This document shows positions 1 through 64,000 of a DNA stretch of 64,000 nt, in pieces. Where the stretch lies: positions 29,388,001 to 29,452,000 of the forward strand of contig OX597827.1 of assembly GCA_951406725.2 (NCBI GenBank), written 5' to 3'. Every line of letters begins with the position of its first letter. The stretch's first letter is position 1. Both the position numbers and the translations under genes were made by a program. Below the pieces are notes generated by a model that made no database searches, was not told the DNA's origin, and worked only from the letters and a program-made list of their open reading frames with translations. Source of the stretch: Octopus vulgaris. Taxonomy: Eukaryota.

Positions 1-525
1 GTCGATGAAACAAATGTCATGTATGATATTTTTGTGGTCAAGGAAAGTGATTCATTCAATGAAGGAGCTTTTGCGGTGTTGTTTTTACCTGTTATAAATA
101 TCAACTAAATATCTCTGACATTACTTCCAATATGATAAATTAAGAAATTACTTATTAGATAACCTACTCCATAACGGATTCCTAAAATACGGGATGTTAT
201 AGCTGGGATTCGTTCTTTCGTAGTTCTGCTTGATCCGTGTCGAACTTTGGCAATAACAATAACCAAAAGAAGAAAAATTTAAAACAAAAATGAGTTGTAG
301 AACAAAAAAATCACTTCATTGAATTGGGAATTCAAATTCTGCTTAAACTGTTTTCAGTTTTGTCATATCTACTGAAAAACAAAAAGAATAACACAGTTGC
401 AGTACTGTTGAAGTAAAATAATCATTTATGTATCGTATTTAACGTATATAAACTAATAAACATCCAAAACAGCGTGGGTGCTATCCTAGACAAAATCTGT
501 TATAAATGCGCTGTGTTACAAAGAC

Positions 526-560
<35 letters not shown>

Positions 561-1417
561 TGTATGTATGTATGTATGTATGCATTCATGTATGTATGTA
601 TGTATGTATGTATGTATGTATTGGAGGAAGACGATAACTTGTCCTAACAGCAGATAGCGAGAGTACAAAATGCAATTCAACGTCCTTAGCCCCCCCCCCC
701 CCCCCCAATGTATTGTAATCGCAGCCAGCCAAACGCCTAGATGATGTTTCTCGTCTCCGATACAAGAAACACAGAATGAAATTAAAATAGTCATTTATAA
801 AATATAATTAACGTATGCATATATACTGTTGACAGGCGAGAGCTTGTGGTTTTCGTCCGGAGATTTTATCTCCACTCATCAATCCTCTTAACCTTGTGTT
901 TTCACAGAACTTGTTAATGTGTCAGCATTTGATGAAAAGCTCAGTTCTGAAACATTCTTGTTTGTTGAGATAATTAACCTGATATCGTTTTCAGAATTTA
1001 TAAACCGCATTCCATTGTCATGATTATGTATTGCATGCACTGCTTAAAAATATTCAAATAGGTATCGAATTAAATGCGACCCTCGTTTAATTTTCAAATA
1101 TATAGTGTATATATAGTTTATTCACATTCATGTATATTAAGTTCCTCAAAGAAAATGTGGTGTGATATTTACCTTCAGACATTCCGACATAGTGTTTCTT
1201 TTATCGGTAACAAGGTTTGTTTCATGATGATCACAGCCTCGTAGATAATTTCTTTGGTGTTGCATGACTCATAAAAGAGGAACATGAAGCGTTGTTTCCG
1301 TGCAAGCAGTTTACATCTGTTTATCTAGGGCTCATATAATGCTTTCCATCCATGTATAGATATGTAGGTCATAAGTGTGTAGATTTATATCTAATTATGT
1401 ATGATATATATGTATGT

Positions 1418-1492
<75 letters not shown>

Positions 1493-1754
1493 TGTATGTA
1501 TATATATATACACTCACACAATTTCGTATGTATATGTGTACGTGTATGCATATGTATATATATACGTAAATACCTTCATACAAATATATGCGTGATTGTA
1601 TGTGTGCGCGTGTACTCGTATGTGTGTATGGGCGCGAGCGTGTGCTTGTGTGTGTGTACGTGTGCGTATGTGTATAATGACCAATAAATACTTCTTACGT
1701 ACTCATTTCATTTTTACTCTTTACTTCGAGCTATAACAACAATAACTTTCTTCG

Positions 1755-2291
<537 letters not shown>

Positions 2292-2678
2292 GTGGAGGCG
2301 CAATGGCCCAGTGGTTAGGGCAACGGACTCGCGGTCATAGGATCGTGGTTTCGATTCCCAGACCGGGCGTTGTGAGTGTTTATTGAGCGAAAACACCTAA
2401 AGCTCCACGAGGCTCCGGCAGGGGATTGTGGTGATCCCTGCTGTACTCTTTCACCACAACTTTCTCTCACTCTTACTTCCTGTTTCTGTTGTACCTGTAT
2501 TTCAAAGGGCCGGCCTTGTCACTCTCTGTGTCACGCTGAATATCCCCGAGAACTACGTTAAGGGTACACGTGTCTGTGGAGTGCTCAGCCACTTACACGT
2601 TAATTTCACGAGCAGGCTGTTCCGTTGATTCGGATCAACCGGAACCCTCATCGTCGTAACCGACGGAGTGCTTCCACC
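2292..2678 (+). mobile_element. Full-length tRNA-derived SINE (family A; resembles octopus OR-type SINEs)
   Basis: Pol III A box TGGCCCAGTGG and B box GGTTTCGATTCCC; same head at 41488, 47741-48043 (minus) and 48144; flanked by ATTACTATTA at 2282-2291 and 2679-2688 (possible TSD, ambiguous inside the microsatellite). Confidence 0.85.
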
Positions 2679-2899
2679 ATTACTATTATTATTATTACTA
2701 TTGTTGTTGTTGCTGCTGTTGTTGTTATTTGATAATTTGTGGACAGGAAAGTTGCCGCAAGTTTTTATTTTGTAAATGTGTTATATATATATACCTACAC
2801 GATGATTGCAAGAAATGTAAATTCCTGTTTTTCATTGTGTTGTCGTTGCTACTGTTTCTAGCTTGGCAGAACCGTTTCTACAACTGTTGCTGCAGTTAA

Positions 2900-2930
<31 letters not shown>

Positions 2931-2986
2931 ATCGCTGCTGCTGCTGCTGTTGTTGTTGTTGTTGTTGTTGCTGCTGCTGCTGCTGC

Positions 2987-3035
<49 letters not shown>

Positions 3036-4510
3036 GCTGTTGCTGTGTTTGTGTTTACGCCATCGTCCATGGCACCAAATCCTCGGGAGTGATAGATTCT
3101 TCTGAAATCCTATGCATTCGCTCAGATTGAGGATGCTTGGAGCTGATATCTCAATTTGGATTGCAGATTATAGAAATTATCGCTCTTTGGAAGAATTTTC
3201 CATTCCTTCCATGTTTGCTTTCGTGTATTTATTTGTTTATATTTTATTATTATCTCTATTAACATTTTTATAACATTATTATTATTGTTTTTGTTGTTGT
3301 TGTCGGCGTTGTTGTTTATTATACATATATTTTTTTATATTATATGCTTCTTTTCATTGTTGTTATTGTTATAATTGTTGGAGTGAGAGAAAAGAATAAA
3401 GATTACAAAGAGTGACAGAGAAAAAGAATGCAAGAGATAGAAGAGGAGGAGAGAGTTGAGAAAGAGAGAAATCACTGGAGTGACATTCGTGTGTAAATAT
3501 ATGTGAGGATGAATATGTTTGTATCTTTGTATGTGTGAATATATGAATATGATTTGTATTTATATGTATGTACGTACATATGTATGTAGTACGTACGTAC
3601 GTACGTATTTCTGTATGTATGTATGTATGTACATACGTACGTATGTATATATGTATTTACGTACGTACGTATGTATCTATTATATATGTACGCATGTATA
3701 CATGCATGTACGTATGTATGTATGCATGTATGTACGTACGTACGTATGTATGTACGTATGTACGTATGTATATACGCATGTACGTACGTATCTATGTATG
3801 TATGTATGTATGTATGTATATACATATCCGTTTATAAAAACATACATAATAGCATAATAAAAATATAAAGACAGACAGACATGGATAGTGAGAGAAAGAG
3901 AGACAGACAGACAGACAGACAGACAGGCAGGCAGATAGAGAGAGAAAGAGAGAGAGAGACGAGTAAACACTGAGTGAAAGAAATTCAATAAGAATGAATA
4001 CATGTGAAGGATAAAGATGGAATGCGGATAAGAAGAAGCCCCAGGGTGAATATTAACAATTTCAATAATGAAAATGAACTGGAAAGAACGTTTTGGAATA
4101 GGAAATTAATTTGTTTCACGTTATGTTCTATAAATCGGAGATAAATATAAATACATTAAGTGCCTCTGTGTGTGTGTGTGTGCGCACGCGCGCGCGCGTG
4201 TGTGTGTGTGTGTGTGTGTAGGTGTGTATGAGTGTATGTGAGCGAGAGAGAGAGAAAGTTTGCTTTTTACGAAACCAAACAAAGCAAATTATAAGAAATA
4301 TTATACGCCGATGGTTTGTTCTTTTACCCGAAATATTGTAATAGAAGGTAAAAGTACAATCATATTAGTTCTAGTCACTTGCATTGTTTTGGCTTTATAA
4401 CAAAACTAACAAATACATTCATATATATTCGTATGTATTGTTAATGCATACTTACACACAGACACACACACACATATATATATATATAAATAAAATTAGT
4501 GTACATTTAT

Positions 4511-4673
4511 ACACAAAAGAGATTACCTTAAACAGGACACCGTACATATGTACAAGTGGTAACTTGAAAAATTTTTGTTTCATCCCGTTCGAAATTACTC
4601 TTAACCGTGGTTTGGGCTTTGACTGTTCCTTTTAGCATGTAAGTTGTCCTGTTTTGGGTCACCTCTTTTGTGT
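4511..4673. mobile_element. Small MITE-like element
   Basis: Imperfect ~28-bp terminal inverted repeats ACACAAAAGAGATTACCTTAAACAGGAC / GTCCTGTTTTGGGTCACCTCTTTTGTGT. Confidence 0.55.
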
Positions 4674-4861
4674 TTAAATGTACACTAATTTCATATGAAA
4701 AATATGTTATCTATTGACTATTTTATGCATGCTAGTCACTGATAGAAACATTTCTCTAGTTACTTCAAAAACGGAGAAAAATAACCAAGAGGAAATCTTC
4801 AACGTGACGTTAGCACATGCAAAGTATTAATAAGATTCTCAGAGAAGGAAAAAAAAATAGT

Positions 4862-4898
4862 TGTGTTATATTTCGAGCATAGCTCTTCTTCGGAAACA
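4862..4898 (-). ncRNA. Degenerate minimal hammerhead-like motif in PLE pseudo-LTR remnant
   Basis: Minus strand CCGAAGA-A-GAGC-UAU-GCUC-GAAA-UA-UA; surrounding sequence resembles 15730-15880. Confidence 0.45.
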
Positions 4899-5254
4899 GG
4901 AAACTTAGAAAAGTCCAAAGAAAAAGTAAAAAAGGAAGAAAAATAATCGCCAACAGTCCACGTGTAATGACATACATATAGCGAGAAAGAGAGAGTGGGA
5001 GAGTGAAGAGGTGTGATTCGGACATGCTCAAATAGTAGAACACACGTAGAAGTGCTCAAAAGGTTTGAAGTTACACTCTAAAATCTTTATCTAAGAGTAA
5101 GTCCGCGGGGTAAAGAATGGCTATAAGAGAAATCCATGTATGTGTGGGGGGTGCATGTGTGTGTGTGTTTGTGTATGCCTCTGTATGTGTGTGTATTCGT
5201 GTGTGTGTGCCTGTATGTCTTTATATGTATCTACCTATATGGATATATATATAT

Positions 5255-5331
<77 letters not shown>

Positions 5332-5617
5332 GAAATATAGAAATTGATCTCGGACAGAATATACTATCGTAAGATTCCGTTTTTTTTTTCTTTTTTATTC
5401 TTTTTCGAATTTTCAGACAACTGAAGTAGAAGATATGGCAAGCGGTTGTTCTTATTCTACAGAAATGTGCATCTTGACGAAATCAAAAAGAAAGTCTCAA
5501 CAAAAAGGAAGGAAGAAAAAAGTAAACAGTTCAATAAAGAAAGTCACAAATAAAGGATAAAAGGAAAGAAAACAACAGTTGAAAAACGGTTTATTCATGG
5601 AAAGAAAAACCTACAGA

Positions 5618-5715
<98 letters not shown>

Positions 5716-6798
5716 TAGATGCACATAAGTGTTAGTGTGTGCGTGCGTTCGCTTTGCTTCAAGAACTCTACTGAGTAAACAACTTCGGAGTAATGCTGCT
5801 ACTTTGTAGATTCTCACCAGCAACATTTGCCAAATTTTCGAAATTTGTTGAAAGAGCAGACAACGATCTGAAGAGACTTCCGTTCAGTCATTGAATCGAT
5901 ATTTCCTGTTAAATTTTTTGGATATTGCAGCCTAGTGGCTTCAATCTACTGACTAACTAATATCGTTCAGCTTGTTAAATATACCAGCTAAATATCCTTC
6001 TAATCATATCTTATCGTCTTATAGCGGAGCATATTTGATAATATAGAGTGAAGTATTTGATAAGATACAGTGAAGTCACGGGAAAAAATTAGAAAGAAAA
6101 AGCGACCAGATAGTCATAACATGCTTTTGATTGCTTCCATATATCTCTGGTATACAACAGCAACAACAATAACACCAACAACGGACAAAATATTTTTAGA
6201 TATATAATTATCTCACAATACAAAACTTTATATCTGCACTACACAATTTCGCATGTGAATAAACGGGTTTTCATGCATAAACAGTTATAAAAAGGACCAA
6301 AAGCATTTCTTCGTATCTATATAAGAATAAAATCATTACAAAGCTCTTTGCAGCGGGAGGTTTAAACCTGTGGAAACTGTTTCTATTATATAACAAGCTC
6401 AATGCTTATATCAATGAATACTTCATTAAGCAGAGAATGAAAATACTGACAGAGAGTCTGTATCAATCAGCAGCGATAAAGTGAGCTGGAACTTTGTGTA
6501 GACAAACATTTGCTGTTTGCTGCAATTGTGCACACGAATGCCGGCGTCGAATCGGCCACTTGCAAGCATTATTATGAAAACAGTAATCCCACGTCATATT
6601 GTGAAGGACATTTTAAACAACCACCTAAAATTCATAAACTCAGACAAGAAGACTCTTCAGTCTTGTTTGTGTTTAGTTTGGCTATAATTACTTTGTTAAA
6701 CAGTATTTGGCAACTATACATGAATTTTCCTTTTCCGCCATTTTAAATTATTTTCTGTTATGGGCGCCAAACTTTGCTTGCGCTCTTCTCTTTATTAC

Positions 6799-6861
<63 letters not shown>

Positions 6862-6916
6862 CATTATTATTATTATTATTACTATTATTATTATTATTAT
6901 TATTATGATTATCACC

Positions 6917-6952
<36 letters not shown>

Positions 6953-7404
6953 TCCATCATTATTATTTTCAAATCATTACTCTTTCTCTTTACCCACTTC
7001 ACTGTCGTTACCCTATTTTGTATATATTTCGATACATGCTCATAAATATATACATACATGTATTGTAATAAATACGCATGGAAACGCGTATTTATTACAA
7101 TACATATATATATACACACACATGCACTCATACAAACCTACATTCATATATATACTACTGCATAAATGTATAATCTATCCATGTGTGAGTTTATATGTTT
7201 ATACATACACACCTATACACGCATAAACGAACACGTGCGTATGTGTAGATGTGTTTAAGTGTATATGTACATGTACCTGTAAGAATAAGAATTTTACACA
7301 AATACACAAACATATATATATGTATGTATGTATGTATATGTATATAATTATATGCATATCTATCTGTTTCTCTCTATATATATATACATATATACATGTG
7401 TCTA

Positions 7405-7478
<74 letters not shown>

Positions 7479-7523
7479 CAGACAGACAGACAGACAGAAA
7501 GAATGTGTGTGTGTGCGTGTGTG

Positions 7524-7575
<52 letters not shown>

Positions 7576-7830
7576 TGTGTACGTGCGTGCGTGTGTACGT
7601 GCCTATTTATCTAGCAGGACTTTCAAGCTCCATTTTGTTATTTTTATAAAATCTATAAATGTTTATCGTTGGGTATTTGCATTGCTGTCTATTCTCGATC
7701 AATTAACAAATATGGAAACTTCTTTTAAATCGATTGACAAATATTGAAACTTAATGGTGTCCTTGCTGCCCTTTGCTATTGAACATTGTTATAAAGCTGC
7801 CTTGCAGTAATCCATGCACACAAACAAACA

Positions 7831-7899
<69 letters not shown>

Positions 7900-7939
7900 A
7901 CATATATATGTATAAATACATATCTATATGTATACATAC

Positions 7940-7985
<46 letters not shown>

Positions 7986-8021
7986 GCACACACAAACACA
8001 CACACACACGCACACACACAT

Positions 8022-8064
<43 letters not shown>

Positions 8065-8077
8065 CAATGTGCTTATA

Positions 8078-8247
8078 AGCTTGCTACTCAACAACATGAT
8101 GCCGGGTTTAGTCCCTCTGCATGGCACATTTGGCAAGTGTTTTTGCTATACCCTCGGGCCTACCAAACTCTGAGTGGATTTGGTAGACGAGAACCTAAAA
8201 AATGTAATATATATGTGTGTGTGTCTGTATATAGGTGTGTGTGGGTC

Positions 8248-8313
<66 letters not shown>

Positions 8314-8460
8314 CCCCACCATCGCTTGACAACAGATTTTGGTGTGTTTACGCCATTGTATCTTAGCGGTTCAGCAACAGGGACCGATAGAATAAGTAGT
8401 AGGCTTACAAAGAATAAATACTGAGGTCGATTTCTTTGACTAGAAACCATTTAAGGTGAA
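8078..8460 (+). mobile_element. SINE family B with internal (TA)n/(TG)n microsatellite
   Basis: Colinear with 51933-52302: B-box-like GGGTTTAGTCCC, GAGTGGATTTGGTAGACG, internal TG tract, CTTAGCGGTTC..GACCGATAGAATAAGTA. Confidence 0.75.
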
Positions 8461-8699
8461 CCGCTAAGATACCACCAAAGACCTTGGAGCTAGCATAAAG
8501 AGATTGACCAAGACACCAAAATACCCATGTACACAAATACACACGCACCCCCTCCCATAAGACAGACACCCGGCAGTTAACCACCACCCTCAACCACCCC
8601 AACACACCCACACGCAAATTGTACTCCAACATAAACAAACCAACGCACACACAGTACTCTTACACTCTTACACACAATACATTTCACAAATAGGCACTT

Positions 8700-8916
8700 C
8701 ATACGTTTCATACGTAGGCACTTTAAATTTCTGTTAAACCATTTTATTTCTATTAAACCATTTTATTACATTAAAATTTCTATTTTACAATTAACTAAAT
8801 TAGCATAGAATAATGGTTTCATATATTTTTTTATAATTAAGATCTAAACTATTAATATATGAACGCGAAAGAGAAGAGAGTTGAATTAGTGTAAACCCTA
8901 TTTTGGGCCAACCTGT
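8700..8916 (-). mobile_element. Tc1/mariner-like terminus fragment
   Basis: Minus strand TA-CAGGTTGGCCCAAAATAGGG resembles a Tc1/mariner TIR; no partner TIR seen. Confidence 0.35.
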
Positions 8917-9003
8917 ATATGTACATGCATACATCATACATGCATACATCATACATACATACATACATACATACATACATACATACATACATACATACAT
9001 ACA

Positions 9004-9037
<34 letters not shown>

Positions 9038-9257
9038 CATACATACATACATACATATATACATACATGCATGCATGATATAAAAAATATCCCGGAAACA
9101 GCTGAAAGACCTTCACTTATTTATAAATGTTCTAAAATCTTCACATCCTTGTTTTTTTTATCTCATTCTGAATTTTTTTATATATACATACATATATATA
9201 TATATACATACATATATATATAGATATATAGATATATATATATACATACATGCATAC

Positions 9258-9307
<50 letters not shown>

Positions 9308-9324
9308 ACATAAGAGATTAATAA

Positions 9325-9450
9325 AATAAGTACTAGGTTTACAAAGAATAAGTGCCGGGAGAGGGGGTCGATTTGTTCAATAAAACCCTCTTTATGGCGG
9401 TGCTCCAGCATGGCCGCAGTCAAGTGACTGAAACCAGTAAAAGAATAAAA
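9325..9450 (+). mobile_element. SINE family B 3' part
   Basis: AATAAGTACTAGG..GGCGGTGCTCCAGCATGGCCGCAGTCAAGTGACTGAAAC matches the other family B tails. Confidence 0.7.
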
Positions 9451-9466
9451 GAAAAGAATAAAAAGA

Positions 9467-9563
<97 letters not shown>

Positions 9564-10159
9564 TCATACGTGCATATATTTTTTCCGAATTTGTGTAAAT
9601 GTGTATAGAATAATATAAAGTTAAAACATGCTCTGGTTTTCATTTTTTTATTATTGTGTTTCCCCAAAAAATGTTCTTTTTAAATATGTGTTAAACATTA
9701 AAAAAATTATTTAGCAATGTTCATAAAGTTCAATTGGCACTTTCACACGTATACATACATACATACATACATACATACATACATACATACATACATACAT
9801 ACATACATACATACATACATACATACATGTATTCGAGAGGCTTCTTTCAGTTTCCGGCGACGAAATCTGCTCCACAAAATTTTGGTCTGTCGGACGCTGT
9901 AGTACAAGACACCTGTCCAAGGTGAGATGCAAATCCACAGGATGGGATTTGAACTTAAATCCACAGGATGCGAAGCGTACAGGCATTCTGGTATTGAATA
10001 CAACGAAACAAAAATTACTTAAAGTACATATCGCTATTGTTAGGTATTTGAGGGGGACGTGAAGTTTTGCTTTGACTCTATGCTTCGACTTCCATTGCAA
10101 AGGTTCTCTTTTGGAAGATGCTTTAGTTTCTCACTCCCTCTGTTTCTGTCTTTCTTTTT

Positions 10160-10207
<48 letters not shown>

Positions 10208-10478
10208 TCACTCTTTCACATCCTGGCAAAGCAACTAAACAAACGTTATAATAGTAAGTAGTCTAGTCTGTCCAATGTTATCTAAATCAACTATTGATAC
10301 AGGCAGTTCACTAAAGTGTTGATCGATGTTACAGACTCATAAATATGTGTGTATGTATGTGTTTGTGTGTGTGTGTGTGTGTGTGTGAGTTGGCGTGTGT
10401 GTCTGTGAGAGAGAGAGGGAGAGAGACAGTAGGTGGGTGTATATATTTATATAGGTAGTTAGCTAGGTAGATAGATGA

Positions 10479-10538
<60 letters not shown>

Positions 10539-10584
10539 TCACACACAGAAACAGAGAGAGCGTGTAAGAGATGCACCTATGTGC

Positions 10585-10639
<55 letters not shown>

Positions 10640-10857
10640 TATACATATATATATATTATATATACATACATATATATACCTACATATATATATACATACA
10701 CATATATGTATATATACCTAGCTTGCTAACTATATAAATACATCTGTCTATATATATATATATTCACATACACATACATGCACTGACACGCACACGAACA
10801 CACACACACGCACACTGATATATATATATGTATACATACTATCTCTCTATCTAGCTC

Positions 10858-10954
<97 letters not shown>

Positions 10955-12143
10955 ACACTCATACACACACAAGGAAAGATTTACTAGCTGAAGTTCTTAA
11001 CGAAAGCTTCTTAAGTTATCGAACGGTTTGTTCAAGCTGTTGATGGAATTAGATTTCAACGTTTAATTTCCATCATATTTACGGCATGGCTTCTCTCATT
11101 GTCCATCAATAATACTTTTATAAGATCCGAAATCACTGATACCCTGATAGACAGAGAAATTACAAAAGTCACGAGGCCATCTTATACGTAAGACAACTTA
11201 AATTACTATATTAGCTGACGTATTTATCATCTCTGTTTATCTATCTCTGACTCTTGATCTCAGTAACTCTATTTCATTTCGACTCGTCCTTTACTCATTC
11301 CAGGATATATATTCATATATATACTCCTAGCTCTCTTTGCGACATCATGTACTCTCGATTCCTTAGATTTATCATGTAAATGCTTATCGTCTGCTCAATC
11401 TCACAATTTATGTCTTCTGCACACTAACTACTCCATTGTGGGACCGTAATGTTTTTTTGATTTTTGCTTCACTTCAAGAAAACTTTCTGGAGATGTATGA
11501 TGTCTATTTATTTGCTTGTCGCTATATATTTATAAAATGACACAAACAGAATAAAGATCGTTTTTTTTTTTTTTTTTTTTTTTTTCAAGAAACATAAATC
11601 TGATATGAATCGATTTTTAAAACCGCTCATCTTTATCTTCTGCATTTTAAACATTTCGAAGAATGCAAAGCTTGCAAAGTATGTGTCAGAATCCACAGCT
11701 TGATGCATTTGTATACGACAGAACCGAAACGAAATATCTTCTGTAGAATTAATCTCGGATATGCAAGCCTCCAGTGGAAATACCTTAACTTACTCGGTCA
11801 TTTTTTTCCCAGTCGGTGAAGTCATAAAGTTTTAAAATATACCAGACGTCATAGAGCCGTCGATAATAAATAACAGAGCGAACAGAGATAACAAAACCTT
11901 TTATTGAAATAATGTAATAAAAAGATCAAAGATCGTTGCAAGAGAAGATGAAATTAATGATTTTATTCAGAAAAATTTAGAGAAAGAATTTATTTATTAA
12001 TTTTATTCATTTATTTATTTATTTATTTGGACGAGGAGGGAGTGGATATAATAATAAATAAATTTTATGCAATGAAGATGAAAGGAAAATATAAAAAAGA
12101 AGAGTATAAGTTGCCAAAGCCAAGATGGAAATTTTATAATAAA

Positions 12144-12221
<78 letters not shown>

Positions 12222-12511
12222 GGTGATAATGATAAACACTTCAAAATAGATTTAGAGATCTAAAAAAGTCAAATAATAATAATAATAATAATAACAACAA
12301 CAACAACAATAATTTGTCTGGATTTTATTTCTCATTGCATTTTTCGTCTTTATTCTTTTCTCTTTCTTCTTACAAATATTATTATAGTTGTAGATTTTAT
12401 TGTTTTGTTGACGAATTTGTTGATATTTTTACATTTTTTTGCATTCTTTTGATATGTTTTTTTGTTAATGATGTTGTTATTGTCGCTGTTTGGTTTTGAT
12501 TTCCCTCATCA

Positions 12512-12590
<79 letters not shown>

Positions 12591-12884
12591 CACTATTACT
12601 ATTATGTCGCGTCTTCGTTATGGTAGTTATATACTTTTTACATTTATATTATTTGTTTGCCTTAATGTTAATTTTTATTATCTCCCTTTGTTGTTGTTGC
12701 ATTTTATTGTTTGTAAGTTCGTTTCGTGAAGACTTCAAAACTTCATAATTACTGTAGAAAATATTTGTGAAACATTACGGTGCATCGATAGGGATCTGTT
12801 CATGAGTGGGTGTTGGGATGTCTAAAGATATGTATATATACGTGTGTTTGTAGTTTGTAGTGTATATATGTATATATACATGCG

Positions 12885-12921
<37 letters not shown>

Positions 12922-12935
12922 ATATATATATATAC

Positions 12936-12988
<53 letters not shown>

Positions 12989-13063
12989 CATATAAATATG
13001 TGTATATATATATATATCTTTGTATACATATACATATATATGACTGCCTGTTTATTATTGTTA

Positions 13064-13112
<49 letters not shown>

Positions 13113-13192
13113 CATCATCATTATTATTACATAAATCTTGATATATTGATGCGTACGTGTATATATATATATACATAGATATACTAGATGCA

Positions 13193-13239
<47 letters not shown>

Positions 13240-13569
13240 GTACACACACTCGCACACATACATATATAAAGCGATACACACGCAATAATGTGTGTGCGTG
13301 TGTGTGTGAGTGTGTGCATGCGAGCAAATATGTGTTTTTTATTTATGTGTATGGCATATTCAATATCCATCCATATAAATATGTCTGCAACGATATTTCT
13401 ATCGTATATGCTTGTATATGTTTGCAGTGTTGCAGTGTGTCTGTGTGTGGTTGTGCGAATTTCAAATTATTCAAAAGTTTCCAATGACAGTATAAATCTA
13501 GACACTTCTGCGCATGACTCTATTGTCCACCATGGCCATTGTTCCAGTGAGATAATTTCTACTGCCAGA

Positions 13570-13576
13570 TCTTTTC

Positions 13577-13629
<53 letters not shown>

Positions 13630-13834
13630 ACTGTCCATGTCTCTCTCCATTTCCACCCTGTTCTTTTCTTTTGTTTTCTTTCTCCCTTCATCTTTGCTTT
13701 TCTCTCTTTCTCTTTCAACTATCTGTTCTCTCCCACCATCTTTCTCCCGTCTCCTCACTCCCTCCCCACTTTCTCCAGAGTGTCTTTCTTGCATTCCCCT
13801 CTCTTTCACTCCCAGTCTCTCTCTCCCTCTCTCC

Positions 13835-13901
<67 letters not shown>

Positions 13902-14450
13902 TGTATCTATCCATCTATCTAAGCTTTCTTATTTCTTACCCAACTCTTTCTTTTCCTTTCATCTACCCGTCTCTCACTTTCCCTCCCTCTTTTCACTTTC
14001 ACCCTCTTTCTCATCCTCTATCAGATTTCTCTCTTCCATATCTATCTCTCTCTTTTCGTTCATTCGTCCATGCCTCTCACTTCCTTTCTCTCTCCCCCTC
14101 ACTTTCACACTCTCTCCGTCTTGATTTTCTTTCTTCCAATTCTCTCTTTGTATTTCTTCCTCTTTCCCTCCCTCTCTATTTCTCTCGCTGTCTCTCTCTC
14201 TCTCTCTGTTTTCTTTCACCTTTACCCCTTCTTCCTCTTTTCTTTCACACACTTTACTCTAACTCAATCTTCTCTCTCTCTCTTTTTCTCTTTCCTTCTC
14301 TCTCTCTCTCTATCTATCTATCTATCACTATTTTATCCCGTCTCTATCCCTATCTCTCCCCCTCTCCCATCTCTCTTTGTATCACTCTCTTCCTTTCTCT
14401 CATTCTCTTAGTCATCCATTTCCTCCACATCTTCCTTTTCCACTTCATAA
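13570..14450 (+). repeat. ~900-bp polypyrimidine (CT-rich) tract
   Basis: Almost exclusively C/T with (CT)n cores; source of the Ser/Leu/Phe ORFs. Confidence 0.9.
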
Positions 14451-14476
14451 ATACATAATAAATTAAACAAACAATG

Positions 14477-14529
<53 letters not shown>

Positions 14530-14971
14530 ACTTTTACACACACAAACAACAATTCTATCAAAAATGTTATTTCAAGGAGTTATTTCTAACATTTACATTA
14601 TTATCAACTTTCGTTTCCATTCTTGCTAGAAATGGTTATGTTATATGTTAGAAATGGTTATATTTCGAAGTTTTTTGTCAATTCCGCATCCTCAGTTTTT
14701 GTATGTTTGTTTTCATTGTACCGCTTATTCTATATTTCTGAATATTTTTAACATGCCTTTTGTATCAAATATTGTTTCTGTTGTTGTTGTTGTTGTTGTT
14801 ATCATTGAGTGAGAAAGCAGCGCATGCCATCATAGTGACGTTAGAGCAGAAATATACGAAGCCCAATATGCCCATCATGACTACCCGTCTGATAAGGGTA
14901 CACCAGGCACATTGCATCACAACCATATGTGCGCGACATGGTGACTTCATATCGCTAAACGGCGCTATCAT

Positions 14972-15024
<53 letters not shown>

Positions 15025-15081
15025 TTACTACTACTACTATTACTACTACTACTACTACAACAACTACTACAACTACTACTT

Positions 15082-15119
<38 letters not shown>

Positions 15120-15160
15120 GCTACTACTACTACTACCACTACTACTACAACTACTATTGA

Positions 15161-15302
15161 AAAGGCAAGGTGGCAGAACTGATAGCATTTTGAACAAAAT
15201 ATTTAGCGGCATTTCTTTCGGTTCTTCACCTTCTGGGTTCAAATTCTGCCGAAGCTGACTTTACCTTTCATCCTTTCTGGATCGACAAAATAAGGTAGCA
15301 GC
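15161..15302 (+). mobile_element. SINE family C fragment (Nin/Deu-like domain)
   Basis: GGGTTCAAATTCTGCCGAAGCTGACTTTACCTTTCATCCTTTCTGGATCGACAAAATAAG, homologous to 47305-47680. Confidence 0.65.
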
Positions 15303-15304
15303 TG

Positions 15305-15366
<62 letters not shown>

Positions 15367-15377
15367 TATATCTGGCC

Positions 15378-15440
15378 AGATAACCGAAGAGATGGTGTTG
15401 TGGATTTTCACCTCGGCATCCGAAACTCAGAGTTTTATCT
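15378..15440 (+). ncRNA. Hammerhead-like motif, variant core
   Basis: Stem I AGAUAA/UUAUCU; CCGAAGA; stem II GAUG..CAUC; GAAA; stem III CUC-A-GAG; UU. Second copy at 33854-33916 on the minus strand. Confidence 0.55.
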
Positions 15441-15568
15441 TGGCTATTGAATAATTGTGACATATTATTTTACATATATATATATATATATATATAAATG
15501 TGACCGCGTGTGTACCGTTGGCGATTTTTTCCTCCGTCTTCCCTTCTTTGGATCTTTCCTTTTCCTAT

Positions 15569-15603
15569 GTTTCTGACGAAGAGCTCCGCTCGAAACGTTA
15601 AAC
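15569..15603 (+). ncRNA. Minimal type I hammerhead ribozyme motif (PLE pseudo-LTR remnant 15497-15705)
   Basis: GUUU-CUGACGA-A-GAGC-UCC-GCUC-GAAA-CG-UU-AAAC; canonical CUGANGA and GAAA, palindromic AACGUU helix III. Confidence 0.7.
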
Positions 15604-15784
15604 CCTCCTTCTTTCCTTCTTTCCTGAGCGTCCAATAATACTATACTTGTTCCACGTCCTCGCGTTGTTGTGTTTTCTCTTTGTGTTTTCATGTTTGGAT
15701 TAACTGTGTGTATATATATATACATATAGTCAGTTCCACGAACAAACAATTCAAGAAGCGAAAAGAAAGGTGAAAGGTGAGAAT

Positions 15785-15819
15785 TTTTCACGTTTCGAGC
15801 ATGGCTCTTCATCGGAAAA
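15785..15819 (-). ncRNA. Degenerate minimal hammerhead-like motif
   Basis: Minus strand UUUU-CCGAUGA-A-GAGC-CAU-GCUC-GAAA-CG-UG-AAAA; core and cleavage triplet non-canonical. Confidence 0.45.
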
Positions 15820-16547
15820 GAGAAAGCGAAAAGTCCAAAGAAGAAGGAGGAAAATAACCAGCGGCCCACGTTTGGTTACATTTCTGAAGTCAATATACAT
15901 CTATGTATTTGTTTAGCAAGGTTCCTAAAGTGAAACTGATGCTGCTATATTTCGGGATGGTCGTTTTCTTTTTCTCTTCTTCTTTTTCTCTGAACTAATC
16001 CAAAAACATTTGCTCCTCCAGTTTAAGAATCGTTGAACAAGACATACTCTCATTTATACGAAAGCGAGCCAAGCTAAAATTAAATTAATTCCAATTTCTA
16101 TTGTGGAACAATCATTTTTTTTTTGTCTGACTCAGAAGGTTCGCATTGCTCGTCACTGAAAAGACTAAATCAGGTCAAAACAGCGGCGTTCTCAGCGAAA
16201 CACCATGTTTTTTAACGCAAATAATCTCTTCAAGAGGTTTCTCAGAGGCAATATATTACAGCTAGTGTTATTCCACGTTTGTATGTAAACTTTGTTACAC
16301 TCCAGTAATTCAACCCTAGTCCATTTCAAGTGCATATATTAATTTAATTGTAGCTTTGCTAGCTATGGCAAACATCTCTAAAGTCTTACTTGCTGATTTT
16401 TATAATAGAGCAAGCATTACTGATTTAACCCAAAACGACTGGTGTATTCAAATAGGATAGAAACAACGCTCATAATAAAGAAACGAGGTCCGTCACGTTT
16501 ATATACGGCTGTGTGTGTGAGTATGCGCGCGCAAGGATGCGTGTGTG

Positions 16548-16799
16548 AAGGAACGAGGCTTAGTGATGAGAATTTTGTACTCAACATTGCTAGATTGTGG
16601 GTTCGATTCCCCGACAGGGCAGCGCGTTATGTTCTTGAGAAAAAACTTCATTTTATGTTGCCCCTAAACCCCCTTTCGATCGGGGAGGGGTGTTGCCCTG
16701 CTCGCCTAGGCGGCTGAGTGGTGTCTTTTGAAGACTAAAACAATGCAAAAAGTACATTGTGACCACCGACGTGTAACAACATCTGTTAGCCTGGTCGGT

Positions 16800-16807
<8 letters not shown>
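16548..16807 (+). mobile_element. tRNA-derived SINE sharing its 3' tail with the SINE at 47741-48043
   Basis: B box GGGTTCGATTCCCC; tail TTTGAAGACTAAAACAATGCAAA..CATTGTGACCA..TAGCCTGGTCGG matches the reverse complement of ~47745-47845. Confidence 0.65.
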
Positions 16808-16844
<37 letters not shown>

Positions 16845-16853
16845 TATATGCAC

Positions 16854-16892
<39 letters not shown>

Positions 16893-17052
16893 ACGGACTT
16901 CTTTCAGTTTCCGTCTATCACTCAATTCACAAGGCTTTGATTGGCCTGAGGCTATAGTAGAAAACATTTGCCCAAGGTGCCACCCAGTGGGACTGAACCC
17001 GGAACCACATGGATGGAAAGCTAGCTTCTTACCACACAACCACGCTTGCACC
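16893..17052 (-). mobile_element. SINE family B 5' half with intact head
   Basis: Minus strand GGTGCAAGCGTGGTTGTGTGGTAAGAAGCTAGC..GGTTCCGGGTTCAGTCCCACT..GACGGAAACTGAAAGAAG. Confidence 0.75.
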
Positions 17053-17059
17053 TTTATCG

Positions 17060-17163
<104 letters not shown>

Positions 17164-17297
17164 TATATAAGTATATATATATGTATGTATATATATATAT
17201 ATATATATATATGTAAATAGTAATGCAATACGAGAGTATATATATATGTAAATGTATGTATATATGTATAATTATATATATATATATATATGTATGT

Positions 17298-17373
<76 letters not shown>

Positions 17374-18121
17374 TGGTGGGTGTGTATTGACACAGAAAAC
17401 ATACCACTTTCCGTCTTTTTTTCTTTTCCTCTTCTAAGCTTCCTATTTGATGTTCACTCTGCATCCAATAGCATTCCACTCCCTCACGTCTGACACGCCC
17501 AGACCCCTGTTCGCTCTTTCCAGCATCACTCACATCTGAAATTCTTCAGTTCTGGACACAGCGATCCTGTCTCTCCAAACGACTTTCCTATGATGTTGCC
17601 CGATCCGTGTCCCCGCCCCACGATACAACCAACCACTTAACCTCCTCCATCCCACTTCCTCCCTTTCATCTTCGTCTTCTTCAGACTATTACGTACATTA
17701 TTTGCTTTATTTTTTCTTTATTTATTTATTCATTTTTTTTTACCTCTTGTCGAAAATTCGTTACTACTTCAGAGAAGACAAACTTCTCATTCATCTTCCG
17801 CAACTCTCGACAATTCTGTGCTTCACACGATGTCCGCCACCACCACGACCACAACAACAACAGCAACAGCTCCTGCCATCACCACAATCATCATCATCTC
17901 CTTCTTTTTCTCCTTCTTCCTCTTCCTCTTCTTCTTTACCCACCTCTACTCCTCATTGTCATTATTTCCTTGATTCACTTCCTCTTCCTTCTCCCCCTCT
18001 TCCCATCATCATTTCCACCTTCATTTCAAACTACCTCTTCAGTTACCTCTTTTAGCCATTTGTCTTCCATTCTGTCTTCCCACCAGCCTTCGTCTCACTA
18101 TATGTATGTACAACGAAAAAC

Positions 18122-18209
<88 letters not shown>

Positions 18210-18280
18210 GATGGATGGATGGATGGATGGATGGATGGATGGATGGATGGATGAACGGATGACTAGATAGATAGAAAATT

Positions 18281-21200
18281 CACATCGATAATGCTCTTCT
18301 CTGTACGTGTCACGTACCAGTTAAGACAATCTTCTGCATTTCCTGCATGGATGGTAAACTACGAATCATTCTTAATTTTCAGTTCTCTTTTTCCTCATTC
18401 CAACAGCTTGTACAGTCACTGCTACTGTAACCATCTTGAGATGCTACATCATTTTGACTTCGATTAGCAAATCTTTATATTTTCTGAGCTTATCAAATTC
18501 TTTTGCCGAGATATAATCGTCACATGGTATGCTCACGTCAATCAATAAACAGACTTTATTGTTTTGGTCTTTCACAACATCTGGTTTATTTGCTTTGATG
18601 GTCAGGTCTGTAGATACTGGAAAGTTCCAAAGAATCGTCACATTCTCTCACCCAGTTACAGCCTTAGGGTGATGCTTGTACTATTTGTCAGCAGTTTTGA
18701 TTTTACAATGCCGACACATTATCCAATGTAGATATTGGCAAATTATGTCATGTCTTGATTTGTACTCTATAGGTGCTAATACCTTACATCCAGAGATTAA
18801 GCGGTCTACTGTTTCAATACAATCGTTACAGTATCGGCACTTTGGGTCTACACCATTTTTCATTGCGTCGGCTTGATAGTTCCGGGTCAATAAGCTCTGA
18901 TCATGAGCAGCCAAGATAAGCCCTTCTCTCTCTGCCGTTAGTCCTCTACTCCATAGCCACTGATGGCTGTTCTTCTGCTCTACATCAGCTTGTTTGCTGC
19001 GGGCCATATATTTGCAATGCGGAGGTTTTTGTTCCTACCTATCGACCAATTGTTCAAACGATTTGCTTTGCGTTTGATTTCGCCTTCTTTGCAACTACAG
19101 TTGTCGTACATCCATCATGCTGCTCAACCTGGGTATTATGCATAAACTCTCTTGAAATATTTTACTCTCCTTCATAACAGAATGAAGCTTCTTACATCTT
19201 TCATGGTTTTCAACGAGCTTTAGCATCCAGTCGTTCGATGTTTCAATATATTTTGCCAGTCCAATTGTGGTGGTTCTGTAGATTTCAAATTGGACCAAGC
19301 TTCGACCTCTTTGAGCTCTGGGTAGGTAAAGACGTTCTGCGTCTGCCTTTGGGTGGTGCATCCTATTGCAAGTCAGTAGCTTACGGATTTTCCTGCTATT
19401 CTTCCTTATTTCGCTCATGTTCCAGTTCAATACATTGAAACTGTAAAAAACAACTGGAACTGCTAAGGAATTTATAGCTAACACCTTGTTACGTGCATTT
19501 AACTCGGATTTTAGGACTGCTCGAATTTTCCTGTAACACATCCTTCATGATCTTCTCTTTCATCCTTGCATGTTGAATGCCAGAGCCCTCGTTCATTCCG
19601 GAGTATTTGTATGTTTGTTCCTACTCGAGTCCTTTTATGACTAAGTCAACAACCAACACCACGGAATGTGAGGTCTTCAATTTCCCTTTCTGGAAAGTGA
19701 CCTTGGCACATTTATCAAGACCAAATTATCCCAATGTCATCACTGAATACTTTCACAGTACGTAGTAGTCCTTCAAGCTCGTCTTTGCCATATTATTTTA
19801 AGTCATCCATATAAAATAGATGACTTGTTTTCTTGTCGTCAATTTTATACCCATACCCTGTTCTCTTAAGTTCACTTGTAAATGGTATTAGGGTCATGCA
19901 GAAAATTATAGGTAAAAGTGAGTCACCTTGGGAAATGCCGTAGTTGATATCAATATTTCTGTGGTCAGTACTCCATTAGAGTCATGGGGAGTTTGAAATC
20001 ACAGGAGAAATGTTGAATATATCCAGTGATGCCAAAATCCATGAATGCAGTGTGCTGTTAAAGGCCTTTTTTATAATCAATCCGTGCGGAAATGAGATTT
20101 CTGTGTTTGTTATGACATTTCTCAAGAATCATACGACTGATTAAGAGTTGGTCTTTGTATCCATATGAGCCTCGTCGGCACCATTTTTTTCCAGTGGGAA
20201 AATATCGTTCTGTTCCATAAATTTGTATGTTTTCTCCGCGAGGATGGATGTTAAAATCTTTTACGTGATAGACAGACATGTTATGGGCCGATCGTTTTGG
20301 GGAAATTTGGTTTCATTATTCTTCGGGAATAGGTAAGTGATACCTCTTGCTAACCAATCAGGTGTTTTCGTAGGATCTCTCATAATTTCATTGAATAGCT
20401 GGATTAACTTTTGTGTACACATAGGAACGAGGCGAGCCAGAAATTTGGCACCTTATCATTACAAGGAGATTTCCAATTATGAACCTTCGTGTGTGTCATC
20501 CTTAGGTCTGCTATTGTGATGTCTTCCCATGTTTGGTCTGGTAAGTTTTGGTACGATCTTTCTGTGTCTCTAATCCAGTCTGCATTTTCATTGTAAGTCT
20601 TTTCATTACTCCAGATATTTTTCCAGAATTTTCAACTTCTTCCATGGCAGGGGCTGGGGTTTCAACGGTTGCTTCCCTATATCTTTGTAGAATGTTTTCG
20701 CATTGTCTGTGAACAGCTTATTTTGCTTATAAAATTTGTTTCTCTTCTCAAATCTTCGTATTCTTTGAGCTTTTTGTTGCAGTGTTTCTTTTGTTGAAAG
20801 CAGTTCTTCTCTTGGTGAGAATCTATATTTTATCTTCTTTCTTTCTTTTCTGGTTTTTACATCGTTTCCACAGATTAGATTATTCAGGATTGATATTTCA
20901 CTTCCCATTATTTTAATCTCTTTTTCAATTTTATTTTTCCAGTTTGGAATTCTTCTGAGGTTTTTATGTCTTTGTTTTTTCAGAGACTTGCAACTGGTTT
21001 CAATTGTCATAGCAACTGCGTAAATAATTTCATTTAATTCCCTGAAATCTGTTTTAATTCTTGTATGATTTCTTTTGTTACAGAGTTTCCAATTTTAATT
21101 TGTTTTCTATTTTGGATTGTATTTAAGAGTTTATGAAGTAGTTCTCTACCATGCTTATTGGCGTGTCTTATAACTGCAAGCCTAGTGAGGCTTTTCTGCT

Positions 21201-21850
21201 TCAGTTCTATCTTAGACTCTCTGTGTTCTTCAGTAAATGTGTAGTTTTCAAATATTGTTTCTTTATCACTTTAACTCGCTATCTTTATCAGGTTCATTAA
21301 AATTTATTTCTCCAGACGTTTGAGTGTTCTGGTCAGATGGCAGCCTTTCAATTGAGATTTGTGGAGAGTTGTTCCCTTCGCCTGGTTCTTCATTTCCTTT
21401 CTGTCTTACATTTAGATAATTTTCCATTGCGTGCTTGATCGCGGTTATTTCACTATCTGTGAGTCTTATTTCTGAAGATATCCCTCCGAATATTTTCTAC
21501 ATTGTTTTCGTCCAAATATAGTCTGCTGTCTTGATTTCGTGTTTTCCATATTTGATAAGAATTTGCGGTGTATTTCTCTTCAGATAACTTGCCTAACGCA
21601 TAATAATAGGCGTTTAATTACTTCTGTATACTCTTATCAGGTCCATGTGATCCTCTATTTTATTTTTATGGGTGTGGTGGGGAACTTGGAGGTTTCGAGA
21701 TGGAGCAATTCCCGTTCAAGTGACCATCCAGGTTCGTATTCAGAGAAGAGCTTATGCCAGTGGTTCGACCCCAGAATCACTCTCTCCTGGGGGACGCGAT
21801 CGGACAAGCGATTTGGAATACTGTTGTAGGTTTCCTTTCTGTTTCGTAAG
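18281..21850 (-). mobile_element. Decayed non-LTR retrotransposon, RLE type (R4/Dong-like)
   Basis: Broken ORF pieces in order: RIRRFEKRNKFYKQNKLF; GSYGYKDQLLI..IDYKK; QGDSL (~19915-19930); LFYMDDLK (~19797-19820); HHPKADAERLYLPR; zinc finger CRYC..ETVDRLISGC; RHD; KPDVV..LIDVSIP; C-terminal MQKIVLTGT. 5' boundary approximate. Confidence 0.9.
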
Positions 21851-21949
21851 ACATATTTGTGCTACATTAAAATTCTAAGTATTGAGTCTTGTGTGGCAGA
21901 TGTAGAGACGATTCTTGTCTCTGCCACTATTGTCAACTCAGCCATTAAT

Positions 21950-24290
21950 GGGTGAAGAAGTAAGACATAAAGTGCCAACATTAAACGGCACCAACAGAAA
22001 GAAGCTGCTAAAATGACTAGGGAAGTATATTCTGTTAACAGCAGGATAGATACAAAAATATAGGAGAAACTAACTTATTGATCTATGCATGAGGGGTAGT
22101 GGTCAGGAGAAGATTAGATATCTCACAGGGAAAGATCTGAAAGGGCAAATATGGAAAAGGAGACTTCAAAATAAAGTAAAGACTTTTAGAGAAGATCCGA
22201 GTAGAATAGAAGCCTGAAAACGGAACAAGTTGAGAAACACAAGATACCAATCTTCCCTTGAGAAAAGATACTTAGTCAAAAAGAAAAGATTTGGCCCAGT
22301 AATAGAAGAGTTGAAACAGCGTATCATAAAAGTAAGAGGCAAGCTTTGCAGATATCAGAAAAGAATAAATCAGTATCAACAGAATAGATTATTTGAGACC
22401 GACCACAAGAGATGTTATAACTAAATAAATAGTAGACAACGGAGTACTGAAGATGAGAAATCTAATGCAGGAGAAGCTAGAAAGTTCTGGAGTAATATTT
22501 GGGAGAAACCAGTCAATCATAATGGAGATGCAGTATGGTTAAAGAAAGTGAGGGAAGAAATAGTGAGTGAGAAACAGCCCGATCTAAGATTAACTAGTGC
22601 ATTAATGAGTAAAGTGTTAGGAAAATGCCGAATTGGGAGGGCCCGGGATCAGATTTAGTTCAAGGGTACTGGCTAAAGAAATTTCGTACTTTACATGGGA
22701 GGCTGAGGGAACAACTTTTCAAGATTGCTGTAATGGAGGAATAATACCAGATTGGATGACTAGAGGGAGGACAATAATTATTATGAAAGATAAGAGCAAG
22801 AGTAATGCAGCTGGTAACTATAGACAAATCACCTGCTTACCATTAGTGTGGAAGCTGTTAACAGGAATGCTTTTAAAAAGCATTTACGAGGACCTTACCA
22901 ATCAAGAAGAATTTACAACCAGAAGAACAGAAAGGTGGCAGGAAGAAGGCTAGAGGAACGAATGATCTATTATACATAGACAAAGTTTTTTCTAAATGAA
23001 GTAAACATTAGAAATAAATATCTAACAATAGCATGGATAGATTATGGGAATGCCTAATGACATGATCCCACACTCATGGATGAGTGGATGTTTGAGTATG
23101 TTCGATATAGCAGAAAACATAATTAGCTTAGCATGAAGAAATGGACAGTAGCCAACAGCGAAGGCATCTTATTACCAGATGGCCAGACATTAAAATCTTT
23201 GAAAGGAGGAGATAGTTATAAGTATCTAAGAGTATTAGAATCTGGCAGAGTACTTACTATAGAAATGAAAACAAAAATTGCGGAGTGCATTAGAAGTGTG
23301 AGGAAGCCAATGAAGTCAAAGTTAAATGGTCCGAATCTAGTGAAGGCTGTAAATACTAAGGCAGTATCATTACTTAGACAATACAGCAGCTTTTGTAGAT
23401 TGGACGAAAACTGAATTAGCAAAACCAGACAGAAGAACTAGGAAGGAACTCAATGAATGGAGGGTTTATGAAATGGGTTTTATATCAATAGAAGACTACG
23501 CGGAGTTAGCTATGTAGGTAATAGTGAAGAAAGTTTATTAAAATCTGCTAGAATCACAGTAAGGCATAGGGATATCAAAAACCTAAACGAAGTTAAAAAC
23601 CAGAACAAAGAACAGAAATTATCTGACTGGCAGAAGACATTGCATGGTAGATTTCTAAGGATAGTTGCAGTACATAGTAATGAGATATGACTATGGTTGC
23701 AGAAGGGAAAGCTGAAGAGGGAGACAGAAAGTAGCTACATAAGATCAAGCATTAAGGACTAATTTGATAAAAAGCAAGATAGACAAAAACCAAGTAGATT
23801 CCCAATGTATGTTATGCAAATTAAAAGAGGAAAGTTTTACTCATATAGAAAGTGGATGTAGCATGCTAACACAGAAAGAATACAAGAAAAGACATGACGA
23901 CCTAGAGAGAGTAATCCACTGGGAGTTATGTAGAAAGCTAAGATTTGAACATACTAATAAATGGTATGAACATGAACCTAGTAAAGTAATAGAAAGTAAG
24001 AAATATAAGATATTGTGGGACATTAAAATTCAGACTGACAGAATAATAGAAGCTAGAAGGCCTGATTTAGTGGTAGAAGATAAAGAGAATAGAAAGTGCG
24101 AGATAAGTGACTTTACAGTCCCAAATTATGTAAACAAAAATCACTATGAGAGGTATAGTAAATGTAAGAAAGTACCAGGGCCTAGCCATTGAATTACAGA
24201 AACTATGGAACGGTCGTGGTACTTACAGAGACTATGGAAGCAATAATAAGGACAAGAACAAATATTTTTCTTTAAATTTCTAATACAGAC
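21950..24290 (+). mobile_element. Second decayed R4/Dong-like LINE (different subfamily) lacking the RT core
   Basis: YQKRINQYQQNRLF; DWMTRGRT..GNYRQITCLPLVWKLLTG; DMIPHSW; YKYLRVLE; CMLC..ESFTHIESGC; KRHD; RRPDLVV. No QGD or YMDD motifs found. Confidence 0.9.
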
Positions 24291-25195
24291 ATAAGGAATG
24301 ATCTTCACCATGATCTTCGCCACTGCCACAACCAACACCACCATCAGCACCACCACCGCCCTCACTACCACTACCAACGTCGTCGTCATCGCCACCATCA
24401 TCATTATTCTTATCATATTTCCATTGATCTTTACACAACTTTACTCTCTTACCAATGAACGAGTAGAGACTTCTACACAGTCGTCCAATCTGCTGGAAAC
24501 AGCAGCGAAGTGTCCTACTCTCCCCATACACACACACACACACACGCCTTGACATTAAAAGCGGATTAATTTGACAGTCCTGCCCCTGATACACAAAACA
24601 TATGGGCAGGGCACGGTTGGAATTTCTTTGATCATAGGTCTGCATAAACAGGGCTGACCTGATTCTAACCAAAATCAACAACAGCCATCGATCATCCAAC
24701 ACCCCTTTACGCCTCGAACCCGGCATCACCATGTCTTGACATCATCACATTTTTTTTCATTATTTCTTTTTCTTTCATTCTAAGCTTCATGTCTTATCTA
24801 CGTTTCTCTCTTTCTCTCGATCTCATTTATCTTCACTTAAATACTTGAGAAACTTCTTTTTCTTAATGCCATTTCCTCTTTCTTATCTTTTCCCACACAT
24901 AAAACCAGCCGCCCAACCAACCAGCCTAGAGCCTTCATCCATGGGGCCGCATCAGTAAACCTTTTACGCTTCCCAGCAGGGCTCCTTTTTCTACTTCTCT
25001 ATGCTTGTTTGTGTGCGTGTATACGTGTATGTGTGTGTTTATGTGTGCGCATGTGTGTGTGCGCGCGTGTGTGTGTGTGCGTGTATGTGCGTATGTGTGT
25101 GTGCGTGTGTGTAATGTGGTTTTAATCGAAGACTATGTTTACATTATATGTGTGTGTGAGTGTTTGTATGTATGCACATACCGTATATATACATA

Positions 25196-25250
<55 letters not shown>

Positions 25251-25251
<1 letters not shown>

Positions 25252-25325
25252 TAGCATTAAAGACCCGTCGTTGCCGGGTCATAGTGCTAGTGCATGTATA
25301 TATGTGTATATATATGTGTACATAT

Positions 25326-25416
<91 letters not shown>

Positions 25417-26666
25417 AACGGCAGTTTGTCTGTGTGTGTTTCTGTGTGTCTGTTAGGTTGTACCCTCACCCTGACCACGGCTTTCAACCGATTCTGATGA
25501 AACTTGACACACACATAGCCCAATGTCATAATTCAAAACTAACGCAGCGAAAATTTTGAAAAGTTCCTCCAGTTCTGAAAAAAATCGATAATTTCGACAT
25601 GGGGTCGAGAATCAGTTAACTAAAAAAAAATTACCATCATTTTTTTTCCGTTTTGGGGCTATAACTCTCTAAAAATGCTTTATAGTTATTTCCCTTACAA
25701 ACCCGAGCAACGCCGGGCGATACTGCTAGTATACACATAAAATACAAAATACAAACTTATATCTTGATATCTCTAGTGATAACAATACTCAAAATATATA
25801 ACAGACTGGAATTGTTAGCCCGTCTCTTGTAATTTCGATCAATTGCATCTTGTCCTCCCTCTTGTATAGAAGTGTGGCTACAATCCAGCCTACCACTACT
25901 TCGGGGAGGGGGGCATTTTTCATTTTTTTCCGGGACGTCCTACGTTCCAGATATTAAGGTAAAAATAAAATATTTCCACTTTGCAAGGTTCGAGTCGAGT
26001 ACTCCCTTGATCGCTCCGTTGACTCGAGCCTTGCTTCTATTGTGGCGAATTTACCGCCTCTGATTAGATATCTTTCATAGTCGCACCAAGACACTTTTCG
26101 AAGGTGCTTTCCTCCATGTGTTCAAATCTTTTCTTTTTTTCTCTACACTGTATACTTTATAGACAATAGTCTTTTCTTTAATTTGATTTTTTATTATCCA
26201 TCTGGACTATTCCATTTCTGCACGCTAATTTCATTTTTAATTTAATTCCATTCATGTGGAACCACTTATTCAAGTTCAATTCATTGATGCAACTTTATAC
26301 CAATTGCTATTTTTACTTTTGTTATGTTACGATTATATTATACTTTAGTTTGATTTTAATTATTACTTACTACATATAATTCAATTGTTATTATTATTTT
26401 TATTGTTAAAGTGAAAGTATCAGACATAAAATAGAGAAATATTTTTGTTTCACTTTTCACACGTAATACTGAAATAGTGGAGAAGATATGATATTGCTAT
26501 GGGCTCGCTCTAGGCAAGAAGTTGAACATTCTTTTTGCCCATGAAACTACATGGACCCTAAGTAAGGCATGTGTAAAATTTGAATGAAATTAGATGTGTA
26601 GTTCTCAAGTTTTAGGGAAACACACAGACAGACAGACACACATTCTCAGTTTTATATATATAAAGA
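25251..26666 (-). mobile_element. Non-autonomous Helitron, family H1 copy 1
   Basis: Minus strand A|TCTTTATATAT 5' end; 3' hairpin GACCCGGCAACGACGGGTC then CTAG|T; paralogous to 34177-35775. Confidence 0.8.
25400..25729 (+). mobile_element. Short non-autonomous Helitron nested in H1 copy 1
   Basis: Ends CCCGAGCAACGCCGGG-CGATACTG-CTAG|T; absent at the equivalent site of copy 2 (~34260); 5' end lost in (TA)n. Confidence 0.75.
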
Positions 26667-26692
26667 TATATATATATGTATATGTATGTATG

Positions 26693-26759
<67 letters not shown>

Positions 26760-26762
<3 letters not shown>

Positions 26763-28225
26763 CATACATACCCACACACTCGCATGCATCCCTACCCACA
26801 TACATACACGCACACTTACTCACACACGCACATACACACACACACACATACACACACGCACATACACACACACACACATACCCGCACACACACACACACA
26901 CAGACATACACCCATACACTCACACTCACACGCATACACACACACACATACACACGCACACGTACACATACACACACACACACACCTACATACATACATT
27001 ACACTTGTACACACACACACTTACATTCATACACACACACACCTACACAGCCATACCCTCACTCAGACACACACACCTACCTACACACACACACAAACAC
27101 ACACAGACACACACCCATACATACATACATCTACACACACACGCCTACACACATACATACACACATACATAAACACACACACATACACATACACACACAT
27201 ACGCACACACACATATACTTATACACATGCACACACACACACATACATACATACACCCATACACATAAACACACACATACCTACATACTCCTATACGCAC
27301 ATACATACACACAGACATACACACATACACACACACACAAACATACACACACACATACTTACACACACACTCGCCTGCACGCGCACACACATGCATGACA
27401 AACACCCATACACTCACACTCACATACGCACACACCAACATAAACACGCACACGCACACACACACCTACACTCCCACACACATACATACGCACCTACATA
27501 CACACACGCACGCATACACACGCACACACACGCATACACACATACATTACACACGTACACACACACCTACATACACATGCATACACACACACACAAACAT
27601 GCGGGGCGCACCCAGACATACATACATACACCTATATACACACGCCCACACACCTACATATACACACATACATACACACACATACACGGACACACCCATA
27701 CATACTTACATACATACACCTATACACACACGCCTACACACCTACATACACACACATGCATACACACATGTACGCACATACACACACATATACGCACATA
27801 CATATATACCCACACACATGCACACACACACACATACGCACATGCATGCATGCATGCACACGCGCACACCTACACGCATACACACACACACACGCACGTA
27901 CACATACATACATACACACACACATACATACACCCATACACATACATGCATCCTACACACACATACATACACACTCACACATACACACACACACTCACTC
28001 ACACACCTGTATGTACGCGCACACACATGCACATACACACACTTCCACACACCCACACGTACATACATACACACTCATACACATACACACACACACACAC
28101 ACGGACATACATCTATGCACACACATATATACACACATACTCACATACATTCATCGGACACACTGACACCCAGACATACACACAGACACACTCACACATC
28201 CACACACATACATACTTACGCGCAT
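26760..28225. repeat. ~1.5-kb degenerate (CA)/(CATA) low-complexity tract
   Basis: Cryptic CA-rich simple sequence; produces the 576-aa and 362-aa His/Thr ORFs. Confidence 0.9.
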
Positions 28226-28970
28226 ACTCGCAGGCGCGCGCACACACGCGCTTGCGCCGGTTCGCGCACGCATACGCGCTGCATGCACCTCGCTCTTGGA
28301 CCCGACGAGACCTCCCGCTCGTTCCTGGGACCGTCGCTTGTCGTTGGGTTCTCCCACGCCCGTCTCCGCGGGACCACTCTTCCATCTTCCCCTCAGCTGG
28401 AGTCCTTTTTCCTTAACCCCCCCTTTTTTGTTACACACGCGCGCACACATATACACACCCACTCACACACACACATTGCTTAAATATATACATTACTCTT
28501 ACACACATTCAATCTACTCGCCATTAATACTACCACGACACTGGACACACACACACACTACTACTCAACACACGCTGGCACGCTACATACGCCCCCACCC
28601 CTTCCCCTCCCTCCCTTCCTCCTTCCTTCATTTTCTTACTACTGACCACTGTCTGCTATGCCTACTACTGTCTCGCCCTACCTCACACGCCTACACACAG
28701 ACGCACACACTAACACATACATATATTTTTTGTTTTTTTATCTCGCCTCACACACACATACACACACGCACACGCACACACTCACACATACACACACATC
28801 TGTTGCGTTACCAACCCTGTCTCCACTCTTTTGGCTTTAAAAACCTACTTTGCTCTTGTTATCGTAAACTTCCGCCTTTCACCATGTGTACTTCGTAAAC
28901 ACCAGTCGTTTTTTCTCCATCTCCTGTTGCCCGCTTTGGGATCTTTCTTTCCTCTCTCTTCCTTCTTTAT

Positions 28971-29005
28971 GTTTCCGACGAAGAGCTCCGCTCGAAACGT
29001 CATAC
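28971..29005 (+). ncRNA. Minimal hammerhead-like motif (PLE pseudo-LTR remnant ~28850-29100)
   Basis: GUUU-CCGACGA-A-GAGC-UCC-GCUC-GAAA-CG-UC-AUAC; same family as 15569. Confidence 0.6.
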
Positions 29006-29120
29006 CTTCCTGCTTCCATGTTTCCTGAGCGCCTATTAATAATAATACTGTAATTGTTCCACTGTTGTTGTTTTTTTGTTTTCCCGTTTGGATTAAAATT
29101 ATATATATATATATACATAC

Positions 29121-29233
<113 letters not shown>

Positions 29234-29234
29234 T

Positions 29235-29435
29235 GTATTCTTTTACTTGTTTCAGTTAATTGAGGGCGGCCATGCTGGAGCACCGCCGAGGTGTTTTAGT
29301 CGAACAAATCGACCCAGCACTTTTTTAAGCCTAGTACTCGTTTTATCTATCACATATGCTGAACTGCTAAGTAAACACACCAACACCAGTTGTCAAGCGG
29401 TATTGGGGGAACGAACGTAGACACAAAGACACACA
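29235..29435 (-). mobile_element. SINE family B 3' part
   Basis: Contains GCGGCCATGCTGGAGCACCGCC and AAGCCTAGTACT on the plus strand. Confidence 0.7.
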
Positions 29436-29465
29436 CATAAATATATACATATACATATATATGTA

Positions 29466-29701
29466 CATGCGGCTTTTTTTTCCAACAAATTTTATTTAAC
29501 AATACGATAACAGCATGTAACAAAAACATCTTTAAAGGATTATTACGGAGCATATTCACCATCTACTTCAATTACTCCTTCCCGTTTACTTAGCAGACGG
29601 TGAGACCGTCATTTAAAGATGTTTTTGTTAAATATTGTTATTGTTTATGTTGAATAAAATTCGTTGAGAAAAGGCCGCAATAGTTATGCACCAACCCAAT
29701 A
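29466..29701. mobile_element. Mariner-derived MITE
   Basis: Right end reverse complement TATTGGGTTGGTGCATAACTATTGCGGCC resembles the Hsmar1/MADE1-type TIR; ~70-bp imperfect inverted arms at 29467-29536 and 29611-29680; left tip missing. Confidence 0.65.
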
Positions 29702-30391
29702 TGTGTGTGTGTGCTATGTGTGTGTGTCGTGTGCGTGTGTGTGTGCGTGTGTGTGTATGTGCGTGTGTGTGTGTGTGTGCGTGTGTGTATGTATGCATGT
29801 ATACAGACACATACATATATGTATGTATAAATACGTTAACATTTACGCATACATATATATATATGTATATGTGTCTGTGTGTATGTGTGTATGTGTGTAT
29901 GTATGTTTGTATGCGTGTATGTATGTATGTATGTATGTATGTACGTATGTATGTATGTACGTATGTATGTATGTATTGCTCATTTCGTTTCTCCAACCTG
30001 ATTCACCGGTACATTCACCAAATTCAGTGACAATATCGGAACGAAATATGCCCGAAGGGACCTCTCTTGATCTGGAGCCTGTCCAAAATACAAAGGAAAA
30101 GATTTAACTAAACTTTAAACAGCAAAACGTTTTCCTTCTGTTGCAGTTCCCAGAATGTGTAGCTCTTGCAACAAGGTGAGCATCAAAGATTCAGTGACCT
30201 TGGTTCGCTCTCTAGGTAAAACAGCGTTGTATAGACATCTATCACCAGGTTCACATCTGAGGTTGTGCGTGTGCGCGTCAGAAAGGGAGAGAGGGGAGAG
30301 AGAGTGTGTAAATGTGTTTGTGCGTTTTTGTATTTATGCATGTATATATATGTATGTATGTATTTATGTATGCATAAATAGCTAGCTAGCG

Positions 30392-30487
<96 letters not shown>

Positions 30488-30773
30488 TGGCTCCTGAATA
30501 TATACATACACATAAAAAAAAAAATATATATATATATATATATTAGAAAAATTGAGGTAATCAGATCAGATGGTTCATATTTGTAGATATTTATTTATAT
30601 ATTACATTTTTTACATATATATCATATCATATCATTCGGATTTCGGATTAGCGCTTGCTCCCATTCTAGTGGGCTTTTCAAATCAAATCAGTTGTGGGGA
30701 GTTTGAACATTTTATAGTTTCGTAGTAGTGGGTGAGGAGGAAGTGAGACAGAGAAAAAATGTGTGTATGTGTA

Positions 30774-30849
<76 letters not shown>

Positions 30850-31061
30850 TTTATATCTGAGAGTGAAGAAGTGTTATTTCCGTTGGTCTGCTGGACCGCC
30901 TGTGGTTTTATAAGAACTTTGGCCGTCCATTTCGATGTCACTGAGTGTGTGTTGTGCGTAGGTTGGCCTGGCAAATGTCATTTGGGGTCACACTTTCTAT
31001 GATCATTCTGTGGAGGTGTGTGTGTGTGTGTCTCTGTGTGTCCGTGTGTGTTTTTGTGTGC

Positions 31062-31116
<55 letters not shown>

Positions 31117-31249
31117 TGTGTGTGTGTGTCTGTGTGTTTGGAGAAGGGGAGAGAGACAAAAAGAGAAAAGGGAAAATAAAAATAATAATAATAAAAATAA
31201 AAAAATTAAAAAATATAGAAATATAATATGCATATGGGGAGAATTCAGG

Positions 31250-31428
31250 AAAAAAAGCAAAAACGAAGACAGGTGGTGTAGAAAACAAACAGATGTATTT
31301 AATATAATGCTCGGGAAGTGAAGAAGTCTTTAACGTTTCGAGCCTACGCTCTTCCATAGAATGGAATACAGAAAGAAACAAGGAGAGAAATTAAGGAATG
31401 TGTAGTGGCTAGCGATCTATCATAGCGA
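31250..31428 (-). mobile_element. PLE pseudo-LTR remnant with degenerate hammerhead motif (31326-31362)
   Basis: Homologous to 60410-60590; minus strand CUAUGGA-A-GAGC-GUAG-GCUC-GAAACGUU. Confidence 0.6.
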
Positions 31429-31443
31429 TAGATAGATAGATAA

Positions 31444-31506
<63 letters not shown>

Positions 31507-31507
31507 T

Positions 31508-31546
<39 letters not shown>

Positions 31547-32301
31547 TGTTTCTTTATTAGCCACACAGGGCTGCACACAGACGGGACAGATTACAAAGTA
31601 GAGCTTTTCTTTTTTGGTAAACAAAAGGTGGGATAGGTTTTCGATCAAAAGGGATCGTAAAAAGGAAAGAAGATAAAAAAGAAAAAAGGGAAAGAAACAA
31701 AAGAAAAGAAAAAAGAAAGAAGAAAAAAGGGAAAAAAACGATCAATATGGATCGTAGACAGACAGACAGACAGTCAGATAGTCAGACAGACACACATGTA
31801 GGTAGGTAGGTAGGTAGGTAGGTAGGTAGATAGGTAGGTAGGTAGGTAGGTAGGTAGGTAGGTAGATATACGTGGATACACAATGCAATTTTGTATGTAT
31901 CTGTGCTCAACTGATTCTCTCTAAATTTGTGCTCAGATAGGTCTGCAGCCCATGAGTAACAGGTTCTTGCACGCGGAGTATCTGAAAAAATAGAATACTA
32001 TATTTCCATAGGCGGAAATAATCTGATTATAATTTCTTGATGTATGTCCCGAATACAGAGACGTTCGTGAAACAAATTCCTTCTCCATAGGACAAGACTT
32101 CACAAGGAAATAGTGAGAGACTATGTACAGGTATAAATAATGGAGGTGCTTTTTTTAAAAGAACCTTTACAGCAGCGCCGTCTGTGCTTTTATTTCTAAG
32201 AAACTGTAGAATATCAGCAATGATAATTCGTCTCCATTCGGACTCAAAGTTCTTTGAATATTCGTGAGAAGTACACACGTGTATACACACACACACACAC
32301 A

Positions 32302-32365
<64 letters not shown>

Positions 32366-32371
32366 TACAAA

Positions 32372-32409
<38 letters not shown>

Positions 32410-32410
<1 letters not shown>

Positions 32411-33660
32411 GAGGGGCGTTCAATAAGTAATGCCTCTGACCCACTTGCAGTTGTTTGAACTAGCTGAAATTTTGCATGTGCAATTATTTATATCTCTATA
32501 GAGTAAGTGACAAATTACAGCTCTGAACTAATTGTGGTTTCGATTTACAGGTGTTTGAACTGAGTCAAGTGTGAAATGGAGCATGTTGAGTGTCGAGCAG
32601 TGATCCGGTTTTTGTATTTGAAAGGACGCACACTACGGGAGACTTTTGATGAAATGAAAGTAACTTATGGTGATGATGCCCCATCATATGACCTTGTAAA
32701 ACACTGGCATCGTGAATTCAAACATGGTCGGAACTCTTTGGAAACAGCTCCCAGATCTGGTCGCCCCCTTCTGCCATTGATGAGGCATCTGTCTGTCAAG
32801 TTGAGGCTGCCATTTTGGAAGATCGACGCATAACTATTCGCCAAATAGCCCATGAGGTCAAGATTGGTACCGGGTCTGTGGAAACTAACATTCATGACCA
32901 TTTGCATATGCAAAAGGTGTCTGCCAGATGGATCCCCAGGTTGCTCACACCTTTCCAGAAGCAAGAACGCGCTGATTGCTCGAAGATGAATTTGGAGATG
33001 TGCCAAGAAGATGAGTCAAAATTTTTCAAAAGACTGATTACATAGGATAAAACCTGGGTCCATCACTATGATCCAGAGACCAAAGCCCAGTCAACGCAGT
33101 GGAAGCACCGTGACTCACCTCCTCCAAAGAAGGCAAGGGTGCAGCCCTCCGCTGGTAAGGTCATGCTTACAGTCTTCTGGGACCAGGACGGAGTAGTGAA
33201 GACAGATTTCCTGGCAAAGGGTGCCACAATCAGCAAAAAAACGGGTGCCACAAAAGGCAAGATCAGCAAAGGCATCCTCCTCCTGCAGGACAACGCTCCG
33301 ATCCACAACTCGCGTGTCGCCAGATCAGAAGCACAGGCGTGCGGCTATGAACTCATCCCCCATCCCCCGTACTCTCCTGACCTTGCACCCTCTGATTTTC
33401 ACCTCTTCCCAGCCATGAAGTTGTTTTTGAAAGGAAAGCGTTTCCCAGATGATGCAGCCTTGATTTCTGAAGTCACGTCGTGGTTGGAGGACCAAGCTGG
33501 GGTCTTCTACAAAAACGGTCTTCAGAGCTGCATCAAACGATGGGAGAAATGCGTAACTCTGGGTGGTTCCTATGTAGAAAAAAACTAATAACTGTTCCAA
33601 GTTTCGTTGCTCTACTGCAATGGGAAGTGGGTCAGGGGCATTACTTATTGAACGCCCCTC

Positions 33661-33661
<1 letters not shown>
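32410..33661 (+). mobile_element. Full-length mariner transposon (irritans-like TIR) inserted in (TA)n
   Basis: 37-bp TIRs CGAGGGGCGTTCAATAAGTAATGCC(T/C)CTGACCCACTT at 32410-32446 and 33625-33661 with one mismatch; TA on both sides; 1252 bp. Confidence 0.97.
32576..33588 (+). pseudogene. Mariner DD34D transposase pseudogene
   Basis: RSGRP, ARWIPRLL, T*DKTW, QDNAPIH..YSPDLAPSDF with 34 residues between the last two Asp; frameshift near 32770, TAG at ~33043, internal deletion near 33230. Confidence 0.95.
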
Positions 33662-33743
<82 letters not shown>

Positions 33744-33819
33744 TATATATTGGTAAAAACGGAAAGATAACAAAAGAAAGAAAGAGACCTCGATATTATG
33801 TAATTAGAGGAAATTTATC

Positions 33820-33984
33820 TATAAAATAATATGTTACAATTACTCAATAGTCAAGATAAAACTCTGAGTTTCAGATGCTGAAGTGGAAATCCACAACACC
33901 ATCTCTTCGGTTATCTGGCCATCTGAAAAAACGCTATGAAAAAACTCAGAGTTTTATCTTGACTATTGAGTAATTGTAACATAT

Positions 33985-33991
<7 letters not shown>
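33820..33991. mobile_element. PLE remnant with ~55-bp inverted repeat and hammerhead-like motif (33854-33916, minus)
   Basis: TAAAATAATATGTTACAATTACTCAATAGTCAAGATAAAACTCTGAGTTT is inverted at ~33942-33991; followed by short tandem copies of ATAACATATTATTTT. Confidence 0.65.
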
Positions 33992-34025
<34 letters not shown>

Positions 34026-34097
34026 CATATTATTTTATAACATATTATTTTATATATATATATAACATATTATTTTATATATATATATATAACATAT

Positions 34098-34144
<47 letters not shown>

Positions 34145-34176
34145 CATATATACACATACACACACATATACATTTA

Positions 34177-35775
34177 CTAGCATTATGACCCGTCGTTGCC
34201 GGGTCATAGTGCTAGTGCATGTATATATGTGTATATATATGTGTACATATTACATGTACATCTATATATATACATCTACACATAAAATACAAAATTCAAA
34301 GTTATATCTTGATATCGCTAGTGATAACAATACTCAAAATATATAACAGACTGGAATTATAGGCCCATCTCTTGCAATTTCGGTCAATTGTATCTTGTCT
34401 TCCCTCTTGTATAGAAGTGTGGCTACAATCCAGCCTACTTCTACTTCTGGGGGACATTTTTCATTTTTATCCGGGACGTCCTACCATCCCAGATATAAAG
34501 ATGAATATAAAATATTTCCACTTTGCAAGGTTCGAGACGAGTATTCCCTTGCACGCTCCGTTGACTCGAGCCTTGCTTCTATTGTGGCAAATTTACTGCC
34601 TCTGGTTAGATATCTTTCATAGTCGCGCCAAGACACTTTTCGATGGTGCTTTCCTCCAGGTGTTCAAATATTTTTTTCTGTACATTGTATACTTTATAGA
34701 CAATAATCTTTTCTTTAATTTAATTTTTTATTTCGTTTGGTGGTGTTATCCTAGATTCACCGTCTTTGTCGGTGATCAATCCGAAATAGGTTTATATTTC
34801 TTCCATTTTAATTTTAATGAGTTCGCACCCGCTGATGGCTGCAGCGAAATTCATTTTTGGACTTTCTTCTATTGAAGGCATTCTAACAAAAATGCTTCCG
34901 TGTAAACGGTGAAAATATTGTCAATTTCCCCAAACAGGGACCAATTTTGAAACAATAACCAAAGCTCCTTCTCCCAAAGGGGGAGGGTTACAGTTTACAA
35001 TTATTTAACAAATGCAACACAACAACGTTTCCCTTACGAGGAACCAACAAACGTGATAAACAGTAATAATAATAACAGTACTCAGTAGAAGCGCTGTTCG
35101 AGAAAACAGACGTTACATACAGCCAAACTTCCTATAGATACTTAATGCTAGCTAATTAGCAGATAATCTAATGTAAAAGCCGTGGTAATGGGTATTGCAC
35201 ACCTACGTTTGGACTATTCCATTTCTGCACGCTAATTTTATTTTTAAATTATTCCCATTCATGTGAAACCACTTATTCAAGTTCAAGTCATTGATGCAAT
35301 TTTATACCAATTTTTACTCGTGTTATGTTACGATTATATTATTCTTTAGTTTGATTTTAATTACTACTTACCACATATAATTCAATTGTTATTATTAACT
35401 CTAATTTTTATTGTTAAAGTGAAAGTATCTGACATAAAATAGAGAAATGTTTTTGGGCTCGCTCTAGGCAAGAAGTTGAACATTTTTTTGCCCATGAAAC
35501 TACATGGACCCTAAGTAAGGCATGTGTAAAATTAGAATGAAATTGGTTGTGTAGTTTTACAAGTTTTAGGGAATCGTAGTGGAGAGATATGATATTGCTG
35601 TGGGCTCGCGCTAGGTAAAAAGTTAAAATTTTTTTGCCGATGACACTTCTCGGACCCTAAGTAAGGCATGTGTAAAATTTGAATGAGGTTGGTTGTGTAG
35701 TTCTCAAGTTTTAGGGAAACACACAGACAGACAGACAGACAGACACACAGTCTCAGTTTCATATATATATATATA
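34177..35775 (-). mobile_element. Non-autonomous Helitron, family H1 copy 2
   Basis: Same 3' hairpin and CTAG as 25251; extra ~470-bp segment (34735-35205) and a duplicated subterminal unit (~35455-35720). Confidence 0.8.
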
Positions 35776-37010
35776 TATATAATATTATATTAAATTAGAG
35801 ATAATTTAATATAATATTTTACTATATAATTGGATTCAATCCTAAATCTGACTTTTCCCTGTAAGTTTGGATTTATTCCCTAATATTGTATTATATATAT
35901 ATATACATACTGTAAATGTGTGCTTTTGTGTGTTCCTGTATGTGTGAGCACGTGAATACATCTTTGTGTTTATATTTATGCCCATCTAAAACCAGTGTTA
36001 GGTTATGCCTCTTTATTAGAGGCCTAATTTAGCGGATTTTAGATGAGAAAAGTACGTACAAGGCTGACGTATGTCCTATGAATTAACTCGAGTGTATTTT
36101 GGGTGTTTTCAAATTATCTCCCTTTCTTCTCTATGCTCACTATGAATTGCCTCTAAGATTTCGTTTGCTGTTCCTCGCTTAGATTGAAATTTCGAAACAA
36201 TTAAGATTTTATTTGATGCGATATTCATTCGCAGCCCACGACACCTCCCCGTTAATTTAATCATCCCTGTTCGTGTCATCTGCTTCCTTTAGTCATTTCT
36301 CTTGGCCTTTTATAGCTTTCATAATCCTTGGCGAACGTTAAGCCTAATTGTTGTTGATGCCATACTCATTTATAAACATCGAAAATACGTGAAAGAATTC
36401 TTTCTTGGAACGTTGGATCTCGAAAGTTACGAAAGCATATAAATATCAGGCTGAGAATTATATTTGAATAGAACAGCTGTAATATTTACAGGAGATATGG
36501 GTTCGTGTGCCACAAGTACCCTCCGGTTTTTTCTATCCAGGGGTGTTTTTCATCCCAATATTTACATGAAGTTATTTAAACTATTGTGCGTGTGTGTGTG
36601 TGTATTTGTTTGTCCCCTTTATGTTTAGCCCCTTGTGGGTAATAACGAAATATATATGTGTGTGTGCGTGTGTGTGCTGCATGTGTGTGCATATATATAC
36701 ATATATAGAGAGAGAGGGAGGCAGACAGATAGACAGAGACACAGGGAGAGAGAAATAGAGATGTAACTTCTGATCTGACGCCAAGTTGAAATGTGTGCGC
36801 AGACAACGACTAACAGATTGAAACGTAAGACTGTCTTCCTTACAACGAATCAAGTATTTTTATCGACTCGAAACATTTATCCTGAATTTTTCAAAATTAT
36901 CTCCCCTCCTTCCTAAGAGTCACTCACAAATTCAAAAGAAAAGAATTCATTAAGTAGGGTATTCAACAGATCGCCCTTTCACGCATTACAATTACATACA
37001 TATGTATGTA

Positions 37011-37047
<37 letters not shown>

Positions 37048-37306
37048 CACAGTGATCCTTCATCAATTATCAAATATCATGGCAATTTCGACTCCTTATC
37101 AATAATTTAGATATCATGCAATGTTATAGTAAAAGCATTAAATTGAAGAATTATCGAATAACTTATGTGGAGTATGTATATATTATACGTTTACAAGAAT
37201 AGTGGCGACAGTGACATCGAAATTTCGCCTACTTGCCTTTTTAACTAACTCTCTCTATATATATATATGTGTGTGTGTATGTGTGTACACATACATATAC
37301 TTATAT

Positions 37307-37365
<59 letters not shown>

Positions 37366-37412
37366 TGTATGTATGTTTGTATGTATGTATGTATGCATAA
37401 ATTGAGGATATA

Positions 37413-39420
37413 TCTATAAAAGGCATGATGTGTGTGCGTGTGTGTGTGTGTACGTGATTGTAATATATGCACATCCACAAATTAGCACGCATGTCGCTCA
37501 AATTTTAGGAGGACATTGGTCAACATCCTATCTGGGCTTTGTCAACTTATTTTTTTGCCGAGGCACCCGTGGATAGCGTAAAAATCTATTTTCAGACATA
37601 GCTTTTAGCCATAAAAAATATCAGCCATTGCTTTTTTCACGGCGTCAAACAAAAAAAGAAATATGATAAAGAAAATTGGAAAAAGGAAGCCGAGAGTTTC
37701 ACGAGAAAGACAAAGTGAGAGAGGGAAAGGGAGCGTAAATGACGACGTTCATAAACAGCCTTAGCTTTTTTGACGGCGTCTAAGAAAAAAATAAGATAAA
37801 GAAAAGTGGAAGAAGGGCAGTGAGTTTCACGGGAAAGACAAAGTGAGAGAGGGAGAGAGAGAGACACAGAGAGAGAGAGAGAGAGAGTAAATGATGACAT
37901 TCATAAAAAATAAAATGTAAAACGTTTTGTTTTTTGTTTTTGAAAGACACTATATTTTATAATCAGAGTATATATACTTTCTCACACAACAGTTATAATA
38001 TACTGCGTTCCCTTTTGTTTGTTTGTGCGCATGTGTGGGGGTTAGTGTGTGTGTGTGTGTGCCTATACATGCACGCATTACGTATGTATGTGTGCGTGTG
38101 TTTGCATGTGTTTGTATGTTAGATATGTAAATAAACAGATCAATATACAGACGGATAGGTATATAGACTATATGAACAGACACATATGGAGACATGGATC
38201 CACACATATAACAATGCACATCCATACATACAAACATGGTACATAGTTACATAACACACACAGATATGCGCACACAAGGAGACAGAGGTGCATATATACA
38301 AACACATGCTCACACACACATACTTAGAAAATACACAAACACGGACAGGCAAGCACATAAATATGCAGGATACGTACATAAAGATGCGCACACATACATA
38401 CATATATACATATGCATACACATATATATATATATATACAAACATGCAAACACACACACACATACATACGTACATGCGTGTATGTATAGGCACACACACA
38501 CACACTGACCCACACACATGCGCACAAACAAGCAAAAGGGAACGCAGTGTAAATAACGGACAGAGTCAAAACTATTGAAAACACGCAAAGAAAATTTTTG
38601 GAAAATAAAAATAAGAAATAACTGGAAATTTTATCGGTGAGTGTGTTAAATAATAAGGCACAAAAAAAATGACTCTCTCCAGACACAACAGAATATGCTT
38701 CAACACACGAACTCATACAAAGGATCTTGCAAAGCAAATTGAAAAACGAATTACAATATATTCATTGTAAGTCATTTATTTATTTTAAATCGTTCATCTT
38801 TCTCCCCCCCTCTCTCTCTCACACACACATTACTTTGAATGCGAAATAATTTTGTTTTTATTTTACGCCGAGTAAAAAAGTGTTTTTTTGACAATCCATT
38901 TATTTAACAACAAAGAAACAAAGAGGTGAGTAACAATTTGTCAGTGAATTATACAATATAAATGGGTACAATTTGTGAGGCTTCCCCCACACCCCACTCC
39001 GTTTCACGGACCACAAAATGGGCTTTGAGACCAGAGTAGTTGATTCCACGCTAAAAAAAACGATTTTATTTTCTTAGTGAAAATCGTGCGAGTGTTAATC
39101 TACAAATTTAACAACATTTTTTCCATTCATGTCTGTTTATGAACATGTATGCGTGCACAAAACATCCAATAGGTGTACGTACGTACGTGTGTGTATGTGT
39201 GTTCGTGTCTGTTGCCCATATATATTTATATTATATTATATATATATAATATATATAATGTATATATAATATATATAATATATATATATATAATATAACT
39301 AATTTCAACGGATTTCGCCCAAATTTGACGTTTATATTACTTAGTTTGGTTTGAAATAAAGGACTTGATTAGCTTAATAATCGTAACTTAATCCCGGGCA
39401 AGGCCGGGTTATACTGCTAG
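37413..39420 (+). mobile_element. Non-autonomous Helitron, family H2 copy 1
   Basis: A|TCTATAAAAGGC start; ends CCCGGGCAAGGCCGGG-TTATACTG-CTAG|T; paralogous to 39573-40278. Confidence 0.8.
38001..38549. mobile_element. Tc1/mariner-type MITE inside Helitron H2 copy 1
   Basis: ~115-bp imperfect inverted arms beginning TACTGCGTTCCCTTTTG and ending CAAAAGGGAACGCAGTG; TA on both sides; absent from copy 2. Confidence 0.7.
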
Positions 39421-39572
39421 TAATCATTAGAATGATTATATCAGTGAGCAGCGTATAATAACCACCATATCGGTAAAATTAATATTTAAGAATTTAAGAG
39501 TGGTTCGTAGATATTTAACAGCTACTTCTTGTGTATTGGCGTTGCCCCAGAACCCTTAATTATAATTATTTG

Positions 39573-40278
39573 TATATATATATATAAGGCAAGATGTGTG
39601 TGTGTGTGTGCGTGTGTGTGTGTACGTGATTGTAGTTTATGCACATCCACAAATTAGCACCATGTCGCTCAAATTTTAGGACATTCGTCAACACCCTATC
39701 TGGTTTTGTCAACTTATTTTTTTCCCGAGGCAGCCGTGGATTGCGGTAAAGTTCTATTTTCAGACATAGCTTTTAGCCATAAAAAATATCAGCCATAGCT
39801 TTTTGACGGCGTCTAACAAAAACAAAATAAGATAAAGAAAATTGGAAGAGGGGCAGAGAGTTTCACGGGAAAGACAAAGTGAGAGAAGGAGAGAGAGAGA
39901 GAGAGAGTAAGTGACGATGTTCATAAAAATAAAATGTAAAATGTTTTGTTTTTTCTTAAACACGAGATATAGTGTTCAAATTCAGGATATTTTTGAAAGA
40001 CACTATATTTTATAATCAGAATATACATACTTTCTCACACAACAATCACAATATATTTATTTTAAATCATTTACTTATTTTAAATCGTTCATCTCCCCTC
40101 TCTCTCTCTCTCTCTCATACACATTACTTTGGGTGTGAAAGAGTTTTGCTTTTATTTTACGTCGAGTAAAAAAGTGTTTTGTTGAGAGTCGATAGTACTT
40201 AGTTTGGTTTGAAATAAAGAACTTGATTAGGTTAATAATCGTAACTTAATCCCAGGCAACGCCGGGTTATACTGCTAT
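39573..40278 (+). mobile_element. Non-autonomous Helitron, family H2 copy 2 (shorter)
   Basis: Colinear with 37413-39420; ends CCCAGGCAACGCCGGG-TTATACTGCTAT. Confidence 0.75.
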
Positions 40279-40459
40279 ATATATATATATCGATAGGTGA
40301 ATGAATTATCCTATGTTTACCGTCAACATGGAAAATTCGATGAACCGATACCAGGGTAGCAAATTCACGTCAGAAACACGGTTGAAGCGACCTATCCAAG
40401 GGTAGAAACTCCGGGTTCATGAGCAGAAATTTGTGTGTTATATATGAATAAATAAATAA

Positions 40460-41011
40460 ATGGAGTTGAACGAAGATGTTAACAAAACTATTGCTGATAG
40501 TATTATTAGTTGCATTTCCAATAATAATACTAATAATAATAGGAATAGTGTTGTTGGTGGGGGTAATAATAATAGTAACAACAATCATAGCAATAAAAAC
40601 AACCCCAACAGAATTAAATTTTTGTCTAATAATTCTAAGATTAAGAATTCTATTTACCAGTGTAAAATTTCTTCCGGTACCGATGTCTTCTTCTATATAG
40701 GTGCGTCCACTTCCCAGTTATCCAAGAGAATTTCAAACCATTATTCATCATTTAGGGATAGTAAAAAACAACATAGTACAGGGCTAAGTAAATTAGTTTG
40801 GCGTCTTAAAGATAATAATATAGATTTTAAGTTAGATTGGTTCATACTGTCTGTATCCTTTCTTTTTGATAAGGGCAGGAGATTTTGTAACATTTGCAAC
40901 TCTGAACTCGTCCATATTCTCTTCTCTAAGGATCCCCTTGTAAACACACTTATAAAGAAATCGTACAAATGTAAGCACTGGCAGGAATATACTTTTTACT
41001 CATATAAATGA
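40460..41011 (+). CDS. PLE GIY-YIG endonuclease domain ORF (transposon-derived)
   Basis: IYQC..FYIGAST..KRISNHYSSF..TGLSKLVWRLK..CNICNSE..LVN..CKH, the layout I recall for Naiad-type PLE endonucleases. Confidence 0.8.
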   Translation: MELNEDVNKTIADSIISCISNNNTNNNRNSVVGGGNNNSNNNHSNKNNPNRIKFLSNNSKIKNSIYQCKISSGTDVFFYIGASTSQLSKRISNHYSSFRDSKKQHSTGLSKLVWRLKDNNIDFKLDWFILSVSFLFDKGRRFCNICNSELVHILFSKDPLVNTLIKKSYKCKHWQEYTFYSYK

Positions 41012-41270
41012 TTTCGATAGTCATTATTATTTGAACAATTAGTTTAACATGCACTCCACTTCAATAGAGAAATTCTTTCCTAAGCCTTTGAACATTCTTC
41101 TAATCCCTCTCTATTTGTTCCCTACTTATTATTCCTTTAACCATTCTCTTCCTACTATCTAACTTTGACGTCAATTCTACTAATGGTTTTTTTAAACACT
41201 TATTATCGTTTTGTTTACCATGTAGGCAGTCATCGCAATTATTATTTTGTCTTGTTGTTGAGAGAGGCTC

Positions 41271-41363
41271 CCTTTCTTTCCTGATGAGAAGATTGCATCT
41301 TGCACCGTTTATTCCTTTGGAATAAAACCATGTTGTCTTCGAAACATATGTCGAGAGTAAAGG
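41271..41363 (+). ncRNA. Type I hammerhead ribozyme with canonical core
   Basis: Stem I CCUUUCUUUC / GAGAG-U-AAAGG; CUGAUGA 41281-41287; stem II GAAGA..UCUUC; GAAA 41341-41344; palindromic helix III ACAUAUGU; GUC triplet, predicted cut after C41352. Confidence 0.85.
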
Positions 41364-41404
41364 AATTTTGTTAACATTTTCGTTCAACTCCATTTATTTA
41401 TTTA

Positions 41405-41481
<77 letters not shown>

Positions 41482-41487
41482 TATATA

Positions 41488-41783
41488 TGGTTACGGTAGC
41501 GGACTCGCGGTTGGAGGATCGCGGTTTCGATTCCCAGACCAGGCGTTGTGCGTGTTTATTGGGCGAAAACACCTAAAAGATCCACGAGGCTCCGGTGGGG
41601 GGCGACCCCTGTTGTACTCTTTTGCCCCAAGTTTCTTTTACTCTTTCTTCTTGCTTCTTGAGTAACGCTGCGATGGACTGGCGTCCCGTCCAGCTGGGGG
41701 AAACACATACACCATAGAAACCGGGAAACCGGGCCCATGAGCCTGGCTAGGCTTGAAAAGGGCACATAAATAAATAAATAAAT
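41488..41783 (+). mobile_element. SINE with family A head and a different (Meta/V-domain-like) tail
   Basis: Head matches 2310-2460; tail GCTGCGATGGACTGGCGTCCCGTCCAG..GAAACCGGG; ends in (TAAA)n. Confidence 0.8.
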
Positions 41784-41794
41784 ATATACATATG

Positions 41795-41872
<78 letters not shown>

Positions 41873-42852
41873 TGCATACATTCATAGATACTGTTATTCA
41901 CGTAAAAATGTGTATTTGTAAAGATGGTGTATTTCTATGCTTGGTATGAGTACATATGTAATGCATGTTTGTATGTACATGTGTCATGCAAAAGAGTGCG
42001 CATTTGTATGCATCTAGGAAAATATGAAGCATTTACCTGTATGCAAAATTCTATATGAATGTACATGTTTTTGAAGATATGGGGGTATGTTCATATGCAG
42101 TGTAAAAATAAATGGAGTATATGTGGATATACAATGATATATGTGGAGGAATAGTTTAAATATAAATAGAGAGGTATGCATCTGTATAGATCTGATATAA
42201 CAATTCATGAATATATAAAAACTGTATATATGTATACATTTAGTAAATTTAGAGTTGTAGAAAGTATATACAGTCCGTTGATATTGCGTGAAGTGCTGTG
42301 CATTTATACACACCTTGCGTAGTGGATATACATCATGTCCTGTATGTGTCAATGGCTTATGTGTTGTGTGAAGTAATATCTAGCATACACACGTGTACAT
42401 CTAGTTCAGAAAGCAACGCTCGTACATATATACATTTGTGCGTGTGTGTGTGCGTTTGTGTACAATACTATATGTAACTGCATTATTAAGTGTATATTAT
42501 TGTCTTCTCTGTGAGTATGTGAGTGCTCAAGTGTGAGCTAGCTGCTGGTCATATGTTAATGATGCTAAAAGTCTCATTATCAGCTCTTGTACGTTACCCA
42601 AATGACTAGCACCCTGCAAGCAAATCACTCGTCAATTGTGGCTGCGCATTGTTATCATTCTCTCCAACGCCACTCCCCCAACACTCTGACGATGCAGCAG
42701 CGCCTCGGGGGGTATTTTCTGAGCGCATTAATATCTGGTTTACATGACGAAGAAGAATCAATGGAAACTATATAAAATAAAATGCATAAACTATACTATA
42801 ACCATACAAAAAATAGACACACACTCTACACACATACACAAACACAAACACA

Positions 42853-42892
<40 letters not shown>

Positions 42893-43114
42893 AGTATATG
42901 TATGTATATATATATCTATATATATACATACAAATATACATGCATAAATGTAAATACACACACATAAAAATGTAGATATACACATTTAAAAAAGAAGTTA
43001 GAGACACGTATAATTATACATACAGTACTCACACACTCTTACACATACACATGTATATATGCGTGTAAATGTGTGTATATATGTGTGTATACGTATATAT
43101 ATATATATATATGC

Positions 43115-43154
<40 letters not shown>

Positions 43155-44486
43155 ATGTATATCTCCATATATACACACATATTCATATGTATATATACGT
43201 ATATCTTTATGAATATATATGTATGTATATGTGTATATTCATGTATACACATGCACATACAGTGCACAACTCAACACAAACACACATTCATAACCAAGCA
43301 TGCATACATATTTAGTAGAATGTTAAAACATGCACTGAGTAGAAAGCTTTAAATGATGTATTATGGCGCAAACTGTGCATACATTTTAAGTGCGTGCGCA
43401 TGTGTGAAAGTCTTTGTACCTGTGTCTGTCGATAGAGAGAGAGAAAGAAGGGAGAGAACAGTAAAAGCAAATACTCCATTCGTATAGAGATAAAGGACAT
43501 AAAGGACACACACACGTACGCACACACATAGACACATACATGTTCAGATATAGAAGCACGTAGACAAACACATCCACAGATGAACCATACTTATACACAC
43601 TTGTATTTATATGCATTCCATCATCAGAATTGCATGGCGATTCTCTCTATGAAATCATTGCTTTTCATGTCTCCTTCACTAACCTAGATTGTTTTCCTAT
43701 TTCTCGAAACTACTACACAATAATACTCTTAAAGAAATATGGCCGACTTAAATCAGAAATTTCATTTTTGGCATTTAGCTTATCTTTAACCACCTATTTT
43801 AACATAAAATCGTTGATTTCATCAAAATACATTTTAACGTATTCAACTCTGACATACGTATTACCTCTCGTTTCTTTGTTTAATAATTAAGACTTCAGTT
43901 TTTAAAAAAACGACAAATTCCGATGGCTTTGCTAAACCGCTACGCTCAGACACCAATGAACCTTCTTTTGATCTTCATTATCATTTTTCACGTCAGCCAT
44001 ATTTATCATTTGTACCAGTAATTTTAATAGTATTGAAAGGATCACAATATTTCAAAGCGTATAAGCTATCCCCTTTGAAGGTATCTCTATTGATATTAAT
44101 ATTACCTAATGTTTGTCTAACAAGATCAGTTGGCTTTACAATAACGCAAACTTTTTTTATTATCAACTTCTTATATATTCCGTTACTGTATCATCTATAA
44201 ATAGTTTATTATTCATGAATGCAGCATCATTATTTCATGCACATTTTTTTCCTTCTTTCACACTCAACCTACCTATGCCATTGCAATCTTTGTATATGGC
44301 TTTGCACAATCTCGCTGTATGAATTTATTCTACAAGTAATTGATCCTTAACCTCTGTGCGCGTTCTCTCTCTTTCTCTCTCGCTCGCTCCTCACTCTCCC
44401 TTTCTTTCTCTTTCACTCAATTTCCTTCTCTATCTCACTATCTGTGTCACATCCTTTCCTTCTCTGCTACTAATATATCATGTACT

Positions 44487-44570
<84 letters not shown>

Positions 44571-46467
44571 AGTACGATCCACTGTAACTTCTCTAACCAA
44601 TCTATCACCAATACCGGTACACGTTATCAGTCTGAAATTATCAGCTGCATTGCCTTTGTCTGTGTTCTTCAAACACAGAATTGTTCTACTTCATGTCAGC
44701 TATTCTGGCAATATATATCGGACATATAATATATTATTTAAAAGTTCAAAAGGTTTTCTTATCCTCTGCCGCCACTGCAACTCATCAACACCAGATGCTT
44801 TCTAGTTTCGTAATTCGGTAACTTCTTGCATAAGATCACTATCTGCTCTTATAACAATGTCGTCTTCCATATTGGTTAACATTACTTACATTCTGATAAA
44901 ATATCTGCAACTATAACAACAAAAAATAAATGTCCACTTCTTTCGTTTCCTACTTTGTTACTTCAAATTCCATTCCCGCCAATGTTTGCAGTTTTCACTG
45001 CTATGAATTATTTTAGCATTGTTTAAGTTCCAATTTACTTCTTCTTATAGAATTATCCTATGTCTATGTAGAACATAGAATTCCGCTTTTATTGTTTTAC
45101 CCTTTCATTGTTCATATCTGTTAACATTAACCTCTTAAGCTATAACTCTCGAGTTTTTATTCTCGTCTTACACCATATTTTCTTTCAAGCAACAAATATT
45201 AACTCTCATTATTTTCCCATATTCTTTGTCTCTTCTCTAATAAGCATACGCTTTTTTTTACCATTTTTACACAATCTTCAATTATCTTATAATGTCCAGC
45301 TTGCATACTTTTCCTAAAGATTCATTCTATTTTTTCTTCAATTCCGAATCTTTCAGAAACATAACAGTGTTTCGTATATATATTACTTGTGATCCTATCG
45401 TTACTAATATAATATAACATACCATAGTGACTGATTGTCACAGCCCCATCGGACTCTTCTTCTTCTTCTTCTCTTTGCTGTCTTCCCTGCTTTTTCTATT
45501 CCTTTTCACTTATTCAATATTCATTCCTTATAGTTCTTATTTGGTTTCAGTCAAATATTCTTTCTTTCCTTTTGTACACTCACAACAAATTGTTTTCCCA
45601 TACATTCGCTAATTTCATTCATATATTTCTTATCATTCCGGAAACTTTCTCCCTAATCTCTTCTCTCTATCTCAGTATTTGCCAAAGAATCCATATTTTT
45701 TAATTACCCAAACTTCATCAGGGATTCTTTTAGTTTTCTCAGATGTTTTTATTCTTTTTCTTTCGTTTATATTTCCCTTTATTATTGCTGTTCTTGTTCG
45801 TGTTCTTGTTGTTTATGCTGTTGATATTAGCAATCTTTTCTCTCGACAAAATTGGAACACTCCTGCTAACTCCCTACCCCCTATATCTGCATATGCATAT
45901 GTGTACATCTATCTATCTATATATGTATGTATGTGTATGTGTGTCCATATACATATATGTGTGTGTGTTTGTGCGTGTGTATGTATACAGATATATGTAT
46001 ATATATATATATGCATTTATATATATATATATATATGTGTGTGTGTATGTGAGTGTGTGTATGTATGTGTGTGTGTGAAACATTTAACAATTTTTAAATT
46101 TTTGTCCCTTGCTTATTAATGAAATATCAACTCATCAGTCTTACGTCCTAAAATTAAATTTCTTAATCTTATTCTCGTCATTTATGTTTATGTTCATCAC
46201 CACCACCATCATCACCACCACCACCATCATCATCATTATTATTATTATAGTCACGAGTTTTTTGTTTGTTTGTTTTGGTTTTTTGCTACTGCATCACCAG
46301 CTGCACATCTGCATTTCTGAGATGTGTTCAGAATTATCTTACATCAGAAAGTGTCTTACATCTAATCTGCTCTGCTTTATCTGTTCTTAATATACCGCTT
46401 CGTTTGTTTATTTGTTGTGAAATGTATTATTTAAGGTAGTGAGAGGTGATTACCTATTATTATTATA

Positions 46468-46544
<77 letters not shown>

Positions 46545-47304
46545 CATTATTATCATTATTATTATTATTATCGTTATTATTATATTATATGTGCTGTGTA
46601 TGTAAAATCTATCTCTTACTGAGTGATAATTTTGTTACGTAGATAATTTGTAAGTTGTGTTATAATGTTACAGCAGCGGTAAATGGTCGTGCAGAGAGTA
46701 TGATATTTGATCTTTTTTAATTCTGAATTCAATGAGTCTTATGTATGATGCCTTGCAAGAAGACATACGTTCATACGTGTAAAGTTGTAAACGCCGAAAT
46801 GATGTGTGTGTGTGTGTGTGTGTGTGTGCATGTGTGTGTGCATGTGTGTGTGTGTGCATGCGTGCGTTGCTTGCTTAATGTGCTTATCTATCATACATAG
46901 TACATCTGCTATTGTGGCTCAATGCATGCTAAGCGTTGCCGGCCACAGCAATCATACTGACCACCGGGTATATTATCATCCGACAAGTTCCACACTCTAA
47001 CTGAGGATGAAGATCATTCAAATACAAGGATGCTACTGCAAGATGCACATTACATGAAACTGAGGACCTACCAAATTCAACAGAGAACGAAGATTCTTGA
47101 TGTAAAGTTGTGAAAATTATTTCAATTGCAGTAGCTTCACAATGAGAACAGCGATAATTTTGGAGTAAAGATTATTTGCCAACATAACGTGACAGTCCTG
47201 GTTTAGGAGGAATGCTGCTGTACTACTGAGAAAATCGCATTTAGATCTTATCGTGTCAAAAATTCTTCTTGCATTTTATCAATAATTTCTTAGATTGCGT
47301 GAAT

Positions 47305-47680
47305 ATTCTTTTCTACTCAAGGCATAAGGCTCGAAATTTTGGGAGAGGGGGCCAGTCGATTAGATCGATCCCAGTATGCAATTGATGCTTAAGTTATCGA
47401 CCGCGAAAGGATGAAAGGCAAAGTTGACCTCGGCGGAATTTGAACTCAGAACGTAACGGCAGACGAAATACCTATACCCACAAGAGGCTAAACACAGAGA
47501 AGACAAACAAGGACAGACAAACGGATTAAGTCGATTATATCGACCCCAGTGCGTAACTAGTACCTATTTAATCGACCCCGAAAGAATGAAAGGCATTTGA
47601 ACTCAGAACGTAGCGGCAGACGAAATACTGCTAAGTATTTCGCCTGGCGTGCTAACGATTCTGCTAGCTCGCCACCTTAA
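47305..47680 (-). mobile_element. Dimeric SINE family C (Nin/Deu-like domain)
   Basis: Two tandem units containing GTTCTGAGTTCAAAT..GCCTTTCAT(C/T)CTTTCG(C/G)GGTCGAT on the minus strand. Confidence 0.75.
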
Positions 47681-47740
47681 TTTGCAGGAATATTAACAAC
47701 AAAATTGTCTTATAAAATCTTCCTACATAATATCAAAATA

Positions 47741-48043
47741 ATCACCGTGATCACCGTAACCGACCAGGCTATCAAATGTTACTACACATCGCTGGTCACA
47801 ATGCGCTTTGCATTGTTTTAGCCTTCAAAGGACGCCACTCCGCTGGCTATGCAAGTAGACCAACAGAAGAAAGAAAGAAAGTTGTGGCGAAAGAGTACAG
47901 CAGGGATTGCCACCACATCTTGCCGGAGTCTCGTGGAGCTTTAAGTGTTTTCGCTCAATAAACACAACGCCCGGTCTGGGAATCGAAACCGCGATTCGAC
48001 AACCGCGAGTCCGCTGCCCTAACCGCTGGGCCATTGTGCCGCC
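47741..48043 (-). mobile_element. SINE with family A head, third tail type
   Basis: Minus strand A box TGGCCCAGCGG and B box GGTTTCGATTCCC; tail shared with 16700-16807. Confidence 0.85.
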
Positions 48044-48143
48044 ATCAAAATAATATTAATCCCAAAACTTATAATTTACTAAATGTTAGTATATTTCTTC
48101 TTTCTTGTAATTACTGTTTCATTTCCATAAAATATATTGATAT

Positions 48144-48360
48144 AGGCGCAATGGCCCAGTGGTTAGGGCAGCGGACTTGCGGTCGGAGGATCGCGGTTTC
48201 GATTCCCAGACCGGGCGTTGTGTGTGTTTATTGAGCGAAAACACCTAAAAGCTCCACGAGGCTCCGGCAGGGGATGGTGGTGATCCCTGCTGTACTCTTT
48301 CACCACTCTAAAAGGCGGTGCTCCAGCATGGCCGCAGTCAAATGACTGAAACAAGTACAA
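48144..48360 (+). mobile_element. Chimeric SINE: family A head joined to family B tail
   Basis: Matches 2296-2456 up to TTTCACCAC, then AAGGCGGTGCTCCAGCATGGCCGCAGTCAAATGACTGAAAC and an A-rich tail. Confidence 0.8.
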
Positions 48361-48387
48361 AAAAAAAAAATAATAAAAAAAAAAAAT

Positions 48388-50240
48388 AGGTTCACAAAAT
48401 TCTTCTTGTGAATTCTAGTGGGCGTATCTCGCCAGAAAAATAAGAATAAGCCATTTGGATTACCTTTTTGGAATATTATACAAAGGATTCACTGTCTGTG
48501 CTATTTGTGAGATTTTTCTTTAACTTTTCCCTTCTTCTATTATTTCTTTCTTTCTAAATTTTGGTTCATTCTTTTCATTACTTTAATTTCAGTTTCCTCC
48601 CCTCCCCCTTATTTTGTTTTATTTTTATTCGGTTTAATTTTTTGGCAGACTGTCTTTTGAACTACCTTTGAACTGTTTTTTGACATGGCAGAGAAGGAAC
48701 TTAAAAAGAAAAACTCTGTCTTAGAGTGGGAAATTAACCCGCCTAAGCAATGGTTAAAAGATATGGAGGAGAAGACGATTGTACTTAGAACGTATTCTAA
48801 AGTTCTTAATTCCATCACCGTCTTCCCAAAACAAGTCATAAAAAAGAACATTTGTTCTCTGTAAAATATATATCCCGTGGTGTCAAACATGCAACCGTAT
48901 GGTTGTTATTTGACAACGGGGAAAAGGCTCGCCAGTTTGCGAGACAGCGTTTAGAAGGCAAGGAAATCCTGTTTCTCCCGTCATATTGTGGAAGAAAATT
49001 AATACGAGCCTGGATATGTGGGCTCCCCTCGGGCACCGAAGCGGATTGGATTGAAGATACCATCTGACGGGGACTGGGAGATGGCGGGCCCAGGCTCTTA
49101 AATGTAAGAGTATTGCCGGAGGTCGATTGGGAAGGGTCAAAAGCGATTTTGACCCTGTGGACCCCATCGGCCGCAACAGAACTGGTTTTTCCAGATTTCT
49201 TGAAAATGGCTGGCAGCAGGTATCCGGTGATACTTGAGGGACGTCCCCCAAAGTGTCACTCGTGCCTGCAGCCAGGCCACATTAAAAGGAACTGCCTCCA
49301 GGACCATGTTAAGGTCCTGGAACAGTCACTAGATGCCACCTCCCCTACCCGGTCAAAGGGAGAGGTGGATGTGATCGAGGAGGCTTCAGCCTTCTCAACT
49401 CAAAAAGGATTAAAAAGGAAGAAGGCAACAATAGTTGCCCGCCGAAGGAACCTAAGGCTTCGGAAGGCGGGGGAGAGTCTCCGGACAAAGCGGAAGAGCT
49501 CCACTCTCCCGAAGCCAGGAAGAAAAGAAAGAAAAGAAGGAAGAAGAACGGGTCATCTCAGCGGGGAGATGATGTGCCGACTGCATGTCCCGAAGTTGTG
49601 CCACCCACGGTGGAAGAAACCACCCCACCCTTAAAGATGATCAATTAATTATCTTTTTCTACAAGGGCGGGAGGTGGAAAAAATAGTAGAAGAACATAAA
49701 GAAACAGTAGATATGCCCTTCACACGGGATCCCGAATGGCCTCCGCAGATAGCTGTGGAGGTCATAAGGTTTCCCTTGTGGGAAAGTCTTAAAGGATTTG
49801 GGGAGGAATGTCGCATATGGCCGGGTGGCTCTTACACGACTTACATGTCCTACATGAGTGAGGCATGGGAAATGTTCTTTGTACTGTCTATACAGGAACT
49901 CAAGCGGCATTGAAGATAATGATGAATATATCGAAGAGTAGGAGGTGAAAGACCCTCGTCACAGGGTTTGAAACCTCATCTTATTGGATTAGTTTGTAGT
50001 GATTTATAACCTCAATTTTGTGCTTTAAGAAAAAAGAAAGAAAACATGTTAAGTAAGAGGTTCGAAACCTCATACTGATTTCAAAAAAAAAAAAGAAAAT
50101 ATGTTTTCGAGAAAGATCCAATCGGCGGGTGTTGGGTTTCGTCTCTCATTTATTCATTATATTTCATTTTCATTCATTAATGTATTTGTCCAGCCCGCAA
50201 AGTTCTTTGTACTGTCTATATGACAAATTTATGAAATAAA
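48388..50240 (+). mobile_element. ORF1-only L1/Tx1-like retroposon, copy 1
   Basis: T-rich 5' region; broken ORF 48685-49913; 3' region ending TGTCCAGCCCGCAA..GAAATAAA; no RT or endonuclease motifs. 5' boundary approximate. Confidence 0.7.
48685..49913 (+). pseudogene. L1/Tx1-type ORF1-like protein (RRM-like region, CCHC zinc knuckle, charged linker, C-terminal domain), frameshifted
   Basis: MAEKELKKKNSVLEWEINPPKQW..; YISRGVKHATVWLLFD; YPVILEGRPPKCHSCLQPGHIKRNC (CX2CX4HX4C); WPPQIAVEV..RIWPG. Confidence 0.7.
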
Positions 50241-51932
50241 GTAGCTGCCTTATCTCGCTTACCCATGCGTGAGTTTGTCATTCACTTACGAGAGTTAACA
50301 CTGTCAAGACGTGCTTGGAAGCCGTCTTGAATTAAAGAACCGTTGAAGTCGCGACTGCAAAGTAGGCATCTGTCTTTTAGGAATTCGGTGGGGAAATTTT
50401 ATTTTTTTATCTTGTTTTTTTTTCTTGAATAAGAAATCCTAACTGGGTCCTAGACATTTGTCTGCTGCGGATGCGCCGAGTGACTCAATTAGCTGTGAGA
50501 ATTGTTGTTTTGGTGGGCGTGTCTAAATACCAAAATTTGGAAAATTTATGAATTCGTGGAGGAATGTTTATGTGCTGCAACGCTGAACTGGAGCACCTGT
50601 ATTTTTGTGGATTATCTGAGTGGTGGAATTGTGTTGCCGTGAATTGAACTGTTTTCCTTCGTTCTTTTTTCTTTGCTCCGTCTTTCTGTTCTGTTTTTTT
50701 GTGTGTTTTTATTGGACCTTTTATTTGGAACATTTTGGATTTTGTGTTCAACATTTTTTCTTTTTTTTCTTTTTCAAGCATGGCAACAAAAAAAAACACT
50801 GTATTGGAGTGGCAAATTGTGGCCCCCAAGCAGTGGGAAGAAACTTTAATGAATGAACAGTGATGTTGAGGACATATTCTAAGTCCCTCGACACCATCAC
50901 TGTGGACTTGAAAAGGAGTTGGCAACTATTACGTTTATTGTAAAGGATGTCAAATATACAATGGTGTGGTTACTGTTTGATACCACTGGGGAGGCTCGAG
51001 ATTTTGCGAGCCAAACCTTGGAAGGGGAGAAAATTCTGTTTCTCCCCACATATGGAGAGAAGAAGGAACGAAGGCGGCAGAGGAGGCGGAGGACTCCTCA
51101 AAGAAGGGCCGCAAGAAGAAGAAGGTGAGCGATAATGGGTGCTCACCGAAGGATCCTAGGGATGAGGGAGGGGAGGCGAATCTCCCGGTTACGGAGGAGA
51201 CGCACCCTCCTCCAGCTAAGAAGAAAAAATGAAGAAGAGGAAGGAAAACAGGACATTGCCGGCAGTCGGTGACATAGTAACGGAATGTCCCGGAACGGCG
51301 TCGGTAGGGGTTGTGCCACCGGCAAAGGAAGAGACACTGTTGGCGGGAATTGTGCCGCCAACGGTAGAATTGACTACCACGACCCCGGAGGAAGACAAAT
51401 TATTGGTCTTCTACAGAGATGGAAAGGTGGAAAAGTGGTGGAAAGAAACTATAAGGGAGTACCTTTGACTTTCACACTGGAATCCTAATGGCCTCCGCAG
51501 ATAGCTGTGGAGGCCATAACGTTGCTCGTGATGCGTAGGCTGCAGGGAATCAAAGAGGAATATCGCTTGTGGCCGGGCGACGCCGACTCGAAGCCCGCCT
51601 TGGTTTAAACGAGGCGTGGGCGAAGGCGGAGTCTACGGGCACAAGCGACTTTGGGGAGGAAAATTGACACGGGGTTCAAAAGCCTATGTGTTATAATGTT
51701 TAAGTGTGTAAGAGGCTCAGCGCCTCAATTTGTAAATGGACTATTAAGTCCAATAATTGTAAAACGGAAGTAAGAGGTTCAATACATCGGTTTGTTTTTT
51801 GTGTAAAAAAATAATGTTTTAGGGGGCGTTTTTTGTCTTCTCCCATGAATATCATTTTATTTCATCAATGTTTCTGTCCAGCTCGCAAGCTACTCTGTAT
51901 CATGCCTTTATAGCAAAATTTTTTGAAATAAA
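50241..51932 (+). mobile_element. ORF1-only L1/Tx1-like retroposon, copy 2 (diverged, internally deleted)
   Basis: ATG at 50780 MATKKNTVLEWQIVAPKQW; VWLLFDTTGEARDFASQTLEGEKILFLPTYG; FYRDGKVEK; WPPQIAVEA..RLWPG; zinc knuckle region missing; same 3' end TGTCCAGCTCGCAA..GAAATAAA. Confidence 0.7.
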
Positions 51933-52302
51933 GTAGCTTGCTTACCAACCACATGGTTACAGGTTCAGTCCCACTGCGTGGCATTTTCGGCAAGTATCTT
52001 CTACTATTGCCACGGGCCGACCAAAGCCTTGTGAGTGGATTTGGTAGACGGAAACTGAAAGAAGCCCGTCATATAAATATATATATGTGTATGTGTGTGT
52101 GTGTGTATATGTTTGTATGTCTGTGTTTGTCCTTTCAACATCGCTCGACAACCGATTCTGGTGTGTTTACATCCTCGTAACTTAGCGGTTCGGCGAAAAA
52201 GACCGATAGAAATAAGTACTAGACTTACAAAGAATACGTCCTGGGGTCGATTTGCATGACTTTGGCCATGCTGGCCACAGTCAAATGACTGAAACACATA
52301 AG
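51933..52302 (+). mobile_element. SINE family B lacking its first ~25 nt
   Basis: Begins GTAGCTTGCTTACCAACCACATGG, just after the A box seen in the 16893-17052 copy. Confidence 0.85.
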
Positions 52303-52544
52303 AGGAAAAAAATGCAAAGATAAAGTGCATTTTCTAGTCTATACGCGTTGGGTCATTTCTTTTTCTCAGAAAAGTTGTGTCTGAAGATACATTGCACAAA
52401 AATTTATTTACGTGACTTTCGTGTCAGCCCTTGTGATAGTGTGCTGGTGTATTTCAGGCAACAGGGTTTTCGGATTTCTATGCTATGCCTTGTAATAATG
52501 GTTCTCGGTGCCCTCTGCGACACACACGTTCTTTTTCTTTTCTT

Positions 52545-52750
52545 CTATTCTTTTACATGTTTCAGTCACTTGACTGCAGCCATGCTGGAGCACCGCCTTT
52601 AATCGAAGAAATCAACCCCAGGACTTATTCTTTGTAAGCCTAGTACTTATTGCATCGACGTCTTTAGCCGACCCGCTAGGTTACGTGGAGGTAAACACAT
52701 CAACATCGGTTGTCAAGTGATGGTGGGGGGACAAATACAGACACACGAAC
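52545..52750 (-). mobile_element. SINE family B 3' part
   Basis: TTTCAGTCACTTGACTGCAGCCATGCTGGAGCACCGCC..AAGCCTAGTACTTATT on the plus strand. Confidence 0.75.
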
Positions 52751-52770
52751 ATATGCATATATATATGATA

Positions 52771-53957
52771 CTAGCTTAAGGTGACCCGCTCTACGCGCGG
52801 GCAAGAGTGTGGTTGTTACTTTCTGTTGCTTACTTTCAGCACGTAAAAAGCACCATCCGAACGTGGCCGATGGCAGCGCCGCCTTGACTGGCTTCTGTGC
52901 CGGTGGCACGTAAAAAGCACCAAACGATCGTGGCCGCTGCCAGCCCCGCTGGCATCTGTGCCGGCGGCACGAAAAAAGCACCCACTACACTCGCAGAGTG
53001 GTTGGCGTTAGGAAGGTCATCCACCTGTAGAAACACTGCCAGATCAGACTGGAGCCTGGTGCAGCCTGCTGGCTTCCCAGACCCCGGTCAAACTGTCCAA
53101 CCCGTGCTAGCACGGAAAACGGACGTTAAACGATGATGATGATGATGATGATTCTCCCTCTTTGTTTCTCTCTCCTTTCTCTCTCACTTTCCCACTCTCT
53201 TACTTTCCTTTTGTTTCGGACTCTCATTCGCTTTCTCTTACTCTCTATCTTTATCTATCTCTCTCCCATTTATAAACAACAAAAGATCTTGAGTAAGTTG
53301 AGAAATAAAATATTTAGAAAGATCAATCATAAATATCAGGCAGTGACAACGGAAATGTCTGCTTCAAGGCAGACAGCAAAACACTAACATTTAAAAGGGA
53401 CAGACGAACTTGCGAGCTGAATAAAAATAATAAAATATTGGAAACCAAAGTTTGAAGGGATAGTATCTGAGGATAGTAGAGTCACCATGGCTGGCATTTC
53501 TTAACGACGGACAGCAACGTATTGACAGTTTAACGGCTGGCGTAAAATTTTGAACTTGATGTAAAAGAAAATTCCTAAACACCAAGTTTTGAAGTGATTC
53601 TTTCTCACGACAGTAGACTCACCATGGCAAGCATTCAGAACTTCATCATGGACGGCAACACATTGTCGATTAAAAGGCTGGCGCAAATTTTTTAGCTTGA
53701 TGTAACAGAAAATTCCTAAACACCCGCTCCTGTAAATTTTAATCCCCTTCCAGCCCCATTTAGACCCCTTTTTACATTTTTTTAAATATAACCCGATTTC
53801 ATTCGGGTCTACTGGGGCCACATTTTATAAGATGAGGAATTTTGTCCAAGAGGTCACGCCTTTAATTTGATGAAAAAATAGTTGTCATGCAAACTCGCCA
53901 GCACTTTTAACATAGGTCTGCATATTTTCAGCTCAACCGACCACATAATGCACATAT

Positions 53958-53960
<3 letters not shown>
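52771..53960 (-). mobile_element. Probable non-autonomous Helitron (family H3) with internal tandem unit
   Basis: Minus strand CCCGCGCGTAGAGCGGG hairpin then CTAG|T at 52771; two ~135-bp-period units at 53476-53725; 5' end inferred at the (TA)n tract. Confidence 0.55.
52838..53151 (+). mobile_element. 5'-truncated retroposon tail ending in (GAT)n
   Basis: Three ~62-bp-period units with GCACG(T/A)AAAAAGCACC, then GGTTGGCGTTAGGAAGG..GGACGTTAAAC(GAT)n. Confidence 0.6.
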
Positions 53961-54007
<47 letters not shown>

Positions 54008-54013
<6 letters not shown>

Positions 54014-54531
54014 TCGCCATACTAATATGGCATTCTTATAAAAATAAGAATAAAGCTGTCCGCTTATTAGCTCCATGAGGCCATCGCCTTAAGTTAGCTA
54101 TTTGATACACAAACTGTATCCATATAACCTTCGAACAAGGGAGGTCAGTCGCTCCACACTACTTGACCGACAGCTACAGACGCGTTTCGGGGTATTGCCC
54201 CTTTTCAATGCAGCGTAGTCAGACCAGTAGGTGTCGCTTCTGACAATCTCTGTTCGAAGGTTTTATTTACCTAGTTTCAGTGGAATACATCCACTTGTTT
54301 TCAATAATAGAAATATTAAAATTACTAAGTCTCTCTAAAAGAGAACACGGCAGCGTTCCCGGAAAATAATAGTTATCGCCATACTAATATGGCATTCTTA
54401 TAAAAATAAGAATAAGCGGACAGCTTTATTCTTATTTTTATAAGAATGCCATATTAGTATGGCGATAACTATTATTTTCCAGGAACGCTGCCGTGATCTC
54501 TTTTAGAGAGACTTAGTAATTTTAATATTTC

Positions 54532-54538
<7 letters not shown>
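54008..54538. mobile_element. Non-coding PLE-like remnant with partial tandem repeat, long palindrome and degenerate hammerhead (54174-54213, minus)
   Basis: 54008-54053 repeated at 54370-54415; ~110-bp inverted arms 54305-54415 and 54426-54537; minus strand CUGCA-UUGAAAA-GGGG..CCCC-GAAA-CGCG-UC-UGUAG. Confidence 0.7.
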
Positions 54539-54603
<65 letters not shown>

Positions 54604-54609
<6 letters not shown>

Positions 54610-56160
54610 GTAAAGAGTGAAAAAACTACAGAAAGCTTAAATGTTAAAAAATATATATATTTGCGTCAATATGTCTGAAGAATATTAGAAAAGTTTTTTT
54701 AAAAAATTGTTTCCCTTATAATGAATCTTTATCAATCTTTGGAAACCCCCTCTCTCAATACATAAAAGAGAATTGGAAACGATTCTTAGACGATTGTTTT
54801 ATTCTCTGGAATGAAAACACAGATAAACTCCTAAAATTGAACAGCATAAACCTAAATATACAGTTCACAATGGAATACAACCAAAAGGAGCTCCCGTTCT
54901 TGGATATACTAATTAAAAAAATTAACCTTAAAATAGAAACAGACATCTTTTACAAAGCTACAGACGCCAAACAATACCTTCTTTTTAATTCTTTGTGCCA
55001 CCCAAGACACACTAAAACAAACATCCCCTTCAACTTTGCAAGAAGGATATGCACAATAGTGTCAGAACAAAATACCAGGAACTTTAGACTGCAAGAACTC
55101 AAAAACACCCTAATTGACAGACATTACCCAGCTCAACTCATAGAGGATGGGATCAGACGTGCAACATAAATCAACATAGAAACTTTAAGAAAAGTTCAAC
55201 ACAACAACACACCTTCCCCGAAAATACTGCCTTACATATCTACATACAACCCCAGAAACAAAGAAGCCTTCACCATCATCACCCAGAATTTACCAATACT
55301 TCATAAAGACCCCAAATTAAAGGAAATTCTAAACATACACCAAATCATTAAAAGCTACAAACAGCCTAAATCACTTAAAAAGATTCTCACAAAGGCAAAA
55401 TTGTCTTCTGAAATTACGGATACAAAAGTTTTAAAATGTGGTAGATCGAACTGTGCAACATGTCCTAACCTGCTAGAAGGATCAGAATTCCTCTTTAAAG
55501 AGGGACAGAAATTCAAGATCAAATCTAACTTTACTTGTGCCTCTGAAAACATAATTTATGTCATAAAATGCTCGGGCTGCCACCAAGACTACGTGGGTTC
55601 CACGGGACTATCACTCAGACGTAGATGCACACTGCATCGACAACAGTTTGCATTCCCAGAATATAGAATGATACCTTTTAGTGAGCACATTGAGAAATGC
55701 GCAAAGCAACTACTACCACAATTTTTGATCTTTCCATTTTACCAATGTGCTTTCGGATCATCAACACAAATTAGACTAAACAAGGAAACATTCTTCATTG
55801 AAAAGTACAAGCCCAGACTCAACCATCCGAACATACTGATACAGAGAAATTCACACCAAGGGAAAGGAAAAAATTTTTAAGCGATTATCTCCCTTACATC
55901 GGAAGAAATCACTCACTACCTTCCCTTATTTAGAACTCTCCTGAACATAAACATAACGAAAACTCTATTCAACATAAACATAACGTCGCAAGAAATTTGA
56001 AAAGCTACACGCGAAACCGGTCTTTCTTTTAAATTATGTCATTATAAGAGACAAAAACTTTTTTTTTAATTTTCTAATATTCTTCAGACATATTGACGCA
56101 AATATATATATTTTTTAACATTTAAGCCTTCTGTAGTGTTTTCACTCTTTACTATTTTCT
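54604..56160 (+). mobile_element. 5'-truncated Penelope-like element (Neptune-like): RT C-terminus plus GIY-YIG
   Basis: WKRFLDDCF (~54775); FTMEY..LPFLDI; HPRHTK; CGRSNCATC linker; IIYVIKC..YVGST..RCTLH; ~90-bp inverted terminal repeat 54604-54692 / 56069-56160; hammerhead-like motif at 55990-56028. Confidence 0.92.
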
Positions 56161-56194
56161 ATATATTCACCCACGTGCTTTCACAAACCAACTT

Positions 56195-56284
<90 letters not shown>

Positions 56285-57867
56285 ACGCATTATATATACA
56301 AATGTATACAAATTATATATAAATTATATTAGAGATAAAACCACTAATAGGCAAATCAAACCGTGAAAAACATAAACCAAAACATAAAAATAAAAATAGA
56401 ATATACAAAATATATAAAATATAAAATTGAAAAATTTAAATTATTTAAATTTAAAATTTAAATTATTAATTCATATTTATAATTTTTTAAAAAATATATA
56501 TAACTATCAAAAAGTATTAAAAAGTTTAATATACATAAATACAGATATATACACTTTGTATATATACATTATATTTACATATTTATATATAGAACACACA
56601 CACACACATAAATTAACACAATAAATATATGATTCATAATATTTGTTCTCATGATTGTGTGGTGGTGGTGGCGATGATAATTCTCTCTATGAATGCAGAC
56701 AGACGTAGAGAGAGAGAGTGTGTGTGAAAGCGCTGTTGAAGGCGAGGAGGGGGAGATATAGAACGCTGTGAAACGACGTTTTAAAGAGAAAGTGAAGGGG
56801 AAGTAGACGCTGTGAAACAACGTTATAGATAGAAAGTTATGGGATGGGAGGAAAGGGAGTGAGTGATTGAAGAAGACAGATACATAAAAGAACGAGAGTA
56901 GACTTGTCAAAGTACGTTTTTGGTCCTAGCAACGACACCTTTTAAGATAGGGATTTCTTACCTAGCCCACTCGCATCCTCACCTCATTTTACATGTCCCT
57001 GTAAATTTTGGAGTCAATCCGACGGGATCTAGTGGCCTTTAACCCGTTCTCAATGCCAAAACAAGAAAAACAAACAAACAAACTTTTCGCATTTCAGAAT
57101 TATAATATAGAGATATATATACGACGGGCTTCTTTCAGTTTCCGTCTACCAAATAGTGGAGGTGAAGTGGAGGGCAGGATGGAAGAATTGAACGAAAGAG
57201 AGGAAGGAATCTAGATGTTCACGGGAGAGTGAGGTGGCACTGATAATGTCGTCAATGTAACGACCATATAGCTCGGGAGTGGGACCAGTGAAACGAGAGA
57301 ATATTTGGGCCTCAACATAGCCACCAGGTTCGCATAGTTGGGGCCCATTCGCGTTCCCATGGCCACTCCCGAGAACTGTTGGTAGAACTCGCCCGCGAAC
57401 GAGAAGCAGTTAAGAGAAAGGACAAGTTCGGCCAGACGAATGAGTGTGGAGGTGTCGGGTTCGGGGTTGGGGCGGAGGTCGAGAAAGTGTTGACGTGCCC
57501 GCAGTCCTTCGTGGTGAGGGATGACGGTATAGAGGCTCTGGATGTCCATCGTAAAAAGGATTTTGGAGGAGCCGGGAGGAAAGGAGACAGAGTTGAAAAG
57601 CCGGAGGGCATGGTTGGTATCGTGGATGTGGGAGGGAAGAGACGCCACTAGGATGCAAGGACACGATCGAGGTATTTTGAGATGAGCTCCGTGGGGCAGT
57701 TACAGGCGGAGACGATGGGGCGGCCAGGGTTGTTGGGTTTGGGGATTTTGGGGAGGAAGTAAATGGTGGGGGTGCGTGGGGTTTGGACAATGAGGTTGGA
57801 TGCGGTGTAGGAGAGACGGGAGGACGAGATGAGGTCGTGGACAGTAGAGGATAATGTCTGTTGGTAG

Positions 57868-58635
57868 TGTAGCAATAACCATTTTAGCCATTTTGAAATG
57901 TGGCGCGAATTGGCAATATGACATAATGACGTATTGCCGAAGAATTATCATTTTCGTTTTTTTCCATTGGTTAATATAACTGCTCATATAAAGATTCTAG
58001 AAGTTTCGTAAAGAATATCTGTCATGGATTTCGATTCTTTTTAGTCAAATTGAGCAGTTATAAAAACCCTGGATTTTGGAAAATATTTTAGTGTTCGTTG
58101 GTGTCACGGAACTCCACGTCACTCACTCTTTTGGAGACATCGGTAATTTTTATGCCATGTCTAAGTTAATCACAAATCTGTTTTGATTTGTTAGTTAATG
58201 TATTAGATAGAAATAAGAAATTAGCTAAGGAATTTATAGTCGTTCTTCTTCACGACTAAGTTATCTTTCTTCTTGTAAATAATATGAAATGTTATATTTA
58301 TATAATAAAAATAATTAAAAGGAAATGTTTTTCTTCACGTTTGTTTTTCAACTGAGCATAGATAAATATGCATTTCTGTAATCTTTGATTTATGTTTCTT
58401 ATAGCGGTTTAAAGGACACGATTAAAATATTCAACATGCATTGTCGTTGATGTAGCGTTCCATGCGTATATGTCTCTATGACGTTATAACTGTAGTTAGG
58501 GTTTTTAGGTATAACGATAACACTTGAGTATAAGTGACGTTGAATCATTATATTCTCCCTTACTCAGAGAAAAGACAAAATAAATAATATAACCTAATAA
58601 TATAACTTAAGGTAGAATAACCGAAAACCGCCGTA
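57868..58635. mobile_element. 768-bp AT-rich insertion in the PLE ORF with 4-bp TSD (solo-LTR-like)
   Basis: GTAG at 57864-57867 and 58636-58639; removal restores in-frame SSDPTLCYQQTLSS; insert reads TGTAGC..CCGCCGTA. Confidence 0.7.
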
Positions 58636-60482
58636 GTAGCAAAGCGTGGGGTCAGAGGACAGAGGGGAGTAGAAGGAGGTGTCGTTGAGTTGGCGGAGCG
58701 CCTCGGCCCTGTAGAGGTCTGCGCGCCACACCACCACAGCTCCACCCTTGTCAGCCGGTTTGATGACAATATCAGTGCGCCGTTGGAGGGAACGAAGAGC
58801 CCAGAGCTCAGCCGGGGAGATGTTGAGGCGGTGGAGGCGCCTGGAGCAGTTGAACCGCTCCAACGCACGCTGGCAGGCACCCGCGAAAAGATCCACTGCT
58901 AGGAATTGGCGGGGACAGGCGTCCACAGGGATGGTCGGCGGCTCAGGTCAGTAAAGCAGTCCTCATCGTTGGATGCGGGTGGTATGTCGCGGAAAAACGC
59001 ACCCAACCGGACGCGGCGCATAAAGCTGTGGACATCAGCACGCGTCTGGAATTCCGTACAGGATGGAGTGAGGGGGATGAAACGCAGACCCCTACTGAGA
59101 GGGGGAGATCAGGAGGAATGGTAACAACAGACGGAAGTGGAGTGGAGAAGGGGTGGATGGAATAGAAGTAGGAGGGGTGCATGGAATAGGAGTAGGAGGG
59201 GTGGTAGGGCTGGTGGAGGTCTGAGGGGGAGGGATTGGGGAGGTGTGTTGGAGTTGTTAGGAGGGACAGTGGGGTTAGGTGTGGGTGGGTGGAGCCTATC
59301 AGGAGGGGAGAAGGGTAGTGGAGGAGTTGGGGTAGTGGCGTTGGGTGTGATAGAATAGAGGAGTGATTGGAGTTTACGAAGTTTGGTATTGGAAAGAAAT
59401 TGATGGAAGAGGTGATTTAAATGGATAATGAAGCGCAAAGTGTTTTGAGCATGGAAAGGCGGCAGAGAGGAGAAAAATATGGAAAAAGCAGGAGGGAGAA
59501 GGCAGTCGATGGTATGTAGTTTAGAGAGATTGGAGTGAATGGTGGCACACATAAGGCGGTAAGATGTGGTGCGGAGTATGGGTAAGATGGAAGAAGCAGA
59601 GTGGAGAGCAGGGTGGAAATGGAGGCAGAAACCTTTAGGGATGAGGCGGTGATGTAGGCAGCGGCTTAGAAAAGAGACGTGGCTAGAGAAGCGGGTTTTT
59701 TTAAAAAGGAGCAGAGAGAGGTTAATGGACGGCTGAAAGCAGTTTGAAGGGAGTAGGCGGAGGTAATATTTCAAACGATAGTGGATAGTAAGGAGGTGGG
59801 ATTTATAATCCGGCATGGTGGAATAGCGAAAAAAAAAGAGAAAAAAAGGTGAAAAACAAACGTTCGAAAAAAAACAAAAAGCAATCGTTCGAAAAAATTA
59901 GATAAAAAAAGCGGTAGGAGCAGAAAATAAAGGCGAAGAAGATGGGACAAATAGAAAAAGGAAAGAAAAGAAAGGAAGCAGAGAGAGAGAGGGAGGCAAA
60001 AAACGGGGCAAGCAGAGAAAACAGAGTATGGACATCTAGAGAAGGAAGAAACGACAGAAAGAAGGGCAAAAATACAGGAAATTGTGGAAAGTATGAAATG
60101 AATGTAAAAACATAAATAAAGATAATATATGAGAAAATAAAACGAAAGGGACAGTTTATACGAACAAGTTCAAGGTTGAAAGTTCAAGGTTAAAAATGTA
60201 TAGACGTCGTGGTATATTTTAAGGATTTCACATCAATAACAAAGTCACTTTGATCCGTGAAGGAGAGATGCAGCCAGAAGGTAGGTGTCCTTCGAGGTGA
60301 AAAAATCCAATGGAGAGGTAAGAGTTGGTAGTGGTAGTGGTAGAATATAGGATAAAAGTGAAACCACGTGAGCGCGTGATATATAACGGGAAGGTTTACG
60401 AAAATAAACAAAAGACGAAGGCAGGTGGAGTACAAATAAACAATTGTATTAGTATGGCGCTCAGGAATAGAAATAAAACAAG

Positions 60483-60520
60483 TCTTTTACGTTTCGAGCC
60501 TACGTTCTTCAACAGAAAGA
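60483..60520 (-). ncRNA. Minimal hammerhead-like motif in the pseudo-LTR upstream of the PLE ORF
   Basis: Minus strand UCUUU-CUGUUGA-A-GAAC-GUAG-GCUC-GAAA-CG-UA-AAAGA. Confidence 0.6.
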
Positions 60521-61109
60521 TAAACAGAAAAGAAACAAGAGAAACGAGGAGAGAAAAATATGCGTGTAGGAGCTAACGATCCAACATGGCGTTCTGATTT
60601 CAGGCAGAAGTCAGAGATCAGAAGTAAGACGTCAGAGGTCAGACGTTAGACGCTAGAGGGATAGTAGGGGAGATAAGAGGGTCAAGTGACCGCCCCAACA
60701 TGAAGGTGCGTGTGTGTATAAGAGAGTATGTATGTGGTGTGAAAGAGGGCTGGTGGTCTGGACGTGTGTATGTATGTATGATGTGATGGGTAATGTCGTA
60801 TGCTGTAGTGTAGTGTGGTGTGATGTTGTGGGGAGGTGGGGACGAGGGGTGTTGTGGGAAGATGGGGGAGGTGGGGGCGAGAGTGGGGGAAGCCCATGTG
60901 GAGTGTGGGTTCGGCTGGGGGTTAGGGTAGAGTTGGGGTTGTGGGGAGAGTGAGAGGGGAAGAGAAGAGAGATGGGAGAGAAGAGAGAGGAGGGGAGGAG
61001 GGGGAAGGGGGAGAGGAGATGTGTGTGTGTGTGTATGTATATATGTATGTATGTGTATATATATATATATATATATATACGTTAGTATTGTGATTTTGTG
61101 TCTGTTTCT

Positions 61110-61290
61110 TCTCACCATCTCTTGACGTCTTGACAACCGGTGTTGTAACCTAGCGATTCGGCAAAAGAGGCTGAAGAAATACTGGGCCTTGCAAAAAAAA
61201 AACAATACTGAGGTTTGGTTCGTTGGACTAAAATTCATAGAGATGGTCTCCAGCATGGCAGCAATCTAACGACTGAAACAAATAAAGGAA
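61110..61290 (+). mobile_element. SINE family B 3' part, diverged
   Basis: TTGACAACCGGTG..TAACCTAGCGATTCGGCAAAAGAG..CTCCAGCATGGC..GACTGAAACAAATAAA. Confidence 0.65.
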
Positions 61291-62139
61291 ATGATAAAAG
61301 GAAAAATATATAAAATATATATATTAATATACACAGTTATATGTGAGTGAGTGAGTGAGTGTTTTGTATGTAGGCGCGTTTGTCAGTACTTATAGAAGTA
61401 AACAAAATAATTGCTGAAGCTTTTCTATTATTTTATTCATCCAACTAAAAGAAAATATTTTGTACTTCGATACGTTGCAATTAGAGACTGAATCTTCTTT
61501 TTAACTCTTCTCTCTCCATTCCATTCCGGCTCATTACCCCTTCCTCTTTACTTCGTCCGTTTCACTCTTTCTCTTTCTCTCCCTTTCTCTCTCTCTCTCT
61601 CTCTCTCCTCTCTCTTTCTCTATCTATCTATCTATCTATCTCTTTCGCTTCTCGCTCCTCTCTCACCTTTACTGAAACTATCTGTTTAACAAACTACCAT
61701 CATTCTATGAAGGTGACTTTGCGTCATGCCATCCAGCTATATCTCTCTGCCATTCCGCCATTAATACTATAAAACACATATCCAGATACACACACATGTA
61801 TGTATGTATGTATGTATGTATGTATGTATGTATGTATGCACGTATGGCTGATGATTGTATGTGTGTGTTTATCTCCATATTCTTATTTTCTACGTCTATG
61901 TTTTCTACGTCAATGTTTTTCTCTTTGTCAACTTATCAATGTATTTGGTAATAGCTGGTAATAATCACTTATCTATAACTACATTCATGTCACTGTGTGC
62001 ATATATGTGTGTATGTATGTATGTATGTATGTATGTATGTATGTATGTATGTATGTATGTATGTATGTATGTATGTTTGTATGTATGTATGTATGTATGT
62101 TTGTATGTATGTATGTATATATACATATATATATATATG

Positions 62140-62170
<31 letters not shown>

Positions 62171-63799
62171 AACATATACATCTATTTACATGTATGTATA
62201 TATATGTACATAAATGCTTATGTGCTTACATACATTGTGTGTGTGTGTGTGAATGTGCGTATGTTACTATCTACATCATGTGACCGTCACTACATTCTTT
62301 TCTCTTTGGTTGAAATGATTCTTCTTGAAAAATTGCAGGTAATTTACTTCTGTAGTTAGAGGTATGTATTTTTTAACCACCTACTTAACGAAAACTTTTA
62401 GATAGAGATATCTCAATTTCATTCTATTGCGTCATTATATCCAAATATAAGAGTCTGTGGAAGAAACAGAGAAACATAGCGAGACAGACAGACAGACAGA
62501 CAGAAAAAGTATACGTGTGTTTCTTCCACAGGCCTGGTACCGTAGTTTTGGTAAGAATGGTTTACTTTTGTCAATACAAACAAGAACACACACAAAACGA
62601 TGAGTTTCAAATGTTGGCACAAGGTTAGCAATTTCAGGTGAGAGAGAAGTCTATTATATTGATTCCAGGGTCAAACTAGAGGGTTTCACCCGAGCAAAAA
62701 AAAATAGTATAATAGTTGTAAAACAACTTGCTGTAAACGAACATGAAAAAAATGCTTTACATTCCAACCGGAATCTCCAAAACATTGCCCCTTACATCTC
62801 ATTCTCATTTCATTACCACGACAGGTAAATAAAATGACAATGGAAGATGGTAACAGATATTTACCACATGCTACCTTGTCAAGTGAAATATATTGTCATC
62901 CACTTCACCTCTAACCTTCCTAGCGTACGGAGAGTTTAAATGACCCCACACCACTATAGCACCACTGATATCTTTCTTCATCCTTCTAGCTGTCTTCTTT
63001 CTTATAAATACCACAAAATTCATGCCTTGGCAAACAACATTCGGAACGCAATTCACAATCCCTGTCTCCTTTCCTCTGATCATTTCTCTCGTCTTCTCTT
63101 TCACATATTTGCTCTATCAAAGCACATTCAACTAAAGCACATTCATTCATTTCGCTGAATTCGGTACGTAACCTTTTTCATTTGTAGATTGCATCAATTT
63201 CCCTAAATGCAACCGCACGCGTTTCACTAAGGAAATATGAAACATTTCACTGCTATTTCTAGCATGCGCTGCTACAACGCATTACAATTTACCAATGTTT
63301 TTTTGCTTCTTCCTTAATGCGGGCCTGCAGACCTACCAACTTACTTAAACCATTCCTACACTCGCATACTGCATCAACATCAGTTTCTGCCCCCACGAGC
63401 ACCACTAAACAAAGCGAAGCAATTCATCCAATTGCTTTTTCATTAACCCTTTCCCTATCCAGTCTATACGACAGAGCAGCCATGCATTGACAAACAACAC
63501 CCAAAATTCATGTCCACACAAACCACAACATACCCAACGCAATTCATAATCACTTTCTCCGTTGCTCTTACCATTCCACTCGCTTTGCCTTTCACAACTG
63601 TTTCCATTTTCATTTTAATGTCATAACACTAACATCATCTTATTTTACACATTTACCTTTTTACCTTTCTACTACCAGTTCAGTATTACCGCAGCAGCTG
63701 CAAGTTTGCAACTTATCTACACTTACATACTAACCCTTCAATTAATATTTAATACTTAACAGTGTATCTCACGGCGTTTCATCATGCTTATTTTGGATC

Positions 63800-63960
63800 A
63801 TGCCCCGAAAGCTGCAAGATCATCAGCAAGGAGGGCAAATGAATCGTCAGTGGAACCTGACATTAGACGATCACAAAATGCTGAACGTACAGCCGCTTCA
63901 AGAGCACTCCAAACAGATGGCCAGTGTACAGGAAAACTCGTCGCTCACTGCATTCTTCAA
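63800..63960 (+). mobile_element. Possible Helitron RepHel N-terminal (STPR-like) fragment
   Basis: Translates as ARSSARRANESSVEPDIRRSQNAERTAASRALQTDGQ, resembling charged repeats at RepHel N-termini; short and unverified. Confidence 0.3.
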
Positions 63961-64000
63961 GTTTGTCAAGTTGATCCATTTTCTCAAACCTTGCTCTATC

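What the first reader, a model, noticed from the sequence alone, without database searches (positions are those of the whole stretch)
48388..52302. Tandem ORF1-only retroposons with a shared 3' junction, apparently targeting a SINE head
Seen: two diverged ~1.7-1.9 kb units head to tail, each with a T-rich leader, one ORF1-like reading frame (CCHC knuckle in copy 1; shared WPPQIAVE..WPG domain), no RT or endonuclease, and a conserved 3' end finishing GAAATAAA. Both ends are followed directly by GTAGCT (50241 and 51933). At 51933 this is a family B SINE starting exactly after its A box (compare GTGGTAA|GAAGCT in the 16893-17052 copy). Known: Tx1-clade LINEs include sequence-specific inserters into small-RNA genes, and HAL1 elements encode ORF1 only. 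Inference: a non-autonomous half-LINE family, mobilised in trans, that inserts site-specifically into tRNA-derived SINE heads and stacks in tandem. Caveat: the missing SINE 5' piece is not visible upstream of copy 1.
Basis: partly seen in the sequence, partly recalled or inferred. Interest (0 to 1): 0.8.

Follow-up and report, generated by a model that had tools for sequence, protein, structure and literature searches.

The report
Half-LINEs that land inside a SINE
Two decayed copies of short jumping elements that carry only an RNA-binding gene sit head to tail at one exact base inside the promoter region of an abundant octopus SINE, a site shared with a young complete LINE that likely supplies the enzymes they lack.

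Summary
Confirmed and extended. The two units belong to two subfamilies of a genome-wide group of ~2.0-2.3 kb elements with ORF1 only (predicted RRM-RRM, CCHC knuckle, extra C-terminal block). Their 3' ends abut one base of a SINE head in 29/30 and 28/30 best copies. Full-length copies have the missing SINE head plus a target duplication upstream, and 5'-truncated inserts from 22 nt upward sit at the same base. The SINE is therefore a target, not a part of the element. A young 5.45-kb L1-group (Tx1-like) LINE with endonuclease and RT uses the same base in 30/30 copies and shares a 3' hairpin. Its ORF1 is only 24% identical, so these are not recent deletion derivatives. Of 90 junctions sampled, 67 have half-element tails and none of those has ORF2; ORF1 is under purifying selection (median dN/dS 0.17). 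Mobilisation in trans is inferred; Tx1 membership was not tested by tree. Each ingredient has precedent (Tx1-Mar/SINEU, HAL1, HeT-A); the combination was not found in nine literature searches, but Repbase could not be searched. The scan noted SINE-targeting LINEs before in three other genomes.

The parts
48396..50240 (+). Copy 1, ORF1-only element of subfamily A; lacks the first ~180 nt of the family
   Evidence: 90% identical to full-length copies L124 and L137 over ~1.9 kb
48685..49941 (+). Broken ORF1 of copy 1 (predicted RRM-RRM, CCHC knuckle, basic/acidic linker, C-terminal block)
   Evidence: tblastn with natural sister ORF pieces shows frameshifts and stops; domain order
49254..49295 (+). 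CCHC zinc knuckle of copy 1
   Evidence: Pfam zf-CCHC E 0.0021; position
50213..50225 (+). 3'-terminal 4-bp hairpin of copy 1 (TGTC/GACA form)
50241..50253 (+). Degenerate copy of the SINE target site between the two elements (target duplication)
   Evidence: same 13-mer flanks both ends of full-length B copies
50254..51932 (+). Copy 2, ORF1-only element of subfamily B, with ~315-340 nt deleted at 51064/51070
   Evidence: 83-89% identical to full-length copies L148 and L142 in three blocks
50780..51660 (+). Broken ORF1 of copy 2; knuckle and second RRM region removed by the deletion; end approximate
51903..51915 (+). 3'-terminal hairpin of copy 2 (one pair broken)
51933..52310 (+). Body of the target SINE, beginning with the duplicated 13-mer (51933-51945); B-box-like motif at 51962 (box identity recalled, no call)
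   Evidence: matches other SINE copies in the window, e.g. 81% to 16870-17030; 28,609 exact unbroken head-body sites in G000

Best explanation
These are two decayed copies of ORF1-only retroposons inserted at one exact base inside the head of an abundant SINE, and they are likely copied by the endonuclease and reverse transcriptase of a complete L1-group (Tx1-like) LINE that uses the same base. Shown: the fixed site, SINE head and body on either side, duplications of about 6-15 nt, 5' truncations, no ORF2, a complete LINE at the same site, a shared 3' hairpin before the AATAAA end, purifying selection on ORF1. Inferred: the element is transcribed from its own 5' leader; its ORF1 protein coats its own RNA; the partner ORF2 binds the 3' hairpin, nicks the SINE just 3' of the A-box-like motif and reverse transcribes from that nick (target-primed reverse transcription). 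Each insertion leaves two copies of the target, so later elements land again and stack head to tail. At this locus B likely came first and the younger A likely landed in B's upstream duplication; the SINE head and A's first ~180 nt were likely lost later by a local deletion.
For: 3' side: B family 28/30 followed by the SINE body; A family 29/30 at the site, 27 into SINE body and 2 into a next element; complete LINE 30/30. 5' side: A 27/30 head, 2 tandem; B 26/30 head by pattern, 2 more diverged heads by eye, 2 tandem. Truncated inserts with head-to-junction distances of 35-1087 nt. Tail identity 0.979 (A, n=26), 0.916 (B, n=27), 0.999 (LINE, n=27) against 0.856, 0.859, 0.904 for the next 100 nt of SINE. 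A second SINE subfamily has 93 exact junctions; 11 of 20 fetched show a head followed by that subfamily's own variant. Census: 0 of 67 half-type tails with ORF2, 42 of 67 with A/B-type ORF1; 9 of 90 loci carry ORF2. Partner: Exo_endo_phos, RVT_1, zf-RVT, zf-CCHC; 1150-codon open ORF2 in L300 and L301; best solved relative human L1 ORF2p, E 9e-67; ORF1s homologous at 24%, E 3e-16. Hairpin: 93% of cells paired, 14 cells with two-sided change, 0/500 shuffles as high, slid controls lower. dN/dS median 0.17 over 108 finite of 117 pairs. Mixed tandems of LINE and half-element: L295, L303. One half-element subfamily has copies 92-99% alike (one further copy partly 70%), near the LINE's 98-99%.
Against: No direct test of trans-mobilisation. 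Only 6 of 26 two-ended copies have identical 13-mers at both ends; decay and element-borne 5' bases can explain this, but it is not a clean duplication count. Some truncated copies have no visible head upstream (36 of 67 half-type loci, many simply because only 1.5 kb was held), and a young truncated LINE copy L289 has none, L290 has a clipped head without duplication. Exceptions at the 3' side: L037, L016, L018. Families A and B are older than the young LINE, so their actual helper was probably an earlier relative. The census covers the first 90 of 265 junctions and was chosen by the junction itself, so off-target copies are invisible to it; the family searches score only the best 40 candidates. 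The hairpin has only four pairs and the sequences are related, so the shuffle count is no probability. The ORF1 tree is the quick one and warns of long branches.
Confidence: 0.88

Rival explanations
1. The SINE head and body are fixed parts of one composite element that moves as a unit.
For: Almost every full-length copy has the same head and body; young full-length LINE copies carry a few target-like bases at their own 5' end.
Against: SINE flanks are far more diverged than tails (0.904 vs 0.999 for the young LINE); inserts of every length sit between head and body; two SINE subfamilies are used with matching variants on both sides; 28,609 exact empty sites exist.
Confidence: 0.02
2. The units are recurrent internal deletions of complete LINEs; selection on ORF1 dates from complete ancestors now rare or missed.
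For: Internally deleted copies of the complete LINE exist (L297, L298, L305, L257). A ~1.5-kb ORF1-only type (L133, L243) has a LINE-type tail and ORF1 closer to the LINE. The genome could not be searched exhaustively for rare complete elements.
Against: A/B-type ORF1s form one group apart from the LINE (SH-aLRT 100, quick tree), 24% identical to it, with saturated synonymous divergence among subfamilies (dS 1.3-3.1 for A against others). All share one layout, a C-terminal block without a significant match in the LINE ORF1 and their own 3' UTR. 0 of 67 plus the half-type loci among 20 more have ORF2 between ORF1 and the junction.
Confidence: 0.07
3. The half-elements target the SINE but are moved by a different LINE from the one found here.
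For: The 3' UTRs share little beyond the last ~45 nt; A and B predate the young LINE.
Against: Same base, same orientation, same hairpin and end, homologous ORF1, mixed tandems; older relatives of the LINE sit at the same site (L176, L190, L194, L309).
Confidence: 0.03

Closest known systems
Target-specific Tx1-clade LINEs that insert into other transposons: Tx1 in Tx1D (Xenopus), Tx1-Mar in Mariner-N4_AMi with its SINEU passengers (PMC4494074; passages and section 15 read)
   Same: APE-type endonuclease plus RT, a multicopy repeat as landing site, non-autonomous passengers that share the target.
   Different: The target here is the promoter region of a SINE, not a DNA transposon, snRNA gene or microsatellite; specificity is to one base in about 29 of 30 copies; the passengers encode a selected ORF1, whereas SINEUs are described as snRNA-headed SINEs.
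HAL1 (half-L1) of mammals (PMC5753468; passages read; the original paper was not held)
   Same: Non-autonomous, ORF1 only, more than one origin.
   Different: HAL1 derives from L1 proper; mammalian L1 ORF1 is of the coiled-coil type II (PMC5203782). These elements have RRM plus CCHC (type I) and a single sequence target; no target specificity of HAL1 is mentioned in the passages read.
HeT-A of Drosophila telomeres (PMC4700185; passages read)
   Same: ORF1 only, depends on a two-ORF partner, restricted insertion site, tandem arrays, outnumbers its helper.
   Different: HeT-A adds to chromosome ends without need of an endonuclease and has its promoter in the 3' UTR. These insert internally with a duplication into a dispersed SINE, and belong to the L1 group.
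'L1-Tx1' families listed as recently active in Octopus vulgaris (PMC13282606; part 1 of 3, term search and the one supplement held)
   Same: 13 families, 421 insertions, 2.29 Mb (about 5.4 kb each), the size of the complete LINE found here.
   Different: The paper gives counts only: 'target', 'ORF1' and 'nested' do not occur in its main text. Sequences were not compared.

Membership tests
Non-LTR retroposon moved by target-primed reverse transcription | Fixed 3' end, variable 5' truncation, target duplication, no terminal repeats | tested here: met
   (no 5'-to-3' self-match in 3 of 3 full-length copies tested)
HAL1-like ORF1-only element | Full-length element encodes ORF1 and no ORF2 | tested here: met
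   15 A copies of 1.9-2.3 kb and 7 B copies of 1.4-2.3 kb between duplications; 0 of 67 with ORF2
HAL1-like ORF1-only element | Amplified as its own lineage, ORF1 homologous to an autonomous LINE's ORF1 | tested here: met
HAL1 proper | Derived from mammalian L1 with coiled-coil type II ORF1 | tested here: not met
   ORF1 is predicted RRM-RRM plus CCHC with no Pfam match to the L1 ORF1 model
L1 group (partner LINE) | ORF2 with AP-type endonuclease, RT and C-terminal zinc-binding domain, closest to L1 | tested here: met
Tx1 clade (partner LINE) | RT groups with Tx1, Keno, Kibi, Koshi in a tree | not testable with these tools
   No named Tx1 reference was returned; listed ORF2 relatives are unnamed or hypothetical
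Tx1 clade (partner LINE) | Type I ORF1 (RRM plus CCHC) and sequence-specific insertion | tested here: met
   type I described as consistent with Tx1 in PMC5203782
tRNA-derived SINE (target) | Head homologous to a tRNA with A and B boxes | tested here: inconclusive
   ARAGORN 0 hits, Rfam 0 hits on an unbroken copy; boxes judged by eye from recalled consensus
Octopus CORE SINE OR2 (target) | Sequence identity with the published OR2 family | not testable with these tools
   OR2 is named as an octopus CORE SINE in PMC4758252; no sequence was on hand
HeT-A | Insertion at chromosome ends, 3' promoter | tested here: not met
   Copies are dispersed inside SINEs on many contigs with duplications; promoter position not tested

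The most novel reading that the evidence does not exclude
An old, selection-maintained radiation of ORF1-only hyperparasites has taken over a SINE-targeting LINE system. They outnumber the helper type about five to one at sampled sites (67 against 13 tails), keep swapping 5' leaders, and carry a C-terminal ORF1 domain that the helper lacks and that may win ORF2 for their own RNA. By splitting the A and B boxes every insertion would also switch off a SINE copy, giving a three-tier system of SINE, LINE and half-LINE that has followed two SINE subfamilies.
Probability: 0.3. Interest if true: 0.75.

Novelty: new variant of a known kind. Interest (0 to 1): 0.57.

Why it matters
It adds a SINE promoter to the targets used by AP-endonuclease LINEs and joins two traits known separately, single-site targeting and ORF1-only parasitism. 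Selection on ORF1 across many subfamilies makes a standing question testable: why a non-autonomous element keeps its own ORF1 when ORF2 is borrowed. A young LINE with naturally open ORF2 copies, a short 3' hairpin and a base-precise site is a tractable model for endonuclease specificity and RNA recognition. For octopus annotation it means that gene models with this ORF1 (e.g. the predicted protein P0001) and long 'SINE' fragments may be parts of these nests.

Tried and rejected
The repeat finder on the whole window was swamped by microsatellites. ARAGORN and Rfam found no tRNA in the SINE head. Matching the two 13-mers as proof of duplication was weak (6 of 26 identical) and was replaced by the truncation series, flank divergence and the second SINE subfamily. 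A word-indexed protein search with ORF1 gave one relative; the profile search gave 811 at E<=0.001, and the 6 named among 10 looked up are octopod predictions. Naming the partner's clade from database labels failed. The model of the C-terminal ORF1 block was poor (mean pLDDT 55.5) and was not searched, so its fold is open. The careful ORF1 tree did not finish; the quick tree used 55 of 83 rows after thinning family A and the young LINE. Sequencing-run search: no RNA holder listed; no reads were laid. The HAL1 paper was not held. An LTR element was rejected: no terminal repeats, 5' truncations.
Full report
Setting. The window is G000:C14:29388001-29452000 of a 2.8-Gb genome. The named relatives of the proteins studied are predictions from Octopus and Argonauta, so the host is taken to be an octopus.

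Observation. Two related units lie head to tail; both end in GAAATAAA followed by GTAGCT at 50241 and 51933. Copy 1 (family A, 48396-50240) is 90% identical to full-length sister copies and lacks their first ~180 nt. Copy 2 (family B, 50254-51932) is 83-89% identical to two full-length copies and lacks ~315-340 nt at 51064/51070, which removes the knuckle. Both reading frames are broken. A natural partner ORF2 finds nothing in the window.

The 3' junction is fixed. Of the 30 best loci for the B tail (424 candidates, 40 scored), 28 continue into the SINE body at the same base; L016 has four matching bases and L018 lacks the end. Of 30 for the A tail (944 candidates, 40 scored), 27 continue into the SINE, 2 into a next element through the same motif and 1 (L037) is off target. 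Each set includes the window's own copy. The exact 30-nt junction occurs 265 times, its reversed control never; the unbroken head-body string occurs 28,609 times, so about 1% of exact sites of this subfamily are filled. A second SINE subfamily has 93 junctions and 4,092 unbroken sites.

The SINE is a target. Upstream of family A 5' hits, 27 of 30 have the SINE head, 2 another element's 3' end, and only the window copy has neither; for B, 26 of 30 match the head pattern, 2 more have diverged heads by eye, 2 are tandems. In 60 further junction loci, truncated inserts sit between head and body at head-to-junction distances of 35, 40, 46, 145, 220, 284, 427, 492, 531, 748, 901, 967 and 1087 nt; exact matches between the two sides run 6-15 nt in 11 of these 13. 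Tails are more alike than the SINE next to them: 0.979 vs 0.856 (A), 0.916 vs 0.859 (B), 0.999 vs 0.904 (complete LINE). In the second subfamily, 11 of 20 fetched loci show a head followed by that subfamily's variant. Against a simple reading: only 6 of 26 two-ended copies have identical 13-mers.

No ORF2, and not a recent deletion. Fifteen A copies span 1.9-2.3 kb and seven B copies 1.4-2.3 kb between duplications; in A a leader of ~465 or ~690 nt, an ORF1 of about 1.25 kb and a short 3' UTR fill the length. Among the first 90 of the 265 junctions (30 with 1.5 kb upstream, 60 with 6.5 kb), 67 have the half-element tail: 42 of these show A/B-type ORF1 and none shows ORF2. Thirteen have the LINE-type tail (7 with ORF2) and 10 are unclassified (2 with ORF2). 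A quick tree of 55 of 83 ORF1 pieces puts 45 A/B-type rows in one group (SH-aLRT 100, midpoint root, long-branch warning) apart from the LINE; a ~1.5-kb ORF1-only type (L243; L133 is similar) lies nearer the LINE, suggesting a second origin. Among 17 chosen copies, 117 between-subfamily pairs give median dN/dS 0.17 (0.06-0.44; 108 finite, 9 saturated; pairs are not independent).

ORF1 protein. Pfam finds only the knuckle. AlphaFold2 on a 59-row alignment gives a confident model (pLDDT 87.9, pTM 0.73). Foldseek's top hits are tandem-RRM proteins (raver1 E 1.2e-4, NONO, hnRNPA2B1, HuR); VIA-align matches the first lobe to the La RRM (Z 8.2, rmsd 3.0, 83 aligned) and the second to U2AF65 RRM1 (Z 7.9, rmsd 2.8, 73 aligned), middling scores that show a common fold. 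RRM plus CCHC is type I ORF1, described as consistent with Tx1 (PMC5203782, passages). The ~95-residue C-terminal block is conserved across subfamilies, has no significant match in the LINE ORF1 and gave a poor model.

The partner. Junction loci L171, L172, L176 and L190 carry the end of an ORF2. The family is ~5.45 kb with zf-CCHC ORF1 and endonuclease, RT and zf-RVT in ORF2; its best solved relative is human L1 ORF2p (E 9e-67; R2 only 1e-19). Its last 217 nt are 99-100% identical in 40 scored copies, and 30 of 30 loci continue into the target motif: 27 SINE bodies, 2 tandem LINE copies, 1 half-element. L300 and L301 have an open 1150-codon ORF2. Its ORF1 is 24% identical to A's over 194 residues (E 3e-16). 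LINE and half-elements share a 4-bp hairpin 15-18 nt before the end: on 71 distinct tails (7 loci left out beforehand as too short or lacking the region, duplicates merged) 93% of cells pair, 14 cells change on both sides, 0/500 shuffles reach this, and slid controls pair 7-73%. Mixed tandems occur in both orders: half-element upstream of the LINE (L295) and downstream (L303).

A detail of the 5' end. Of 20 young LINE copies fetched, 18 keep their 5' end. All 18 read ...TAACC there; in the 8 whose 3' target has a different variant the 5' side still reads TAACC. The RNA thus appears to carry several target-derived bases, as if transcription starts inside the master copy's duplication (inference). 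This explains part of the mismatch between the two ends.

Mechanism. Shown: site, flanks, truncation, ORF content, partner, hairpin, selection. Inferred from how L1-group elements work: own 5' promoter, ORF1 acting on its own RNA, ORF2 borrowed through the 3' hairpin, target-primed reverse transcription at a nick just 3' of the A-box-like motif, reinsertion at either duplicate. A tails are more uniform than B tails, so A is likely the later arrival. Upstream of copy 1 lies the 3' tail of another SINE and an A-run (48314-48395); a later deletion is the simplest account of the missing head, but it is not shown.

Comparison with what is known. Tx1-clade LINEs target U2 snRNA genes, microsatellites, and DNA or LTR transposons, and Tx1-Mar moves SINEU passengers to the same target (PMC4494074). 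HAL1 is ORF1-only with several origins (PMC5753468). HeT-A is ORF1-only, helper-dependent and tandem (PMC4700185). A 2026 octopus repeat annotation lists active L1-Tx1 families of matching mean size without mention of targets or ORF1 (PMC13282606). PMC4640811 (passages) lists target classes without SINEs; PMC4758252 (passages) names OR2 as an octopus CORE SINE. Nine searches returned no paper on a SINE-targeting or ORF1-only Tx1 family in cephalopods; other listed papers were seen as listings only. Repbase, Dfam and subscription journals could not be searched, so an earlier database note is possible. The scan's own notes report SINE-targeting LINEs in three other genomes, untested here; none is described as ORF1-only, and none resembles this ORF1 by sequence.

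Verdict. A real and well-supported system; a new variant that combines known traits. Interest 0.57.

Noticed in passing
L291-L308 (G000 stretches): Full-length young LINE copies all carry the same target-like bases at their 5' end whatever the local SINE variant, suggesting that transcription starts inside the master copy's duplication.
   Followed up: partly
L133:5123-6600, L243, L316, L322, L328: A second, ~1.3-1.7 kb ORF1-only type with a LINE-like tail and an ORF1 closer to the complete LINE: likely an independent origin of half-elements at the same site.
   Followed up: partly
window 49875-49891: A 17-nt string identical to the element's own 3' tail (50203-50219) replaces a few bases near the end of copy 1's ORF1; possibly a template jump or local conversion.
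   Followed up: no
L014:285-1447; window 51725-51821: A ~97-nt unit in the 3' UTR of family B varies in copy number, from one in the window to about 13 in L014.
   Followed up: no
L140:627-3667 and L138:2612-6226: Nests of two or three different subfamilies separated by single target duplications inside one SINE.
   Followed up: partly
L213 and L214 (G000:C9, 5,454 nt apart): Tandem array of the young complete LINE, at least three units by the junctions seen.
   Followed up: no
L250, L258, L269: Insertions of only about 22-30 nt, the hairpin end and AATAAA, between duplicated target sequences; they would pass as SINE variants.
   Followed up: partly
window 47884-48306: Two copies of another SINE-like repeat in opposite orientation (78% over 432 nt) directly upstream of copy 1; such a pair may have favoured the deletion that removed the head.
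   Followed up: no
L121-L139 leaders; L138, L140, L229-L285: Half-element subfamilies with related ORF1 have different 5' leaders (family A alone has at least two, ~465 and ~690 nt), suggesting repeated promoter replacement.
   Followed up: partly
P0001, P0193, P0194, P0196, P0208, P0214: ORF1 relatives are annotated as uncharacterised or mislabelled host genes in several octopod gene sets.
   Followed up: no
L319: A half-element with head and ORF1 whose last 70 nt do not resemble the family tail, yet it ends at the target base.
   Followed up: no
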